Below, piece by piece: positions 1 to 64,000 of a stretch of DNA of 64,000 nucleotides. The notes under the pieces are model-generated. The model was not told where the DNA came from. It ran no database searches and saw only the letters and a program-made list of their open reading frames with translations. The stretch is from Candidatus Solibacter sp. GTDB taxonomy: Bacteria; Chloroflexota; Dormibacteria; DASZGP01. Every line of letters starts with the position of its first letter. Within the stretch, counting starts at the first letter, position 1. The stretch is taken from assembly GCA_035569605.1 (NCBI GenBank), contig DATMMS010000005.1, positions 212,990-276,989 on the forward strand, given 5' to 3'. Both the position numbers and the translations under genes were made by a program.

Positions 1-2
1 CC

Positions 3-599
3 GGGGCGCGCGTTCGTGAGCTGGCCCAGGACATCCTCGCCGAGAGCGTCCAGCTGGGCAGCCTGGTCGGCGACCTGGGGACGCTGGCCGAAGCCGACTC
101 TCGGGCCGAGGTCCGCCACGAGCCGGTGGACGTGACCTCCCTGCTGCGGGTGGTCTCGGAGAGCGGCGCTATCCAGGCGGAGGCTCGAGGGGTGCGCCTG
201 GAGCCCGATCTCAACGCCGCCGGCGTGATCGACGGCGACTCGGTTCGCCTGCGACAGCTGTTCAGCATCCTGATCGACAACGCGACCAAGTTCGCGCCCG
301 TGGGAACGGCGGTCGAGTTGCGCGCCGATTCAGCGACCGGGCGCCTCAGAGTCGCGGTCAGGGACCATGGCCCCGGGATTGCCCATGTCGAGCTGCCACG
401 GATCTTCGATCGCTTCTACCGGGGCGAGAAGGAGCGACAGCGCGAGGGCAGCGGTCTGGGGTTGGCGATCGCCCAGTGGATCGCCGAGGCGCATCGCGGG
501 GTGATCTCGGTACGAAGCACCGAGGGCTCCGGGGCGGAGTTCATCGTGGAGTTGCCGCTGAACTCGGATTGGGTATCCGGCGAGGAGCCAGCGGGTTAG
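3..599 (+). CDS. sensor histidine kinase, C-terminal catalytic (HATPase_c) part; 5' end lies outside the window
   Basis: The frame is open from nt 3 with no stop. The C-terminus carries GHKL ATPase G-box motifs (DHGPGI, GSGLGLAIAQ). Stop TAG at 597-599. Confidence 0.8.
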   Translation, partial: GARVRELAQDILAESVQLGSLVGDLGTLAEADSRAEVRHEPVDVTSLLRVVSESGAIQAEARGVRLEPDLNAAGVIDGDSVRLRQLFSILIDNATKFAPVGTAVELRADSATGRLRVAVRDHGPGIAHVELPRIFDRFYRGEKERQREGSGLGLAIAQWIAEAHRGVISVRSTEGSGAEFIVELPLNSDWVSGEEPAG

Positions 600-647
600 A
601 ATCTGTGGCGCTCAGGCCGCCTAACGGCGTTGCCGCGGCGTCCCCGA

Positions 648-734
648 GCCGAGGTGGTGAAATAGGTAGACACGCCAGCTTGAGGGGCTGGTGGCCGCAA
701 GGCCGTATGGGTTCAAGTCCCTTCCTCGGCACCA
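648..734 (+). tRNA. tRNA-Leu, anticodon GAG, class II with long variable arm, CCA encoded
   Basis: Acceptor stem GCCGAGG pairs with CCTCGGC. D-arm is GTG..CAC. Anticodon stem CCAGC/GCTGG with loop TTGAGGG gives anticodon GAG. Variable arm GGCCGCAAGGCCGT, T-arm GGTTCAAGTCC, 3' ACCA. Confidence 0.85.
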
Positions 735-752
735 ACACTTCGCGGCCACAGC

Positions 753-2474
753 GTGGCGCACCAAGGAGAGGCTGGCTTGGCTGACGATCCCGCTTACGCG
801 CTCGGTCCCACCGCCCTGCGGCAGCGCCGGGAGGCGGACGTTCGTTTTCCATACAACTCAGGCCGCTTGCTAGCCGACGCGCTGAAGCGGCTGGGAACCC
901 AGAATCTCTTCACCCTCAGCGGCGGCCACCTCTTCCCGCTGTTCGACGGCTGTGTCGCCAGCGGTGTTCGGGTCATCGACCATCGCCATGAGGAGGCCGC
1001 GGTCCATGCCGCCGAGGCCTGGGCCAAGCTCACCCGGGTCCCGGGCGTGGCGGCGGTGACGGCGGGGCCGGGTGTCACCAACGCCGCCACCGGGCTGGCC
1101 GCGGCCACCTTCAACCGCAGCCCGATACTGGTGATCGGGGGGCGCGCGCCGGACTTTCGCTGGGGCCAGGGCAGCCTCCAGGAGTACGAGCACATCCCGG
1201 TGATGGCCACGGTGGCCAAGAAGGCAGTCACCGTGCATGACGGCGACCGCGTCCACATCGCCGCGACCGACCTCTGGCACGAGGCCCTCGCCGGGGCGCC
1301 GGGGGCGACCTTCATGGATGTGCCCATGGACGTGATGCTGACCAGCCTGGAGGAATCGTCGGTCGAATGGCCGGAGGCCCCGACGGCCCCCGCTGATCCG
1401 GATCCCGAGCTGATCGAGCGCGCCGCCGAGCTGATCGACCGGGCCGAGCGTCCCGTCGTCATCTCGGGCACCGGCGTCCACTGGCACCACGGCGAGGAGG
1501 GCCTGCGGCGCCTGGCCGAGACCGCCGGCCTGCCGGTATATATGAACGGCCTCGGTCGGGGGACGCTGCCCGCGGATCATCCCAACGCCTTCTCCCGCAC
1601 CCGCAGTGCCGCGCTCGGTAAAGCCGACCTGGTGATCCTGCTGGGGACCCCGCTCGACTTCCGGCTCAACTTCGGCCAGCCGCCACTGCTTTCCGACGGG
1701 TACAAGCTGATTCGCATCGACGCCCTGGAGAGCGACCTGAGCCACAACCGGACAGCCGATGTCGGCATCGCAGGGGACATCGGCCGCGCCCTCGAGCTGC
1801 TCGCCGAGCGGGTCTCCGGCGCCGGCGACCGGGCCGGGCGCCTTCAGGAGCTGCGCGACGCCGAGGCCGCCTCGCTGGCCAAGGACCGCGAGCTGCTGGA
1901 GTCCGACGCCGACCCGATCCACCCGATGCGCCTCTACGGCGAGATCCTCAAGGCGCTCGACCGCGATGCTGTGGTCGTCGGCGACGGCGGCGATTTCGTC
2001 AGCTACGCGGGCAAGCTGATCCCCACGTACGAGCCCGGCAGCTTCATCGACCCCGGGCCGTTCGGCGGCCTGGGGATGGGAGCGCCGTCGGCAATCGCCG
2101 CCCGACTGGCCCGGCCGGACAAGCAGGTGCTGTTGCTGGTCGGCGACGGCGCTTTCGGGTTCTCGGCGATGGAATTCGACACCATGGTGCGTCACCGGCT
2201 TCCGGTGGTCGCGGTGATGGGGAACAACAACGCCTGGGGACTGGAGAAGCACCCCATGGAGATGATGTTCGGCTGGTCGGTGGCGGCCGACCTCAACCCG
2301 GCGGCGCGCTACGACAAGCTGGTCGAGGCGCTTGGGGGCCACGGCGAGTACGTCACCAGGCCCGGTGAGATCGGCCCGGCGCTGAAACGCGCCTTCGACT
2401 CGGGGCTGCCGGCGCTGGTCAACGTCGCCTGCGACCCGGCGGTCGCCTACCCGCGGAGCGCCAACCTGGCATGA
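753..2474 (+). CDS. thiamine-diphosphate-dependent enzyme (acetolactate synthase large subunit / oxalyl-CoA decarboxylase-like)
   Basis: N-terminal ThDP pyrimidine-binding region (GVRVIDHRHEEAAVHAAEAWAKLTR...GPGVTNAATGLAAA). C-terminal ThDP-binding motif GDGAFGFSAMEFDT...NNNAWG. The true start may be downstream (TTG near 852), because nt 753 is only 19 nt after the tRNA. Confidence 0.8.
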   Translation: MAHQGEAGLADDPAYALGPTALRQRREADVRFPYNSGRLLADALKRLGTQNLFTLSGGHLFPLFDGCVASGVRVIDHRHEEAAVHAAEAWAKLTRVPGVAAVTAGPGVTNAATGLAAATFNRSPILVIGGRAPDFRWGQGSLQEYEHIPVMATVAKKAVTVHDGDRVHIAATDLWHEALAGAPGATFMDVPMDVMLTSLEESSVEWPEAPTAPADPDPELIERAAELIDRAERPVVISGTGVHWHHGEEGLRRLAETAGLPVYMNGLGRGTLPADHPNAFSRTRSAALGKADLVILLGTPLDFRLNFGQPPLLSDGYKLIRIDALESDLSHNRTADVGIAGDIGRALELLAERVSGAGDRAGRLQELRDAEAASLAKDRELLESDADPIHPMRLYGEILKALDRDAVVVGDGGDFVSYAGKLIPTYEPGSFIDPGPFGGLGMGAPSAIAARLARPDKQVLLLVGDGAFGFSAMEFDTMVRHRLPVVAVMGNNNAWGLEKHPMEMMFGWSVAADLNPAARYDKLVEALGGHGEYVTRPGEIGPALKRAFDSGLPALVNVACDPAVAYPRSANLA

Positions 2475-2851
2475 GCCCGGAGGTGGGAGCGACATTCGAG
2501 CTGAGGCGCGAGGTGGGTCCCGACATGTCGGCGCGCCATCTCGGCAGCGGCACCATCGGCGTGCTGGCGACCCCGGCCATGATCGCCATGATGGAGGGCG
2601 CCGCCACCCGCTGCGTCCAGGAGAGCCTGCCCGCGGGACAGACGACGGTCGGCTACATCGTCAACATCCGCCACCTGGCACCGACTCCGATCGGCGCCGA
2701 GGTGGTGGCCAGCGCGCGCCTGCTGGAGGTCGACGGCAAAAAGCTGAAGTTCCGGGTGGAGGCCCACCAGGGGGAGAAGCTGGTGGGGGAGGGTGAGCAC
2801 GTTCGCGTGATCATCGACTCGGAGTCCTTCCTGAAGCAATCGACCGCCTAG
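2471..2851 (+). CDS. hotdog-fold thioesterase (FlK / fluoroacetyl-CoA thioesterase-like family)
   Basis: Motif LGSGTIGVLATPAMIAMMEGAA is typical of the FlK-like hotdog family. ATGA start/stop overlap with the upstream ThDP enzyme. Confidence 0.7.
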   Translation: MSPEVGATFELRREVGPDMSARHLGSGTIGVLATPAMIAMMEGAATRCVQESLPAGQTTVGYIVNIRHLAPTPIGAEVVASARLLEVDGKKLKFRVEAHQGEKLVGEGEHVRVIIDSESFLKQSTA

Positions 2852-2958
2852 CCGAGCTCTCGCCGCCGGCTCGGGCCGCGGTCCGCCTGCTCAGCGGCTG
2901 GATCAGGCTGCTCGCCACCGCCGGCCGGGGCGGCCGCCGCAGCATCGGCCGCGATTTC

Positions 2959-3420
2959 GTGTGCAACGGCCACCTTCGGCTGCGCGGCCCGGGGACCATC
3001 CGGATCGGATCCCGGGCCAACGCCTGGGCCCGCGCCGAGGACAACCGCATCACCACCCTCAACCCGGGTGCGGCCGTCACCATCGGCGACAACGTCCGGC
3101 TCAACGGCTGCGATATCCAGTCCGCGGTATCGATCTCGATCGGCGACGACTGCATCCTGGGCTCCTGTATCGTGGTCGACACCGACTACCACTCGGTCGA
3201 GGTCGATCGGCGGTCTTCGGGGGCGAAACCCGGGGTCCGGCCGATCTCGATCGGCCGCAACGTCTGGATCGCCGGGGGCGCCACGGTGCTGAAGGGCGTC
3301 ACCATCGGGGAGGACTCGGTGGTCGGCTACGGGGCGGTGGTCGCCTCCGACGTGCCCGCCGGGGTGGTCGTCGCGGGCAACCCGGCGCGGGTGGTGCGCA
3401 CTCTCTACGAGAAGGCCTGA
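2959..3420 (+). CDS. hexapeptide-repeat (left-handed beta-helix) acetyltransferase
   Basis: Imperfect hexapeptide repeats (IGDNVRLNGCDI..ISIGDDCILGSCIVV..ISIGRNVWIAGGATVLKGVTIGEDSVVGYGAVV) and C-terminal NPARVVR. The in-frame upstream region (2797-2958) looks coding but has no ATG/GTG/TTG, so the real start is uncertain. Confidence 0.7.
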   Translation: MCNGHLRLRGPGTIRIGSRANAWARAEDNRITTLNPGAAVTIGDNVRLNGCDIQSAVSISIGDDCILGSCIVVDTDYHSVEVDRRSSGAKPGVRPISIGRNVWIAGGATVLKGVTIGEDSVVGYGAVVASDVPAGVVVAGNPARVVRTLYEKA

Positions 3421-3519
3421 CCAACACCGTCTCAATACCGCTCCAACCGCAGTTTGCTGAGATGGGTGCTGGGTAGACTCTGATCCGGAGTCCCCACGGG
3501 GTCGGAGGTCCCCGAAAAG

Positions 3520-4224
3520 ATGCTGTTCTTCAGCCCTGGTTACCTACTTCTCTTCCTGGTCACCGCGGTCATCCTGGGCGCGGCCAGCGCTCACGTCCGC
3601 AGCACCTACCGGCGCTGGTCGGGAGTTCGTAACCAATCCGGCCTTACCGGCCACCAGGTGGCCCGTCAGATCCTCGACTCGCAGGGGCTTCAGCACGTCG
3701 GCATCCAGGTCATCGAAGGCGAGATCACCGACAACTACGACCCCACCGCCAAGGTCCTCAACCTGTCGCAGGGGGTGGCCTACAACGCCTCGGTGGCGTC
3801 GGAGGGGATCGTCGCCCACGAGGTCGGGCACGCCGTCCAGGACGCCCGCAGCTACCTTCCGATGCGCGCCCGCACCGCCGTCCTGCCGGCGGCCAACTTC
3901 GGCAGCCAGGCGGGGCCGATGATCATCTTCCTGGGCCTGATCCTGCTCGGCTTCCGGATCGTCATCGGCTTTGACATCGCCATCGTCGGGCTTCTCCTCT
4001 TTGCCCTGATCCTGGTCTTCCACGTGGTCACATTCCCCGTCGAGTTCGACGCCAGCCGGCGCGCCCTGAAGCTGCTTCGAGAGACCGGCATCGTCACCGG
4101 CGAGGAGATCGAGGGCACCCGCAAGGTGCTCACCGCGGCGGCCCTCACCTACCTCGCCGCGATCGCGGTCTCGGCCCTGCAGGTTGGCTTCTGGGCCCTC
4201 CAGGTCTTCGGCCGCCGCGACTGA
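3520..4224 (+). CDS. membrane zinc metallopeptidase (YugP-like, HExxH)
   Basis: N-terminal TM segment, HEVGHAVQ zinc-binding motif, and C-terminal hydrophobic segments. Confidence 0.75.
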   Translation: MLFFSPGYLLLFLVTAVILGAASAHVRSTYRRWSGVRNQSGLTGHQVARQILDSQGLQHVGIQVIEGEITDNYDPTAKVLNLSQGVAYNASVASEGIVAHEVGHAVQDARSYLPMRARTAVLPAANFGSQAGPMIIFLGLILLGFRIVIGFDIAIVGLLLFALILVFHVVTFPVEFDASRRALKLLRETGIVTGEEIEGTRKVLTAAALTYLAAIAVSALQVGFWALQVFGRRD

Positions 4225-4298
4225 CGATTACGGTCGACCCCATCGCAACCGCGGCCCCGGCGTTCTCCGAGCTGACCCCAGGCGACGTCCACGCCTGG

Positions 4299-5318
4299 AT
4301 GGCCGACCGAGGCCAGCCTCGCTACCGGGCGGATCAGCTGCTGCGCTGGTTCTATCGATCGGCGGCGGAGTCTTTCGCCGAGATGAGCGACCTCCCCGAG
4401 GCTCTCCGCGATAACCTGGCCGCGGCCTTTCGGTTCAGCACCGTCACCCCCGCTCACACCACCGGAGCCGACTCCGGGCGAACTGTGAAGTACCTCTTCC
4501 AGCTACCCGACAAGGAGCTCCTGGAATCGGTATCGATGCACTATCCGCGCACCGCGTCGAGCTCCGAGCGCACCACCGTGTGCCTCTCGACGCAGGTGGG
4601 CTGCGCCGTCCGCTGCCCCTTCTGCGCCACCGGCCTGGCCGGTCTGGCACGCAACATGGAACTGGCGGAGGTGATCGACCAGGTCCTGGCGGTCAGCCGG
4701 CGCGAGTCCCAGGCAGGCCGCCGGGTGAGCCATCTGGTCTACATGGGCATGGGTGAGCCGCTCCACAACGTCGAGGCGACGATGACGTCTTTGCGTCGAT
4801 TCACCGACCCGGCGGCGCTCGGCCTGGGGGTCCGGCGGGTGACAGTGTCGACCTCGGGAGTGGTGCCCGGTATCGAGAAGCTCTCGGCCAGCGGTCTTGG
4901 CGTCAACCTGGCCGTCTCCCTGCATTCGCCGATTGACGACCTGCGCGACACCCTGGTGCCGCTCAACAAGAAATGGAATATCGGCGCCGTCTTGAAGGCT
5001 GCCGACGACTACGCCGCCAGGACCGGCCGGCGGGTGTCCTACGAGTACGTGATGCTGGGCGGGGTCAACGACAGCATCTCCCTGGCCGACGCGCTCGGTA
5101 CACTGCTGCGCCGGCGCCTGGCGCACGTCAACCTGATTCCCTACAACCCCATCCCGGGCGACCCCTTCCGGGCCACGCCGCCCGCCCAGATCGAGGCGTT
5201 TCGGGCCCGCGTCAAGGACCACGGCGTCGAGTGCACGGTGCGCGACACCCGAGGTCGCCGGATCGACGCTGCCTGCGGCCAGCTGCGAGCCGAAGCCCAG
5301 GCGGGGAGCCTCGCGTAA
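4299..5318 (+). CDS. rlmN: radical-SAM 23S rRNA/tRNA adenine-C2 methyltransferase RlmN
   Basis: CPFCATG radical-SAM cysteine motif and RlmN-like N-terminus (RADQLLRWFY). Conserved throughout its length. Confidence 0.9.
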   Translation: MADRGQPRYRADQLLRWFYRSAAESFAEMSDLPEALRDNLAAAFRFSTVTPAHTTGADSGRTVKYLFQLPDKELLESVSMHYPRTASSSERTTVCLSTQVGCAVRCPFCATGLAGLARNMELAEVIDQVLAVSRRESQAGRRVSHLVYMGMGEPLHNVEATMTSLRRFTDPAALGLGVRRVTVSTSGVVPGIEKLSASGLGVNLAVSLHSPIDDLRDTLVPLNKKWNIGAVLKAADDYAARTGRRVSYEYVMLGGVNDSISLADALGTLLRRRLAHVNLIPYNPIPGDPFRATPPAQIEAFRARVKDHGVECTVRDTRGRRIDAACGQLRAEAQAGSLA

Positions 5319-5365
5319 ACCTGACGGGACAGTCAGGTTTGCCGGGTTCTGTGCCATAATTTGAG

Positions 5366-5506
5366 TTGCGTTCTCGGGGCAGGGTGAAATTCCCGATCGG
5401 CGGTGACAGCCCGCGAGCCAATCCAGGTCCAAAAGACCACCTGGAGAGGCAGACCCGGTGGGATTCCGGGGCCGACAGTCAAAGTCTGGATGGGAGAGAG
5501 CGGAGG
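5366..5506 (+). promoter_or_regulatory. FMN riboswitch (RFN element) in the leader of the rib operon
   Basis: Near-exact match to the RFN consensus: TTCTCGGGGCAGGGTGAAATTCCCGATCGGCGGT...GGATTCCGGGGCCGACAGTCAAAGTCTGGATGGGAGAGAGCGG. The P1 halves TTCTC and GAGAG are complementary. It sits immediately upstream of ribD. Confidence 0.9.
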
Positions 5507-5616
5507 TGGTCACGCCGTGCGTGGCGCCTGAACCGGGGTTCCCGGTTGCCGGATCACCGGTGGCCTGGCCCGGTCGGCCGTTTCTGCCCACCCCGCCCCG
5601 GGTAGGCGAAAACAAG

Positions 5617-6714
5617 ATGGCTACTTCTGCACACATGAGCCGGGCGCTCGCTCTGGCTCGAAAGGCGCGATTCCAGACCAGTCCCAACCCCATGGTGGGG
5701 GCGGTGCTGGTGAGCGACGGCGTCGTCCTGGGGGACGGCTTCCATCGCCGCGCCGGCGGCCCCCACGCCGAGATCATCGCAATTCGCCGAGCCGGCGCCC
5801 GGGCGCGCGGCGCCACCCTCTACGTCAGCCTCGAGCCATGCTCGCACCAGGGCCGCACCGGCCCCTGCACGTCGGCGATCATCGCGGCGGGAGTGGCGAG
5901 GGTGGTGGTGGCGATGCGTGACCCGGACCCGCGGGTCAATGGGCGAGGTGTCAAGGAGCTGCGCGCCCACGGGATCGCCGTCGAGGTCGGCGATGGCGCC
6001 AAAGAGGCCGAGGCCCTCAACCAGCGCTGGCTGCTGTCGCGGAGGTCGGGCCGGCCCTTCGTCGGCCTCAAGTTCGCGGCCTCGCTCGACGGCAAGATCG
6101 CGGCTCGCGGCGGGGACTCGCGGTGGATCACAGGTGCGGAAGCGCGGCGGCGAGGCCACCTGCTGCGGCAGGCGTACGACGCCGTCGCCGTGGGCGCCGG
6201 GACGGTGATGGCCGACAACCCGGAGCTGACGTCGCGGCCTGCCGGCAGCACTCCCAGCGGACGGCAGCCGCTTCGGGTAGTGGTTGACGGCCGCCTACGG
6301 GTCGCGCCCGGCGCGCGCGTCTTTGACGGCGACCTCCCCGGCCGGAGCCTGCTCGCCACCACCGCCGCCGCGGACCGGCGGCGTGGTGGCAAGCTGCGCC
6401 AGTCCGGGGTGGACATCCGCGCCTACCCAGGTGACGGGCGCATCGACATCGTCGGGCTGCTCCAGTCGCTGGCGGCGGAAGGCATCTCCAGCGTGCTCGT
6501 CGAGGGCGGCGGTGACCTCGGCTGGAGCTTCGTCTCCAGCGGCACCGTCGACCAGGTCTACGCCTTCCTGGCGCCCAAGCTGGTGGGTGGTCGTGACGCC
6601 GTTCCCGCGGTCGGAGGTGAGGGCTTTGCCGACCTCGCCGGCGCGCTTCAGCTTCGCTTCGTCAGCCAGCGCGCGCTCGGCGACGACGTGCTGCTGGAGG
6701 CGGTGCCGGCGTGA
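5617..6714 (+). CDS. ribD: bifunctional diaminohydroxyphosphoribosylaminopyrimidine deaminase / 5-amino-6-(5-phosphoribosylamino)uracil reductase RibD
   Basis: CMP/dCMP deaminase zinc motif HAEIIAI...SLEPCSHQGRTGPC and a reductase C-domain. ATG 5617 was chosen because the tool's 5458 start lies inside the riboswitch. GGTAGG lies upstream. Confidence 0.9.
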   Translation: MATSAHMSRALALARKARFQTSPNPMVGAVLVSDGVVLGDGFHRRAGGPHAEIIAIRRAGARARGATLYVSLEPCSHQGRTGPCTSAIIAAGVARVVVAMRDPDPRVNGRGVKELRAHGIAVEVGDGAKEAEALNQRWLLSRRSGRPFVGLKFAASLDGKIAARGGDSRWITGAEARRRGHLLRQAYDAVAVGAGTVMADNPELTSRPAGSTPSGRQPLRVVVDGRLRVAPGARVFDGDLPGRSLLATTAAADRRRGGKLRQSGVDIRAYPGDGRIDIVGLLQSLAAEGISSVLVEGGGDLGWSFVSSGTVDQVYAFLAPKLVGGRDAVPAVGGEGFADLAGALQLRFVSQRALGDDVLLEAVPA

Positions 6715-6733
6715 TGTCGCGGGTCGGGCGCTG

Positions 6734-7381
6734 ATGTTCTCCGGGATCGTCGCCGAGGTGGGGACCGTCGAGGGGGTCGACGGGGGCGTGGTGCGGGTGC
6801 GCGCGCCGCTCAGCCTGCGGCGCGCCAAGCTCGGCGGCAGCATCGCCGTCAACGGGGTGTGCCTGACCGCGGCCTCGATCGACGGTGACGTCTTCAGCGC
6901 CGACGTCATGCCCGAGACCTTCAAGCGCACCGGCCTGGGCGGCCTCGGCGCCGGCGCGCCGGTCAATCTCGAGCCGGCGCTGGGGTACGGCGACGAGGTC
7001 GGCGGCCACCTGGTGCAGGGGCACATCGACGGGGTCGGCGCGGTGATCGGAGTGGAGACCGATGACAACGCCCGCTGGGTGAAGGTCCGCGTTCCCCTCG
7101 AGGTGCTGGAGTACTGCGTCCTCAAGGGCTCGATCGCCATCGACGGCACCAGCCTGACGATTGCCTCGATCGAGGACGACGTGGTCGGGGTGAGCCTGAT
7201 CCCGCACACGCTGGAGTCAACCATCGCCGGCTCATACGCGCCCGGCACCATCGTCAACCTGGAGGCCGACTTGCTGGCCAAATACGTCGCTCGCTACCTC
7301 GCCGACGGGCGGGGCACAACCATGGGACCGACCGGGGCGGTTGACGCCGGCGGCGGTCACCCCCAAACGGAGAAACACTGA
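6734..7381 (+). CDS. ribE: riboflavin synthase (alpha subunit)
   Basis: [10 protein letters not shown] start and the duplicated lumazine-binding repeat ([12 protein letters not shown] / [12 protein letters not shown]). Confidence 0.9.
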
Positions 7382-7382
7382 A

Positions 7383-8582
7383 ATGCCGCTGATCACCATC
7401 GAAGAGGCCATCGAGGACTTCAAAGCGGGGAAGTTCCTGATCGTGGTCGACGACGAGGATCGTGAGAACGAAGGCGACCTCGCCATCGCCGCCGACTTCA
7501 TATCCGCCGAGAGCATCAACTTCATGGCCACCCACGGACGGGGGTTGATCTGCACCCCGATGGAGGCGACACGCCTTGATGAGCTCGGGATCGAGCCGAT
7601 GGTGGGCCGCAACACGGCGCCTCTGGGAACCGCGTTCACGGTCTCCGTTGAAGCCCGTCATCGCACCACCACCGGCATCAGCGCCGAGGACCGCGCCAAC
7701 ACCGTGAAGGCCCTGGTGGACCCCGCCAGTAAGCCCAGTGACTTCGCCAAGCCCGGCCACACCTTTCCGCTGCGAGCCCGCGAGGGCGGGGTGCTGGTGC
7801 GGGCGGGCCAGACCGAGGCGGCGGTTGACCTGGCCCGGATGGCGGGCCTCAGTCCCGCCGGCGTCATCTGCGAGATCATGAGCGAGGACGGCACCATGGC
7901 CCGGATGCCCGACCTGCAGAAGGTCTCCGAGAAGCACGGCATCGGGATCGTGACCATCAAGGACCTGATCGCCTACCGGCGACGCTGGGAGAAGCTGGTG
8001 GAGCTGCGTGCCGAGGCCAAGCTGCCCACCGAGTTCGGGCTCTTCACGATCAAGGGCTACGAGGACAGCGTCAGTGGCGAGACCCACGTGGCGCTGGTAA
8101 TGGGGGAGATCCGACCCGACGAGCCGGTCCTCCTGCGGGCCCACTCCGAGTGCCTCACCGGCGACGCCTTCCACAGCCTGCGGTGCGACTGCGAGCAACA
8201 GCTCCACCGCGCCATGGAGATGATCGCCGCCGAGGGCGCGGGCGTGGTCCTCTACCTGCGCCAGGAGGGCAGGGGCATCGGCCTGGTCAACAAGCTGCGC
8301 GCCTACCAGCTGCAGGACCAGGGGATGGACACCGTGGAGGCAAACGAGGCGCTCGGGCTCCCGGTTGACAAGCGCGACTACGGGATCGGCGCCCAGATCC
8401 TTGCGGACATCGGCGTTCAGAAGATCCGCCTGATCAGCAACAGCCCTCGCAAGTACTACGGGATCGAGTCCTTCGGGCTCGAGATCGTGGAGCGGATCCC
8501 GCTGGTCATCCCCCCCAACGAGCACAACCTTCGCTACCTGCGAACGAAATCGGACAAGCTCGGCCACATAATGCATGACTGA
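7383..8582 (+). CDS. ribBA: bifunctional 3,4-dihydroxy-2-butanone-4-phosphate synthase / GTP cyclohydrolase II RibBA
   Basis: DHBP synthase N-domain ([13 protein letters not shown]) and GTP cyclohydrolase II C-domain with the CxC zinc motif ([17 protein letters not shown]). Its ATG overlaps the ribE stop. Confidence 0.9.
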
Positions 8583-9048
8583 TATGGACGTGAAGACCGG
8601 AAAGTTGCGCGCCGATGGCCGGGCGTTCGCGTTGGTCGTGGCCCGCTTCAACGACTTCGTCACCAGCAAACTGCTCGAGGGTGCGGTCGACACCCTGGTC
8701 CGCCTGGGCGCCGCCGAGGCGGACATCACGGTGGCCTGGGTGCCGGGGGCTCTCGAGATCCCGGTGACCGCGACCGCGCTGGCGCGCAGCGGCAGGTTCG
8801 CGGCGGTGATCTGTCTCGGCACCGTGGTCAAGGGCGAGACGCCTCACTTCGACTACGTCGCCGGTCAGTGCGCCCAGGGCATCGCCGCGGCCTCCCGCGA
8901 GACGGGTGTGCCGGTGATCATGGGTGTCCTCACGACGCTGACGATGGAGCAGGCGATCGACCGTGCCGGGGGCAAGATGGGCAACAAGGGAGCCGCCGCC
9001 GCCGAGGCCGCCGTCGAGATGGCCGACCTGCTGGGGCAGCTGGGCTAA
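8575..9048 (+). CDS. ribH: 6,7-dimethyl-8-ribityllumazine synthase
   Basis: Typical RibH sequence ([20 protein letters not shown]...[13 protein letters not shown]). Overlaps the ribBA end. Confidence 0.9.
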
Positions 9049-9073
9049 GCGCGGATCTGCCGACCCGGGCCGA

Positions 9074-10165
9074 TCAGCCGGCCCAATGGCCGGTCGCGAA
9101 CCTCGTCAGGAGCCCCAGCATCAACACCCCGGAGGTCACAGCGACACCGCGCTCGAGCCACGGCCGCGACCGCAACAGCAGCGCGGCGGCGATGAACATC
9201 GGGAACAGGATGGTGGTGTAGCGCCCGGTCGAGACCAGGGTCGAGCTGGTGACGCAGGCGAGCACCCCAAGGGCCAGGAAGACGGTGTACGAACGGCGAA
9301 TGCGGCCGTAGCTGTACGCCGTCAGGACCACCAGCAGGACCAGCGCGCCGAGGTCGACCACGCCGATGAAGCGGAAGCGGGAGAGCGTGCCGGCGGCATC
9401 GAGGATCGAGACCCAGGGCATGGCCAGGTGGCGGTCCCAGTACTTCTGAGAGGTCAGGACCCGCGTCCAGTCCCCGACCAGCAGCTGCACGTAAAACAGC
9501 CAGCCGGCGAGCACCACGGCCCAGGGGAGCGCCAGCCAGGCGACGTCAGCCCGGACCCGGCGCCACGACCAGTCGCGCTGGTCCAGGTATTCCCAGAGCA
9601 GGGCGGCTACCAGGATCACGGCATAGAACTTGGTCATCACCGCGGCCGCCGCCAGGATCCCGGCCAGCCACCAGCGTCCGGTAATGGCCGCCCAGAAGCT
9701 CCAGGCCCCGAGGCCGAGCAGCAGCCCCTCGGTGTACCCGGCGCCCAGGAACAGCGACGACGGGTACACCAGGATCAGCACCACCGTGGCCAGCGCCAGG
9801 CCCTCGCCATGGTCGTGCTGTACGACGCGGAAAATGCCGATGATGGCGGTGAAAAGGACCACTGTGCTGATCGCCAGCGCCACCAGGCCCTGGTCGAGTC
9901 CCGTCGGCCCGGAGATCGCGGCGATCAGCCCGGGGAAAAGCGGCGGCCAGACGATGGCGTCGTAGACCCGCCCGTTGGTGTGCACAGGGCTGAGCGGCGC
10001 GTATCCTACCCGGGCGATCCAGGTGAACCAGTTGGCATCCCACTGCTGCCAGGGCCCGGTGATCGCGCCAATTCCATGCCCGGCCAGCTCACTGCCGGTC
10101 CGGCCGCCGTACGCCGCCAGCGTGGCCACCGCCAGGGTGACGAACCGGAACACGGCCACGCACAC
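9074..10165 (-). CDS. polytopic GT-C membrane glycosyltransferase, PIG-V / DUF2029-like mannosyltransferase family
   Basis: About 10 predicted TM helices and the N-terminal WDANWFTWIARVGY motif characteristic of PIG-V-like mannosyltransferases. Convergent with ribH. Confidence 0.6.
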   Translation of the reverse strand: MCVAVFRFVTLAVATLAAYGGRTGSELAGHGIGAITGPWQQWDANWFTWIARVGYAPLSPVHTNGRVYDAIVWPPLFPGLIAAISGPTGLDQGLVALAISTVVLFTAIIGIFRVVQHDHGEGLALATVVLILVYPSSLFLGAGYTEGLLLGLGAWSFWAAITGRWWLAGILAAAAVMTKFYAVILVAALLWEYLDQRDWSWRRVRADVAWLALPWAVVLAGWLFYVQLLVGDWTRVLTSQKYWDRHLAMPWVSILDAAGTLSRFRFIGVVDLGALVLLVVLTAYSYGRIRRSYTVFLALGVLACVTSSTLVSTGRYTTILFPMFIAAALLLRSRPWLERGVAVTSGVLMLGLLTRFATGHWAG

Positions 10166-10237
10166 CAGGGCGGAGCGGAGAGCGGGGCGCCCGGCCCCCG
10201 GCTGGGCGAAGCCGGCGTCAGCCGGTTGGGCCAGGGG

Positions 10238-10426
10238 TCAGCCCGCGGAGCGGGCGGCGGTGCGCAGGCAGCGAGTGCAGACGCGTGTCTTCACGCGCTT
10301 GCCGCCGATGCTGATCGTGGCGACCTGGAGATTGGGGAGAAAACGGCGCTTGGTCCTTACCTTGGAGTGGCTGACGTTGTTGCCGCTCACCGGACCTTTG
10401 CCGCAGACTGCGCACTGCTGTGACAA
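10238..10426 (-). CDS. rpmB: 50S ribosomal protein L28
   Basis: [33 protein letters not shown] is canonical L28. TTG start. Confidence 0.9.
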
Positions 10427-10554
10427 AGCTCTGCTACCTTTCGCGAATTCGCGTAACCTTTGAGATCGGTGGGGATTCTAACATGCGCTGGTACGGGTCC
10501 CGATCTCATTCGGCTGCCCACGATCCCCACTTTCAGCAGGAGCTCTGAAGCCAC

Positions 10555-10920
10555 TTGAATCGCATCATGCAACAACAGGACCTGGGCCGGATCGAGGTCT
10601 CCAACCAGGTCATCGCCTCGATCGCCGGCCATGCCGCCAACGGCTGCTACGGCGTGGTGGCGATGGCGGCGCGGGGCCTTCGCGACGGGATCGCCGAGCG
10701 GCTGCAGCGCGAGAACCTGCACCGTGGCGTAGAGGTCCGGGTCCTGGAGGACGGCATCGATATCGGCCTCTTCGTGGTAGTCGAGTACGGGGTTCGCATA
10801 ACCGAGGTGGCCCACAGCCTCCAGGACGCGGTCCGGTACGAGGTCGAGAAGGCGCTGGCGATCAAGGTCCTGAACGTGAACGTGAGCGTCCAGGGCATCC
10901 ACCTCGAGGCGAGATCGTGA
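10555..10920 (+). CDS. Asp23/Gls24 family (alkaline shock) protein, YloU-like
   Basis: Asp23 family sequence, divergent from rpmB as in Bacillus yloU. TTG start, with an alternative ATG at 10567. Confidence 0.85.
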   Translation: MNRIMQQQDLGRIEVSNQVIASIAGHAANGCYGVVAMAARGLRDGIAERLQRENLHRGVEVRVLEDGIDIGLFVVVEYGVRITEVAHSLQDAVRYEVEKALAIKVLNVNVSVQGIHLEARS

Positions 10921-12617
10921 GCTCGCCCGCGCCGGCCGGCGACACCCGCACCGCCATCACGCGCTGCGACGGTGTGCTGTTCAGGCGGTCGCTGATGGGT
11001 TCGCTGATCTGGCTCACCGCCAACCGCGACAAGGTCAACCAGCTGAACGTGTTCCCGGTGCCCGACGGCGACACCGGCACCAACATGCTGCTGACCCTGG
11101 AGTCGGCCATCGAGGAGATGGGTCCGGACGAGAACAGCGACCTGTCACAGGTCGCCGCCACGGTCGCGCACGGGGCCCTGATGGGCGCTCGAGGCAACTC
11201 CGGGGTGATCCTCTCGCAGGTGCTGCGCGGCTTCAGCCAGGGAGTTGGCAGCCACGCCTCGGTCGACTGCAAGCAGCTGGCGCATGCCTTCGAGGAGGCC
11301 ACCGCGGTTGCCTATAAGGGCGTAACCAAGCCCACCGAGGGGACCATCCTCACGGTCGCGCGGAAGGTCTCGGAGGCGGCGGTAGTCAAGGCCCAGGACA
11401 CCGAGGACATCGCCGACCTGATCCAGTCGGTGGTCTCGGCGGCGCAGCGGGCGGTGGACGACACGCCCTCCCAGCTCGCCGTCCTCCGCGAGGCGGGCGT
11501 GGTCGATGCCGGTGGCTACGGGTTGATGGTGATCCTCGAGGGCTTCCTCAAGACGGTCAAGGGACAGGAGATCCCGACCACCTCCAGGGCGTCCCGCGCG
11601 CCGGCGGCCCCCAAGGAAACGGCCAAGGTCGGTGCCCACGCGCTGGAGACGCCGGAGGAGGGCTGGGGCTTCTGCACCGAGTTCCTCATTGAGCGGCCGG
11701 CCAAGGCCTTCGACGTCGTTCGCGCCGAGCTGACGCCGATGGGCAACTCCGCGGTGATCGTTGGCGACGACCAGCTGGTCCGGGTGCACATCCACACCCT
11801 GGACCCGGGCGGGCTGATCGCCCACGCCACCTCCTACGGCCCGCTGCAGAAGCTCAAGGTCGAGGACATGACCCGCCAGCACCACGACATCCTGGCCCAG
11901 GAGCCCCCCGACGCAGACCAGGTGCCGGGGCCCGCCGCGGCGATCAACGGGCACAGCGCCACTGGCCAGGTGGGGGTGGTGGCGGTCGCTGCCGGCGAGG
12001 GCTTCCGCCGGATTTTCGAGGAGCTTGGCGCCGGCGTGGTGGAGGGCGGGCAGACGATGAACCCGTCGACCGAGGACCTGCTCGAGGCCGTCACCGCCAG
12101 CAGCGCCGACGAGGTCATCATCCTGCCCAACAACAAGAACGTGATCATGACCGCGCAGCAGGTCTCGAGCCTTTCCGACAAGGCGATCAAGGTGGTCGCC
12201 AGCAGGACCGTGCCGGAAGGCATCAGCGCCCTGCTCAACCTCGACCCTGCCGCCGGCCTGGAGCAAAACAGCGCTGCGATGGCATCGGCGCTCAAGGGGG
12301 TGCAGACGATTGAGGTGACCCACGCGGTTCGCAGCACCTCCGTCAACGGGCTGAAGATCCGCAACGGCGACATGATCGCGCTGGTCAACGGCAAGATCAC
12401 CCGCGCCGGCAAGGACGCCCGCGAGGTCATGGACGGCGCCCTCGAGGGGCTGAAAATCGATGCCTTCGAGCTGCTGACGATCTACGCCGGAGCCGAGGTC
12501 CCCGACACCGAGGCCGAGGAGGTGGTGGGCCACGTTCGGGAGCAGTTCCCCAAGCTGGAAGTGCAGCTGCAGCGCGGCGAGCAGGAGCACTACCCGTACA
12601 TCCTCTCGCTCGAATGA
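10917..12617 (+). CDS. DAK2 domain fusion protein YloV
   Basis: DGDTGTNM motif of the DAK2 domain plus the C-terminal YloV-type domain. 4-nt overlap with the upstream gene. Confidence 0.85.
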   Translation: MSSPAPAGDTRTAITRCDGVLFRRSLMGSLIWLTANRDKVNQLNVFPVPDGDTGTNMLLTLESAIEEMGPDENSDLSQVAATVAHGALMGARGNSGVILSQVLRGFSQGVGSHASVDCKQLAHAFEEATAVAYKGVTKPTEGTILTVARKVSEAAVVKAQDTEDIADLIQSVVSAAQRAVDDTPSQLAVLREAGVVDAGGYGLMVILEGFLKTVKGQEIPTTSRASRAPAAPKETAKVGAHALETPEEGWGFCTEFLIERPAKAFDVVRAELTPMGNSAVIVGDDQLVRVHIHTLDPGGLIAHATSYGPLQKLKVEDMTRQHHDILAQEPPDADQVPGPAAAINGHSATGQVGVVAVAAGEGFRRIFEELGAGVVEGGQTMNPSTEDLLEAVTASSADEVIILPNNKNVIMTAQQVSSLSDKAIKVVASRTVPEGISALLNLDPAAGLEQNSAAMASALKGVQTIEVTHAVRSTSVNGLKIRNGDMIALVNGKITRAGKDAREVMDGALEGLKIDAFELLTIYAGAEVPDTEAEEVVGHVREQFPKLEVQLQRGEQEHYPYILSLE

Positions 12618-13450
12618 CACGCATCGTCGTCGATTCCACCTGTGATCTCCCCGAGTCCCGGATGCGCGAGCTCGGCATCGAGATGGTGCCGCTGCAGGTG
12701 CATTTCGGGGACGAGGCCTTCCGCGACAAGATCGACCTCGACGAGGACGCCTTCTTCAAGCGCCTGGAGAAGGCCACCCAGCTCCCCACCACGTCGCAGC
12801 CCTCGCCCGGCGACTTCGAAGAGGTCTACGGCCGGATACCGGAGGGCGAGCCCATCGTCAGCATCCACATCGCCCACCAGCTGTCGGGCACGATCCAGTC
12901 CGCCAAGCTTGCCGCCGACGCTATGCCGGGCCGGGAGATTCACATCATCGACAGCGGCAACACCACATGGGCAGCCGGGCTGCTGGCGCTCGAGGCCGCC
13001 GAGGCGGTGCAGGCGGGGAAGGATCTGAATGAGGTGATCACGCACGTCGAGGGCCTGGTCCCTCGGGTGCGGCTGCTGGCCGTGCTCGACACCCTCAAGT
13101 ACGTCGTCATGGGCGGCCGGGTCAGCCGCGTCCAGGGTGCGATCGGCGGCCTGCTGCGGGTGAAGCCGATGCTGCTGCTGGTCGACGGTGTCATCGAGCG
13201 AATGCCGCCGGCGCGGACCTGGGGTCAGGCCGGCCAGAAGATAGTCCAGGACATCGAGGCCCACGGAGGCGCGGATCGTATCGCCGTTATCCACGCCAAG
13301 GCTCCCGAGGCGGGCCAGACCATGAAGAAGACGCTGGAGGACAGCCTCGGCGTCGACGGGATCCTGGAGGGAACCATCGGGCCCGTCATCGGCACGCACT
13401 CGGGGCCGGGTGCTGTCGGCGTCGCCTACATCGCCAAGCAGGCGGGCTAG
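12614..13450 (+). CDS. DegV family fatty-acid-binding protein
   Basis: DegV N-terminus (IVVDSTCDLP) and conserved core. Coupled to yloV. Confidence 0.85.
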   Translation: MTRIVVDSTCDLPESRMRELGIEMVPLQVHFGDEAFRDKIDLDEDAFFKRLEKATQLPTTSQPSPGDFEEVYGRIPEGEPIVSIHIAHQLSGTIQSAKLAADAMPGREIHIIDSGNTTWAAGLLALEAAEAVQAGKDLNEVITHVEGLVPRVRLLAVLDTLKYVVMGGRVSRVQGAIGGLLRVKPMLLLVDGVIERMPPARTWGQAGQKIVQDIEAHGGADRIAVIHAKAPEAGQTMKKTLEDSLGVDGILEGTIGPVIGTHSGPGAVGVAYIAKQAG

Positions 13451-15506
13451 CCTGGCTCTTCCCCCCGAGGCCCCGGTGACCGCGCTTGCCGGGGTCACGC
13501 CTGCGTACGCCAAGAAGCTCGAGCGGCTCGGGATCCTGACCGTCGGGGACCTGCTCCAGCACTATCCCCGCCGCCACGAGGATTTCTCCCGCACGGTGCC
13601 GGTGATCTTCCTGGCCGATGGCGCCAAGCAAACCGTCAAGGTGCAGGTCGAGCAGGTGCGGCGGCGTCCGGGCGGCCGGGGGAGGCTGGCGACAGAGGCT
13701 TTTCTCAGCGATGACAGCGGACGGATGAAGGCGATCTGGTTCAACCAGCCCTACATGGCCCAGACCCTCCACGTCGGCGACGAGGTCGTGCTCTCGGGAA
13801 AGGTCCAGAAGGACCGCCGGGGTGGTGGCCTGGCGATGATGAACCCCGCGTTTGAACGCGGCACCACCGGCGGCCTCCACACCGGGCGCCTGGTGCCCCT
13901 CTACCCCGAGACCTATGGCCTGACCTCCAAGTGGATTCGCGCCCGGATCGACGCCGCCATGGACAGCGCCGATCAGATGCGCGATGAGGTGCCCGCCGAC
14001 GTCGAGCGAAGCCAGGCCCTGCCCTCCCTGCCCAGGGCCATCCGCCAGGTCCACTACCCGAACGACGAGGAGGAGCTCAACCAGGCGCGCAAGCGAATCG
14101 CCTTCCGGCAGCTGCTGCTGATGCAGATCGCGGTGCTGATCAGCCGCGAGCAGCGCGAGCACCAGGTGGCCCCGAAGATCGCCTACGACGTCGAGCGCGC
14201 TCGCGCCATCCGCGATGCCCTGCCTTTCGACCTGACCGACGCCCAGCGCAAGGCCGCCCACTTCATCTTCAAAGACATGGCGGAGCCGCGGCCGATGGCT
14301 CGACTCCTCCAGGGCGATGTCGGCAGCGGCAAGACGGCGGTGGCGGCGATGGCCGCCGCGATGGCGTCGCGAGCGGGCTACCAGACGCTCCTGATGGCGC
14401 CCACCGAGATCCTGGCCCAGCAGCACGCTCGGACGCTGCGCCCGTACCTGGAGCCCCTGCAGATGCGCATGGACCTGCTGGTTGGCTCGACCACGGCCGC
14501 CAACCGGCGACGGATCCTGGACGAGCTCAGCCAGGGCGACCTCGACCTCCTGGTCGGAACCCACGCGCTGATCGAGCCAACCGTCGTGCCAAGAAGCCTG
14601 GGGTTGGTCGTCAGCGATGAGCAGCACCGTTTCGGCGTCGGCCAGCGGGAGGCCCTGGCGCAGAGATCGGGCACCTTCCCCCACGTGCTCTCGATGACGG
14701 CGACGCCAATACCGCGGACCCTCCAGCTCACCCTATACGGCGACCTCACCGTCTCGGTGCTCGACCAGATGCCGCCGGGACGGCAGGTGGTCGAGACCAG
14801 GATGGTTCCCGCGGCCCAGCGGCAGGAGGCTTACGACTTCGTTCGCGGCCAGGTCGCCGGCGGGCGTCAGGTCTTCGTCATATGCCCGCTGGTCGAGGAT
14901 TCCGACCTGATCCAGGCGCGCTCCGCCACCAGCGAGCACGAACGCCTGCAGAAGGAGGTGTTTCCGGAGATGCGGCTTGCCCTCCTCCACGGCCGCATGA
15001 AGCCGGCCGAGAAGGATGGCGTGATGGAGGCGTTCAAAGCCGGCGAGTTCCAGATCCTCGTCAGCACCTCGGTGGTGGAGGTCGGGGTCGATGTGCCCAA
15101 CGCCACCGTGATGATGATCGAAGGCGCGGAACGCTTCGGCCTGGCCCAGCTGCACCAGTTCCGCGGGCGCGTGGGCAGGGGAGAGCACAAGGCCTTCTGC
15201 CTGTTGCTCTCGGACGCGGAGGGAGCAGACTCGGCGGACTCCAATCGGCGGCTTGACGCGATGGTCCGGTACTCGAGCGGTTTTGACCTCGCCGAGGAGG
15301 ACCTCAAGATCCGGGGCCCGGGCGACCTCATCGGCGCGACCGGGGCCCAGCACGGCCACGACGCCGGCCTCCTGGTCGCGGGCCTGCTCGACGTCCGGCT
15401 GATCGCAGCCGCGCGCGAAGAGGCCGAACGCCTGGTCCGCCAGGGCCTCGACCCCGCCATGGTACGGGCGGCACAGGGTTTCCACATCGCCGGTTCTCTG
15501 AGCTAG
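13410..15506 (+). CDS. recG: ATP-dependent DNA helicase RecG
   Basis: Wedge domain plus DEAD-box helicase motifs (GDVGSGKT, DEQHRFG, SATPIPRT). The first ~40 nt overlap degV, so the real start may be slightly downstream. Confidence 0.9.
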   Translation: MLSASPTSPSRRASLALPPEAPVTALAGVTPAYAKKLERLGILTVGDLLQHYPRRHEDFSRTVPVIFLADGAKQTVKVQVEQVRRRPGGRGRLATEAFLSDDSGRMKAIWFNQPYMAQTLHVGDEVVLSGKVQKDRRGGGLAMMNPAFERGTTGGLHTGRLVPLYPETYGLTSKWIRARIDAAMDSADQMRDEVPADVERSQALPSLPRAIRQVHYPNDEEELNQARKRIAFRQLLLMQIAVLISREQREHQVAPKIAYDVERARAIRDALPFDLTDAQRKAAHFIFKDMAEPRPMARLLQGDVGSGKTAVAAMAAAMASRAGYQTLLMAPTEILAQQHARTLRPYLEPLQMRMDLLVGSTTAANRRRILDELSQGDLDLLVGTHALIEPTVVPRSLGLVVSDEQHRFGVGQREALAQRSGTFPHVLSMTATPIPRTLQLTLYGDLTVSVLDQMPPGRQVVETRMVPAAQRQEAYDFVRGQVAGGRQVFVICPLVEDSDLIQARSATSEHERLQKEVFPEMRLALLHGRMKPAEKDGVMEAFKAGEFQILVSTSVVEVGVDVPNATVMMIEGAERFGLAQLHQFRGRVGRGEHKAFCLLLSDAEGADSADSNRRLDAMVRYSSGFDLAEEDLKIRGPGDLIGATGAQHGHDAGLLVAGLLDVRLIAAAREEAERLVRQGLDPAMVRAAQGFHIAGSLS

Positions 15507-15514
15507 AGCACCCG

Positions 15515-16078
15515 ATGCCCTTCCAGGTCATAGCCGGAACCGCGCGGGGCCGCCGTCTCAAATCACCGCCAGACGGGGTGCGCCCGACCGCCGCGATCCT
15601 GCGGCGCTCGCTGTTTGACATCATCGGTCCCGACGTCATCGAGGCCCGGGTCCTGGACCTCTACGCCGGCGCCGGCAGCCTGGGGGTGGAGGCGCTCAGC
15701 CGCGGAGCCGCGGGGGCCGATTTCGTCGATCGCGACCGGCGCTGCGTCGCCGTCATCCGGGCCAACCTGGGGCTGCTCGGCGATACCGAGGGCGCGGCGT
15801 CCAGTAGGGTAGACTGCGCTCCGGTCGAGTCCTGGCTGCGTCGCAACCGGCGGCGCCTGTCAGGCTATGACCTTCTCATCCTCGACCCGCCATATGGAGA
15901 GCCTGGATTGGAGAAAGTACTTTCGCAGCTGGCCCGCCCCGGCACGCTCAAGCCAGACGCCCTGGTGGTCGTCGAAGAGCGCGCCGATCGCGAGCTGGAC
16001 ACTCCCGAGGGGATGAGGATCGTGCGGCGGGTGGAGCACGGGGACTCGGCTCTGACCATGATGAGGCCGGCGCCTTGA
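15515..16078 (+). CDS. rsmD: 16S rRNA (guanine966-N2)-methyltransferase RsmD
   Basis: RsmD N-terminus (IAGTARGRRL), SAM motif VLDLYAGAGSLGVEA and the DPPY motif. Confidence 0.85.
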   Translation: MPFQVIAGTARGRRLKSPPDGVRPTAAILRRSLFDIIGPDVIEARVLDLYAGAGSLGVEALSRGAAGADFVDRDRRCVAVIRANLGLLGDTEGAASSRVDCAPVESWLRRNRRRLSGYDLLILDPPYGEPGLEKVLSQLARPGTLKPDALVVVEERADRELDTPEGMRIVRRVEHGDSALTMMRPAP

Positions 16079-16563
16079 GGATCGCCGTCTACCCCGGGAG
16101 CTTCGATCCCTTCACCCTGGGGCACCTCGACATCCTGGAGCGCGCCACCGGGATCTTCGACAAGGTCATCGTGGCGGTGCTCGAGAATCCCAACAAGTCG
16201 CCGCTCTTCAGCGTCGAAGAGCGCATCGAGATGATCGGCGAGAGCGTCGCCCAAAACGGCAACGTGGAGGTCGACTCATTCGACGGCCTGACCGTCGACT
16301 ATGCCAAGAAGGTGGGGGCCGGCTCGCTGGTCAGGGGCCTGCGCGCCACCAGCGATTTCGAGAGTGAGTTCCAGATGGCGCTGTTCAACCGCAAGCTGGC
16401 GCCGGAGGTGACCACCGTTTTCCTGATGACCAGCTTCGCCAACGTGTTCCTGAGCTCCTCGCTGATAAAGGAGGTCGCTCGACACGGCGGCAACGTCGAT
16501 TTCGCGGTCCCCGAATCGGTGGCAAAAAGGCTTGCGCGACTAGCAGAGAATAGAGGGCAATGA
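16075..16563 (+). CDS. coaD: phosphopantetheine adenylyltransferase
   Basis: IAVYPGSFDPFTLGHLDI nucleotidyltransferase motif. Confidence 0.9.
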   Translation: MRIAVYPGSFDPFTLGHLDILERATGIFDKVIVAVLENPNKSPLFSVEERIEMIGESVAQNGNVEVDSFDGLTVDYAKKVGAGSLVRGLRATSDFESEFQMALFNRKLAPEVTTVFLMTSFANVFLSSSLIKEVARHGGNVDFAVPESVAKRLARLAENRGQ

Positions 16564-17099
16564 GCGACGAAGAGATCGAAGAGCCGATAGCTCCCGAACG
16601 CGACCACCGCAGCATCATCGAGTTGATCGACCACCTGGAGTACCTGGTGCACAGGGCGCAGCGGGTGCCCTTCACCCACAACGTGATGATCGACGAGGAC
16701 GAGATCCTCGACCTCCTCGACCAGATCCACGTCAACATGCCCGAGGAGATCAAGCAGTCCCGCACCGTGCTGGCGGAGCAGGAGCGGCTGCTCAGCGAGG
16801 CCCAGCAGGAGTCGGCGCGGATCACCCAGACCGCGGCCCAAAAGGCCGAGAGCATGGTCAAGACCCACGAGCTGGCGCGCAAGGCCGAGGTGCAGGGCCA
16901 GGCGATCGTCCGCGAGGCGCAACAGCGCGCCGAGGACCAGAAGCGCGCCGCCGACGACTACGCCGCCGACGTGATGCAGCAGCTCGAATCGCACCTGGTG
17001 CGCACGGTGGCGACCGTTCGCAAGGCGCAGGAGACGCTGAAGAAGCCCGAGCCCGCTCCCGCCGGCGACGACGGCGCCGCCACCCGCTCCCGGCGCTGA
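16560..17099 (+). CDS. hypothetical acidic coiled-coil protein (cysteine-free), sitting where DUF177/YceD normally sits upstream of rpmF
   Basis: ATGA overlap with the coaD stop. Long predicted helical, charged sequence. No CxxC motifs of the kind seen in YceD. Confidence 0.5.
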   Translation: MSDEEIEEPIAPERDHRSIIELIDHLEYLVHRAQRVPFTHNVMIDEDEILDLLDQIHVNMPEEIKQSRTVLAEQERLLSEAQQESARITQTAAQKAESMVKTHELARKAEVQGQAIVREAQQRAEDQKRAADDYAADVMQQLESHLVRTVATVRKAQETLKKPEPAPAGDDGAATRSRR

Positions 17100-17157
17100 C
17101 CTCGAAGTTCGCCTCCGCGCCGGCCGCCGAGAGGCCGTCCGGTATAATCCGCCGGTC

Positions 17158-17334
17158 ATGGCGGTCCCCAAGGAACGTACGTCGAAGTCCAACAAGCGCA
17201 GCCGGCGCGGGCATCTCGCCCTGCAGCGGCCGACGCTTGCCACCTGCAGCCAGTGCAAGAAGCTCAAGCGGCCGCATACCATCTGCCCCAACTGTGGCTA
17301 CTACGACGGCCGCGAGGTCCTCGAGACCGAGTAG
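17158..17334 (+). CDS. rpmF: 50S ribosomal protein L32
   Basis: 58-aa ORF MAVPKERTSKSNKRSRRGHLA...CPNCGYYDGREV. It is not in the ORF track because it is under 60 aa. Confidence 0.85.
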   Translation: MAVPKERTSKSNKRSRRGHLALQRPTLATCSQCKKLKRPHTICPNCGYYDGREVLETE

Positions 17335-17376
17335 ACCGCGCCGCGGGGCCAACCGCCCCGTGATGTTCCCGTCGAC

Positions 17377-18294
17377 ATGAGCCTGGCCCTGATATTTCCT
17401 GGCCAGGGGGCGCAGACGCCAGCCATGGGTGCCGGTGTCCTCGACGCGGGGTCTCCGGGGAACGCCATGGCGCGAGAGGCGTCGGAGCTGGTCGGACTGG
17501 ACCTGGTCCGGCTGGCATGCGATGCCGACGCGGAAGAGATCCGGCCGACCGAGGTGGCGCAGCCGCTGCTGCTGCTGCTGTCGGCGGCGCTTTTGGAGAC
17601 CCTGCCGGTAGAGACCCGCGCCCAGGTGACATCGGTGGCGGGCCATTCGCTGGGCGAGTACACGGCGCTGGTGGCGGCGGGCTCGCTCGATTGGCGCGAT
17701 GCCTTGCAGCTGGTCAGAGAGCGCGGGCTGGCGATGGCGGAGGCCGCCCGGGGGCCGGGACAGGGCATGAGCGCGGTGCTGGGCGCGGATGAGGAGGCGG
17801 TCGCGGAAGCGCTGGCAGGCGCCGGCGACGGGGTCGCGGTGGTGGCCAACATCAACGCCCCCGGCCAGGTCGTGATCTCGGGTCATCTCGCGGCCCTCGA
17901 GGAGGCGGGGGAACGGCTCAAGGCAGCCGGGGCGCGCCGGGTAATGCCGCTCGAGGTCGCCGGCGCCTTTCACTCGCCGTTGATGGCTGACGCCGCCCTG
18001 CGCCTGGCCGCCGCAATCGACGCGGCGCCCCTCCGCACCGGCATCCCCCAGGCTTTCAACGTGGACGGTGCGGTCCGCACCGAGCCCGCCGACATCGCCG
18101 CTGCTCTACGGCTGCAGCTGACATCGCCGGTGCGCTGGACCGCCTGCGTGCGGACCCTAGTGGACCTGGGGGTAGACCAGTTCCTGGAGCTTGGTCCGGG
18201 CACCACTCTCAGCGCCATGGGCAAGCGCATCAACCCCGACGTCAGCTGGACCGCCGCCGCCACGCCCCAGGCGTTGGCAGCTGTGGAAGTCTGA
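17377..18294 (+). CDS. fabD: malonyl CoA-acyl carrier protein transacylase
   Basis: FPGQGAQ and GHSLGEY active-site motifs. Confidence 0.9.
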
Positions 18295-19043
18295 TGGATC
18301 TGAGCCTCGAGGGACGGGTGGCCCTGGTCACCGGCGCCAGCCGCGGCATCGGCCGGGCGGTGGCGCGGGAGCTGGGCTCGATGGGGGCGGCGGTGGCGGT
18401 CAACTACGCCTCGCGGGCGGAGGACGCCGCCGCGGTTGTGGATGAGATCACCGCCGCCGGCGGGAGGGCGGAGGCCTTCGCCGGCGACGTCTCCAACGCC
18501 GAGGTCGCGGCGGAGCTGGTGACCCAGGTCGGGGATCGGCTCGGGGGGCTCGACGTCCTCGTCAACAACGCCGGCATCGCGCGCGACAACCTGGTCCTGC
18601 GGATGAAGGACTCGGAGTGGAGCGAGGTGATCGCCGTCGATCTGACCGGCGCCTTTCACTGCTCGCGAGCGGCGCTGCGGCCGATGCTGAGGGCCCACTG
18701 GGGCCGGATCGTGAACATCGCCTCCGTGGCCGGCACTTCGGGTAACGCCGGGCAGGCCAATTACAGCGCCGCCAAGGCAGGCCTGATCGGGCTGACCAAA
18801 GCGTTGTCCCGCGAGGTGGGGTCGCGGACGATCACTGTCAACGCCGTTGCTCCCGGCTTCATCGAGACCGAGATGACGTCTGCGCTGCCCGCCGAGATCT
18901 TTGAGCAGGTCAAGGCGAGGGCATCGCTAGGACGGGTCGGCTCGGTGGAGGAGGTGGCCGCCGCGGTCGCCTTCCTGGCCAGTCCCGCGGCCTCCTACGT
19001 CACTGGGCAGGTCCTGATCGTCGACGGTGGCCTGACCGCCTAG
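18294..19043 (+). CDS. fabG: 3-oxoacyl-ACP reductase
   Basis: SDR family motifs [14 protein letters not shown] and YSAAK. Confidence 0.85.
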
Positions 19044-19125
19044 CCCCCGCCTCGCCGGGTCCGCGGATGACGGCCTCGACCGACGTTGCCGACGTTTCCT
19101 GGCTTTTCCCTTACAATGCCCACCT

Positions 19126-19377
19126 ATGAGTGAGACCGTCACCTACGACAAGTTCAAGGGCATCATTGCGGACCAGCTCGGCGTCGAGGCCGAACAGGTA
19201 ACGCCCGAGGCGTCGTTCGTTGACGACCTCAACGCCGACTCCCTCGACCTGGTGGAGCTGATCATGGCCTTCGAGGAGGAGTACGGCATGGAGATCTCCG
19301 ACGAGGATGCCGAGAAGATCGGCACCGTCGGCCAGGCCTGGGATTACGTGCAGGAGAAGCTAGGGATCACCTCCTGA
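19126..19377 (+). CDS. acpP: acyl carrier protein
   Basis: [17 protein letters not shown] phosphopantetheine attachment motif. Confidence 0.9.
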
Positions 19378-20087
19378 TGCCCGGCCGCACCAGCGGCCTG
19401 GCGTCCCTGGAGCGGAAGCTTCGACTCAAGTTCCTCGACCAGCAGCTGCTGCTGCAGGCCCTGACCCATCGGTCCTATGCCCACGAGCACGCCGCCGAGG
19501 GCGCCCGGGACAACGAGCGGCTGGAGTTCCTCGGCGATGCTGTGCTCGAGCTGATTGCCGCCGACGTCCTCTATCGGCGGGACCCTGATGCCGGGGAGGG
19601 GTCGTTGACGCTGGACCGAGCCGCGGTGGTCAGCACCGGGGCGCTGGCGGCGGCGGCGCGCCGGATCGAACTGGGACGCTTCCTGCTGGTTGGCCGGGGA
19701 GTAGAGAAAACGGGCGGCCGCGACCTCGACAGCCTGCTCGCCAACGCTCTCGAGGCGCTGATCGGGGCGATCTACCTGGATCTCGGTTACGAGACCGCCG
19801 CGCGCGTGTTCGACCGCCTCGGCGGAACGCCGGCGGAGGGCGCCATCAACCACAAGGGCCGCCTCCAGGAGATGACCCAGGCGGACGCCTCCGGGGTCCC
19901 GGTCTACCACGTGGTCGAGTCGACGGGGCCGGCTCACCGCCGTCACTACCGCGTCGAGGTCCGCCTCGCGGGGGTCAGGCTGGGCGAGGGGGAGGGGTCG
20001 ACCAGGCGCGGCGCCGAGCAGGCCGCTGCCAAGGAGGCGATCGGGAATTTCGAGGCCTCCCGCACGGGGATCGCCGACGGCGGCTGA
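19377..20087 (+). CDS. rnc: ribonuclease III
   Basis: ERLEFLGDAVLEL RNase III signature and a C-terminal dsRBD. Confidence 0.9.
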   Translation: MPGRTSGLASLERKLRLKFLDQQLLLQALTHRSYAHEHAAEGARDNERLEFLGDAVLELIAADVLYRRDPDAGEGSLTLDRAAVVSTGALAAAARRIELGRFLLVGRGVEKTGGRDLDSLLANALEALIGAIYLDLGYETAARVFDRLGGTPAEGAINHKGRLQEMTQADASGVPVYHVVESTGPAHRRHYRVEVRLAGVRLGEGEGSTRRGAEQAAAKEAIGNFEASRTGIADGG

Positions 20088-20129
20088 CTACAACATGTGG
20101 TGTCGCGCCAAATAGGCGAGCCCACTATG

Positions 20130-20158
20130 TTGACCCCCAGGTGCGAACGATGTTTAAT
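20130..20158 (+). promoter_or_regulatory. candidate sigma-A type promoter upstream of smc (TTGACC - 17 nt - TTTAAT)
   Basis: Hexamers read directly from the rnc-smc intergenic region. Not verified. Confidence 0.3.
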
Positions 20159-20220
20159 CGCGGCGATGGTCTTCGACCTTTGAGCCGCGTGGGTAGCGGC
20201 GCGGCCCTGGAGCTCGATCT

Positions 20221-22848
20221 GTGCATCTGAAGTCGGTCCAGATCCAGGGCTTCAAGACCTTCGCCAAGAAGACCGAGCTCCTCTTCGAGCCCGGCATCAC
20301 GGCTGTGGTGGGCCCCAATGGCTCGGGCAAGAGCAACCTGGTCGACGCCATCCGCTGGGTCCTCGGCGAGCGCAGCGCTCGCGAGCTTCGTGGTACCAGG
20401 ATGGAGGAGATCGTCTACTCCGGCGGCTCCCGGCGTGCCGCATCGGGAATGGCCGAAGTCAAGCTGCTGATCGACAACAGCGACGGCCGGCTGCCCGTCC
20501 CCTTCGCCGAGGTGGAGGTTATCCGGCGAGGCTACCGCTCCGGCGAGAGCGACTACTGGATGAACGGCTCACGCTGCCGCCTGCGCGACATCGAGGAGAT
20601 GTTCGCCAGTACCGGCCTGACCCAGCAGGGGTATGCCGTGGTGGCCCAGGACGACGTCGACCACATCATCCAGACCACCGCCTCCGATCGGCGGGCTCTG
20701 ATCGAAGAGGCCGCCGGGGTGCGCGGGCTGCGATCCAAGCGCCAGGAGGCGATCGCCAAGCTCAAAGACGCCGACGTCAGCATCCTCCGCCTGGGCGACA
20801 TCGCGTCCGAGCTCGGGCCCCGGGTCGAGGAGCTCCGGCGCCAGGCGGAGGCGGCCCGCGAGCACGAGGAGTTGACCGCCCGGCTGGCGACCCTGCGCGG
20901 GAGCCTGCTCCAGGGGGAGTGGCGGCAGGCCCGGCTGGCGGTGAAGAAGGCGACCGCCCGCCTCGAATCTATGGCGGCGGCAGTGGCTGCCGCCGAGGCC
21001 GACGCCCTGGGGTTCGCGACCATCTACGAGGCCGAGAAGGAGAAGCTGGCGCGCGCCCACGACGCCAGGCTCGAGAGCGAGCGCCGTCTCGGCGGTCTGC
21101 GGTTGGCGGCGACGCACGCGGCGTCGAAGGCGGAGCTGGTGGCGGAGCGACTCTTGACGGCCCGGACCGCGGCTTCTCAGGCAGAGGCCGCCGAAACCGA
21201 GGCCGCGGCGCGTTTGGAAGCGCTGGGAGCGGAGCTGGCCGCGGCTGAGGCCGACGTCGCGGCGCTCGCGGACTTACCGGCCGGGGCCGTACCCGGACAG
21301 GCCAGCGCCGCAGGCCCGGACGCCGTGACGGCGGCCGTGGAACGACACTCGGCGCTCCAAGGCGACCTCAACGACCTGACCGAAGCGCACCAGCGAGCGG
21401 CCGCCCAGGTCCAGCGTCTCGAGGAGAGGGTGTCGCTGCTGCGCCGGCTGGCCCAAGACGGCGACATCCCGGCGCTGTCAGCGCGGCGGCTGGTGCAGCT
21501 GCTCGAGATCGGGGCGGTTCGCGAAGCCGCTACCAGCGCGGGGATTGCCGCGGCGACCTTGACGGAGTGGGCGGAGCAGGGGCGCGTCGAGCAGGCGGCG
21601 CTGGCAGCCGCGGGGGCTGCGGCGGAAGCCGAGCTGGACGCCGCCAGGACCGGCGCCGAGCAAGCCTGGGGCCGCCTCGAGGCGGGCCGCCAAGCCGCCG
21701 GCGCCGCCGCGGCCGACCTTGACGCGGCGCGGCGGGCGCAGATGGAGGCGGTCGCCGAGTCCAGGGCAATCCAGGGACGGGCCACCGCCGTAAGAGAGCG
21801 GGCGACGCGCGCCCGGACCATGCTCGATCGCCAGCGAGAGGAGGCCGAGCGAGCCAGGGCGCTACTGATCACAGCCAGGGAGTCAGCGGCACGGCTGGAG
21901 GCTGAATCGACGAGCGCCAACGACGAGGCCGCCGCGACCGCCGCCGCCCTGGAGGCCGCCCCGATCGCCGCCGAGGCGGTCGAGGTCGAGGCGCTCACCC
22001 GAGCCCTGGTCGATATGGAGAAGGGCCACCTGGAGCGCCAGGTGGTGCTGGCGCATCAGCGCGAGGCGCAGTCCAACGCCGTCGCGCAGCTGGAGGTCGA
22101 CAACCAGGCGCTGGCCGAGCTTACCGAGCGCATGGGCGGCGCCAGCGACGAGCTCGAGGGGGTCGAAGTCGACTGGGAGAAGACCCAGCGCGAGATCAAC
22201 CGCCTCGACCGCCAGCTGACCCAGATGGGCCCGGTCAATGAGCTCGCCATCAGCGAGTACGACCGGGACGGCGCGCGCCTGACTGCGATCAGCGGCCAGC
22301 TGGAGGACCTGACCCGGGCCCGCGAGGGACTCGAGCGGATCGCGGCCGAGCTCGGAGCGGAGATCGACAGGCGCTTCGAAGCGGTATTCGGTGCCGTCGC
22401 CTTCAACTTCCAGGACACCTTCGCGTCGCTCTTCGTCGGCGGCAAGGCGACCCTCAAGCTGGATGACCCGGAGTCGCCCGAGCCCGGCGTCGAGATCCTG
22501 GCCCAACCCGCGGGGAAGCGGATGCGAAACATCAAGCTGCTCTCCGGCGGGGAGCGCGCCCTGACCGCGCTGGCGTTCATCCTCGCCCTCGAGAAGGTGA
22601 CACCCAGCCCGTTCTACATCTTCGACGAGGTCGACGCCCCCCTTGACGACGCCAACATCGGCCGCTTCACGGCCCTGCTCGAGTCGATGGCGGCGGACAA
22701 CCAGTTCATTCTGATCACCCACAACCACGCCACCATGACCGTGGCCCAGGCGCTCTACGGAGTCACGCTCGAGGATTCCGGAGTCTCCCGGGTGGTGTCG
22801 GTCCGGCTCCGGGCCGGGGAGGTGATCGCGATCACGGGCACGGCCTGA
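20221..22848 (+). CDS. smc: chromosome segregation protein SMC, unusually short (875 aa)
   Basis: N-terminal head with Walker A (GPNGSGKSN) and C-terminal head with signature [13 protein letters not shown] plus Walker B ([12 protein letters not shown]). An Ala/Glu-rich coiled coil lies between them. Canonical rnc-smc-ftsY locus. Confidence 0.8.
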
Positions 22849-22885
22849 CGGGTCGGGCCGGCCGTCCGGTAGCCTCAACAACTGA

Positions 22886-23818
22886 ATGACAGAGACCAGG
22901 CGACCAGGGCTGTTTGGCAGGCTGCGCGACCGGATTGCCTCAAGCACAATCGGGTTCCGGCAGCAGCTCACCGGGTTGGCCGCCTACGGCGCCATCGACG
23001 ACGGGTTCTGGGACGAGCTGGAGCAGACCCTGATGAGCGCGGATCTCGGCCCCGAGGTGGGGCTGCGCTTGGCCGCCGACATCCGGGCCGAGGCACAGCG
23101 GCTCAGGATGCGCGACTCGGCGGAGGTGGTTGGCGGCCTGCGCACCCTCCTCCTCAACCGGATGGAGTGGCGCCCACGAGGGCTGGCGGCAGCGCCCCAA
23201 CCGACCGTCTACCTGGTCGTCGGAGTCAACGGCACCGGCAAGACCACCACCGTGGCCAAGCTCGCGGCGCGGCTGCAGGCAGAGGGACGGCAGGTCCTGC
23301 TGGGGGCCGCCGACACCTTTCGGGCCGGTGCCATCGAGCAGCTTCGAATCTGGGCGGATCGCCTCGGCTGTGACTTCGTCAGCAGCGAGCCCGGCTCGGA
23401 CCCGGCGTCGGTGGCCTTCGCCGCGGTGCAGGCCGGTGTGGCCCGGGGCGCGGGTGCTGTGATCATCGACACGGCCGGCCGCCTGCATACACAATCGAAC
23501 CTCATGGAAGAGCTGCGCAAGATCAATCGGACCATCGCCAAGGCGCTGCCCGGCGCCCCGCACGAGACGCTGCTGGTGATCGACGCGGCGATCGGACAGA
23601 ACTCCATCCAGCAGGCCAGGGTGTTCAACGAGGCCCTTCCACTCACAGGCCTGGTCGTCGCCAAGATAGATGGCAGCGCCAAGGGCGGTGTTGTCCTGGG
23701 GTTGGAGGAGCAGTTCGGCGTCCCGGTCAAGCTGGTCGGCACCGGTGAGCAGGCGACCGACCTGGAGCCGTTCGATCCAGCGGCCTACGTCGAGTCGCTG
23801 TTCGGGGTGGCGGCATGA
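22886..23818 (+). CDS. ftsY: signal recognition particle receptor FtsY
   Basis: NG domain with GVNGTGKTTT, DTAGR and the SRP GTPase motifs. Confidence 0.9.
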   Translation: MTETRRPGLFGRLRDRIASSTIGFRQQLTGLAAYGAIDDGFWDELEQTLMSADLGPEVGLRLAADIRAEAQRLRMRDSAEVVGGLRTLLLNRMEWRPRGLAAAPQPTVYLVVGVNGTGKTTTVAKLAARLQAEGRQVLLGAADTFRAGAIEQLRIWADRLGCDFVSSEPGSDPASVAFAAVQAGVARGAGAVIIDTAGRLHTQSNLMEELRKINRTIAKALPGAPHETLLVIDAAIGQNSIQQARVFNEALPLTGLVVAKIDGSAKGGVVLGLEEQFGVPVKLVGTGEQATDLEPFDPAAYVESLFGVAA

Positions 23819-24072
23819 CCGAGCCCGGGGACCAGGACGGCGACTGGACCGTGGTCGCGGTGGTGGACGCCCTCGCCGCCGAGGTCCTCAAGGCCGCGCT
23901 CGACACCGCGGGCATCCCGGTGGTGGCGCGCCAGGAGGCCTCCGGCCGGATCATCGGTCTAACCGTCGGCTCGATGGGAGAGGTCAGCCTGCTGGTCCCC
24001 GCGGATCGGCTGACGGAGGCCGAGGCGTTGATCGCCGATTCTCACCCCATCGACTTTCCGGAGTCCGACTGA
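23815..24072 (+). CDS. DUF2007-like small protein (putative signal-transducing protein fold)
   Basis: ATGA-coupled to ftsY. Weak resemblance to the DUF2007 family. Confidence 0.5.
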   Translation: MTEPGDQDGDWTVVAVVDALAAEVLKAALDTAGIPVVARQEASGRIIGLTVGSMGEVSLLVPADRLTEAEALIADSHPIDFPESD

Positions 24073-24073
24073 G

Positions 24074-24421
24074 ATGGACCCGCGTGCGGTCTTGGCATCC
24101 GTCGAGCTGCTCCTGGGAGCGGGCATGGGCGGCCTGGGGGCTTGGCAGTACATCATCTCGGCGCCACTTCCCGGGCCGTTGGGCCGCCCGGTACGTGCCG
24201 GGCAGGACCTCAAGGAATCGCCACCGCAGCGGTGGCAGGTGAGCGGCGCGGCGATGGCGCTGTTCGGGCTTGGCTTCCTACTTTTCGGCTTCGCGGTCCT
24301 GCTCGAGGGCCATCTCGACCTCGGCGCTCTGGGCGCGATCCGGGACGTGGGGCTGCTCACGTGGCTGGCCGCGCTGGTGCTGGTCTTCCTTCTACTGACG
24401 AGGTACCGTCGGGCCGGCTGA
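24074..24421 (+). CDS. hypothetical membrane protein
   Basis: ORF with 2-3 hydrophobic helices, immediately after the DUF2007 gene. Confidence 0.4.
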   Translation: MDPRAVLASVELLLGAGMGGLGAWQYIISAPLPGPLGRPVRAGQDLKESPPQRWQVSGAAMALFGLGFLLFGFAVLLEGHLDLGALGAIRDVGLLTWLAALVLVFLLLTRYRRAG

Positions 24422-24451
24422 AGCGCACTCTCACCCGTATACTGTCAAGTA

Positions 24452-24784
24452 GTGACACTTGACATTGAGCGGCGGAGGCGCCTCTTGGCCCTCGCGGACG
24501 CGTACTCCCAACTCCTGACAGAGCACCAGCGCGAGGTGCTCCGCCTCCACCTGGAGCGTGACTGGTCCTACGCGGAGATCGCCGAGGCGCAGGGGGTGAG
24601 CCGCACAGCGGTGTACGACATGGTGCATCGCTCCGAGGCCGTCTTGCGCGATTACGAGACCAAGTTGGGGCTGGTGGCGGCCTCCGAGCAGCGAGAACGA
24701 AACCGGGAGGAGATCAACTCGCGACTGGCCGAGCTCCAGGGAGAGCTATCGGATCTCAAAAAGACTGTCAAGGAGTTGACCTGA
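24452..24784 (+). CDS. ylxM: YlxM/p13-like putative DNA-binding protein (UPF0122) upstream of ffh
   Basis: Helix-turn-helix region WSYAEIAEAQGVSRTAVYD and conserved position before ffh. GTG start. Confidence 0.7.
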   Translation: MTLDIERRRRLLALADAYSQLLTEHQREVLRLHLERDWSYAEIAEAQGVSRTAVYDMVHRSEAVLRDYETKLGLVAASEQRERNREEINSRLAELQGELSDLKKTVKELT

Positions 24785-24785
24785 C

Positions 24786-26123
<1,338 letters not shown>

Positions 26124-26132
26124 GAGGAACAC

Positions 26133-26933
26133 TTGGCAGTAAAGATCAGGCTTCGGCGCGTGGGCGCCAAGAAGCGGCCTTTCTACCGGCTGGTGGTGGC
26201 GGACGCGCGCTCACCGCGCGACGGCCGGTTCATCGAGGCCGTGGGAACGTACGACCCGCTCCAGAACCCGGCGCTGGTAAAGGTCGACGCGGATCGCGTC
26301 AGGGAGTGGATGAGCAAGGGAGCCAAGCCGACCGACATCGCCCGGCAGCTGCTGGTAGCCGAGGGCGTCCTGGAGCACACCGGACCGAAGTTCGAGCGCG
26401 TCGAGAAGGGACCCAAGCCCTCCAAGAAGCAGGTCGCCAAGGCGCGCGCCGCCGAGACCGCGGCTGCCGAGCCCCCGGCGGCCGAGGCCCCGGCCGTCGC
26501 TGCTGACGAGCCGGCTGCCGAATCCGGGGCGGAGCCCCAGGCTGTGGCGGAGTCCTCCGCCGAGCCGGACACTGCTGGCGCGACTGAAGGCCAGGCGCTG
26601 GCGGAGGCTGCGACCGAGGCGCCGGCCGCTGCTGAGGCGCCTGCCGCGAGCGAAGAGGAAGCGCCCGCCGATGAGGAGGCGCCCGCCGATCAGGAGGCGC
26701 CGGCTGTTGCTGAGGCAGCTGCCGAGAGCGATGGGGATACGCCGGCCGCGGCTGAGGTCCCCGCCGAGGCCGAGACCGAAGTCCCGGAGACGGCTGCAGC
26801 GGAATCGACCCCAGCTGAGGCGGCCGAGGGGTCGAGCGACGCCGACGGCGACCCCGCGGCTGCGGCAGCCTCGGCCGGAACCGAAACCGAGACCAAGACC
26901 GTCGCCGAGACCGCTGAGGAGGAGTCCAAGTGA
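26133..26933 (+). CDS. rpsP: 30S ribosomal protein S16 with a long Ala/Glu/Pro-rich C-terminal extension
   Basis: N-terminal 80 aa are canonical S16 ([35 protein letters not shown]). The remaining ~185 aa are low-complexity acidic repeats. Confidence 0.9.
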
Positions 26934-27295
26934 GCGTCGATTACGTCGACCTGGTCGAGTACATCGTCAAGAACATCGTTGATCATCCGGACGCCGTCGT
27001 GGTCGAGGCGGTCCAGGGCCGGGGCCGCTCCGAAACCGTTGAGATAAGGCTCGATCCCGGCGATGTGGGTCGGGTTATCGGCAAAGGCGGCCGCAATATC
27101 GAGGCGATCCGATCGCTGGTCAAGGCGTCGGCGATCAAGGAGCACCATCGAGTCAACGTCGAGGTGATCGCCGAGGACGAAGAGCGCGATGGTGGCTCTG
27201 ACACCGCCGAGGTCGAGGCGGTCCCCGCCGGCGTACCATCCGAAGAGTCCTTCAGCGGGTCGGTCGAGGGCTCGCCGGAGGCAGTCGAGGGCTAG
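26930..27295 (+). CDS. KH-domain RNA-binding protein (YlqC/UPF0109) with an acidic C-terminal tail
   Basis: [17 protein letters not shown] motif, between rpsP and rimM as in Firmicutes. Confidence 0.8.
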
Positions 27296-27296
27296 T

Positions 27297-27800
27297 TTGA
27301 AGCCACCCGAGCATGTCAGGATCGGCTACGTCCGGAGAGCCATCGGGCTTCGAGGCGAGGTCGAGGTGGAGCCGCTGACCGACAACTCCGGCAGGATCCG
27401 CGCCGGGCTGTCGGTGCACGCCGGGGCGGCCGTGCGCAAGGTCGAAGCCGTTCACAGCAGCGCCAACCTCCTGATCCTGAAGTTCGTCGGGGTCGACAAC
27501 CGCGACGATGCCGACAGCCTCCGCGGCAGGTACCTGGAGGTGGAGACCATCGAGGTGGAGCCGCTGCCAGAGGGCTCCTACTACCACTGGCAGCTGCTCG
27601 GTCTCGAGGTCTTCGACATCGACGGCAAGCTGCTGGGCACCATCTCGGACATCATCGACAACCCCGCCAACGACGTCTACGTGGTCACCGGTGACGGCGG
27701 CCAGGTCCTGATCCCGGCCATCGTCGAGGTTGTCCTCAAGGTCGACCTGGAGGCCGGCAGAATGACCGTGAACCTCCCCGAGGAGGAGGTGGTCGGGTGA
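27297..27800 (+). CDS. rimM: ribosome maturation factor RimM
   Basis: RimM N-terminus (VRIGYVRRAIGLRGEVEVE) and a PRC barrel. The TTG at 27297 is in frame just after the upstream stop. The tool's longer ORF overlaps the KH gene. Confidence 0.85.
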   Translation: MKPPEHVRIGYVRRAIGLRGEVEVEPLTDNSGRIRAGLSVHAGAAVRKVEAVHSSANLLILKFVGVDNRDDADSLRGRYLEVETIEVEPLPEGSYYHWQLLGLEVFDIDGKLLGTISDIIDNPANDVYVVTGDGGQVLIPAIVEVVLKVDLEAGRMTVNLPEEEVVG

Positions 27801-28519
27801 TCTTCGACGTGGTCACACTCTTTCCGGATGTCTTCCCGGGGCCGCTTGGCGCTGGAGTCATCGGACGGGCGCTGGCGCGCGGCATCATCTCGGTCAACAC
27901 CCACGATCTCCGGTCCTTCGCCGGCGACAGGCACCGCCAGGTCGACGACATTCCCTACGGCGGCGGACCGGGCATGGTGTTGAAGCCCGAGCCAATCTTC
28001 AAGGCGGTCCGGCAGATCCAGGAGTCAGGCGACGCACCGTGTGTCCTGCTGACGCCTCAGGGCCGGCCGCTGGACCAGGCGCTTGCAACCGAGCTCGCCA
28101 CCAAGGCTCGGGTGGTGCTTGTCGCGGGACGCTACGAGGGCTTCGACGAGCGGGTTCGCACCGGGCTCGCTGATTACGAGGTCAGTGTCGGTGACTACAT
28201 CCTCAGCGGCGGCGAGCTGGCCGCCATGGTGCTGATCGAGGTCGTCGCGCGCTACGTGCCTGGGGTCCTTGGGGATGAGGCGTCGGCAGCCAGTGACTCG
28301 TTTTCGGACGGGCTTCTGGAGCACCCCCAGTACACTCGTCCGGTCGACTTCGAGGGCCAGCGGGTGCCCGAGGTCCTTCTATCGGGCAACCACGAGATGA
28401 TCCGCCGGTGGAGAGCGGAGATGGCCACAGAGCGAACTCGGGCACGCCGCCCCGAGCTGCTCGAACCCTCGACCCGCTCCGCTGGGACGCGCGTCGGCAA
28501 CAAAGGAGAATCGAAATGA
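27797..28519 (+). CDS. trmD: tRNA (guanine37-N1)-methyltransferase TrmD
   Basis: [26 protein letters not shown] motifs. Confidence 0.9.
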
Positions 28520-28857
28520 ACATCATCGAAGCGGTCGAGAAGGACTATCTCAAGGCCGACACGCCAAAGCTGCGCTCCGGCGACACGGTGCGCGTGCACG
28601 TAAAGGTGGTCGAGGGGACCCGCGAGCGGATCCAGGTGTTCGAGGGCCTGGTGATCTCGATCACCAAGTCCGGACTGAAGGAGAACTTCACTGTACGCCG
28701 AGTCGCGCACGGTGTTGGCGTGGAGCGGACCTTCCTGGTGCACTCGCCGCGGATCGACAAGATCGAGGTCATCCGGCACGGCCAGGTGCGACGCGCCAAG
28801 CTCTTCTACCTGCGCGACAAGGTGGGCAAGCAGGCGCGCATCAAAGAGCAGCGCTAG
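28516..28857 (+). CDS. rplS: 50S ribosomal protein L19
   Basis: Start at MNIIEAVE, with RBS AAAGGAGAA upstream. ATGA overlap with the trmD stop. Confidence 0.9.
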
Positions 28858-28872
28858 CGCCAGGGGAGGCGC

Positions 28873-29595
28873 ATGCCGCGGACCCACGCCCAACCCGCGC
28901 TTCCCATGGAGATCCCGCCGACTGACGTCTGGCTCAGGGAGCGCGCCGCCAGGCTGCACGGGCACGTTCTGGTCGCGGGCGTCGACGAGGCCGGACGCGG
29001 ACCGCTGGCGGGGCCGGTGGTGGCGGCGGCAGTGCTGCTGCCGCTGGGGGTTGAGATACCCGGCATCAACGACTCCAAGCTGCTGCCGCCTGACAAACGT
29101 GAGGAGCTGGCGCTGGCGATCCGGCGGGTGGCCGTTGGCATCGGTGTCGGGGAGGCCGGCCACGAGGAGATCGACCGCGTCAACATCGCGGTCGCGGGGC
29201 GGCTTTCGATGCTGAGGGCCGTCGAAGCGCTGGAGCTGCAGCCCGACTACCTTTTGATCGACGGCTTCCCGGTGCCCGAGTGCTCGCTGCCGCAGGAGGC
29301 GTTGGTGAAGGGTGACCGGCGCAGCTGCTCGATCATGGCCGCGGGGATCATCGCCAAGACCACCCGCGACGCCCATATGAAACAGATGGCCGAGGTCTAC
29401 CCGGGCTACGGCTTCGAGGTGCATTTCGGCTATTCCACGCCGGCGCACGCCGAGGCACTCACCCGGCTGGGGCCGTGCGCCATCCACCGCCGGAGCTTCT
29501 CGCCGGTGGCGGTGGCCCAAGCGATCCTTTCGGGCGAGGCGATCGAACCGGAACCGGTCGGCTGGTTTGGTGGACGCGATACCACAATAGAGTAA
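28873..29595 (+). CDS. rnhB: ribonuclease HII
   Basis: AGVDEAGRGPLAGPVV catalytic motif. Confidence 0.9.
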   Translation: MPRTHAQPALPMEIPPTDVWLRERAARLHGHVLVAGVDEAGRGPLAGPVVAAAVLLPLGVEIPGINDSKLLPPDKREELALAIRRVAVGIGVGEAGHEEIDRVNIAVAGRLSMLRAVEALELQPDYLLIDGFPVPECSLPQEALVKGDRRSCSIMAAGIIAKTTRDAHMKQMAEVYPGYGFEVHFGYSTPAHAEALTRLGPCAIHRRSFSPVAVAQAILSGEAIEPEPVGWFGGRDTTIE

Positions 29596-29605
29596 ACTTT
29601 CCCGT

Positions 29606-29977
29606 GTGGACGGGAACAGGCGCGCCGAGCTCGGTCGGGCGGGGGAGGCGGCCGCCGAGGCGTTCCTGGTGGCCGCCGGGATGCGCCTGATCGAGCGCGA
29701 CGTCCGGCTGCGCAACGGCCAGATCGACATCGTCATGCTGGATGGTCCCTCGCTGGTGCTGGTAGAGGTGAAGGCACGTCGCGGCGGTGACTACGGCCTG
29801 CCCCAGGAAGCGGTGACCCGGCGCAAGCTGGCCAAGCTGAAAGAGTTGGCCCAGACCTATCGGAGCCTCAACCCGAGGCTGGGTTCGGGGCTGCGGATCG
29901 ATGTCGTCGCGATCGACATGGATGCGCGAGGAGCCGCGCGCGGCTGTGTGCACCTCCGGGCGGTGGGGCTTGACTGA
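29606..29977 (+). CDS. yraN: YraN family (UPF0102) predicted endonuclease
   Basis: GEAAAEAFL...IDIV..LVLVEVKAR matches the YraN family. Confidence 0.8.
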   Translation: MDGNRRAELGRAGEAAAEAFLVAAGMRLIERDVRLRNGQIDIVMLDGPSLVLVEVKARRGGDYGLPQEAVTRRKLAKLKELAQTYRSLNPRLGSGLRIDVVAIDMDARGAARGCVHLRAVGLD

Positions 29978-30041
29978 ATGCTCGCTCAGCGACGGGAATG
30001 GATTGCCCGCGCAATATCACAAAATTGTGTAATATTGGGAT

Positions 30042-31544
30042 GTGATCGCGTCATCCCTGACCGCTTGCTTGGACGGCATCCAGGCTCGGCGTGTCGACGT
30101 CGAGGCCGACATCGCCGCGGGTTTGCCTTCGTTCAGCATCGTCGGGCTTACTGACAAAGCCGTACAGGAGGCTCGCGAACGAGTTCGCTCGGCGCTGCGT
30201 AACTCGGGCTTTGGTTTCCCCGGCCACCGTCTGACGGTTAACCTGGCGCCGGCGGAGCTCCGTAAGGAGGGCAGCGCCTTCGACCTCGCGATAGCGGTCG
30301 CCATCCTTCGTTCGATTCAGCTCCCGGGCCTGGATGGTGACAGTTCGACGGCCGGAGGCAGCGCCTTTATCGGTGAGCTCGGTCTCGATGGCAGCATCCG
30401 GCCGGTCCGGGGAGCGCTGGCCTTGGGCACACACCTCGCCGCCCGCGGTGTCCGACGCCTCTACGCGCCTACCGCCAACGCCGCCGAGGCGGCGGGCTCG
30501 GGCCTGCCGGTACACCCGGTTGGACACCTGACCGAGCTGGTGGCGCACCTTCGCGGTGAGACGCTGATCCCGGTGCAGCATGCAGCATCAGCGGCCGAGG
30601 TGGCGGCGCTGCCCGAGGTTGACCTGGCCGACATCGAGGATCAGGCGGTCCCCAAGCGGGCCCTGGAGATCGCCGCCGCCGGCGGACACCACCTGCTCTT
30701 CACCGGCCCGCCGGGCGCGGGCAAGTCGATGCTCGCGAGGGCCTTCGCGGGTCTGCTGCCGGACCTCTCCGTGGCCGACAGCAAGGAGGTGACCACCATC
30801 CACTCGATCGCCGGGGTTCTTCGAGGAGGGGGGATGATGCGGCGGCCGCCGTTGCGGTCGCCACATCATTCGGTCTCGCTTGGAGGGCTGATCGGAGGCG
30901 GCGCCTCGTTCATGCCCGGCGACCTGACGCTTGCGCACCGTGGCGTGTTGGTCCTCGACGAGCTGCCTGAGTTCCGGCGGGACTGCCTCGAGGCGCTGCG
31001 CGAGCCGCTCGAGGAGGGCAGGTTCCGGGTCAGCCGCGCCGGCGGCACCAGGGTGCTGCCGGCGGACTTCGTGCTGGTGGCCACCGCCAACCCGTGCGCC
31101 TGTGGAGTGGCCGATGCGGAGGAGTGCCGGTGTGCGCCCGACGTCCTGGCGCGATACCAGCGAAAGGTCTCCGGCCCGTTGCGAGATCGCCTCGACCTCA
31201 TCGTTCAGGTCGGCGCGGTGACGCTGACCGGCGTACGCCACGGGCGGGTGCAGCCGGAGTCAGGTCCCGCCAGGGCCCGAGTTGAGGCCGCGCGTGAGCG
31301 CCAGGCGGCGAGGCAGGGCGCCGGCATCTTGAACTCGGCGGTGCCCGGCGCGGCGCTGGGCGAGGTGTGCCGGCTCGACGGCGACGCCGAGGCGTGCCTG
31401 CGGACCGTGTCACATCAGTTCGGATTGACAGGCCGCGGATTTCACGGCGTGCTTCGGGTGGCTCGCTCGATCGCCGACGTCGAAGGCCACGACCGGATCA
31501 CCACCGACGACCTGCTGGAAGCATGCGCGTTCCGCCTCCGCTGA
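30042..31544 (+). CDS. comM: YifB/ComM family Mg-chelatase-like AAA+ ATPase
   Basis: N-terminal Lon-like domain, Walker A GPPGAGKSM, and a C-terminal ComM domain with cysteine motif. GTG start. Confidence 0.85.
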   Translation: MIASSLTACLDGIQARRVDVEADIAAGLPSFSIVGLTDKAVQEARERVRSALRNSGFGFPGHRLTVNLAPAELRKEGSAFDLAIAVAILRSIQLPGLDGDSSTAGGSAFIGELGLDGSIRPVRGALALGTHLAARGVRRLYAPTANAAEAAGSGLPVHPVGHLTELVAHLRGETLIPVQHAASAAEVAALPEVDLADIEDQAVPKRALEIAAAGGHHLLFTGPPGAGKSMLARAFAGLLPDLSVADSKEVTTIHSIAGVLRGGGMMRRPPLRSPHHSVSLGGLIGGGASFMPGDLTLAHRGVLVLDELPEFRRDCLEALREPLEEGRFRVSRAGGTRVLPADFVLVATANPCACGVADAEECRCAPDVLARYQRKVSGPLRDRLDLIVQVGAVTLTGVRHGRVQPESGPARARVEAARERQAARQGAGILNSAVPGAALGEVCRLDGDAEACLRTVSHQFGLTGRGFHGVLRVARSIADVEGHDRITTDDLLEACAFRLR

Positions 31545-32458
31545 ACTGGCGGCGGATCGAGCCTGCGGAGGCGGAATACCCGGCCCTATTAAAGGAGGTG
31601 AAGGCGGCGCCTGGCCTGGACGTGGCCGGGGAGCTGCGGGCCGCCGACGAGGTGGTCGCGATAGTTGGTTCGCGCTTGTCGTCGCCTTACGGCGAGGATG
31701 TCGCCTATGAGATGGCGGCGGAACTGGCATCTGCTGGTTTCGTGGTCGCCAGCGGGCTGGCCAGAGGCATCGACGCGTGCGCCCACCGCGGAGCGCTCGA
31801 CGCGGGCGGCCGGACTATCGCGGTGATGGGCACCGGTCGCGACCGGGTCTACCCGCCAGAGCACTTCTACCTCGCCCGGCGGATCGCCGAGCAGGGCGCA
31901 CTGGTGACCCAATTCCGGGAGGGCACGGCTCCGCTGGCGTCGAATTTTCCCAGTCGCAACCAGACCCTCAGCGGGCTCAGCCTCGGCGTGGTAGTGGTGG
32001 AGGCCAAGCGCCGCAGCGGTGCGATGCTGACCGCCGGCTCCGCCGCCGATCAGGGCCGGCTGGTGATGGCGGTCCCGGGCAGCATTTACAGCCCCACTTC
32101 GGTCGGCTGCCACGAGCTGCTTCGGGACGGTGCCCACCTGGTGAGCTCTGCCGAGGAGGTGGTCCAGGAGGTACGACGAGATCCGCTCTTCAGACTCCTT
32201 GATGTGGCGCCCAAGACGGAGCAGCCACCGGCGTACGGCGACCTTCGCGATGACCTGATGCGCGTGTTGCGCTCGCATCGGCTGAGCCTGGACCAGATCT
32301 GTGGCAGGACCCAACGACCGGCGCGAGAGGTGGCGATGGCGGCGGCCCAGCTTCGACTCGACGGGGCGATAACGTTGCGAGACGGGCTCTACAGCGCCAA
32401 TCGTCACCGCTACGCGGTGCCTTCGAGGTCGGCTCCGATAGGGAATGTCGGAGGTTGA
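31523..32458 (+). CDS. dprA: DNA processing protein DprA
   Basis: Rossmann-like DprA core (IVGSRLSSPYGEDVAYEMA...SGLARGIDACAHRGAL). ATG 31523 was chosen, which overlaps the comM end by 22 nt. The tool's 31367 start is further upstream. Confidence 0.8.
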   Translation: MRVPPPLNWRRIEPAEAEYPALLKEVKAAPGLDVAGELRAADEVVAIVGSRLSSPYGEDVAYEMAAELASAGFVVASGLARGIDACAHRGALDAGGRTIAVMGTGRDRVYPPEHFYLARRIAEQGALVTQFREGTAPLASNFPSRNQTLSGLSLGVVVVEAKRRSGAMLTAGSAADQGRLVMAVPGSIYSPTSVGCHELLRDGAHLVSSAEEVVQEVRRDPLFRLLDVAPKTEQPPAYGDLRDDLMRVLRSHRLSLDQICGRTQRPAREVAMAAAQLRLDGAITLRDGLYSANRHRYAVPSRSAPIGNVGG

Positions 32459-32482
32459 CGCGGGCTTATAGTCTGCACCCAT

Positions 32483-34756
32483 ATGCCACAGGGCCAGACC
32501 GAAGCCTCCAAGCAGGAGGCGGCGGGTACCCATCAAGGGACACCGCTGATCATCGTCGAGTCCCCCTCCAAGGCGCGGACTCTGGAACGCTACCTCGGAG
32601 GGCGTTACCTGGTGCGTGCCTCGATGGGTGCGATCCGCGATCTGCCCAAGAGCGACCTGGGAATCGACGAGGCCAACGATTTCGAGCAGACCTACGTCGT
32701 CATCGCCGGCAAAGAGAAGGTGATGCGCGACCTCAAGGCCGAGGCAAAAAAGGCGTCGCAGGTAATCCTGGGGACTGACCCCGACCGCGAGGGAGAGGCA
32801 ATCTCCTGGCACCTGGCCAAGGAGCTCAAGCTCCAGGATCCGCAGCGGGTGCGCTTCGAGGAGATAACCCGCTCAGGGGTGGAGAAGGCCCTCGCTGAGG
32901 CGGGACCCATCGACACCAACCTGGTAAACGCCCAGATCGCGCGGCGCGTTATCGACCGCCTGGTCGGCTACAAGGTCAGCCCCGTGCTGTGGCGCAAGGT
33001 CAAGCCGAGCATCTCCGCCGGCCGGGTGCAGTCGGTGGCGGTGCGCCTGGTCTGCGAGCGCGAGGAGGAGATCGACGCCTTCGTCGCGCGCGAGTACTGG
33101 ACCATCGAGGCGGATCTGCGGCGACCCGGGCGTGAGCCGGACTTCAAAGCCCGGCTGCTCACGGCCAAGCCGTCGGAGGGCGTCGTGGAGGAGGGGACCG
33201 AGGCTTCCGACGACGCCGACGCCAGCGCGGACGGCGGCCGGCCGGAGCTCGCCGACGAAGCCAGCGCGACAGCCGTCCTGGAGCAGCTGCGTCAGGGCAC
33301 ATACACTGTCGCGTCGGTTGAGGTTCGCGAGCGGGCCAGTAACCCGCGCGCCCCCTACGAGACCAGCACCCTGCAGCAGGATGCGTCCAACCGCATTCGT
33401 TTCAGCCCGCGCAAGGCGATGCAGGTCGCGCAGCAGCTGTACGAGGGCGTCGACCTGGGCGCGGAGGGCCCTTCGGGTCTGATCACCTACATGCGTACCG
33501 ACGACACCCGGGTAAGCAACGAGGCGGTGGGTGCGGCCCAGGGATGGATCCGCCAGAACTACAGCGAGGACTACGCCCAGGCGCGGACCTGGGGCAAAAA
33601 GAAGGGCGCCGCACCAGTGGAGGCGCAGGGCGCGCACGAGGCGATCCGCCCGACCGACGTCACCCGGACTCCGGAGTCCGTCGAGCAGTACCTGACCAAC
33701 GACCAGTTCCGCCTCTACACCTTGATCTGGCGCCGGTTCATGGCCAGCCAGATGGCGCCGGCCCGCTACGAGAACACCCGGGTTGACATCACCGCGGCCG
33801 GCTACACGTTGAGGGCCAACGGGTCGATCCGGCGGTTCGACGGCTTCGAGAGGGTCTGGGAACGCGAGGTCGACGACGATCCCGGCATCCCTGAGCTGGC
33901 TGCGGGAGACCTGCTCGACCTGCTCGACCTGGCGAGCGAGCAGCATTTCACCCAACCGCCACCCCGGTACACCGAGGCATCGCTGATCAAGGAGCTGGAG
34001 GAGCGCGGCATCGGCCGTCCCAGCACCTACGCGCCGACCATCGACACCATCGAGCGGCGCGGCTACGTGCGAGCTGTCGAACGAAGGCTCCATCCGACCC
34101 CGCTGGGCAAGGCGGTGAACGCTTTCATGGTCGCCAACTTCGCCGACCTGGTGGAGTACGGCTTCACCGCCAGCATGGAGGGCGATCTCGACAAGATCGA
34201 GAACGGTACCGCCTGGGTGCCCTTCATGCGCACCTTTAACAACGACCTCGACCACTCACTGGCCAAAGCCACCGACGCCGAGCCGGTGCGGCCCACCGCC
34301 ATGGCGGAACGGACCGGCGAGATCTGCCCCAAGTGCGGCGAGGGCGAGCTGGTCAAGCGTGCCGGCCGCTTCGGCGAGTTTGTCGGATGCTCGCGCTATC
34401 CGGCGTGCGACTACATCAAGGATCGCGAGGAGCGGCCTGCGGCGGTCGAGACCGGCAAGGCGTGCCCGACGTGCGGCAAACCGCTGGTCATGAGGCAAAG
34501 CCGGCGAGGCCCCTTCATCGGCTGCTCCGGATACCCCGATTGCCGCTACACCGAACAGGTGGAGGGGGGCTCGCCGGGAGCGGCGAACCGGCCCGAGCCC
34601 ACGCTTCTTGACGAGGCGTGCCCGGTGTGCGGCAAGCCGATGGTCATGCGTCGCGGGCGCTTCGGCGAGTTCAAGTCTTGCAGTGACTATCCAAAGTGCA
34701 AGGGCCCGGCGCGTACAGGCACCACTTCTCGCAAGCGGACTGCTAAAAAGAGCTGA
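32483..34756 (+). CDS. topA: DNA topoisomerase I with three C-terminal C4 zinc ribbons
   Basis: TOPRIM N-terminus (LIIVESPSKARTLERYLG), the catalytic region, and three CxxC...CxxC zinc-ribbon repeats near the C-terminus. Confidence 0.9.
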   Translation: MPQGQTEASKQEAAGTHQGTPLIIVESPSKARTLERYLGGRYLVRASMGAIRDLPKSDLGIDEANDFEQTYVVIAGKEKVMRDLKAEAKKASQVILGTDPDREGEAISWHLAKELKLQDPQRVRFEEITRSGVEKALAEAGPIDTNLVNAQIARRVIDRLVGYKVSPVLWRKVKPSISAGRVQSVAVRLVCEREEEIDAFVAREYWTIEADLRRPGREPDFKARLLTAKPSEGVVEEGTEASDDADASADGGRPELADEASATAVLEQLRQGTYTVASVEVRERASNPRAPYETSTLQQDASNRIRFSPRKAMQVAQQLYEGVDLGAEGPSGLITYMRTDDTRVSNEAVGAAQGWIRQNYSEDYAQARTWGKKKGAAPVEAQGAHEAIRPTDVTRTPESVEQYLTNDQFRLYTLIWRRFMASQMAPARYENTRVDITAAGYTLRANGSIRRFDGFERVWEREVDDDPGIPELAAGDLLDLLDLASEQHFTQPPPRYTEASLIKELEERGIGRPSTYAPTIDTIERRGYVRAVERRLHPTPLGKAVNAFMVANFADLVEYGFTASMEGDLDKIENGTAWVPFMRTFNNDLDHSLAKATDAEPVRPTAMAERTGEICPKCGEGELVKRAGRFGEFVGCSRYPACDYIKDREERPAAVETGKACPTCGKPLVMRQSRRGPFIGCSGYPDCRYTEQVEGGSPGAANRPEPTLLDEACPVCGKPMVMRRGRFGEFKSCSDYPKCKGPARTGTTSRKRTAKKS

Positions 34757-35244
34757 TGGCGAAGCGCAAGCGGCCGGAGGCGAAGACGCCGGCGGCCAAA
34801 ACCGGCACGGCCGGCCCACCTCCAAAGGAGGGCGCGCCTAAACCGTCGAAGCAGACGACGGCATCGAAGACAAACCTCGCGAAACCATCAGCCGCGGCCC
34901 CTCCGACATCCGCGGGCTCCCCGACCGCCACCCGCGGAAGCGCCAACGCAACCTCGAGGAAGAAGCCGGCAGCCAAGCTGACCCCGTTCGATCCCGAATA
35001 CGAGCGCCCCATCTCGGAGCTGCCCCCGCTGGTCTTCCCGAACTCGGAACAGTACGAGTTTCGCCTCAAGGCCGAGGAGCGACGCCGCACCCGGCTGCGC
35101 AACGAGACCGTATTCGGGGTGGTGCTGGGCGTGATCGGAGTGATCGTCCTGGTCGCGGCGCACACCCCTGGATTCCTCGGGTTGGCCGCCATAGCGGTGG
35201 TCGCCATGGCCGCCTACGAACTGATGGTCTCGGGGCTGGAATAG
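34756..35244 (+). CDS. hypothetical protein: Lys/Ala/Pro-rich histone-tail-like N-terminus plus a C-terminal two-helix membrane anchor
   Basis: TGATG overlap with the topA stop. About 80 aa of basic low-complexity sequence (AKRKRPEAKTPAAKTG...) followed by two hydrophobic helices. Confidence 0.5.
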   Translation: MAKRKRPEAKTPAAKTGTAGPPPKEGAPKPSKQTTASKTNLAKPSAAAPPTSAGSPTATRGSANATSRKKPAAKLTPFDPEYERPISELPPLVFPNSEQYEFRLKAEERRRTRLRNETVFGVVLGVIGVIVLVAAHTPGFLGLAAIAVVAMAAYELMVSGLE

Positions 35245-35370
35245 GCCCGCTATACTCGTCCAGCCCGGGAGACCGGGTAATACACACGCCCGATATCGAA
35301 ACCGATGGTGCCTCGCGACTGCCGCGGGGTTTATGACGGGCGGAGGCAACAACCAGGAGGTTCACCACAG

Positions 35371-36282
35371 ATGCCTGCAGTCACGCTCAAGCAGCTCCTC
35401 GAAGCCGGGGTGCATTTCGGACACCAGACCAGCCGCTGGAACCCGAAGATGAAGCCGTACATCTTCACGGCTCGCAACGGCATCCACATCATCGACCTGG
35501 CGCAGACCGTCAAGCTGCTTGAAGAGACCTATCAGTGGGTCATCCAGGCCGTCGCCGACGGCGGTTCGGTGCTCTTTGTGGGCACCAAGAAGCAAGCCCA
35601 GGGGATCATCGAAGAAGAGGCCAAGCGCAGCCACCAGTACTACGTCAACCATCGCTGGATGGGGGGCATGCTGACCAACTTCGGGATAATCCAGCAGCGT
35701 TTCGCCCGGCTCCAGGACCTCAAGGAGCTGCGCGACACCGGCGGCTTCGATCACATGCCCAAGAAGGACGCCGCCAAGCTGGAGGATGACCTCGACCGCC
35801 TGGAGCGCAACTTCGGCGGTATGGCTGAGATGAAGCGCCTGCCGGCCGCCGTCTTTGTGGTCGACCCGCGCAAGGAGCACATCGCGGTGACCGAGGCGCG
35901 CAAGCTCAAGATCCCGATCATCGCGATCACCGACTCCAACTGCGACCCCGAGCTGATCGACCACGTTATCCCGGGCAACGACGACGCCATCCGAGCCGTC
36001 CGCCTGATCAGCGCTCGCATCGCCGAGGCGGCCATCGAAGGCCGCGCCGCCCGGCCCCAAGCCGCCGAACAGGACGCCGAGGAGGCCGAGCCGGTGGTCA
36101 CCGAGGCCGAGCTGGCCGAGGCTCCCGCCGCAGATGCCACCATCGAGCGGGTGGAGCCACCGGTGGTGGCCGAGCTCGGTGACGAGGACGAGATCAAGCC
36201 CGAGCCTGAGATCGCCGAGGAGGAGTTCGAGAAGGTTCTCGAGGGCCTCGACGTGCAGGACAAGATGATGGGAGACGCCTGA
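35371..36282 (+). CDS. rpsB: 30S ribosomal protein S2 with an acidic C-terminal extension
   Basis: Start [19 protein letters not shown] with RBS AGGAGG 11 nt upstream. The tool's ORF begins earlier at 35305. Confidence 0.9.
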
Positions 36283-36923
36283 TGGCCGAAATCACCACCG
36301 CCCTGATCAAGGAGCTTCGAGATGCCACTAACGCCGGCGTCCTGGATGCGCGAAAAGCGTTGCAGGAGGCCGATGGGGACATCGAGAAGGCCAAGGATTG
36401 GCTGCGTCAGAAGGGCATCACCAAGGCCGGCGAGCGCGCCGGGCGGACCGCGGCCGAAGGTGTCATCGGCACCTACGTGCACCACAACCACCAGGTCGCG
36501 ACCCTGGTGGAGCTGAACAGCGAGTCCGACTTCGTTGCCCGCAACGACATCTTCAAGGACCTGGCCCGCGAGCTCGCCATCCACATCGCGGGAACCGGCC
36601 CTCGATGGGTCACACGCGACGAGGTACCCGAGGCGATCGTTCAGCGCGAGCGCGACATCGCCATCGCCACCGCCAGGGACCAGGGCAAGGAGGCGATGGC
36701 CGACAAGATCGCCGAGGGCAAGCTCAATGCGTTCTTCGGCGAGCATTGCCTGATGGAGCAGAAGTGGGCCAAGGACGACAAGAAGAAGATCCAGGAGCTC
36801 GTCGACGAGGCCATCGCCCAGCTCAAGGAAAACATCGTGGTGTCGCGTTTTGCCCGCTTCAAGGTCGGCGAGGCTGCCGTCGTCGACGCCGGGCCCGGCG
36901 GCGAAGTCTCGGGCGAGGCCTAG
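36282..36923 (+). CDS. tsf: elongation factor Ts
   Basis: [24 protein letters not shown]-like N-terminus and the EF-Ts core. Confidence 0.9.
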
Positions 36924-36933
36924 CCTGACGGCA

Positions 36934-37662
36934 ATGGCATCGGGGGCCGCCCAGGCGCCGAAATACCGGCGCGTGCTCCTCAAGCTCAGCGGTGAGGCGC
37001 TCCTCGGCCCGTCCGGCTTCGGCATCGACCAGGACACCGTCAGCACCATCGCTCGGCAGGTTAGTCGCGTTCGCGACCTGCACGTTGAGGTCGCCATCGT
37101 CATCGGCGGCGGCAACATCTTCCGGGGCAACTCCGCCGGCGGCATCGACCGCACCCAGGCCGATTACATGGGCATGCTGGCCACCGTCATCAACGCGCTG
37201 GCGCTGCAGGACGCGCTCGAAAAGATCGGGGTGCCTACGCGAGTGCAGTCGGCGATCGCGATGGCCCAGATCGCCGAGCCGTACATCCGCCGCCGCGCCG
37301 TCCGGCACCTGGAGAAGGGTCGCGTGATCATCCTTGCGGCGGGGACAGGAAACCCGTACTTCACCACCGACACTGCCGCCGCGCTGCGGGGCGTCGAACT
37401 CAGCGCCGACGTCATCCTTAAGGCAACCAAGGTCGACGGGATATACAGCGCCGACCCGCACAAAGACGCCAGCGCCGAGCGCTACGCCAGTCTCAGCTAC
37501 CTTGACGTGCTCAACCGGGGCTTGACCGTGATGGACAACACCGCCATCACAATGTGCATGGACAACAACCTGCCGATCATCGTTTTCGACCTGATGCAGG
37601 AAGGCAATATCGAGAAGGTGGTGCAGGGCGACGAGATCGGGACGCTGGTATACGGTAGGTAG
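36934..37662 (+). CDS. pyrH: UMP kinase
   Basis: Start at [23 protein letters not shown]. Amino-acid kinase fold motifs are present. Confidence 0.9.
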
Positions 37663-37665
37663 CCG

Positions 37666-38238
37666 ATGGCAGATGAGGCGATGATCGAGGATCTCCTTCG
37701 CGAGGCGGAGGTGAAGATGCAGAAGTCACTCGATGCATTGCACAAGGAGCTGTCCACCATCCGTACCGGTCGGGCAACCCCCGCACTGCTGGAGCGGGTG
37801 CACGTCGACTACTACGGCACCCAGACCGCCCTGCAGCAGCTGGCGCAGGTCCACGCGCCGGAGCCGCGGTTGCTGGTGATCCAGCCCTACGACCGCAGCT
37901 CGATAGCGGCGATCGAGAAAGAGCTGCAGAAGTCGGAGCTCGGCCTCAACCCGTCGAACGACGGGCAGGTCATCCGGATCCCCTTCCCACCGCTGACGGA
38001 GGACCGCCGCAAGGAGCTGGTCAAGGTCGTCAAGCACAAGATCGAGGAGTCACGCGTCGCGATCCGGAACATCCGCCGCGACGAGCAGCACGGGATCCAG
38101 GAGTTCGAGAAGGAGCATCTGATCTCGCAGGACGACGCCAAGCGCGGGCTCGACCACCTTCAAAAGATCACGGACAAGTTCATCGCATCCGCCGACGAGA
38201 CCGGCGCCCGGAAAGAGGCGGAGATCCTGGAGGTCTAG
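37666..38238 (+). CDS. frr: ribosome recycling factor
   Basis: Canonical RRF sequence throughout. Confidence 0.9.
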   Translation: MADEAMIEDLLREAEVKMQKSLDALHKELSTIRTGRATPALLERVHVDYYGTQTALQQLAQVHAPEPRLLVIQPYDRSSIAAIEKELQKSELGLNPSNDGQVIRIPFPPLTEDRRKELVKVVKHKIEESRVAIRNIRRDEQHGIQEFEKEHLISQDDAKRGLDHLQKITDKFIASADETGARKEAEILEV

Positions 38239-38365
38239 GGCTTTAGCGCATCCGGCGGCTGATGCAGTGCCCAAGGTCCATCGCCCTCCACCACCCGAAG
38301 GCGGATCTCGCCGGCGCCCCGGCCTTCGGCATTGCCAGTCCTGGCCGCTGGCCGCCCCGCCGACG

Positions 38366-39010
38366 TTATTGGCGCACGAATCGGACGTGCGTCACCGAGG
38401 CCGACCCGACCATCTCGACGTTCTCGTAGCCGACCGGTCCACCGTCCAGATCGTCAAACAGGCGCTCGCCGCTCCCCAGGAAGATGGGCACGATCGCCAC
38501 GTGCAGCTCGTCGATGAGACGAGCGCGCAGGTACTGCTGGATGGTCGCCGCGCCGCCCCCCAGGCGCACGTCGGCGCCTCCCGCCGCCTCGAACGCCCGC
38601 GACAACGCCGCCTCCATCCCATCGGTCACGAAGTTGAACGTCGTCCCGCCCTGCATCACCAAGGGAGGCCGTGGATAGCGCGTCAGCACGAACACCTGGT
38701 GGTGGTATGGCGGTTCGTCGCCCCACCAACCCTTCCACTCCTCGTCGGGCCACGGCCCGCGGATCGGGCCGAACATGTTGCGTCCGATGATCGTGGCGCC
38801 GATGCCGGTGTCGCCCGCTACCATGAACCGCTCGTCGAGGCCCTCGTCGCCACCCTCCTGGCCGATCATGCGACGGCCGTAACGGGTCGCGAAGACCCAT
38901 TCGTGCAGCCGCTGCCCGCCGACGCCGAGCGGGTCATCAAGGCTCTGCAGCGGCCCGGCGCCGTACCCGTCGACGGAGATCGCGAAGTTATGGACGCGCA
39001 GTTTCGGCAT
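38366..39010 (-). CDS. dihydrofolate reductase-like / RibD C-terminal domain family reductase
   Basis: MPKLRVHNFAISVDGYGAG matches the YwjB/RibD_C-type DHFR-like family. Confidence 0.75.
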   Translation of the reverse strand: MPKLRVHNFAISVDGYGAGPLQSLDDPLGVGGQRLHEWVFATRYGRRMIGQEGGDEGLDERFMVAGDTGIGATIIGRNMFGPIRGPWPDEEWKGWWGDEPPYHHQVFVLTRYPRPPLVMQGGTTFNFVTDGMEAALSRAFEAAGGADVRLGGGAATIQQYLRARLIDELHVAIVPIFLGSGERLFDDLDGGPVGYENVEMVGSASVTHVRFVRQ

Positions 39011-39048
39011 CGCGATTTACCTTACGCCCCGTTTCCGAGTTGCGCTCC

Positions 39049-39498
39049 CTATGCCGGATCTGGGACAGCCGCCTCCATCAGCGCCTTCATCGTTTCGGCG
39101 GCCGCTTCGAGTTGCTTCTTAACCAGTCGCACCACCACCGGCTCGGCCAGTTTCACGAAGCCGCGGCTCTCGCCTCGGTAGACGTTTGTCAGCTTGGTTC
39201 CGTCCTGGGTCGGCTCCAGTGTGCTCTCGAGCTCCAGATGGAACGGGCCGGCGGCCGTTTTGGCGATGAACCTTTGGTTGGGGATGTACTCCGTGTACTC
39301 CTGGGTGATCTCGAAGCTGCGGCCCAAGAACTTCCCCTCGAAGACGATCTTCGTACCGACGCCTAGCGGGCCCTCGCTGGTCGGGTAGGCCTTAGTCAGT
39401 CCGGCGTTCCACTCCGGCATCCGATCGAAATCCTCGAGAAAGGCCCACACCTCACTGACGGGTCGGTCAATGGTTGTCACGATCTCGAACTGGTTCAT
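39049..39498 (-). CDS. SRPBCC (START/Bet v1-like, polyketide cyclase-type) family protein
   Basis: Start at MNQFEIV with GGAGG upstream. SRPBCC-like size and pattern. The tool's longer ORF has a low-complexity N-terminal extension that is unlikely to be real. Confidence 0.65.
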   Translation of the reverse strand: MNQFEIVTTIDRPVSEVWAFLEDFDRMPEWNAGLTKAYPTSEGPLGVGTKIVFEGKFLGRSFEITQEYTEYIPNQRFIAKTAAGPFHLELESTLEPTQDGTKLTNVYRGESRGFVKLAEPVVVRLVKKQLEAAAETMKALMEAAVPDPA

Positions 39499-39774
39499 GC
39501 CATCCTCCTGCCCGGATTTGAATTCCGAGGCTTGTCTCCTCGCCACCAACGTATGCCTGCCCGAGGGCGCGGCCAAGGGTGCGGGGGCCACCGCCGCCAT
39601 GGTGGCAGCACCACCGAGGCCGGATCGGCTCAGCGGGATGGGCTGAGAGAGAGAGGTCTGACGGAAGATGGCCCCCACCGCCTGGTCGGGTGAGGCGCGG
39701 GTTCATCCTTGGCGGCCTGTCGCGCAACCAGTGATGGGTGCTGTTCTGGTGGCGCAAACGATAATCGGGGCGAG

Positions 39775-40503
39775 ATGCAGGTCCCCCGTCACATCGCGAT
39801 CATCATGGACGGCAACGGTCGCTGGGCAAGGGCCCGCGGCAAGCGCCGGCTGGAGGGCCACCGGGCGGGGCTGAAGGCCATCCGCCGGGTTTTGAAGGCG
39901 TGCGACGAGCTGGGCGTCAGTGTTCTCAGCCTCTACGCGTTCTCAACCGAGAACTGGACCCGGCCGCGCGCCGAGGTCGACGGGCTGATGCGCCTCTTCT
40001 CTCAGACACTGGATCGCGAGATCGACGAGCTCAACAGCGAGGGGGTGCAGCTCCGCATCACCGGGCGGCGCGAGGGGCTGTCGGTGAAGCTGCTTCGCAA
40101 GATCGAGGCCGCCGAGGCGCTGACCCGTCCCAACCAGGGGCGGGTGCTGAACCTGCTGATCAACTACGGTGGCCGCGCCGAGATCGTCGACGCCGTCAAA
40201 ACGCTGCTGGCAGCGGGTGTCGACCCCGAGAGACTCACCGACCAGGACATCAGCAACGCCCTCTACCATCCTGACCTGCCCGAGCCGGATCTCGTGATAC
40301 GCACCGCCGGAGAACAGCGGCTTTCGAACTTCCTGGTGTGGGAGACGGCGTATTCCGAGTTCCATTTCACGGAGACCCTCTGGCCGGACTTCGAGAAGGC
40401 GGACCTGGTGGAGGCGATCGCCGCCTTCAACGCCCGGGAGCGGAAGTTCGGTGGCTTGGGCGACCAGGAGCCGGCGCCGGATGAAACCCGTGGCGTCGCC
40501 TGA
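39775..40503 (+). CDS. uppS: isoprenyl transferase (undecaprenyl diphosphate synthase)
   Basis: HIAIIMDGNGRWA cis-prenyltransferase motif. ATG 39775 chosen. Confidence 0.9.
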   Translation: MQVPRHIAIIMDGNGRWARARGKRRLEGHRAGLKAIRRVLKACDELGVSVLSLYAFSTENWTRPRAEVDGLMRLFSQTLDREIDELNSEGVQLRITGRREGLSVKLLRKIEAAEALTRPNQGRVLNLLINYGGRAEIVDAVKTLLAAGVDPERLTDQDISNALYHPDLPEPDLVIRTAGEQRLSNFLVWETAYSEFHFTETLWPDFEKADLVEAIAAFNARERKFGGLGDQEPAPDETRGVA

Positions 40504-40561
40504 GACCATCGGCCCGGCGACCTCCGCCGTCGAGGCGCCGCCCGCTGGACCGCGCCGGACG

Positions 40562-41395
40562 ATGAGCCCGCTTATGGTCCGCGTCCTCAGCGCCGCCGTG
40601 CTGGTGGCCGTGCTCCTCAGCTCCCTGGTGGCCGGGCCCACCGTGGCGCTGCCCGTACTCACCATCCTGATCATGGTGGGGACCTGGGAGTACTACGCGA
40701 TCACCAGGCGGATGGGCGTGGCGGCGGCACCGTGGGTGCTCTTCCCGCTGACCCTGGTCCTGCTTTTCCGCTTCCAGATTGACGCCGTCTCGCCGCAGCT
40801 GGTGCCGCTGGCCCTGACCATCGCCATCGGAGCGGGTCTGGCCGTGTACCTCGTCGCCCGGCAGCCGGTGGACGGCATGAGCCGCTGGGCGATGGCGATC
40901 GCCGGCTCTTTGTACATCGGCTGGATGCTGGGCTTCTACTTCGCCCTTTACACCGCGCACGAGCCGGACCCGGCCAGGATCGGGACGGCGCTGTTGCTGG
41001 CGCTCGCAGGCTCGACAGTGCTCGGCGACACCGCCGCGCTGCTGGCCGGCACGCGTTTCGGCCGGCATTCCTTCTTTCCCGGCATCAGCCCCCACAAGAC
41101 GGTCGAAGGTGCGGTCGCCGGGTTCGTGGTCCAGGCCCTGGTCTTCTCATGCCTGGGTTTGCTGGCAGACATCCCTGTGGGTCACGGCGTGGTTCTGGGT
41201 GCGATGGTGGCGCTGGCGGCTCAGGCCGGCGACCTGGTCGAATCGCAGTTCAAGCGCGCCGCCAAGGTCAAGGACGCCGGCAACCTGGTCCCCGGGCACG
41301 GCGGGATGCTCGATCGGATCGACTCCCTGATCCTGATCCCGGCGGTTGCCTACTATTACCTTGAGTTGGTCCTGCACGTGAAGCTCCCCCAGTGA
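40562..41395 (+). CDS. cdsA: phosphatidate cytidylyltransferase
   Basis: Multi-TM protein with a C-terminal CTP-transferase signature region. ATG 40562 was chosen. Earlier in-frame ATGs overlap uppS. Confidence 0.8.
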   Translation: MSPLMVRVLSAAVLVAVLLSSLVAGPTVALPVLTILIMVGTWEYYAITRRMGVAAAPWVLFPLTLVLLFRFQIDAVSPQLVPLALTIAIGAGLAVYLVARQPVDGMSRWAMAIAGSLYIGWMLGFYFALYTAHEPDPARIGTALLLALAGSTVLGDTAALLAGTRFGRHSFFPGISPHKTVEGAVAGFVVQALVFSCLGLLADIPVGHGVVLGAMVALAAQAGDLVESQFKRAAKVKDAGNLVPGHGGMLDRIDSLILIPAVAYYYLELVLHVKLPQ

Positions 41396-42540
41396 AGCAC
41401 CACGGCATCGCGGTCCTGGGAGCCACCGGGTCGATCGGCCGGCAGGTCCTCGAGATAATCGATGAGTTCCCCGATCGCTTCGAGCTGGTCTCCGCCACCG
41501 CCGGCACCGACGTGGTCCGGCTGGCGAAACTGAAGGCCCGCAACTCCAAGCTCTTCGTCGCGGTGGCCAACCTCCCTGAGGGGCGCGGCGCGGCGCCCAA
41601 GGGCATCGAGGTCGGAGAGGAGGCGATCATCCGCGCGGCCACCCACCCCAAGGCTGACCTCGTGGTGGTGGCTATCAGCGGCTTCGCCTCCCTACGGCCG
41701 ACGCTGGCAGCGCTCGAGTCGGACAGAGACATCGCGCTGGCGAGCAAAGAGGCCCTGGTGGTGGCGGGCGAGCTGGTCATGGGCGCGGCGCGGACCCGCG
41801 GCCGCTGGGTCCTGCCCATCGACAGCGAGCACTCGGCCATCTGGCAGTGTCGCTGGGGGGAGGACCTGACCACCATCAGCGGCATCACTCTGACAGGCTC
41901 CGGCGGTCCCTTTCGCAAGCTGCCCCTGGAGAAGCTCCGCGACGTCACCGTGGCGGACGCCCTCAAGCACCCGACCTGGAAGATGGGCCCCAAGATCACG
42001 ATCGACTCCGCGACGATGATGAACAAGGCGCTCGAGGTGATCGAGCTGCACCACCTCTTCGACATCCCCTACGACCAGATCAAGGTTGTGATACACCCGC
42101 AGTCGATCGTGCACAGCCTGGTCGACTTCGTCGACGGCTCGACCAAGGCGCAACTTGGGTTGCCGGACATGCGGGTACCGATTTCGATCACGCTCGGATA
42201 TCCCGAACGACTTTTCCGCCATCCCGAGCCGCTGCGGTTGGAGGAGGTCGGCCGGCTCGACTTCCAACCGCCAGACCCCAAGCGCTACCCCGCCATCCAG
42301 CTCGGCCTTGACGCCGGCCGGAAGGGGCAGACGTACCCGGCCGTCCTCAATGGGGCCAATGAGGCCGCGGTCCAGCTCTTCGTCGAGGGCTCGATCAGCT
42401 TCGACCGGATCGTTCCCCTGGTTGCGGATACGCTTGAAGCCCACACCCCGCAGCCGGCCGATTCGCTGGACTCCCTGGTGGAGGTCGATGCCTGGGCCCG
42501 GGAGTGGGCCAGGAACAAGGCGGGGGCGGTTACGGTCTAA
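41392..42540 (+). CDS. dxr: 1-deoxy-D-xylulose 5-phosphate reductoisomerase
   Basis: GATGSIGRQ NADPH-binding motif and the Dxr core. Confidence 0.9.
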   Translation: MKHHGIAVLGATGSIGRQVLEIIDEFPDRFELVSATAGTDVVRLAKLKARNSKLFVAVANLPEGRGAAPKGIEVGEEAIIRAATHPKADLVVVAISGFASLRPTLAALESDRDIALASKEALVVAGELVMGAARTRGRWVLPIDSEHSAIWQCRWGEDLTTISGITLTGSGGPFRKLPLEKLRDVTVADALKHPTWKMGPKITIDSATMMNKALEVIELHHLFDIPYDQIKVVIHPQSIVHSLVDFVDGSTKAQLGLPDMRVPISITLGYPERLFRHPEPLRLEEVGRLDFQPPDPKRYPAIQLGLDAGRKGQTYPAVLNGANEAAVQLFVEGSISFDRIVPLVADTLEAHTPQPADSLDSLVEVDAWAREWARNKAGAVTV

Positions 42541-42563
42541 CCCTTGAGGCACAGCGTCCTGAA

Positions 42564-43622
42564 TTGAATCTGCTCGTCGTCATCGCGGTCGTGCTCGTGT
42601 TCGGCTTCCTGGTCACCTTCCACGAATTCGGGCACTACCTGCTTGCCAAGCTCAACGGGGTGCGCGTCCTCGAATTCAATGTTGGCTTCGGGGCCCCGCT
42701 GGTCCAGAAGACGTGGGGGGAGACCACCTACGGGATTCGGTCGATCCCGCTGGGCGGCTACGTGCGGTTGGCCGGGATGGATGACGGCGAAACCGGGCCG
42801 CGGAGCTTTACCCAGAAGCCCGTGTGGCGGCGGCTGACGATCATCGTGGCGGGATCATTCGCGAACCTGATATTGCCGATCGCGATCTTCTTCGTGATCT
42901 ACGTGATCCAGTCCGGTGGGCCGGTCACGGTGCAGGAGCTGGTCGTGGGAGCCCCTGCTCAGCGCTCCGGGGTCCAGGCCGGCGACCAGCTGGTGGCGAT
43001 CAACGGCCACCCGATCAATTCGGTCTACGACCTCAGGGACCAGGTCAACGCTTCAGCGGGGAACCCGGTGGTGCTCAAGTTCGGTCCGCCCGGGAAGCCC
43101 TCCCGCGAGATCGCCATCGAACCCGTCAGGCAGGGTGGTCGATGGTTGATCGGCGTCTCGCCCAGCGGTGGTGCGATTGACCCGGTCCATGGCCTGGGCG
43201 ACGCCGCACACCAGGACTGGCAGTTCATCACGGCCACGCTGGGCGGCTTCGCCATGCTCGTCAGCGGCGCCATCCCGGGAGGCCTGGGTGGGAGTTGCGG
43301 GCCCTCGGGGCCAATCGGGATCGTGCGCGCCACCGCCGAGGCGGCATCAGCAGGCTGGCTCAACCTGCTCTTCTTCGCCGCCTTCCTCTCTGTGAACCTC
43401 GGTATTCTCAATTTGCTGCCGCTGCCGGCCCTCGACGGTGGGCGGTTGGCGTTCCTGGTCATCGAGGGCGTTCGCCGTCGAGCCATCGACCCTCTGAAGG
43501 AGCAAAGAGTGCACTACGCCGGGCTGGTCGTCCTGCTGGCGTTCGTCGTCTTCGTCAGCTACAACGACATCGTTCGCCTGGGCACCCCGTTCGGCTCCTT
43601 GCTGAGCCAGTGCGGCGGATGA
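42564..43622 (+). CDS. rseP: RIP metalloprotease RseP (site-2 protease) with PDZ domain
   Basis: HEFGHYLLA zinc motif in the first TM segment and a PDZ region. TTG 42564 was chosen. The tool's start overlaps dxr. Confidence 0.8.
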   Translation: MNLLVVIAVVLVFGFLVTFHEFGHYLLAKLNGVRVLEFNVGFGAPLVQKTWGETTYGIRSIPLGGYVRLAGMDDGETGPRSFTQKPVWRRLTIIVAGSFANLILPIAIFFVIYVIQSGGPVTVQELVVGAPAQRSGVQAGDQLVAINGHPINSVYDLRDQVNASAGNPVVLKFGPPGKPSREIAIEPVRQGGRWLIGVSPSGGAIDPVHGLGDAAHQDWQFITATLGGFAMLVSGAIPGGLGGSCGPSGPIGIVRATAEAASAGWLNLLFFAAFLSVNLGILNLLPLPALDGGRLAFLVIEGVRRRAIDPLKEQRVHYAGLVVLLAFVVFVSYNDIVRLGTPFGSLLSQCGG

Positions 43623-44905
43623 GCGACGAGCTGCGGGTGCTGCCGCCACAGCACGAGACCGGCGAGATCATGGCCATCACCGGGCTGCGTCCGCGCCGCC
43701 ACACCGCGCCGGTCCGCGTCGGCGACGTGATCATCGGTGGCGCCGCTCCGATCGCGGTGCAGTCGATGACCAAAACCGACACCCGCGATGTCAAGGGAAC
43801 AGTGGACCAGATCGCACGCATGGCCGACGCCGGCGCCGACATCGTCCGGGTCACCTGCAACAACCGCGAGGCGGGCGAGGCCATGGTCGACATCGTCAAG
43901 CAGTCGCGGCTGCCCATCATCGCCGACATCCACTTCGATCACCGGCTGGCGCTGGCCGCGCTGGCCGCGGGAGTCCAGGGGTTGCGCCTGAACCCCGGCA
44001 ACATCCGGGACCACGACAAGGTGGTCGAGGTGGTGCGGGGCGCCAAGGAGCGAGAGATCAGCATCCGGATCGGGGTCAACGCCGGCTCTTTGCCGCCCGA
44101 CGAGATGACCGGCGCCGGATATGGCGGCCGCGAGGCGGTCGAGAAGACCCAGGCCGCCGAGGCTCGCAAGGAACTCGTCGGCGAGGGCGACGAGGACGGA
44201 ATCGAGGACCTGATGCAGCTCGAGACGGCCCCGCCGCGGCCCCCGGAAGAAACCGCCGAGCGGATGGTCCGGGCGGCCGTCGGCCACATCAAGATCCTCG
44301 AAGCCAACGACTTCGGCATGGGGATGATCAAGGTCAGCCTCAAGGCTTCGGACGTGCCGACGACCCTGCTCGCCAACCGCAAGTTCGCCGAGCTGGGCAA
44401 TCCCTACCCGCTGCACCTCGGGTTGACCGAGGCGGGGCCGCCGCCGGCGGGGACGATCAAGAGCTCGGTGGCACTGGGGACGCTGCTTGGCGAGGGCATC
44501 GGCGACACCATCCGGGTCAGCCTCACGGCCGACCCGGTCGACGAGATCCTCTGCGGCAAGGAGATCATCAAGTCGCTCTCCGCCCACCCCATCGGCCCCA
44601 ACCTGGTCGCCTGTCCGACCTGCGGGCGGCTGGAGATCGACCTCTTCGCCATGACCAAGGCCATCGAGCCCTACATGGCCAAGATCAAGCGCTCGATCAC
44701 GGTGTCGGTGATGGGCTGCGTCGTCAACGGGCCGGGGGAGGGGGCCCACGCCGACATCGGCATCGCCGGCGGCAAGGGCCGCGGCATTCTCTACAAGAAG
44801 GGCCAGGTGGTCAACTCGATGGACGAGGCCGAGCTGCTGCCCGCGATCATCGAGGAGCTCGAGAAGATCGCCGCCGAGGACGCCGCCGCCGCGCTGACCG
44901 TCTAG
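43619..44905 (+). CDS. ispG: 4-hydroxy-3-methylbut-2-en-1-yl diphosphate synthase (flavodoxin)
   Basis: TIM-barrel N-domain and a C-terminal 4Fe-4S domain (CPTCGR...GCVVNGPGE). ATGA overlap with the rseP stop. Confidence 0.9.
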   Translation: MSDELRVLPPQHETGEIMAITGLRPRRHTAPVRVGDVIIGGAAPIAVQSMTKTDTRDVKGTVDQIARMADAGADIVRVTCNNREAGEAMVDIVKQSRLPIIADIHFDHRLALAALAAGVQGLRLNPGNIRDHDKVVEVVRGAKEREISIRIGVNAGSLPPDEMTGAGYGGREAVEKTQAAEARKELVGEGDEDGIEDLMQLETAPPRPPEETAERMVRAAVGHIKILEANDFGMGMIKVSLKASDVPTTLLANRKFAELGNPYPLHLGLTEAGPPPAGTIKSSVALGTLLGEGIGDTIRVSLTADPVDEILCGKEIIKSLSAHPIGPNLVACPTCGRLEIDLFAMTKAIEPYMAKIKRSITVSVMGCVVNGPGEGAHADIGIAGGKGRGILYKKGQVVNSMDEAELLPAIIEELEKIAAEDAAAALTV

Positions 44906-44931
44906 GCGGATTGTTACCGAGCTGAGGTCGG

Positions 44932-45213
44932 TTGTTGGCCTCGCCGGTTCCACCGAGGCGTAGAGTCGGGGGACCGATGCAGGCCTGGATCATGCTGATC
45001 ATCCCCGTATTCATGGGCGCCTACGGGTTGGCGCTGCTCTTCAACCTGTTCGGCCAGGCCAGTTCGATGGCCGAGTTCTATCGCGGGCGGGATGACTGGT
45101 ATCCGATCCTGGATGGCGACAAGACCTCGACGCATCGGTTCGCGGGTTGGAGCATGTTGAGCTTCGCCGTGACTCTGACGTTCCTCTTCTGGAGGACCGG
45201 TCTGCTCCTATAG
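44932..45213 (+). CDS. hypothetical small membrane protein
   Basis: ORF with two hydrophobic helices. No recognisable family. Confidence 0.35.
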   Translation: MLASPVPPRRRVGGPMQAWIMLIIPVFMGAYGLALLFNLFGQASSMAEFYRGRDDWYPILDGDKTSTHRFAGWSMLSFAVTLTFLFWRTGLLL

Positions 45214-45304
45214 CTCGGACCGAGGCCGCGGCTGCCCGGTCAGGACACCCGCGCTCCGGCCCCATATCGGAGGCCAGCGCGGCGGCCGCTAAGCTAGTGC
45301 CACC

Positions 45305-46783
45305 ATGACCGCCGACGAGTCGCGCCCCGACGAGGACGCCGAAAAGCCCCAGCCCGAGTACGTCGAACACATCACCAAGAAGTCCGAGGACTTCGCCCAG
45401 TGGTACACCGACGTTGTCCGCAAGGCCGAGCTTGCGGACTACACCCCGGTCCGTGGATGCATGGTGATCCGGCCCTACGGGTTCGCGCTGTGGGAGAACA
45501 TCCGGGATGCCCTCGACGGCATGATCAAGGCCACCGGCCACTCCAACATGTACTTCCCGCTGCTGATCCCGGAGTCGCTCTTCTTCAAGGAGGCGGAGCA
45601 CGTCGAGGGCTTCGCGCCCGAAGTCGCCTGGGTCACCCAGGGCGGTGACAAAAAGCTCGAGGAGCGGCTGGCCATCCGGCCCACCAGCGAGACCATCATC
45701 GGCACCCTTTACAAGAAGTGGATCCGCAGCCACCGGGACCTGCCGGTGCTGATCAACCAGTGGGCCAACGTGATGCGGTGGGAGATGCGCACCCGGCTCT
45801 TCCTGCGCACCGCCGAGTTTTTATGGCAGGAGGGCCACACCTTCCACGCCACCGACCAGGAGGCGATCGAGGAAGTCGACAAGATGCTGGAGTGCTACCG
45901 CGTGCTGGCGGAGGACTGGCTCGCGATGCCGGTTTTCAAGGGTCAGAAGACCGAGGCCGAGAAATTCGCCGGGGCCAACTACACGATGTCGATCGAAGCG
46001 TTGATGTCCGACGGCAAGGCGCTCCAGTCGGGCACCAGCCATCACCTGGGGCAGAACTTCACCAAGGCCTACGACATCACCTACGCCGACCGGGAGAACC
46101 AGCGCAGCTACCCATACGGGACTAGCTGGGGGCTGTCGACGCGGGTGATCGGCGGGCTGATCATGTGCCACGGCGACGACGCGGGCCTGATCATGCCGCC
46201 GCGGGTGGCGCCGATCCAGGTTGTGATCATCCCCATATATCGAGGCGATGAGCAGAAGGCGATGGTCGACGCCGCGGTCGCGGAGTTCAAGTCAGCTCTT
46301 GGCGGGATCCGGGTCCACGTCGACGACCGCGATGAGAAGCCGGGCTACAAGTACAACGACTGGGAGCTACGGGGCGTGCCGCTTCGGGTGGAGCTCGGGC
46401 CGCGGGACATCGAGGCCGGGCAGGCGGTGGTGGTCGACCGGATCGACCGCGAGAAGACCCCGGTGCCGATCGGCGAGCTGCCCGCCCGCCTGGCGGACAT
46501 GCTGGAGCGATTCCACGTTCGCCTTTTCGAGCGAGCGGTGGCGATACGCGATTCCTTCACCGTCGAGGTGGGCAGCCGGGCGGATCTCGACGCCGCCTAT
46601 GCCGATGGCAAGCAGGCGCTGGCCCATGGTCCGTGGTGCGGTGACGGCGAATGCGAGGCCGAGATCCAGGCGACCACCCATGGCGTCACCATCCGCGGGA
46701 TCGTCAGCAACGAAGCCTCCGGGCCGTGTGCCGGCTGCGGGAAGCCAGGGAAGCACACCGTCTACTGGGCGCGGGCGTATTAG
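45305..46783 (+). CDS. proS: proline--tRNA ligase, archaeal/eukaryotic-type (no editing insertion)
   Basis: Class II aaRS motifs and the archaeal-type architecture, with a C-terminal zinc-binding domain. Confidence 0.9.
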   Translation: MTADESRPDEDAEKPQPEYVEHITKKSEDFAQWYTDVVRKAELADYTPVRGCMVIRPYGFALWENIRDALDGMIKATGHSNMYFPLLIPESLFFKEAEHVEGFAPEVAWVTQGGDKKLEERLAIRPTSETIIGTLYKKWIRSHRDLPVLINQWANVMRWEMRTRLFLRTAEFLWQEGHTFHATDQEAIEEVDKMLECYRVLAEDWLAMPVFKGQKTEAEKFAGANYTMSIEALMSDGKALQSGTSHHLGQNFTKAYDITYADRENQRSYPYGTSWGLSTRVIGGLIMCHGDDAGLIMPPRVAPIQVVIIPIYRGDEQKAMVDAAVAEFKSALGGIRVHVDDRDEKPGYKYNDWELRGVPLRVELGPRDIEAGQAVVVDRIDREKTPVPIGELPARLADMLERFHVRLFERAVAIRDSFTVEVGSRADLDAAYADGKQALAHGPWCGDGECEAEIQATTHGVTIRGIVSNEASGPCAGCGKPGKHTVYWARAY

Positions 46784-46897
46784 GCGCCGGCTTCAAGACG
46801 GCTGATCCGATCAGGGCGTGTCCAATCGCCGCCCTTATCCTCGCCCCGGCTCGGCGCCCCACGTCGCCTCCCCGCCCCCCAGCGCTCGTCGTTGCCC

Positions 46898-48055
46898 CTA
46901 GGGCGGAATAGCGACCAGCTGGTCGCCGTCGCCACGCACCAACCGCCAACCGCCCTCATGGACCATCGGATGGTGCACATGGCACATCAGACGAAGGTCC
47001 GCCCGGCGCGTGCGACCACCGTTGATCCAGTCGTCGAGGTGGTGCACGTCACACCATTCGGTGGGACGGTCGCATCCTGGGAATTGGCAATGTTTGTCGG
47101 CAAGCACTACGGCACGGCGCAGAGCCGGCGACGCGGTGCGCATCGTGCGCCCGAAATCGAGCGGATCGCCGGCTTCGTCGACAAGCATCGGGGTCAGTGC
47201 GGCGTCACATGCGATCCGTCGCACCATCTCGGGTGGAACCGGAAAACGTCCGAGCATCTCACCGGCAGGCGCATCAGGATCCCCGCGGAGGGTCTCCAGC
47301 GTTGCCGTCACCGTCAAATGCGGCCGCTGGCCGCCGATGCTTCGGACTTCATCGGTGCCTTCGAGGACACGCCGCGTGAGGTCGAGTAGGCCGTCGGCTC
47401 GGCGCTGGCTCGGGGTGCGATGGTCGTCCTTGGTCCGCGGTCCGAGCACCGCGTCAAGCGCCGTACAGAAATACGCGCCACCTTCCTGGTCCAAACGCCC
47501 ATCGACGATCCACATCCCATCGGGGCCCTGTCCAAGGTCAAGCCGCCGCCTATCGTGCGCGCGCGTGTGATCCGCCAGGAAGGCCTCCTGGTTGAGCTCG
47601 CAAGCAAGCCGTTCTGTGAACTGGCGCAGCCTGGTCGGATCCAGCTCGCGCGCAGCCGCGACCGCCTGCAACTCCAACTCCGCCGCACACTCCGATCCGA
47701 CCCCCTCCGCAGCCCGGGCGACGACCGCCGCCTGCCCGAAGCTGAGCTCACCGTTCGCGAACGCCCTGGCCATGACAGGCAGATCCGCCAGCTTCGTGGC
47801 GACCTTGACCCGCTCCGCGGCGGCCCCGCCCGAGAGGCGGCCGTGCTGCCGCAACCAGCTGATCGAATCCACCGCCCCCGACACCTCGAAGGCGCGCATC
47901 GAATCGAAGCGTGCCAGCCTGCCACTGAAATCGGCCTCGAGGCGATCGATGGCTCGTCGCTCTTCGCCAAGCGACGCGCCCAGTTCGGCGCCGGTCAGCC
48001 CGGCCAGATCCTCATTCTCGAACGCCCGGAGCCCCATCTCCATAACCGAACGCAT
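46898..48055 (-). CDS. DUF222 domain protein with C-terminal HNH endonuclease motif (13E12-repeat-type)
   Basis: C-terminal motif CQFPGCDRPTEWCDVHHLDDW...GGRTRRADLRLMCHVHH. The N-terminal DUF222-like region is typical of actinobacterial 13E12 proteins. Confidence 0.8.
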   Translation of the reverse strand: MRSVMEMGLRAFENEDLAGLTGAELGASLGEERRAIDRLEADFSGRLARFDSMRAFEVSGAVDSISWLRQHGRLSGGAAAERVKVATKLADLPVMARAFANGELSFGQAAVVARAAEGVGSECAAELELQAVAAARELDPTRLRQFTERLACELNQEAFLADHTRAHDRRRLDLGQGPDGMWIVDGRLDQEGGAYFCTALDAVLGPRTKDDHRTPSQRRADGLLDLTRRVLEGTDEVRSIGGQRPHLTVTATLETLRGDPDAPAGEMLGRFPVPPEMVRRIACDAALTPMLVDEAGDPLDFGRTMRTASPALRRAVVLADKHCQFPGCDRPTEWCDVHHLDDWINGGRTRRADLRLMCHVHHPMVHEGGWRLVRGDGDQLVAIPP

Positions 48056-48197
48056 GTTCGAATTATACTACACCAGTGTGTAACTAGGGTTCCAGGCCCT
48101 CCGGCTTCGGTCCAGCCACGGACCCCGGGCGTGACTGCCGCACACGCTCCGAGACTTATCCAGCGCCGCTGGCGGCCGACGAACTCCAAGAGCAGGT

Positions 48198-50360
48198 TTG
48201 AGCCGCCCCCTCGCGGCCGATAATCCAAACATGCAGTTCACCGATCTGGTCAAGAAGGCCGACTACCTCAACGAGAAGGACCTCGCCCTCCTGACCAAGG
48301 CTTACGAGACCGCCGCCAGGGCGCACCTCGACCAGAACCGGCTGTCCGGCGAGAAGTACATCCAGCACCCGCTCAACGTCGCCGACATCCTGGCCGACCT
48401 GCGACTGGACGCCGAGACGCTGGCGACGGCGATCCTGCACGACGTCGTGGAGGACACCAACATCACGTCGGCCGACCTCCAAAAGGAGTTCGGCAAGGAC
48501 ATCGCCAAGCTCGTCGCGGGCGTCACCAAGCTCGACAAGATCTCGATGTACTCCGCCGAGCAGGTGCAGGCCGAGAACATCCGCAAGATGCTGGTGGCGA
48601 TGGCCGAGGACATCCGCGTGGTGCTGGTCAAGCTCGCCGATCGGCTCCACAACATGCGCACCGTCGAAGCGCTGCCGGAGGCGAGGCGAGTGCGGATGGC
48701 CCGCGAGACGATGGACATCTACGCGCCCCTGGCCCACAGGCTGGGCATCTGGCAGGTCAAATGGGAGCTCGAGGACCTGGCCTTCAGCCAGATCGACCCG
48801 CAGGCGTACGCCGAGATCGTCAGCCTGGTCAAGGGCAAGCGCAAGGAGCGGGAGGCGTTCGTCGCCGAGATCAGCGAGATCCTCGAGCGAGAGCTGGAGC
48901 GTGTCGGCATCCACGCAGAGATCAGCGGCCGCCCCAAGCACGTCTATTCGATCTGGAAGAAGCTCGACTCCACCGGCAAGGCCTTCGAAGACATCTACGA
49001 CCTGATCGCGATCAGGGTCTCGGTCGACTCGATCAAGGACTGCTACGGCGTGCTCGGCGTCATCCATTCGCTCTGGAAGCCCGTTCCGGGGCGGTTCAAG
49101 GACTACATCGCGATGCCGAAGTCCAACGGCTACCAGTCCCTGCACACCACCCTGGTGTCCCATTCCGGCGAGCCCATGGAGATCCAGATCCGCACCCACG
49201 AGATGCACGAGACCGCCGAGGTCGGGGTGGCGGCGCACTGGCACTACAAGGAGGGCGGCAAGGGCGACTCCAAGACCGACGAGAAGTTCGGCTGGTTGCG
49301 GCTGCTGATGGAGTGGCAGAAGGACGTGCTCGACGCCGAGAACTTCGTCGACCACGTCAAGGTCGATATCTTCCAGGAGGAGGTTTTCGTCTTCACCCCG
49401 CGCGGTGAGGTGCGCAGCCTGCCGGCGGGAAGCACTCCGATCGACTTCGCCTACCGGATCCACACCGAGGTCGGTCACCACTGCATCGGCGCCAAGGTCA
49501 ACGGCCGGATGGCCAGCCTCGACACCCGGCTCGAGAACGGCGACATCGTCGAGATCCTCACCACCAAGTCGGCGCACGGGCCGAGCCGGGACTGGCTGAC
49601 CTTCGCCAAGAGCTCATCGGCGAGGGAAAAGATCCGCCAGTGGTTCAAGAAGGAGCGCCGCGACGAGAACATCGTCCGGGGCAAGGAGCTGCTGGAGAAG
49701 GAGCTGCGCCGGATCCAGCGCCGCGGCCTCAGCGACGTCAGTGACAAGATGCTGCTGGCGGTCGCCGGCGACTTCCAGTACCAGGAGCTCGACGACTTTT
49801 TCGCCGCCGTCGGCTACGGCGACATCAGCACCCAGTCGGCGCTGCTCAAGCTGGTGGCCAAGGAGCCTCCGCCGGACACCCCGCTCACGCCGCTGCCGCC
49901 GACGCCAAGGCAGTCGCTCAGCGGCAACGTCAAGGTGCATGGCCATCGCGGCCTGATGACCAGCCTGGCGCAGTGCTGCAAGCCGGTCCCTGGCGATCTC
50001 ATCAAGGGCTACATCACGCGCGGCAAGGGTGTCACCGTGCACCGTGAAGACTGCGTCAACATCCGCCACGCCCAGCACGCGGACCGTGTCGTCGAGGTCG
50101 AGTGGGACCTCGCCGCTCGCGAGATGTTCCCGGTCCAGCTCAAGATCGAGGCCTGGGACCGCACCGGTCTGCTCCGCGACATCGCCACCGTGATTGCCGA
50201 CCAGAAGACCAACCTGACCGGGGTTGAGGTGCAGGTCTACGACGACAAGACGGCGGTGATCTCCGCCGGCGTCGAGGTCGCCAGCCTGACCGACCTGTCG
50301 CGGCTGCTGGAGCGAATCGAGTCGGTCAAGGACGTCCACTCAGTGGCCCGCGACACCTGA
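48198..50360 (+). CDS. relA: bifunctional (p)ppGpp synthetase/hydrolase RelA/SpoT
   Basis: HD hydrolase domain, RelA/SpoT synthetase domain, and TGS and ACT C-terminal domains. Confidence 0.9.
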   Translation: MSRPLAADNPNMQFTDLVKKADYLNEKDLALLTKAYETAARAHLDQNRLSGEKYIQHPLNVADILADLRLDAETLATAILHDVVEDTNITSADLQKEFGKDIAKLVAGVTKLDKISMYSAEQVQAENIRKMLVAMAEDIRVVLVKLADRLHNMRTVEALPEARRVRMARETMDIYAPLAHRLGIWQVKWELEDLAFSQIDPQAYAEIVSLVKGKRKEREAFVAEISEILERELERVGIHAEISGRPKHVYSIWKKLDSTGKAFEDIYDLIAIRVSVDSIKDCYGVLGVIHSLWKPVPGRFKDYIAMPKSNGYQSLHTTLVSHSGEPMEIQIRTHEMHETAEVGVAAHWHYKEGGKGDSKTDEKFGWLRLLMEWQKDVLDAENFVDHVKVDIFQEEVFVFTPRGEVRSLPAGSTPIDFAYRIHTEVGHHCIGAKVNGRMASLDTRLENGDIVEILTTKSAHGPSRDWLTFAKSSSAREKIRQWFKKERRDENIVRGKELLEKELRRIQRRGLSDVSDKMLLAVAGDFQYQELDDFFAAVGYGDISTQSALLKLVAKEPPPDTPLTPLPPTPRQSLSGNVKVHGHRGLMTSLAQCCKPVPGDLIKGYITRGKGVTVHREDCVNIRHAQHADRVVEVEWDLAAREMFPVQLKIEAWDRTGLLRDIATVIADQKTNLTGVEVQVYDDKTAVISAGVEVASLTDLSRLLERIESVKDVHSVARDT

Positions 50361-50395
50361 CGGGCCGGCACCAAGGGCAATAAGGCGACCAGCTG

Positions 50396-50878
50396 TTGGC
50401 GGTCCGGCGATTCGGAGCTCGAGTGCTGCTTCTGGACCGCGACGACCGTATCCTCCTCTTCCGCCTGGAGAACCCCAAGACTGGCAATACCTGGTGGGCG
50501 ACTCCCGGCGGGGGCGTCGAGAAAAGGGAGAGCAGCGTGGACGCGGCCCGGCGGGAGCTCCGCGAGGAGACCGGTATCGACGCGGCCGAGCTGGTCGGCC
50601 CGATCTGGGTGGACGACCACTGGTTTCGAGGCGCAACCGACCTCATCCATCAACAGGACCGCTACTTCCACGCCCGCGTCGACAAGACCGATGTCGACAC
50701 CGGCGGGTTGGACGGAATCGAGTCAGAGGTGATGGTCGAGCATCGGTGGTGGGCCCTGGCCGACCTCGACGTCACATCCGAGCGCGTCTACCCGGTTGGG
50801 CTGGCCGGCCACGTCCGCCGGCTGCTGCGGGACGGACCACCGGAGAAGCCGCAGCCGCTGCCGCGACCCAAGGCCTGA
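50396..50878 (+). CDS. NUDIX hydrolase
   Basis: Nudix box GGGVEKRESSVDAARRELREETGI. Confidence 0.8.
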   Translation: MAVRRFGARVLLLDRDDRILLFRLENPKTGNTWWATPGGGVEKRESSVDAARRELREETGIDAAELVGPIWVDDHWFRGATDLIHQQDRYFHARVDKTDVDTGGLDGIESEVMVEHRWWALADLDVTSERVYPVGLAGHVRRLLRDGPPEKPQPLPRPKA

Positions 50879-50930
50879 GCCCCGCCGGCCCAAAACCGGT
50901 TAGCATGCTCGACCAAAAGGAGGGCTGCGG

Positions 50931-51530
50931 ATGAGCCAGGTCCAGGGCACCGCCCCGGGCCGAACGGGACCGGCGGCGACCACCACGATCGCCGGAATCA
51001 TCGTCATCGTCCTGGGGGTGGTGTTGGCGCTCTTCGGCGGCCTGGCGCTGTTGCTGACCGCCGTCTTTGCCGACCGGACCAACGGTGGCACGTTCGGCCA
51101 TGCCTTCGCGGAGATCTTCCTACCGCTCCTCTTCGTCCTCGTCGTGGTCGTGCTGATCGTCGGCGCCCTCGTCATATTCATGGGGGTGCGCATCCTGAAG
51201 CGGGGCAACGCCGCTCGCTGGACCGCGATCGTCGTGTTCGGTCTTTCCGCGCTGAGCTCGCTGGGATCCACCTCGCGAGGGTTCCAGACCACGGGAGGCA
51301 ACCGGTTCGGCGGCTTCTTCGTAAGCGCGCTGGTGGTCGTCCTGCTGCTGCTGCCGTCGACAGCTCAGGACTTCCGCGAAGCACGAGAGCGCCGCCTTGC
51401 CTCCAGAATCGTGCCGCCGGCGCCGCCATTGGCGCCGCCACCACCTCCGATGCCGCCACCGCCTTCCCAGGCGACTCTGCCGCCACCGCCAATGCCGCCG
51501 CCTGCGCCCGGAGCATCTCCGCCGCCATAA
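50931..51530 (+). CDS. hypothetical membrane protein with a proline-rich C-terminal tail
   Basis: Four hydrophobic helices followed by PPPMPPPP repeats. Confidence 0.45.
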   Translation: MSQVQGTAPGRTGPAATTTIAGIIVIVLGVVLALFGGLALLLTAVFADRTNGGTFGHAFAEIFLPLLFVLVVVVLIVGALVIFMGVRILKRGNAARWTAIVVFGLSALSSLGSTSRGFQTTGGNRFGGFFVSALVVVLLLLPSTAQDFREARERRLASRIVPPAPPLAPPPPPMPPPPSQATLPPPPMPPPAPGASPPP

Positions 51531-51537
51531 TCGACCG

Positions 51538-52835
51538 ATGCCCGCCGACCGATCGCGCACGCCTCAGAGAGTGCAGGGCATGCGTGATCTGCTTTTCGAC
51601 CAGACGCCAACCTGGGCCCTGCTTGAATCGGCCTCGCGGCTGACCGCTCAGCGCCACGGCTACCAGCGCGTGGTCACCCCGCTGCTGGAGGCGACCGAGC
51701 TCTTCGCCCACGCCGTCGGCCAGGGCACCGACATCGTCGACAAGGAGATGTACACCTTCACCGATCGCAGCGACCGGTCGCTGACGCTTAGGCCGGAGGC
51801 GACCGCGTCGGTGATGCGCGCCTACTTCGACGGCGGCCTGCACCAGGCGCCGCAACCGGTGCGGGTCTGGTACGAGGGGCCGATGTTCCGCTACGACCGT
51901 CCCCAGGCGGGGCGCTACCGCCAGTTCTTCCAGTTCGGCGCGGAGGCGGTCGGCGACGCCTCGCCCGGGCTCGACGTCGAGATGATCGAGATGGCGGGCG
52001 ACTGGCTCACCGCCGCCGGCGTCGAGGGCGTGACGCTGCAGTTGAACAGCGTCGGCGACGAGGTCTGCCGGCCGGCCTATCGCGAGGCTCTGCGGGACTA
52101 CTTCCGGCCCTACCTGTCGGAGATGTGCGAGGAGGACCGCCGGCGCTTCGAGATCAACCCGCTGCGGATGCTCGACTGCAAGAAGCCAAGCTGCACGCCG
52201 TTCCACGCCAGCGCGCCGCGGATCGACGAGCACCTATGCGACCCATGTCACGACCACCACGAGCGGGTCAAGGCGGGGCTGGCCGCACTCGGCATAGCCC
52301 ACGTGGACAACCCCAGACTGGTCCGCGGCCTCGACTACTACACCCGCACCGCCTTTGAGTTCTGGCACGAGGACCTGGAGGGCGCCCAGAACGCGCTGGG
52401 AGGCGGCGGCCGCTACGACGGCCTGGCCGAGGTGCTGGGTTTCGACCCGACCCCCGGCGTCGGATTCGCGATGGGATCCGACCGCGTCGTGCTGGCGCTG
52501 CAGCGCGCCGGCCGTGAGGTCTCCGCGGACGTCGTCGAGGTCTACCTGATCCCGGCCGCCGAGGGCGCCGACTCGGTGGTGTTGCAAGCCGCCCGTGACC
52601 TGCGGGGCGAGGGACGATCGGCGGTGGTCGACCACAGCGGACGAAGCCTCAAGGCGCGGATGCGCCGGGCGCAGAAGCTGGGGTCGCCCTGCGTTCTCAT
52701 CGTGGGTGACGACGAGATGGCCGCCGGGACGCTGACGCTGCGGGACATGGCCAGCGGAGAGCAGGTCAGCGTGCCCTCGTCTCAGCTGATCGAGCAGGTC
52801 GACTCGATCCTGGGCGTGCCCGCGGTGACCGGCGA

Positions 52836-52839
<4 letters not shown>
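51538..52839 (+). CDS. hisS: histidine--tRNA ligase
   Basis: N-terminus RVQGMRDLL aligns with the conserved HisRS start. Class II motifs are present. The tool's ORF at 51397 is over-extended upstream. Confidence 0.9.
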
Positions 52840-54617
<1,778 letters not shown>

Positions 54618-54648
54618 CCGGCGACGTGCTGGCCGGTCGCCTCCGCTG

Positions 54649-54894
54649 ATGCCTCCGGTAGTACTTCTCTTCGCCGCCGTGGTCCTGATCCTGACCCAGC
54701 TTTTTCACCTGCTTTCGCCGGGCAGGATCAGCTACCTTCGTCGCATTATCCTGACCACGGTGGGGGTGCTCTTGGGGGAGGCATTGGGGGGTCGCGTTCT
54801 TCCCGGCGGGCCGCGGTTTGGCGAGCTGCACCCGCTCTGGGATGCCGGATTCACCACCCTGTTTCAGCTGCTGGGCAACCGATACCTGGCGTGA
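54649..54894 (+). CDS. hypothetical small membrane protein
   Basis: Two TM helices. GTGA-coupled to the downstream yihY-like gene. Confidence 0.35.
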   Translation: MPPVVLLFAAVVLILTQLFHLLSPGRISYLRRIILTTVGVLLGEALGGRVLPGGPRFGELHPLWDAGFTTLFQLLGNRYLA

Positions 54895-55751
54895 CCTCGA
54901 TCCTCGACACCGCGAGAGGCTCGCTAGCGGGCCGGGTCGTGACCAAGTTCATCGCCGATCGAGCGTCGAACTGGGCTACCCAGATCGCCTGGAGCGCGCT
55001 GCTGTCGATGTTCCCGATCATCCTGATAGCCGTCGCCGCGCTGGGAGCGATCCTCAGCGTCGCGGGCCTGGGCGGAGAGCAGGTGCGCAGCAGCATCGCG
55101 TCGCTGTTTCCGGACCTGGCCGCCCAGCAGCAGGTTCAGACGGCGCTCGACACCTTCAAGCAGCAGACCGGGGCGCTGGCGGTGGTCGGCTTCGCCGGCC
55201 TCTTCCTGTCGGGCTCGGCGCTCTTCGGCACCATGGACCAGGCCTTTGCCGAGGTCTACGGTGTGCGTCCGAGGGCGCTGCTGCCCCAGCGGCTGATGTC
55301 GATCGGCATGATCCTGCTCTTCACCGTCCTGATCGGCCTCGACGTCGCCACCGGCAGCGTGCTGCCGGCCGTCAAGCACCTGGGCGACGTGCTCCCGAGC
55401 ATCCTGACCTCAGCCCCGGTTGCGTTCGTGCTCCAGCTCCTGGTCGGATTGGTGGCCGGTTTCGTGCTCTTCGCGGTCGTCTACTTCGTGGTCCCCAATC
55501 GACGCCAGCGATGGAACGAGGTGATCCCTGGCGCCGCCCTCGCCGCGGTCCTCCTGGAGCTGGTCACGCTGCTCTTCCCCCTCTACCTATCCCTCAACCA
55601 CCGGCTGGCGGCCTACGGTCAAACCTTTGGGCTGCTCTTCGTGCTGATGACGTTCTTCTTCTTCCTGGGGCTCATCACGATGGCGGGGGCGGAGTTGAAC
55701 AGCGTCGCGTTTCCGCACATCGCCGCGAAGCCCGGTAAGCGCACGCCCTGA
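54891..55751 (+). CDS. YihY/BrkB family membrane protein
   Basis: YihY N-terminal pattern and six TM helices. Confidence 0.75.
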   Translation: MTSILDTARGSLAGRVVTKFIADRASNWATQIAWSALLSMFPIILIAVAALGAILSVAGLGGEQVRSSIASLFPDLAAQQQVQTALDTFKQQTGALAVVGFAGLFLSGSALFGTMDQAFAEVYGVRPRALLPQRLMSIGMILLFTVLIGLDVATGSVLPAVKHLGDVLPSILTSAPVAFVLQLLVGLVAGFVLFAVVYFVVPNRRQRWNEVIPGAALAAVLLELVTLLFPLYLSLNHRLAAYGQTFGLLFVLMTFFFFLGLITMAGAELNSVAFPHIAAKPGKRTP

Positions 55752-55791
55752 CTGCAACAAAATTTGGACCCTTAAAGGCACGCGCGGTAAC

Positions 55792-56061
55792 ATGGGGCTG
55801 TCCGCCGGCGGCCGGGGTGACCGCAGCGACGACAGGAGGTTTCGTATGGCGCGTACCGGACCGGGGTTTGTGATCGGGGTAGTGGTCGGAGGTTTTGGTG
55901 GGTTCGCCGCCGGGTATCTCCTTTCTCGTAATGGCCATTCCGACGCCGACCATTCGATTGGCTCAATCGACCTCACCCCTGCGATCGAGCTCAAGAACCG
56001 CGTCCGCACCCCGATTGACCTTCCCGCCAAGCCCGAGAAGCCAGAAGAGAAGCCGGCCTGA
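55792..56061 (+). CDS. hypothetical small protein with one TM helix (usfY-like by position)
   Basis: ORF immediately upstream of the anti-sigma/sigma pair. GG-rich TM segment. Confidence 0.35.
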   Translation: MGLSAGGRGDRSDDRRFRMARTGPGFVIGVVVGGFGGFAAGYLLSRNGHSDADHSIGSIDLTPAIELKNRVRTPIDLPAKPEKPEEKPA

Positions 56062-56084
56062 GACCGGCGCCAGGGGTTGATGTC

Positions 56085-56675
56085 GTGACCCGGTCGCAGG
56101 GCGCCCTCGTCAGCGAGCTGAAGATCCCGGCTCAGGCGGCCTTCGTGATGGTTGCCAAGCGGGCCGCCAGCGCGCTGGGGTCTACCGCGGGGTTCTCCCT
56201 CGAGGGCATCGACGATCTCAACATCGCGGTGGCGCAGGCCTGTGAGAAGGCGATCGCCGCCGGAGACCGGATGTGGGGGCCCGGGAATGGTGTGCTCAAG
56301 CTCAGCTTCCGGATCGTCGACGGTGGGATGGAGGTGGAGGTTCGCAGCCTGCCCGCCCGGATGGGGTCGGCTGAGGAGGACGCCGTCCGCCACCAGGCCG
56401 AGCTGGCGCGCAAGGCCGAGTCGCTGCGCCGCACCGCCTTCCGGCTCTCGCAGGAGGTCGAGATCGAGCGCCGCCAGCGGCTGGCCGCGCAGCGCGAGGC
56501 GCGCGCGATGCGAACGGCGCAACAGCCCGCCGGCGTGGCAGCCGCCGGGGAATCCGACGTTGACCTTGAGGACGTGGCCGTCAACATGATCCGAATGTTC
56601 GTCGACGAGCTCCGCTACAACGTGGACTCGCATGGCAGCATGCGGATGAGGATGGTCAAGTACCTCGTCGACTGA
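56085..56675 (+). CDS. RsbW/UsfX-like anti-sigma factor with degenerate GHKL fold and a ~60-aa charged insert
   Basis: N-terminal half aligns with RsbW (LKIPAQAAFVMVAKRAASALG...IDDLNIAVAQACEKAI). No recognisable G1/G2 glycine boxes. The C-terminal end MVKYL is RsbW-like. Confidence 0.6.
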   Translation: MTRSQGALVSELKIPAQAAFVMVAKRAASALGSTAGFSLEGIDDLNIAVAQACEKAIAAGDRMWGPGNGVLKLSFRIVDGGMEVEVRSLPARMGSAEEDAVRHQAELARKAESLRRTAFRLSQEVEIERRQRLAAQREARAMRTAQQPAGVAAAGESDVDLEDVAVNMIRMFVDELRYNVDSHGSMRMRMVKYLVD

Positions 56676-56773
56676 GCCCCGAGGAACCTCCCCGCAGCTC
56701 CGTCGCCGAGCGTCAGCGCGAACTACTCGCGCGGTACCACGAGACCAGGGACCCCGCCATCAGGCAGCAGCTG

Positions 56774-57451
56774 GTGGAGGCCTACACCAACCTCGTGTAT
56801 TTCCTGGCCCGAAAGTTCGCCAACCGCGGCGAGCCTTTCGAGGACGTCGCCCAGGTCGGCTTCATGGGACTGCTGCTGGCGCTCGACCGCTTCGAGCCCG
56901 AGCGCGGCCTCGAGTTCACTACCTTCGCCACGCCCACCATCGTCGGAGAGATCAAGCGCTACTTCCGGGATAAGAGCTGGGCGGTGCGCATCCCGCGCCG
57001 GCTGCAGGAGCTGAACCAGCGGGCGCGCCAGGCGGGGGAGAAGTTGCAGAACCAGCTCGGCCGGGCCCCCAGCGTCCAGGAGCTGGCCGCCGAGCTGGGC
57101 GTCTCCGAGGAGGAGATCCTGGAGGCCTACGAGGCCGGCCCGGTGCAGCAGACGGTGCCCCTCGATTCGACCAGCGCCACGCCCACGGGGGATGAGGGCC
57201 TGTCGCTCTCCGAGCGGCTGGGTGGCGAGGATGAGAACCTCCAGAGGGTCGAACTGCAGGGACTGCTGGACTCCGCGATGACCCATCTGACTCCGCGCGA
57301 GCGCGAGATCATGTACCTGCGCTTTGTCGAGGAGCTGCCCCAGAGCGAGGTGGCTCGACGGCTGGGAATCTCCCAAATGCACGTTTCCCGGCTCCAGCGC
57401 GCCGCCGTCGACAGCCTCAAGCGGCAGCTGGAGGCTTCGGCCAGCGTCTGA
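56774..57451 (+). CDS. group 3 (SigB/SigF-type) RNA polymerase sigma factor; minimal coordinates from the first canonical start codon
   Basis: Regions 2-4 are conserved (ARKF...FATPTIVGEIKRYFRD; C-terminal HTH EVARRLGISQMHVSRLQR). A conserved N-terminal region (ERQRELLARYHETRDPAIRQQL) continues in frame upstream back to 56570, with no ATG/GTG/TTG. A CTG lies at 56672. Confidence 0.85.
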   Translation: MEAYTNLVYFLARKFANRGEPFEDVAQVGFMGLLLALDRFEPERGLEFTTFATPTIVGEIKRYFRDKSWAVRIPRRLQELNQRARQAGEKLQNQLGRAPSVQELAAELGVSEEEILEAYEAGPVQQTVPLDSTSATPTGDEGLSLSERLGGEDENLQRVELQGLLDSAMTHLTPREREIMYLRFVEELPQSEVARRLGISQMHVSRLQRAAVDSLKRQLEASASV

Positions 57452-57535
57452 CGCAAGGCGTTCGCGACTTCGCGCGGCGCCGGATTTTGTATTCGGCTCA
57501 GGCCCGATCCTCTGCTAGGATGCACCCAACGCCCG

Positions 57536-60108
<2,573 letters not shown>

Positions 60109-60112
<4 letters not shown>

Positions 60113-61362
60113 AGCGCTTCCTCAACCGGCGCAACCAGGCCGCCAACCACTACACCGCGCTAGACATCGGCACCGAGTACATCAAGGCGCTGATCATCCG
60201 GCGCGAGGGTGACAACGGCATCGTGCTCGGGGTCGGCCGCCAGCAGCAGTCCTACTCGGACATGGTCTCGGGCGCGGTCGCCGACATCCAGGCGGTGATC
60301 GACAACTGCAACCACGCCCTGGAGCAGGCCGAGGACATGGCCGAGGCCATCCCCGGCCGCGCCGTCATCGGGATCGCCGGCGAGCAGGTGAAGGGCTTCT
60401 CGACGTCGGTGACGGTGCCGCGCCAGGACCCCGGCCAGCGCATCAACCGGGTCGAGCTGCAGAACACCCTGGAGATGGTGCAGAAGCGGGCGATGCGCGA
60501 GGCCGCCCACCTGATGGGGGAGGAGCTTGGCGTCCCCGAGGTCAACCTGAAGCTGATCCACTCCACCATCACGACCGTGCGCATTGACGGCTACCTGGTC
60601 ACCAACCCCATGGACTTCCAGGGCCGGTCGATGGAGATCACGGTCTTCAACACCTTCGCGCCGCTGACCCACATCGGTGCGCTCCAGACCATCGCCGCCG
60701 AGCTGGACCTGGAGCTGATCGCGACGGTGGCCGAGCCCTTCGCGATGGCCCGCTGCTGCGCCACCGACGAGGTCTACGAGTTCGGCGGCATCTTCGTCGA
60801 CGTCGGCGGCGGCACCACCGACGTGGCCCTGATCCGCAACGGCGGGATCGAGGGCACCAAGATGTTCACCATCGGGGGCCGCGTCTTCACCAAGAAGATC
60901 GCCGCCCACCTCAACATGAGCTTTGTCGAGGCCGAGGACCTCAAGGTCCGCTATTCCCGCGGCGAGGTTTCGGAGGATCGTGTCAAGCAGCTGCGGTCGC
61001 TGCTGGCGCCTGACGCCGAGGTCCTGGTGAACGGCGTGGCGCTGACGCTGCAGCAGCTGGCCAAGGCCGACCGGCTGCCCTCCAACATCTACCTGGCAGG
61101 GGGTGGAAGCGCCCTTCCCGAGATCGAGGAGTACCTCAACTCCTACCCCTGGATGGAGCGGCTGCCGTTCCCCAAGCAGCCGGCGGTAAGGGCGCTGGCG
61201 CCGACGGACGTACGTAACATCTACGATTCCACAGGATTACTTCTGAACCAGCAGGACATCACCCCCATGGGCCTGGGCTACCAGGCGATCCAGGAGGACG
61301 AAGGGGAGAAGGACCTGCTCTACAGCACCATGCGACGCATCATGCGCGCGATGAAGGTTTGA
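60109..61362 (+). CDS. FtsA-like actin-fold ATPase with C-terminal amphipathic helix
   Basis: ASKHA motifs: phosphate-1 LDIGTEYIKALI, phosphate-2 VDVGGGTTDVAL, adenosine LAGGGSALPEI. SHS2-type insert present. C-terminal LLYSTMRRIMRAMKV. ATGA-coupled to alaS. Confidence 0.75.
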
Positions 61363-61371
61363 CCTGAAGCC

Positions 61372-62979
61372 ATGTCGAAGCTGATCTACGCCGAACCGGA
61401 CGACGAGATAACCAATCTCGTCGACCGGCTGCGCTCGGAGAAGGCCGAGAAGGAGCTGGTCTTCGTCCTGCCCGGCGCCTCTCGGGTGATGCATTCGAAC
61501 CTCAACGCCAGGCTTCTCAAGCAGTACAGCAACTCGCTGGGCAAGACGACGTCGGTGATCAGCCCGGACCCGCGCACCCAGTCGATCGCGATCGAGACCG
61601 GGTTCTCGGTGTTTCCGACGATGGCCGCATTCGAGTCGGGCAAGGCTCTCGATCGCGCCGTCGACAGCAGCTCGGCAGCAGAGCCCGCCGGGATCCTAGC
61701 GCCCCTTCCCGCCGCCGCCGACCCTTCGTTTGGCGCGCCATCGGCGTCCATGGGTCGCGCTGCGCCGCCACCCGCCCCGGTCCGGACCCCACGTCCCAAG
61801 CCGGAGCCCCGCACCCTTCCTGCTGTGACCGGTGGGCGCGCCGGCTACCTGCCGTACGTACTGGGTGGGGTCGGGGTGCTCCTGATCCTGATCATCCTGG
61901 GGCTGTTCGTGCTGCCTTCGGCGACGGTGCAGATCGTGATCCCGGCGCGGGCGATCGCCGCGCAACCCACGGTGACCGGCCAGACCGCGGCGCCTGGTCC
62001 GAGCGACAGCGCGACGGTGCAGACGACCATCCAGCAAGGCCAGGAGCAGATGCAGCAGGCGAACATCCCGTCGACCGGGCAGAAGACCATCCCCGCGGCC
62101 CCGGCTACCGGTAACGTCGTGTTCACGTACACCAATCCGGGGATCGCCTTGGGCTTCGACCTCCCCAAGGGCACGGAAGTCACCACCGACGACGGCAAGA
62201 AATACCAGACCCAGGCAGACAGCGGCAACATCGGCCGAAATCAGAGCTCACCGCCGATACCGGTCGCCGCCGAGACCGGCGGCGCCTCCACCAACACTCC
62301 CGCCGGGTCGATCAAGAACATCACCGGTAACCCCAACCCGGACCAGCTGAAGGTCACCAACCCCAGCGACGTCACCGGCGGCGCCGACGCCACTCAGCAG
62401 ACGGTGGTCTCCCAGACCGACCAGGACAAGGTCAAGAAGACCCTCGGCGACCAGCTGACCACCAAGGTCCAGGCCGACCTGCAGAAGACCGCGGGCAGCC
62501 AGCGGCTGCTCGCCGAGACGCTGGTGGTCAGCGTCGACGCCAGCTACGACCACAAGCCCGGCGACAATGTGCCCAATTTCACAGCCACGGTGACAGTCAA
62601 GGCCAGCGAGACCAGCCTCGACGACGCCAAGGTCAAGCAAGTCCTCACCGACGCGCTCAAGAAGCAGGCCCCGGCCGGCTACACCCTCATCGACACGCCC
62701 AAGCCAAAGCTCGCCTACACCGTGGCCCAGCACGACGACAAGGGCGGAGTCATCCTCAACGGGACCGCCTCGGGCTTCATGGCCACCGCCATCAACAAGG
62801 ACGACATCCGCACCCACATCACCGGCAAATCGATCAAGCAGGCGCGCGCCTACATCCAGGGCAACCTCGACTCCAGCAACGTGATCATCACCGAGAGCCC
62901 CTCGCTGGTGCCGTGGCTGCCTTTCATGTCGAGCCGGATCTCTGTCAACACCACCGTGGAAAACGCCACGCCCGGATGA
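61372..62979 (+). CDS. bitopic membrane protein: ~100-aa cytoplasmic N-domain, Pro/Ala linker, one TM, ~335-aa Thr/Gln-rich extracytoplasmic domain
   Basis: Starts 10 nt after the FtsA-like gene. TM segment YLPYVLGGVGVLLILIILGLFVLP. Its stop overlaps the ruvX start (ATGA). Confidence 0.5.
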   Translation: MSKLIYAEPDDEITNLVDRLRSEKAEKELVFVLPGASRVMHSNLNARLLKQYSNSLGKTTSVISPDPRTQSIAIETGFSVFPTMAAFESGKALDRAVDSSSAAEPAGILAPLPAAADPSFGAPSASMGRAAPPPAPVRTPRPKPEPRTLPAVTGGRAGYLPYVLGGVGVLLILIILGLFVLPSATVQIVIPARAIAAQPTVTGQTAAPGPSDSATVQTTIQQGQEQMQQANIPSTGQKTIPAAPATGNVVFTYTNPGIALGFDLPKGTEVTTDDGKKYQTQADSGNIGRNQSSPPIPVAAETGGASTNTPAGSIKNITGNPNPDQLKVTNPSDVTGGADATQQTVVSQTDQDKVKKTLGDQLTTKVQADLQKTAGSQRLLAETLVVSVDASYDHKPGDNVPNFTATVTVKASETSLDDAKVKQVLTDALKKQAPAGYTLIDTPKPKLAYTVAQHDDKGGVILNGTASGFMATAINKDDIRTHITGKSIKQARAYIQGNLDSSNVIITESPSLVPWLPFMSSRISVNTTVENATPG

Positions 62980-63422
62980 GGGTGCTGGCGGTCGACCCCG
63001 GTCGGGTGAGGGTCGGCCTGGCCTTGAGCGACGAAGGCGCCCGGTTGGCGACTCCGCACTCCACGCTCCCGGGCGGAGCCGGGCTGGCCACCCGCATCGT
63101 CGAGGTCGCCGAGGACGCCGGCGCGGGAACCATCGTGGTCGGCCTCCCCCGGCGTCTCGACGGCACCGAGGGCTTGGAGGCCGAAGCTGCTCGGGCGCTG
63201 GCGGCCGAGATCTCGGCGACGAGCGGACTTGCCGTGGAGCTGTGGGACGAGCGCTTCACCAGCTCGATGGCCGAGGCAGCGCTCAAGATCTCGCGACCGA
63301 GGCGGGGCGCCAAGGTCGCCGGCGCCCGTCGCGAGGCCGCCGACCGGGTCGCCGCCGCGGTCCTGCTCCAGTCTTATCTCGATCGGCGCCAAGCCGCCCC
63401 CGAAAAAGCAGCTCCTCAGTGA
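62976..63422 (+). CDS. ruvX: Holliday junction resolvase-like RuvX/YqgF
   Basis: MRVLAVDPGRVRVGLALSDE RNase H-like motif. ATG 62976 chosen. Confidence 0.85.
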   Translation: MRVLAVDPGRVRVGLALSDEGARLATPHSTLPGGAGLATRIVEVAEDAGAGTIVVGLPRRLDGTEGLEAEAARALAAEISATSGLAVELWDERFTSSMAEAALKISRPRRGAKVAGARREAADRVAAAVLLQSYLDRRQAAPEKAAPQ

Positions 63423-64000
63423 ACCCGGGCCGGACGTTCGCCATCGCGGCGGCCATCGCCCTACTCCTGATCGGCGGTGGGGCGTTTGCCGCCAACCGGG
63501 CCTACAACAGCCAGGTCTACGACGCCCGCCGCGCCGGCCAGGGCGTCGCGCTGGTGGACATCCCGGCGGGCGCGAGCGTCTCCGAGATCGGCGACATCCT
63601 GTCGCGGCAGGGGCTGATCGGAAGCACCCTGGCCTTCGAGATCTACGTCCGCGCCAACGGATTGGCCAACCGGCTCGAGGCGGGCCACTACCGCATTCGT
63701 GGCGGGCTGAGCATGGCGGCCACGCTGGACCTGCTCACGCACGCCGCCGGCGCCCAGGTGCGGGTCACCGTGCCCGAGGGTTTCACCGAGAAACAGATCG
63801 CGCAGCTGATGGAGAAGAAAGGGCTGTTCAACGCGACCGCGTTCCTCGACGCCGCCAACAAGGGGACGTACACCCAGCCCTACCTGGCCGGCAGGCCGGC
63901 CGGCTACGGTCTCGAGGGATACCTCTTCCCGGACACTTACTTCCTGGACCCCAAGGCCACGCCGGCCGAAGTGATCAGCGTCCTTCTCGAGGACTTCGGC
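63419..64000 (+). CDS. mltG: endolytic murein transglycosylase MltG (YceG-like), 3' end outside the window
   Basis: GTG start overlaps the ruvX stop. N-terminal TM segment and the hallmark motif EGYLFPDTY. The frame is open to the window end. Confidence 0.85.
   Translation, partial: MNPGRTFAIAAAIALLLIGGGAFAANRAYNSQVYDARRAGQGVALVDIPAGASVSEIGDILSRQGLIGSTLAFEIYVRANGLANRLEAGHYRIRGGLSMAATLDLLTHAAGAQVRVTVPEGFTEKQIAQLMEKKGLFNATAFLDAANKGTYTQPYLAGRPAGYGLEGYLFPDTYFLDPKATPAEVISVLLEDFG

Follow-up and report, generated by a model that had tools for sequence, protein, structure and literature searches.

Three solutions in which an actin-like ATPase is combined with a bitopic membrane protein have been described, namely MreB-RodZ, FtsA-FtsN and PilM-PilN. 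In MreB-RodZ, a membrane-associated actin homolog is paired with a type II bitopic protein through the latter's folded cytoplasmic domain (a helix-turn-helix); this protein also has a Pro-rich linker and an extracytoplasmic domain, and the pair is linked to wall synthesis. FtsA has an actin fold with the FtsA-type subdomain 1C, ATP motifs and a C-terminal amphipathic helix, and is kept near ftsZ and the dcw cluster; on the side of its partners (FtsN/ZipA), FtsN has a short cytoplasmic peptide and a SPOR ectodomain, and FtsQ (DivIB) of the same machinery has a POTRA domain. PilM is an FtsA-like ATPase with the bitopic PilN encoded directly downstream in a pilus operon, and PilN, which has a small ferredoxin-like domain in the periplasm, reaches PilM by means of a short peptide at its N-terminus. 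Two further groups are relevant by fold: the J/gp47/gp6 baseplate wedge proteins (PF04865) of myophages, tailocins and contractile injection systems, which are a class that oligomerises into rings, and the STAS domains of the SpoIIAA/RsbV antagonists and the SulP/SLC26 transporters. Here we describe a gene pair that, by domain and neighbourhood tests, belongs to none of the FtsA-FtsN, FtsA-FtsQ and PilM-PilN families, as a preliminary description of this DNA had held.

Layout and synteny of the five-gene block

In the window (the whole stretch of DNA that was analysed, 64 kb), alaS, gene 1, gene 2, ruvX and mltG are arranged head to tail on one strand (+). The open reading frames, junctions and profile matches confirmed the earlier observation of a gene pair in the alaS-ruvX-mltG unit. 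The features are as follows.

56085..56675, plus strand: RsbW-like anti-sigma module (weak match); upstream, possibly linked, outside the core pair
56774..57451, plus strand: SigB/SigF/SigG-family sigma factor; upstream, possibly linked, outside the core pair
57536..60112, plus strand: alaS, alanyl-tRNA synthetase, 858 aa, first in the block (Pfam tRNA-synt_2c 4e-166, tRNA_SAD, DHHA1)
60109..61362, plus strand: gene 1, 417 aa, divergent FtsA-family actin-fold ATPase (PF14450 FtsA and TIGR01174 matches)
61315..61359, plus strand: C-terminal amphipathic helix of gene 1, aa 403-417, LLYSTMRRIMRAMKV, putative membrane-targeting sequence
61372..62979, plus strand: gene 2, 535 aa, type II bitopic membrane protein
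61372..61656, plus strand: cytoplasmic N-domain of gene 2, aa 1-95, STAS-like alpha/beta fold
61657..61851, plus strand: linker of gene 2, aa 96-160, Pro/Ala-rich, disordered, basic close to the membrane
61852..61917, plus strand: transmembrane helix of gene 2, aa about 161-182, followed by a conserved LPSATV motif
61918..62976, plus strand: ectodomain of gene 2, aa 183-535, baseplate wedge J/gp47/gp6-like
62976..63422, plus strand: ruvX, 148 aa (PF03652 RuvX 3.5e-30, profile positions 1-133 from residue 1)
63419..64000, plus strand: 5' part of mltG/yceG, GTG start, running off the window (TIGR00247 MltG 1e-19)

The preliminary description had given every junction as a 4-nt overlap. This held for three of the four, namely alaS/gene 1 (ATGA, 60109-60112), gene 2/ruvX (ATGA, 62976-62979) and ruvX/mltG (GTGA, 63419-63422), and did not hold for gene 1/gene 2, where a 9-nt spacer lies between the stop codon (61360-62) and the ATG at 61372. 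Gene 1 and gene 2 share a reading frame. The start positions of ruvX (62976) and mltG (63419) were considered sound because the Pfam RuvX profile begins at residue 1 and TIGR00247 at residue 12. Neither a plus-strand terminator-like site nor an Rfam element was found within the five-gene block. The three overlaps and the 9-nt spacer, the lack of an internal terminator-like site and the kept gene order indicate that the five genes are coupled in one operon.

For synteny, all metagenomic contexts and all 80 species genomes whose contigs reach far enough were used; the species genomes were scanned with gene 1 as the query, and all of the pair-carrying genomes examined were uncultured MAGs. In every related context, including the 80 species genomes, the pair was retained between alaS and ruvX, which settled the check on retention in relatives that had been proposed earlier, and a full YceG (mltG) gene was present at the same position in the related loci. 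The pair was found in Dormibacterota-type genomes and in genomes of the Limnocylindria type (Limnocylindria we take to be a class of Chloroflexota in GTDB). The synteny is phylum-wide, and the five-gene order is ancestral and invariant across both types, so the view of the pair as a local insertion that interrupts alaS-ruvX-mltG was abandoned.

Gene 1 was the most conserved gene of the block (identity across groups 58-86%, versus 45-64% for alaS), a level typical of a polymer-forming or hub protein, and gene 2 was the fastest evolving. Within gene 2, the cytoplasmic domain was best conserved (44%, versus 28-33% for the rest), as would be expected if it contacts the slowly evolving product of gene 1. 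Few gene sets at a core housekeeping locus of the phylum are as constrained as this pair, which makes it a strong candidate for a central role in the envelope.

The order alaS-ruvX-mltG is common in Terrabacteria that do not have the pair. That the pair is linked to mltG and ruvX could reflect an inherited gene order with no shared function.

The FtsA-family ATPase encoded by gene 1

Gene 1 passed the Pfam FtsA model (PF14450, 4e-17, 63 bits versus a cutoff of 31.8) and matched the FtsA equivalog TIGR01174 at 113.2 bits (1.4e-32; under the cutoff of 175.85) and NF007009 at 52.5 bits (cutoff 409). Because the TIGR01174 cutoff is not reached, NCBI names the orthologs only 'FtsA domain-containing'; some other sources label them 'cell division protein FtsA'. 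The gene 1 profile aligned continuously with FtsA residues 6-263, that is, subdomains 1A-1C-2A (1C/SHS2 replaces 1B), and the closest solved relatives were FtsA. With Foldseek, FtsA ranked first (3e-19) and PilM next (E 1.5e-16), and only these two matched over the full length, the matches to MreB and ParM being partial; the structural model behind this ranking was of low confidence (mean pLDDT 57.5, shallow alignment), and no structural detail was drawn from it. The FtsA resemblance stated in the preliminary description was thus borne out at the level of profiles, alignment and fold.

The three actin-fold nucleotide-binding motifs (phosphate 1, phosphate 2 and adenosine) were intact, as had been noted before; they were kept in 112-113 of 113 orthologs and were invariant in the sequence sets A2 and A3. 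No transmembrane segment was found in gene 1. The hydrophobic moment peaked in the C-terminal 11-mer (0.84, residues 406-416), and this tail was conserved among the orthologs as MR[KR][IV][LM][KR]AM[KR]V, in line with the FtsA-like amphipathic helix, putatively membrane-targeting, that had been pointed out at the C-terminus. Judging from its sequence, gene 1 encodes an FtsA-domain protein, a divergent member of the FtsA family rather than a certified FtsA ortholog.

Gene 1 might instead be the only FtsA of the lineage, an FtsZ tether relocated from ftsZ, with gene 2 as a divisome partner that replaces FtsN/FtsQ/ZipA-type proteins. That FtsA tops both the sequence and the fold matches would agree with this, as would the FtsA-like putative membrane-targeting helix, the label 'cell division protein FtsA' given by some sources, and the extreme conservation of gene 1, which fits an essential core division protein. 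However, the TIGR01174 score stays well under its cutoff, and the neighbours of the pair were housekeeping genes: neither ftsZ, ftsQ nor any dcw gene was found within 57 kb upstream in the window or within 6-10 kb on either side in about 90 related loci, so that the earlier statement on the isolation of gene 1 from these genes stands. Likewise, FtsZ signatures were absent from all frames of the window and from the flanks of the about 90 loci, where the sole motif match (locus L037) meets a stop codon a few residues later. Moreover, Limnocylindria-labelled genomes carry the pair, whereas in Chloroflexota ftsA-ftsZ normally stay at the dcw cluster (PMC10608941). We regard a sole, relocated FtsA as rather unlikely.

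The bitopic partner and the upstream sigma-factor genes

Gene 2 has a single hydrophobic segment (about 161-182; in a 19-residue Kyte-Doolittle scan the value peaked at 3.06, at residue 163), preceded by an Arg/Lys excess; P182 and A184 are invariant. It is an N-in, single-pass protein with a long flexible linker, as in the FtsN/ZipA type. The AlphaFold model had a mean pLDDT of 83, with residues 99-161 below 50, and the linker was hypervariable in both length and sequence; the ectodomain contained 13% Thr and 8% Gln. The Pro/Ala linker, one transmembrane segment and Thr/Gln-rich ectodomain of the preliminary description were therefore retained, and its statement that the partner could not be assigned to a family was replaced: the fold searches that it had proposed led to the baseplate wedge proteins for the ectodomain and to the STAS fold for the N-domain.

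The whole ectodomain adopts the wedge-protein fold, and its structural matches were baseplate wedge proteins (J/gp47/gp6). The ectodomain alone covered the matched phage chains fully, and these had no counterpart to the transmembrane helix or the cytoplasmic domain. At the sequence level, 12 of the 14 aligned members of the gene 2 family matched Baseplate_J (PF04865, cutoff 21.1 bits; best E 4e-11, 24-38 bits) over a stretch that corresponds to residues about 230-340 of gene 2 in the window, although the window protein itself gave no match to this model at E<=10. NCBI already calls some orthologs 'baseplate J/gp47 family protein'. We conclude that the ectodomain is a homolog of the Baseplate_J/gp47-type wedge proteins, differing from them in being membrane-anchored, predicted to be extracytoplasmic, fused to a cytoplasmic domain and encoded among housekeeping genes. 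The family is very large. It counts thousands of 50%-identity clusters, and an exhaustive profile search at E<=1e-3 gave 15,191 representatives, whereas a word-indexed search with the gene 2 profile had added 5 proteins only. Its annotation nevertheless goes no further than 'hypothetical' or 'baseplate J/gp47 family'.

Homology to phage and injection-system wedge proteins could also mean that gene 2 is a prophage or contractile-injection-system remnant that stands at this locus by chance. However, tail, sheath, tube and other baseplate genes were absent from the window and the related loci, the GC content equals that of the host, and gene 2 is fixed among housekeeping genes in at least 80 species genomes, with its extra transmembrane helix and cytoplasmic domain. 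By synteny and architecture, this explanation is effectively refuted and is given almost no weight.

Structural comparison showed a STAS alpha/beta fold for the N-domain (aa 1-95). No Pfam STAS match was obtained with the gene 2 sequence, a PDB profile search returned no STAS protein, and hhalign against SpoIIAA (with a sequence not taken from a database record) gave a probability of 0.1%. In view of the PDB profile search and hhalign results, the domain is referred to as a STAS fold, not as a member of the STAS family. Position 42 was Ser/Thr in 214 of 220 family members; by the order of secondary structure elements in the model, it would cap the N-terminus of helix alpha-2, where SpoIIAA/RsbV carry their phospho-serine. 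The gene 2 domain resembles the STAS domains of SLC26 also in being a cytoplasmic appendage on a membrane protein, and differs from STAS antagonists and transporters in the lack of sequence similarity and in its location N-terminal to a single transmembrane segment.

No match to HTH (HTH_25), SPOR or POTRA domains was obtained with gene 2 in Pfam/NCBIfam. Unlike FtsN, gene 2 thus has a folded STAS-like cytoplasmic domain in place of a short peptide and a baseplate J-like ectodomain in place of SPOR, and unlike FtsQ it is devoid of POTRA. In logic the pair may be compared with MreB-RodZ: here too, an actin homolog, presumably membrane-associated, is combined with a type II bitopic protein that has a folded domain in the cytoplasm, a Pro-rich linker and an extracytoplasmic domain, and wall synthesis is presumably involved; however, gene 1 is in the FtsA/PilM clade, the cytoplasmic domain has a STAS fold instead of the RodZ helix-turn-helix, and the ectodomains are unrelated.

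The order of an FtsA-like ATPase gene and a directly following bitopic protein gene is also that of pilM-pilN, and the pair could be a PilM-PilN-like inner-membrane platform for a pilus or secretion machine. Gene 1 matched PilM_2 (PF11104, 2.8e-8) and TIGR01175 (39.7 bits versus a cutoff of 133, 3e-10) in addition to the PilM structures; in related loci, a Peptidase_A24 prepilin peptidase gene occurred downstream at a distance of a few genes, and two of these loci had TadE genes upstream. Nevertheless, FtsA scored better than PilM at every level (TIGR01174 1e-32 versus TIGR01175 3e-10), pilN, pilO, pilP, pilQ, pilB, pilC and pilT-type genes were adjacent in no locus, and gene 2 has a folded N-terminus instead of the PilN-type peptide and an ectodomain unlike PilN/PilO. 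PilM-PilN identity was rejected on these grounds, and a pilus or secretion platform seems very improbable.

The genes upstream of alaS bear on the STAS fold. The sigma gene scored 258 bits with TIGR02980 (cutoff 234), and the RsbW-like gene was a weak match (HATPase_c_2, 23 bits versus a cutoff of 27.4; TIGR01924 RsbW, 40 bits versus 155). In about 57 of 65 loci, the RsbW-like and SigB/F/G sigma genes lie ahead of alaS, the sigma copies being 56-87% identical, and no recognisable STAS gene lies beside them. Gene 2 could accordingly be read as a membrane-tethered partner-switching antagonist, whose STAS domain, with its Ser/Thr at position 42, would be a binding partner, and perhaps a phosphorylation substrate, of the RsbW-like protein and would link the envelope status sensed by the ectodomain to a SigB/F-type sigma factor, with gene 1 as an accessory. 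This reading is weakened by the negative STAS searches and the below-cutoff kinase-like matches, and by the fact that in 8 of 65 loci, that of Limnocylindria among them, the sigma and kinase-like genes are missing while gene 1 and gene 2 remain. It also gives no reason why the pairing with an extremely conserved actin-like ATPase should be so strict, and we consider it improbable.

A low-GC lineage has a single protein at the same position between alaS and ruvX-mltG with the same ectodomain (hhalign 97.6%); the STAS-like domain is absent from it, which is a further point against partner switching. Its cytoplasmic region could be aligned weakly and collinearly with gene 1, in one segment at E 2.9e-4 and in another that was not significant, which is one marginal profile-profile match (probability 23-40% with the family profile); single-sequence tests of the same N-region with Pfam, PDB and hhalign were all negative. 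The low-GC protein may be a fusion of this ectodomain with a degenerate domain resembling gene 1.

A possible membrane-spanning module at the cell envelope

The earlier interpretation of the pair as a whole was partly supported. The pair is probably a cell-envelope or division module, and a cell-wall or division role is suggested by the linkage to mltG. As a specific mechanism, to which we give somewhat less than even weight, we propose a membrane-spanning module, conserved and specific to the lineage, in which gene 1 engages gene 2 and the ectodomain acts with MltG on the wall. Gene 1 would bind ATP on the inner face of the membrane, held there by its C-terminal amphipathic helix, and, like FtsA, would probably form membrane-bound oligomers or filaments. 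Gene 2 would serve as its transmembrane adaptor, with the STAS-fold domain kept near the membrane by the flexible Pro/Ala linker and the transmembrane helix joining the cytoplasmic part to the wedge-homologous ectodomain, which, as in other wedge proteins, might oligomerise. Engagement of the cytoplasmic domain by the gene 1 assembly would position or cluster the ectodomain in the wall compartment, where, together with the co-transcribed MltG glycan-strand terminase, it would contribute to peptidoglycan growth or division. The logic would be that of MreB-RodZ, FtsA-FtsN or PilM-PilN, with partner domains that are not related to theirs. We know of no characterised precedent for the wedge fold outside the membrane, and the function given to the ectodomain is for that reason guesswork.

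A more far-reaching proposal, possible but doubtful, is that a wedge protein was recruited as a cell-surface domain and wired across the membrane to a dedicated, extremely conserved FtsA-type ATPase through a STAS adaptor in Dormibacterota and Limnocylindria, and in the low-GC lineage was fused directly with a degenerate domain of the actin fold. The module would then be an unrecognised envelope-spanning morphogenetic or division machine that works with MltG, possibly as the main division tether.

A search of the literature found no description of the gene pair, nor anything on division genes of Dormibacterota, in agreement with the earlier view of the pair as an undescribed module. Dormibacterota are abundant in soil; to our knowledge they have no cultured member, and the growth and division of their cells are undescribed. 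If the proposed mechanism is correct, the pair would be a fourth solution to the combination of an actin-like ATPase with a bitopic adaptor, and, as far as we know, would provide the first baseplate wedge fold beyond contractile machines, on the outer face of the cytoplasmic membrane. Both proteins are of small size and the model of gene 2 is a confident one, which opens the proposed interactions to direct tests in vitro.

The five-gene block

The genes of the block were established in the window by ORF listing and direct reading of the sequence.

Genes of the block
57536-60112, plus strand: alaS, first of five co-directional genes
60109-61362, plus strand: gene 1, 417 aa
61372-62979, plus strand: gene 2, 535 aa
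62976-63422, plus strand: ruvX; the RuvX profile begins at residue 1 of the chosen start
63419 (GTG) to the window end, plus strand: mltG; the MltG profile begins at residue 12 of the chosen start

The preliminary description had every junction as a stop/start overlap, which holds for three of the four: alaS/gene 1 and gene 2/ruvX overlap by ATGA at the coordinates it reported, and ruvX/mltG overlaps by GTGA, but gene 1 and gene 2 are separated by a 9-nt spacer. Neither a plus-strand terminator-like site nor an Rfam family was found inside the block, so transcription as one unit beginning at alaS is plausible. The GC content of the block (0.63-0.73) is uniform with that of its surroundings.

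Relatives of gene 1 were found in 423 genomes (scan with one genome per GTDB species), and in the best 80 of them the five window proteins served as tblastn queries to examine synteny. All sufficiently long contigs of these 80 kept the order alaS, gene 1, gene 2, ruvX, a check that the preliminary description had proposed; so did all metagenomic contigs retrieved, with gene 2 identity down to 24-30%. The two genes had been taken to interrupt an alaS-ruvX-mltG unit; given the same order in every informative related locus, this view gives way to a five-gene block that is ancient and fixed. When the gene 2 profile was run exhaustively with HMMER, 15,191 representatives (50% identity) reached E<=1e-3, and 4,908 of them E<=1e-30; the top 150 matches are all long, and most run end to end, N-domain included.

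The named orthologs belong overwhelmingly to Candidatus Dormibacterota, some being labelled Chloroflexota or Limnocylindria. Among the carriers of the pair, OY970355.1 (3.34 Mb), CAWCZS010000002.1 (2.70 Mb) and a 2.75-Mb JGI contig (with protein P0027) represent complete or nearly complete genomes. All of the genomes examined that carry the pair are uncultured, and the best 80 of the 423 are all MAGs of a Dormibacterota-type group, several with implausible labels. The Dormibacterota-type locus occurs in MAGs labelled Eisenbacteria, Angelobacter, Acidiferrales, Saccharimonadales, Binatia and Verrucomicrobiae (e.g. loci L019, L027, L070, L075), and the exact window protein (P0001) was deposited as 'Candidatus Solibacter sp.'; these odd labels, the last included, are probably taxonomic mislabels of bins.

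The gene 1 and gene 2 proteins

Gene 1 matched Pfam FtsA (4e-17), as well as MreB_Mbl and PilM_2, and TIGR01174 ftsA at 1.4e-32 (113 bits; the equivalog cutoff of 175.85 was not reached); scores with the pilM, eutJ and mreB models were far below that of TIGR01174. The family profile aligned continuously to residues 6-263 of FtsA among the solved structures (subdomains 1A, 1C and 2A). The AlphaFold model was poor (pLDDT 57.5, shallow alignment); Foldseek with this model gave FtsA at 3e-19 over approximately 400 columns, PilM at 1.5e-16, and only partial matches to MreB, ParM and Hsp70, an order consistent with the sequence results. The three nucleotide-binding motifs noticed at first reading are present, and 112-113 of 113 orthologs retain them. 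The protein has no TM segment, and the FtsA-like C-terminal amphipathic helix was likewise borne out: the amphipathic moment of the protein peaks in the last 11 residues, and orthologs share the tail MR[KR][IV][LM][KR]AM[KR]V. From the motifs, the tail and the FtsA profile matches, together with the sub-cutoff TIGR01174 score, gene 1 is an FtsA-family protein with a putative FtsA-like membrane-targeting helix, uncertified as an FtsA ortholog. The main rival reading, that gene 1 is simply the only FtsA of the lineage, would fit these family matches and is considered less likely than the reading preferred below; the literature searched had nothing that bears on it. The preliminary description rightly stated that gene 1 is not beside ftsZ, the FtsZ signature being absent from the upstream 57 kb.

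Searches of Pfam, NCBIfam and PDB sequences with the window gene 2 protein gave no match. The AlphaFold model built from a 14-sequence alignment (A1) had a mean pLDDT of 83 (approximately 90 in the folded parts).

Regions of the gene 2 protein in the AlphaFold model
Residues 1-95: alpha/beta N-domain
Residues 99-161: Pro/Ala linker, disordered
Residues ~162-179: TM helix
Residues 183-530: large, beta-rich ectodomain

Hydropathy gave exactly one TM segment, and the excess of Arg/Lys on its N-terminal side indicates a predicted N-in/C-out orientation. Foldseek of the ectodomain against the PDB returned baseplate wedge proteins of phi812, A-1(L), phiCD508, Mu (gp47), Pa193 and P1, with E down to 5e-7 over 340-360 columns, nearly the whole length of the wedge proteins. 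Independently of Foldseek, all but two of the 14 sequences in the family alignment (12 of 14) scored above gathering with Pfam Baseplate_J (best E, 4e-11), and some orthologs were already named 'baseplate J/gp47 family protein' by NCBI. The N-domain was called a STAS fold and, because a sequence-level STAS signal was absent, was not placed in the STAS family.

Conservation and possible function of the pair

Median identities to the window proteins were calculated in three divergence tiers.

Median identity to the window protein (three divergence tiers)
Gene 1: 86 / 65 / 58%
alaS: 64 / 47 / 45%
ruvX: 63 / 42 / 50%
mltG: 51 / 34 / 29%
Gene 2: 48 / 33 / 31%

That an actin-family protein evolves at a slower pace than an aminoacyl-tRNA synthetase would be expected if it forms polymers or acts as a hub. 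The best conserved region of gene 2 is the cytoplasmic N-domain (44% mean pairwise identity vs 28-33% for the ectodomain), whose conserved residues include E12, R19, R21, S42 and R47-L49, and in deep branches it is the only part still detected by BLAST; this pattern is consistent with a contact, which we infer, to the slowly evolving gene 1 protein.

The best-supported reading, held tentatively, is that gene 1 would assemble in an ATP-dependent manner on the inner face of the membrane, and that these assemblies would engage the cytoplasmic domain of gene 2, so that the wedge-like, probably oligomerising ectodomain might be positioned or clustered in the wall compartment beside the presumably co-expressed MltG, suggesting a role in the wall or in division. 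The analysis establishes the identities of the domains, the topology, the operon structure, the synteny and the conservation; it infers the contact between the two proteins, polymerisation, oligomerisation of the ectodomain and the role in the wall or in division. The logic is the same as in MreB-RodZ, FtsA-FtsN and PilM-PilN, although the partner domains are unrelated. The separate domains are of known kinds, and both genes are already auto-labelled in databases; literature searches found no description of the pair, of its architecture (an FtsA-like ATPase with a partner that combines a STAS fold, a TM and a baseplate J ectodomain), of its phylum-wide fixation at alaS-ruvX-mltG or of its conservation pattern. 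For a specialist, the surprise is the coupling of a predicted extracytoplasmic baseplate-wedge domain to an ultra-conserved FtsA paralog.

One distant match, the retrieved protein P0202 (727 aa), pointed to a low-GC lineage (34-40% GC) with a fixed block of its own: short alaS, a ~700-aa membrane protein, sortase, ruvX and mltG (loci L087, L092-L099; e.g. L096:4215-10305), with ftsK and a RodZ-type HTH_25 gene upstream. The ectodomain of gene 2 has a homolog in the C-terminal 350 residues of the ~700-aa protein (hhalign 97.6%, E 3.7e-12); this protein has no STAS-like domain, and a separate gene 1 is absent from the block. Its conserved ~240-aa cytoplasmic region gave no match as a single sequence. 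When a family profile was used instead, residues 171-234 aligned with the adenosine-motif region of gene 1 (residues 313-375; E 2.9e-4 to 8.8e-4, probability 23-40%), with a YPW...P.V signature in common; a second, non-significant segment in the same order paired residues 92-151 with the 'AEPxA' and phosphate-2 region of gene 1 (residues 188-247). The profile alignment shows no 2B region and a loss of the glycine motifs. The protein may be a Rosetta-stone fusion in which a degenerate gene-1-like actin-fold domain is joined to the ectodomain protein, a lead rather than a result.

Genes around the block

The 57 kb upstream are housekeeping (topA, cdsA, dxr, ispG, proS, relA/spoT, hisS, aspS and a BrkB-like gene). 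Directly upstream of alaS is the following module.

Sigma module
56085-57451: RsbW-like anti-sigma module (weak; below family cutoffs, with an apparent insertion) and SigB/SigF/SigG-family sigma factor (clear)

The RsbW-like/sigma pair occurs in approximately 57 of 65 loci and is absent from eight, a Limnocylindria locus among these; no recognisable STAS antagonist gene stands beside it. With the STAS fold of the gene 2 N-domain and a Ser/Thr at family position 42 in 214 of 220 members, partner-switching between gene 2 and this module is a legitimate minor rival.

Between the BrkB-like and RsbW-like genes, an 89-aa ORF (55792-56061) has one hydrophobic Gly-rich segment and no family match; the equivalent position in L090 has small ORFs (89 and 58 aa) with no family given. 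A 352-aa plus-strand ORF (38123-39181) without a Pfam match at E<=1e-5 could be an artefact of high GC or a gene yet to be assigned. The window also contains, on the plus strand, an FMN riboswitch (RF00050, 5366-5505, 114 bits) and a tRNA gene (RF00005, 648-731, 52 bits). In related loci L001, L002, L004, L089 and L090, genes for a Peptidase_A24 prepilin peptidase and bPH_2 are conserved downstream of mltG, among aro genes, efp and nusB; TadE-like genes lie approximately 8 kb upstream in L089 and L090. In L091:4902-7716, the ORF calls divide alaS into pieces of 533 and 316 aa, which probably reflects a frameshift or a faulty assembly and not a true split.
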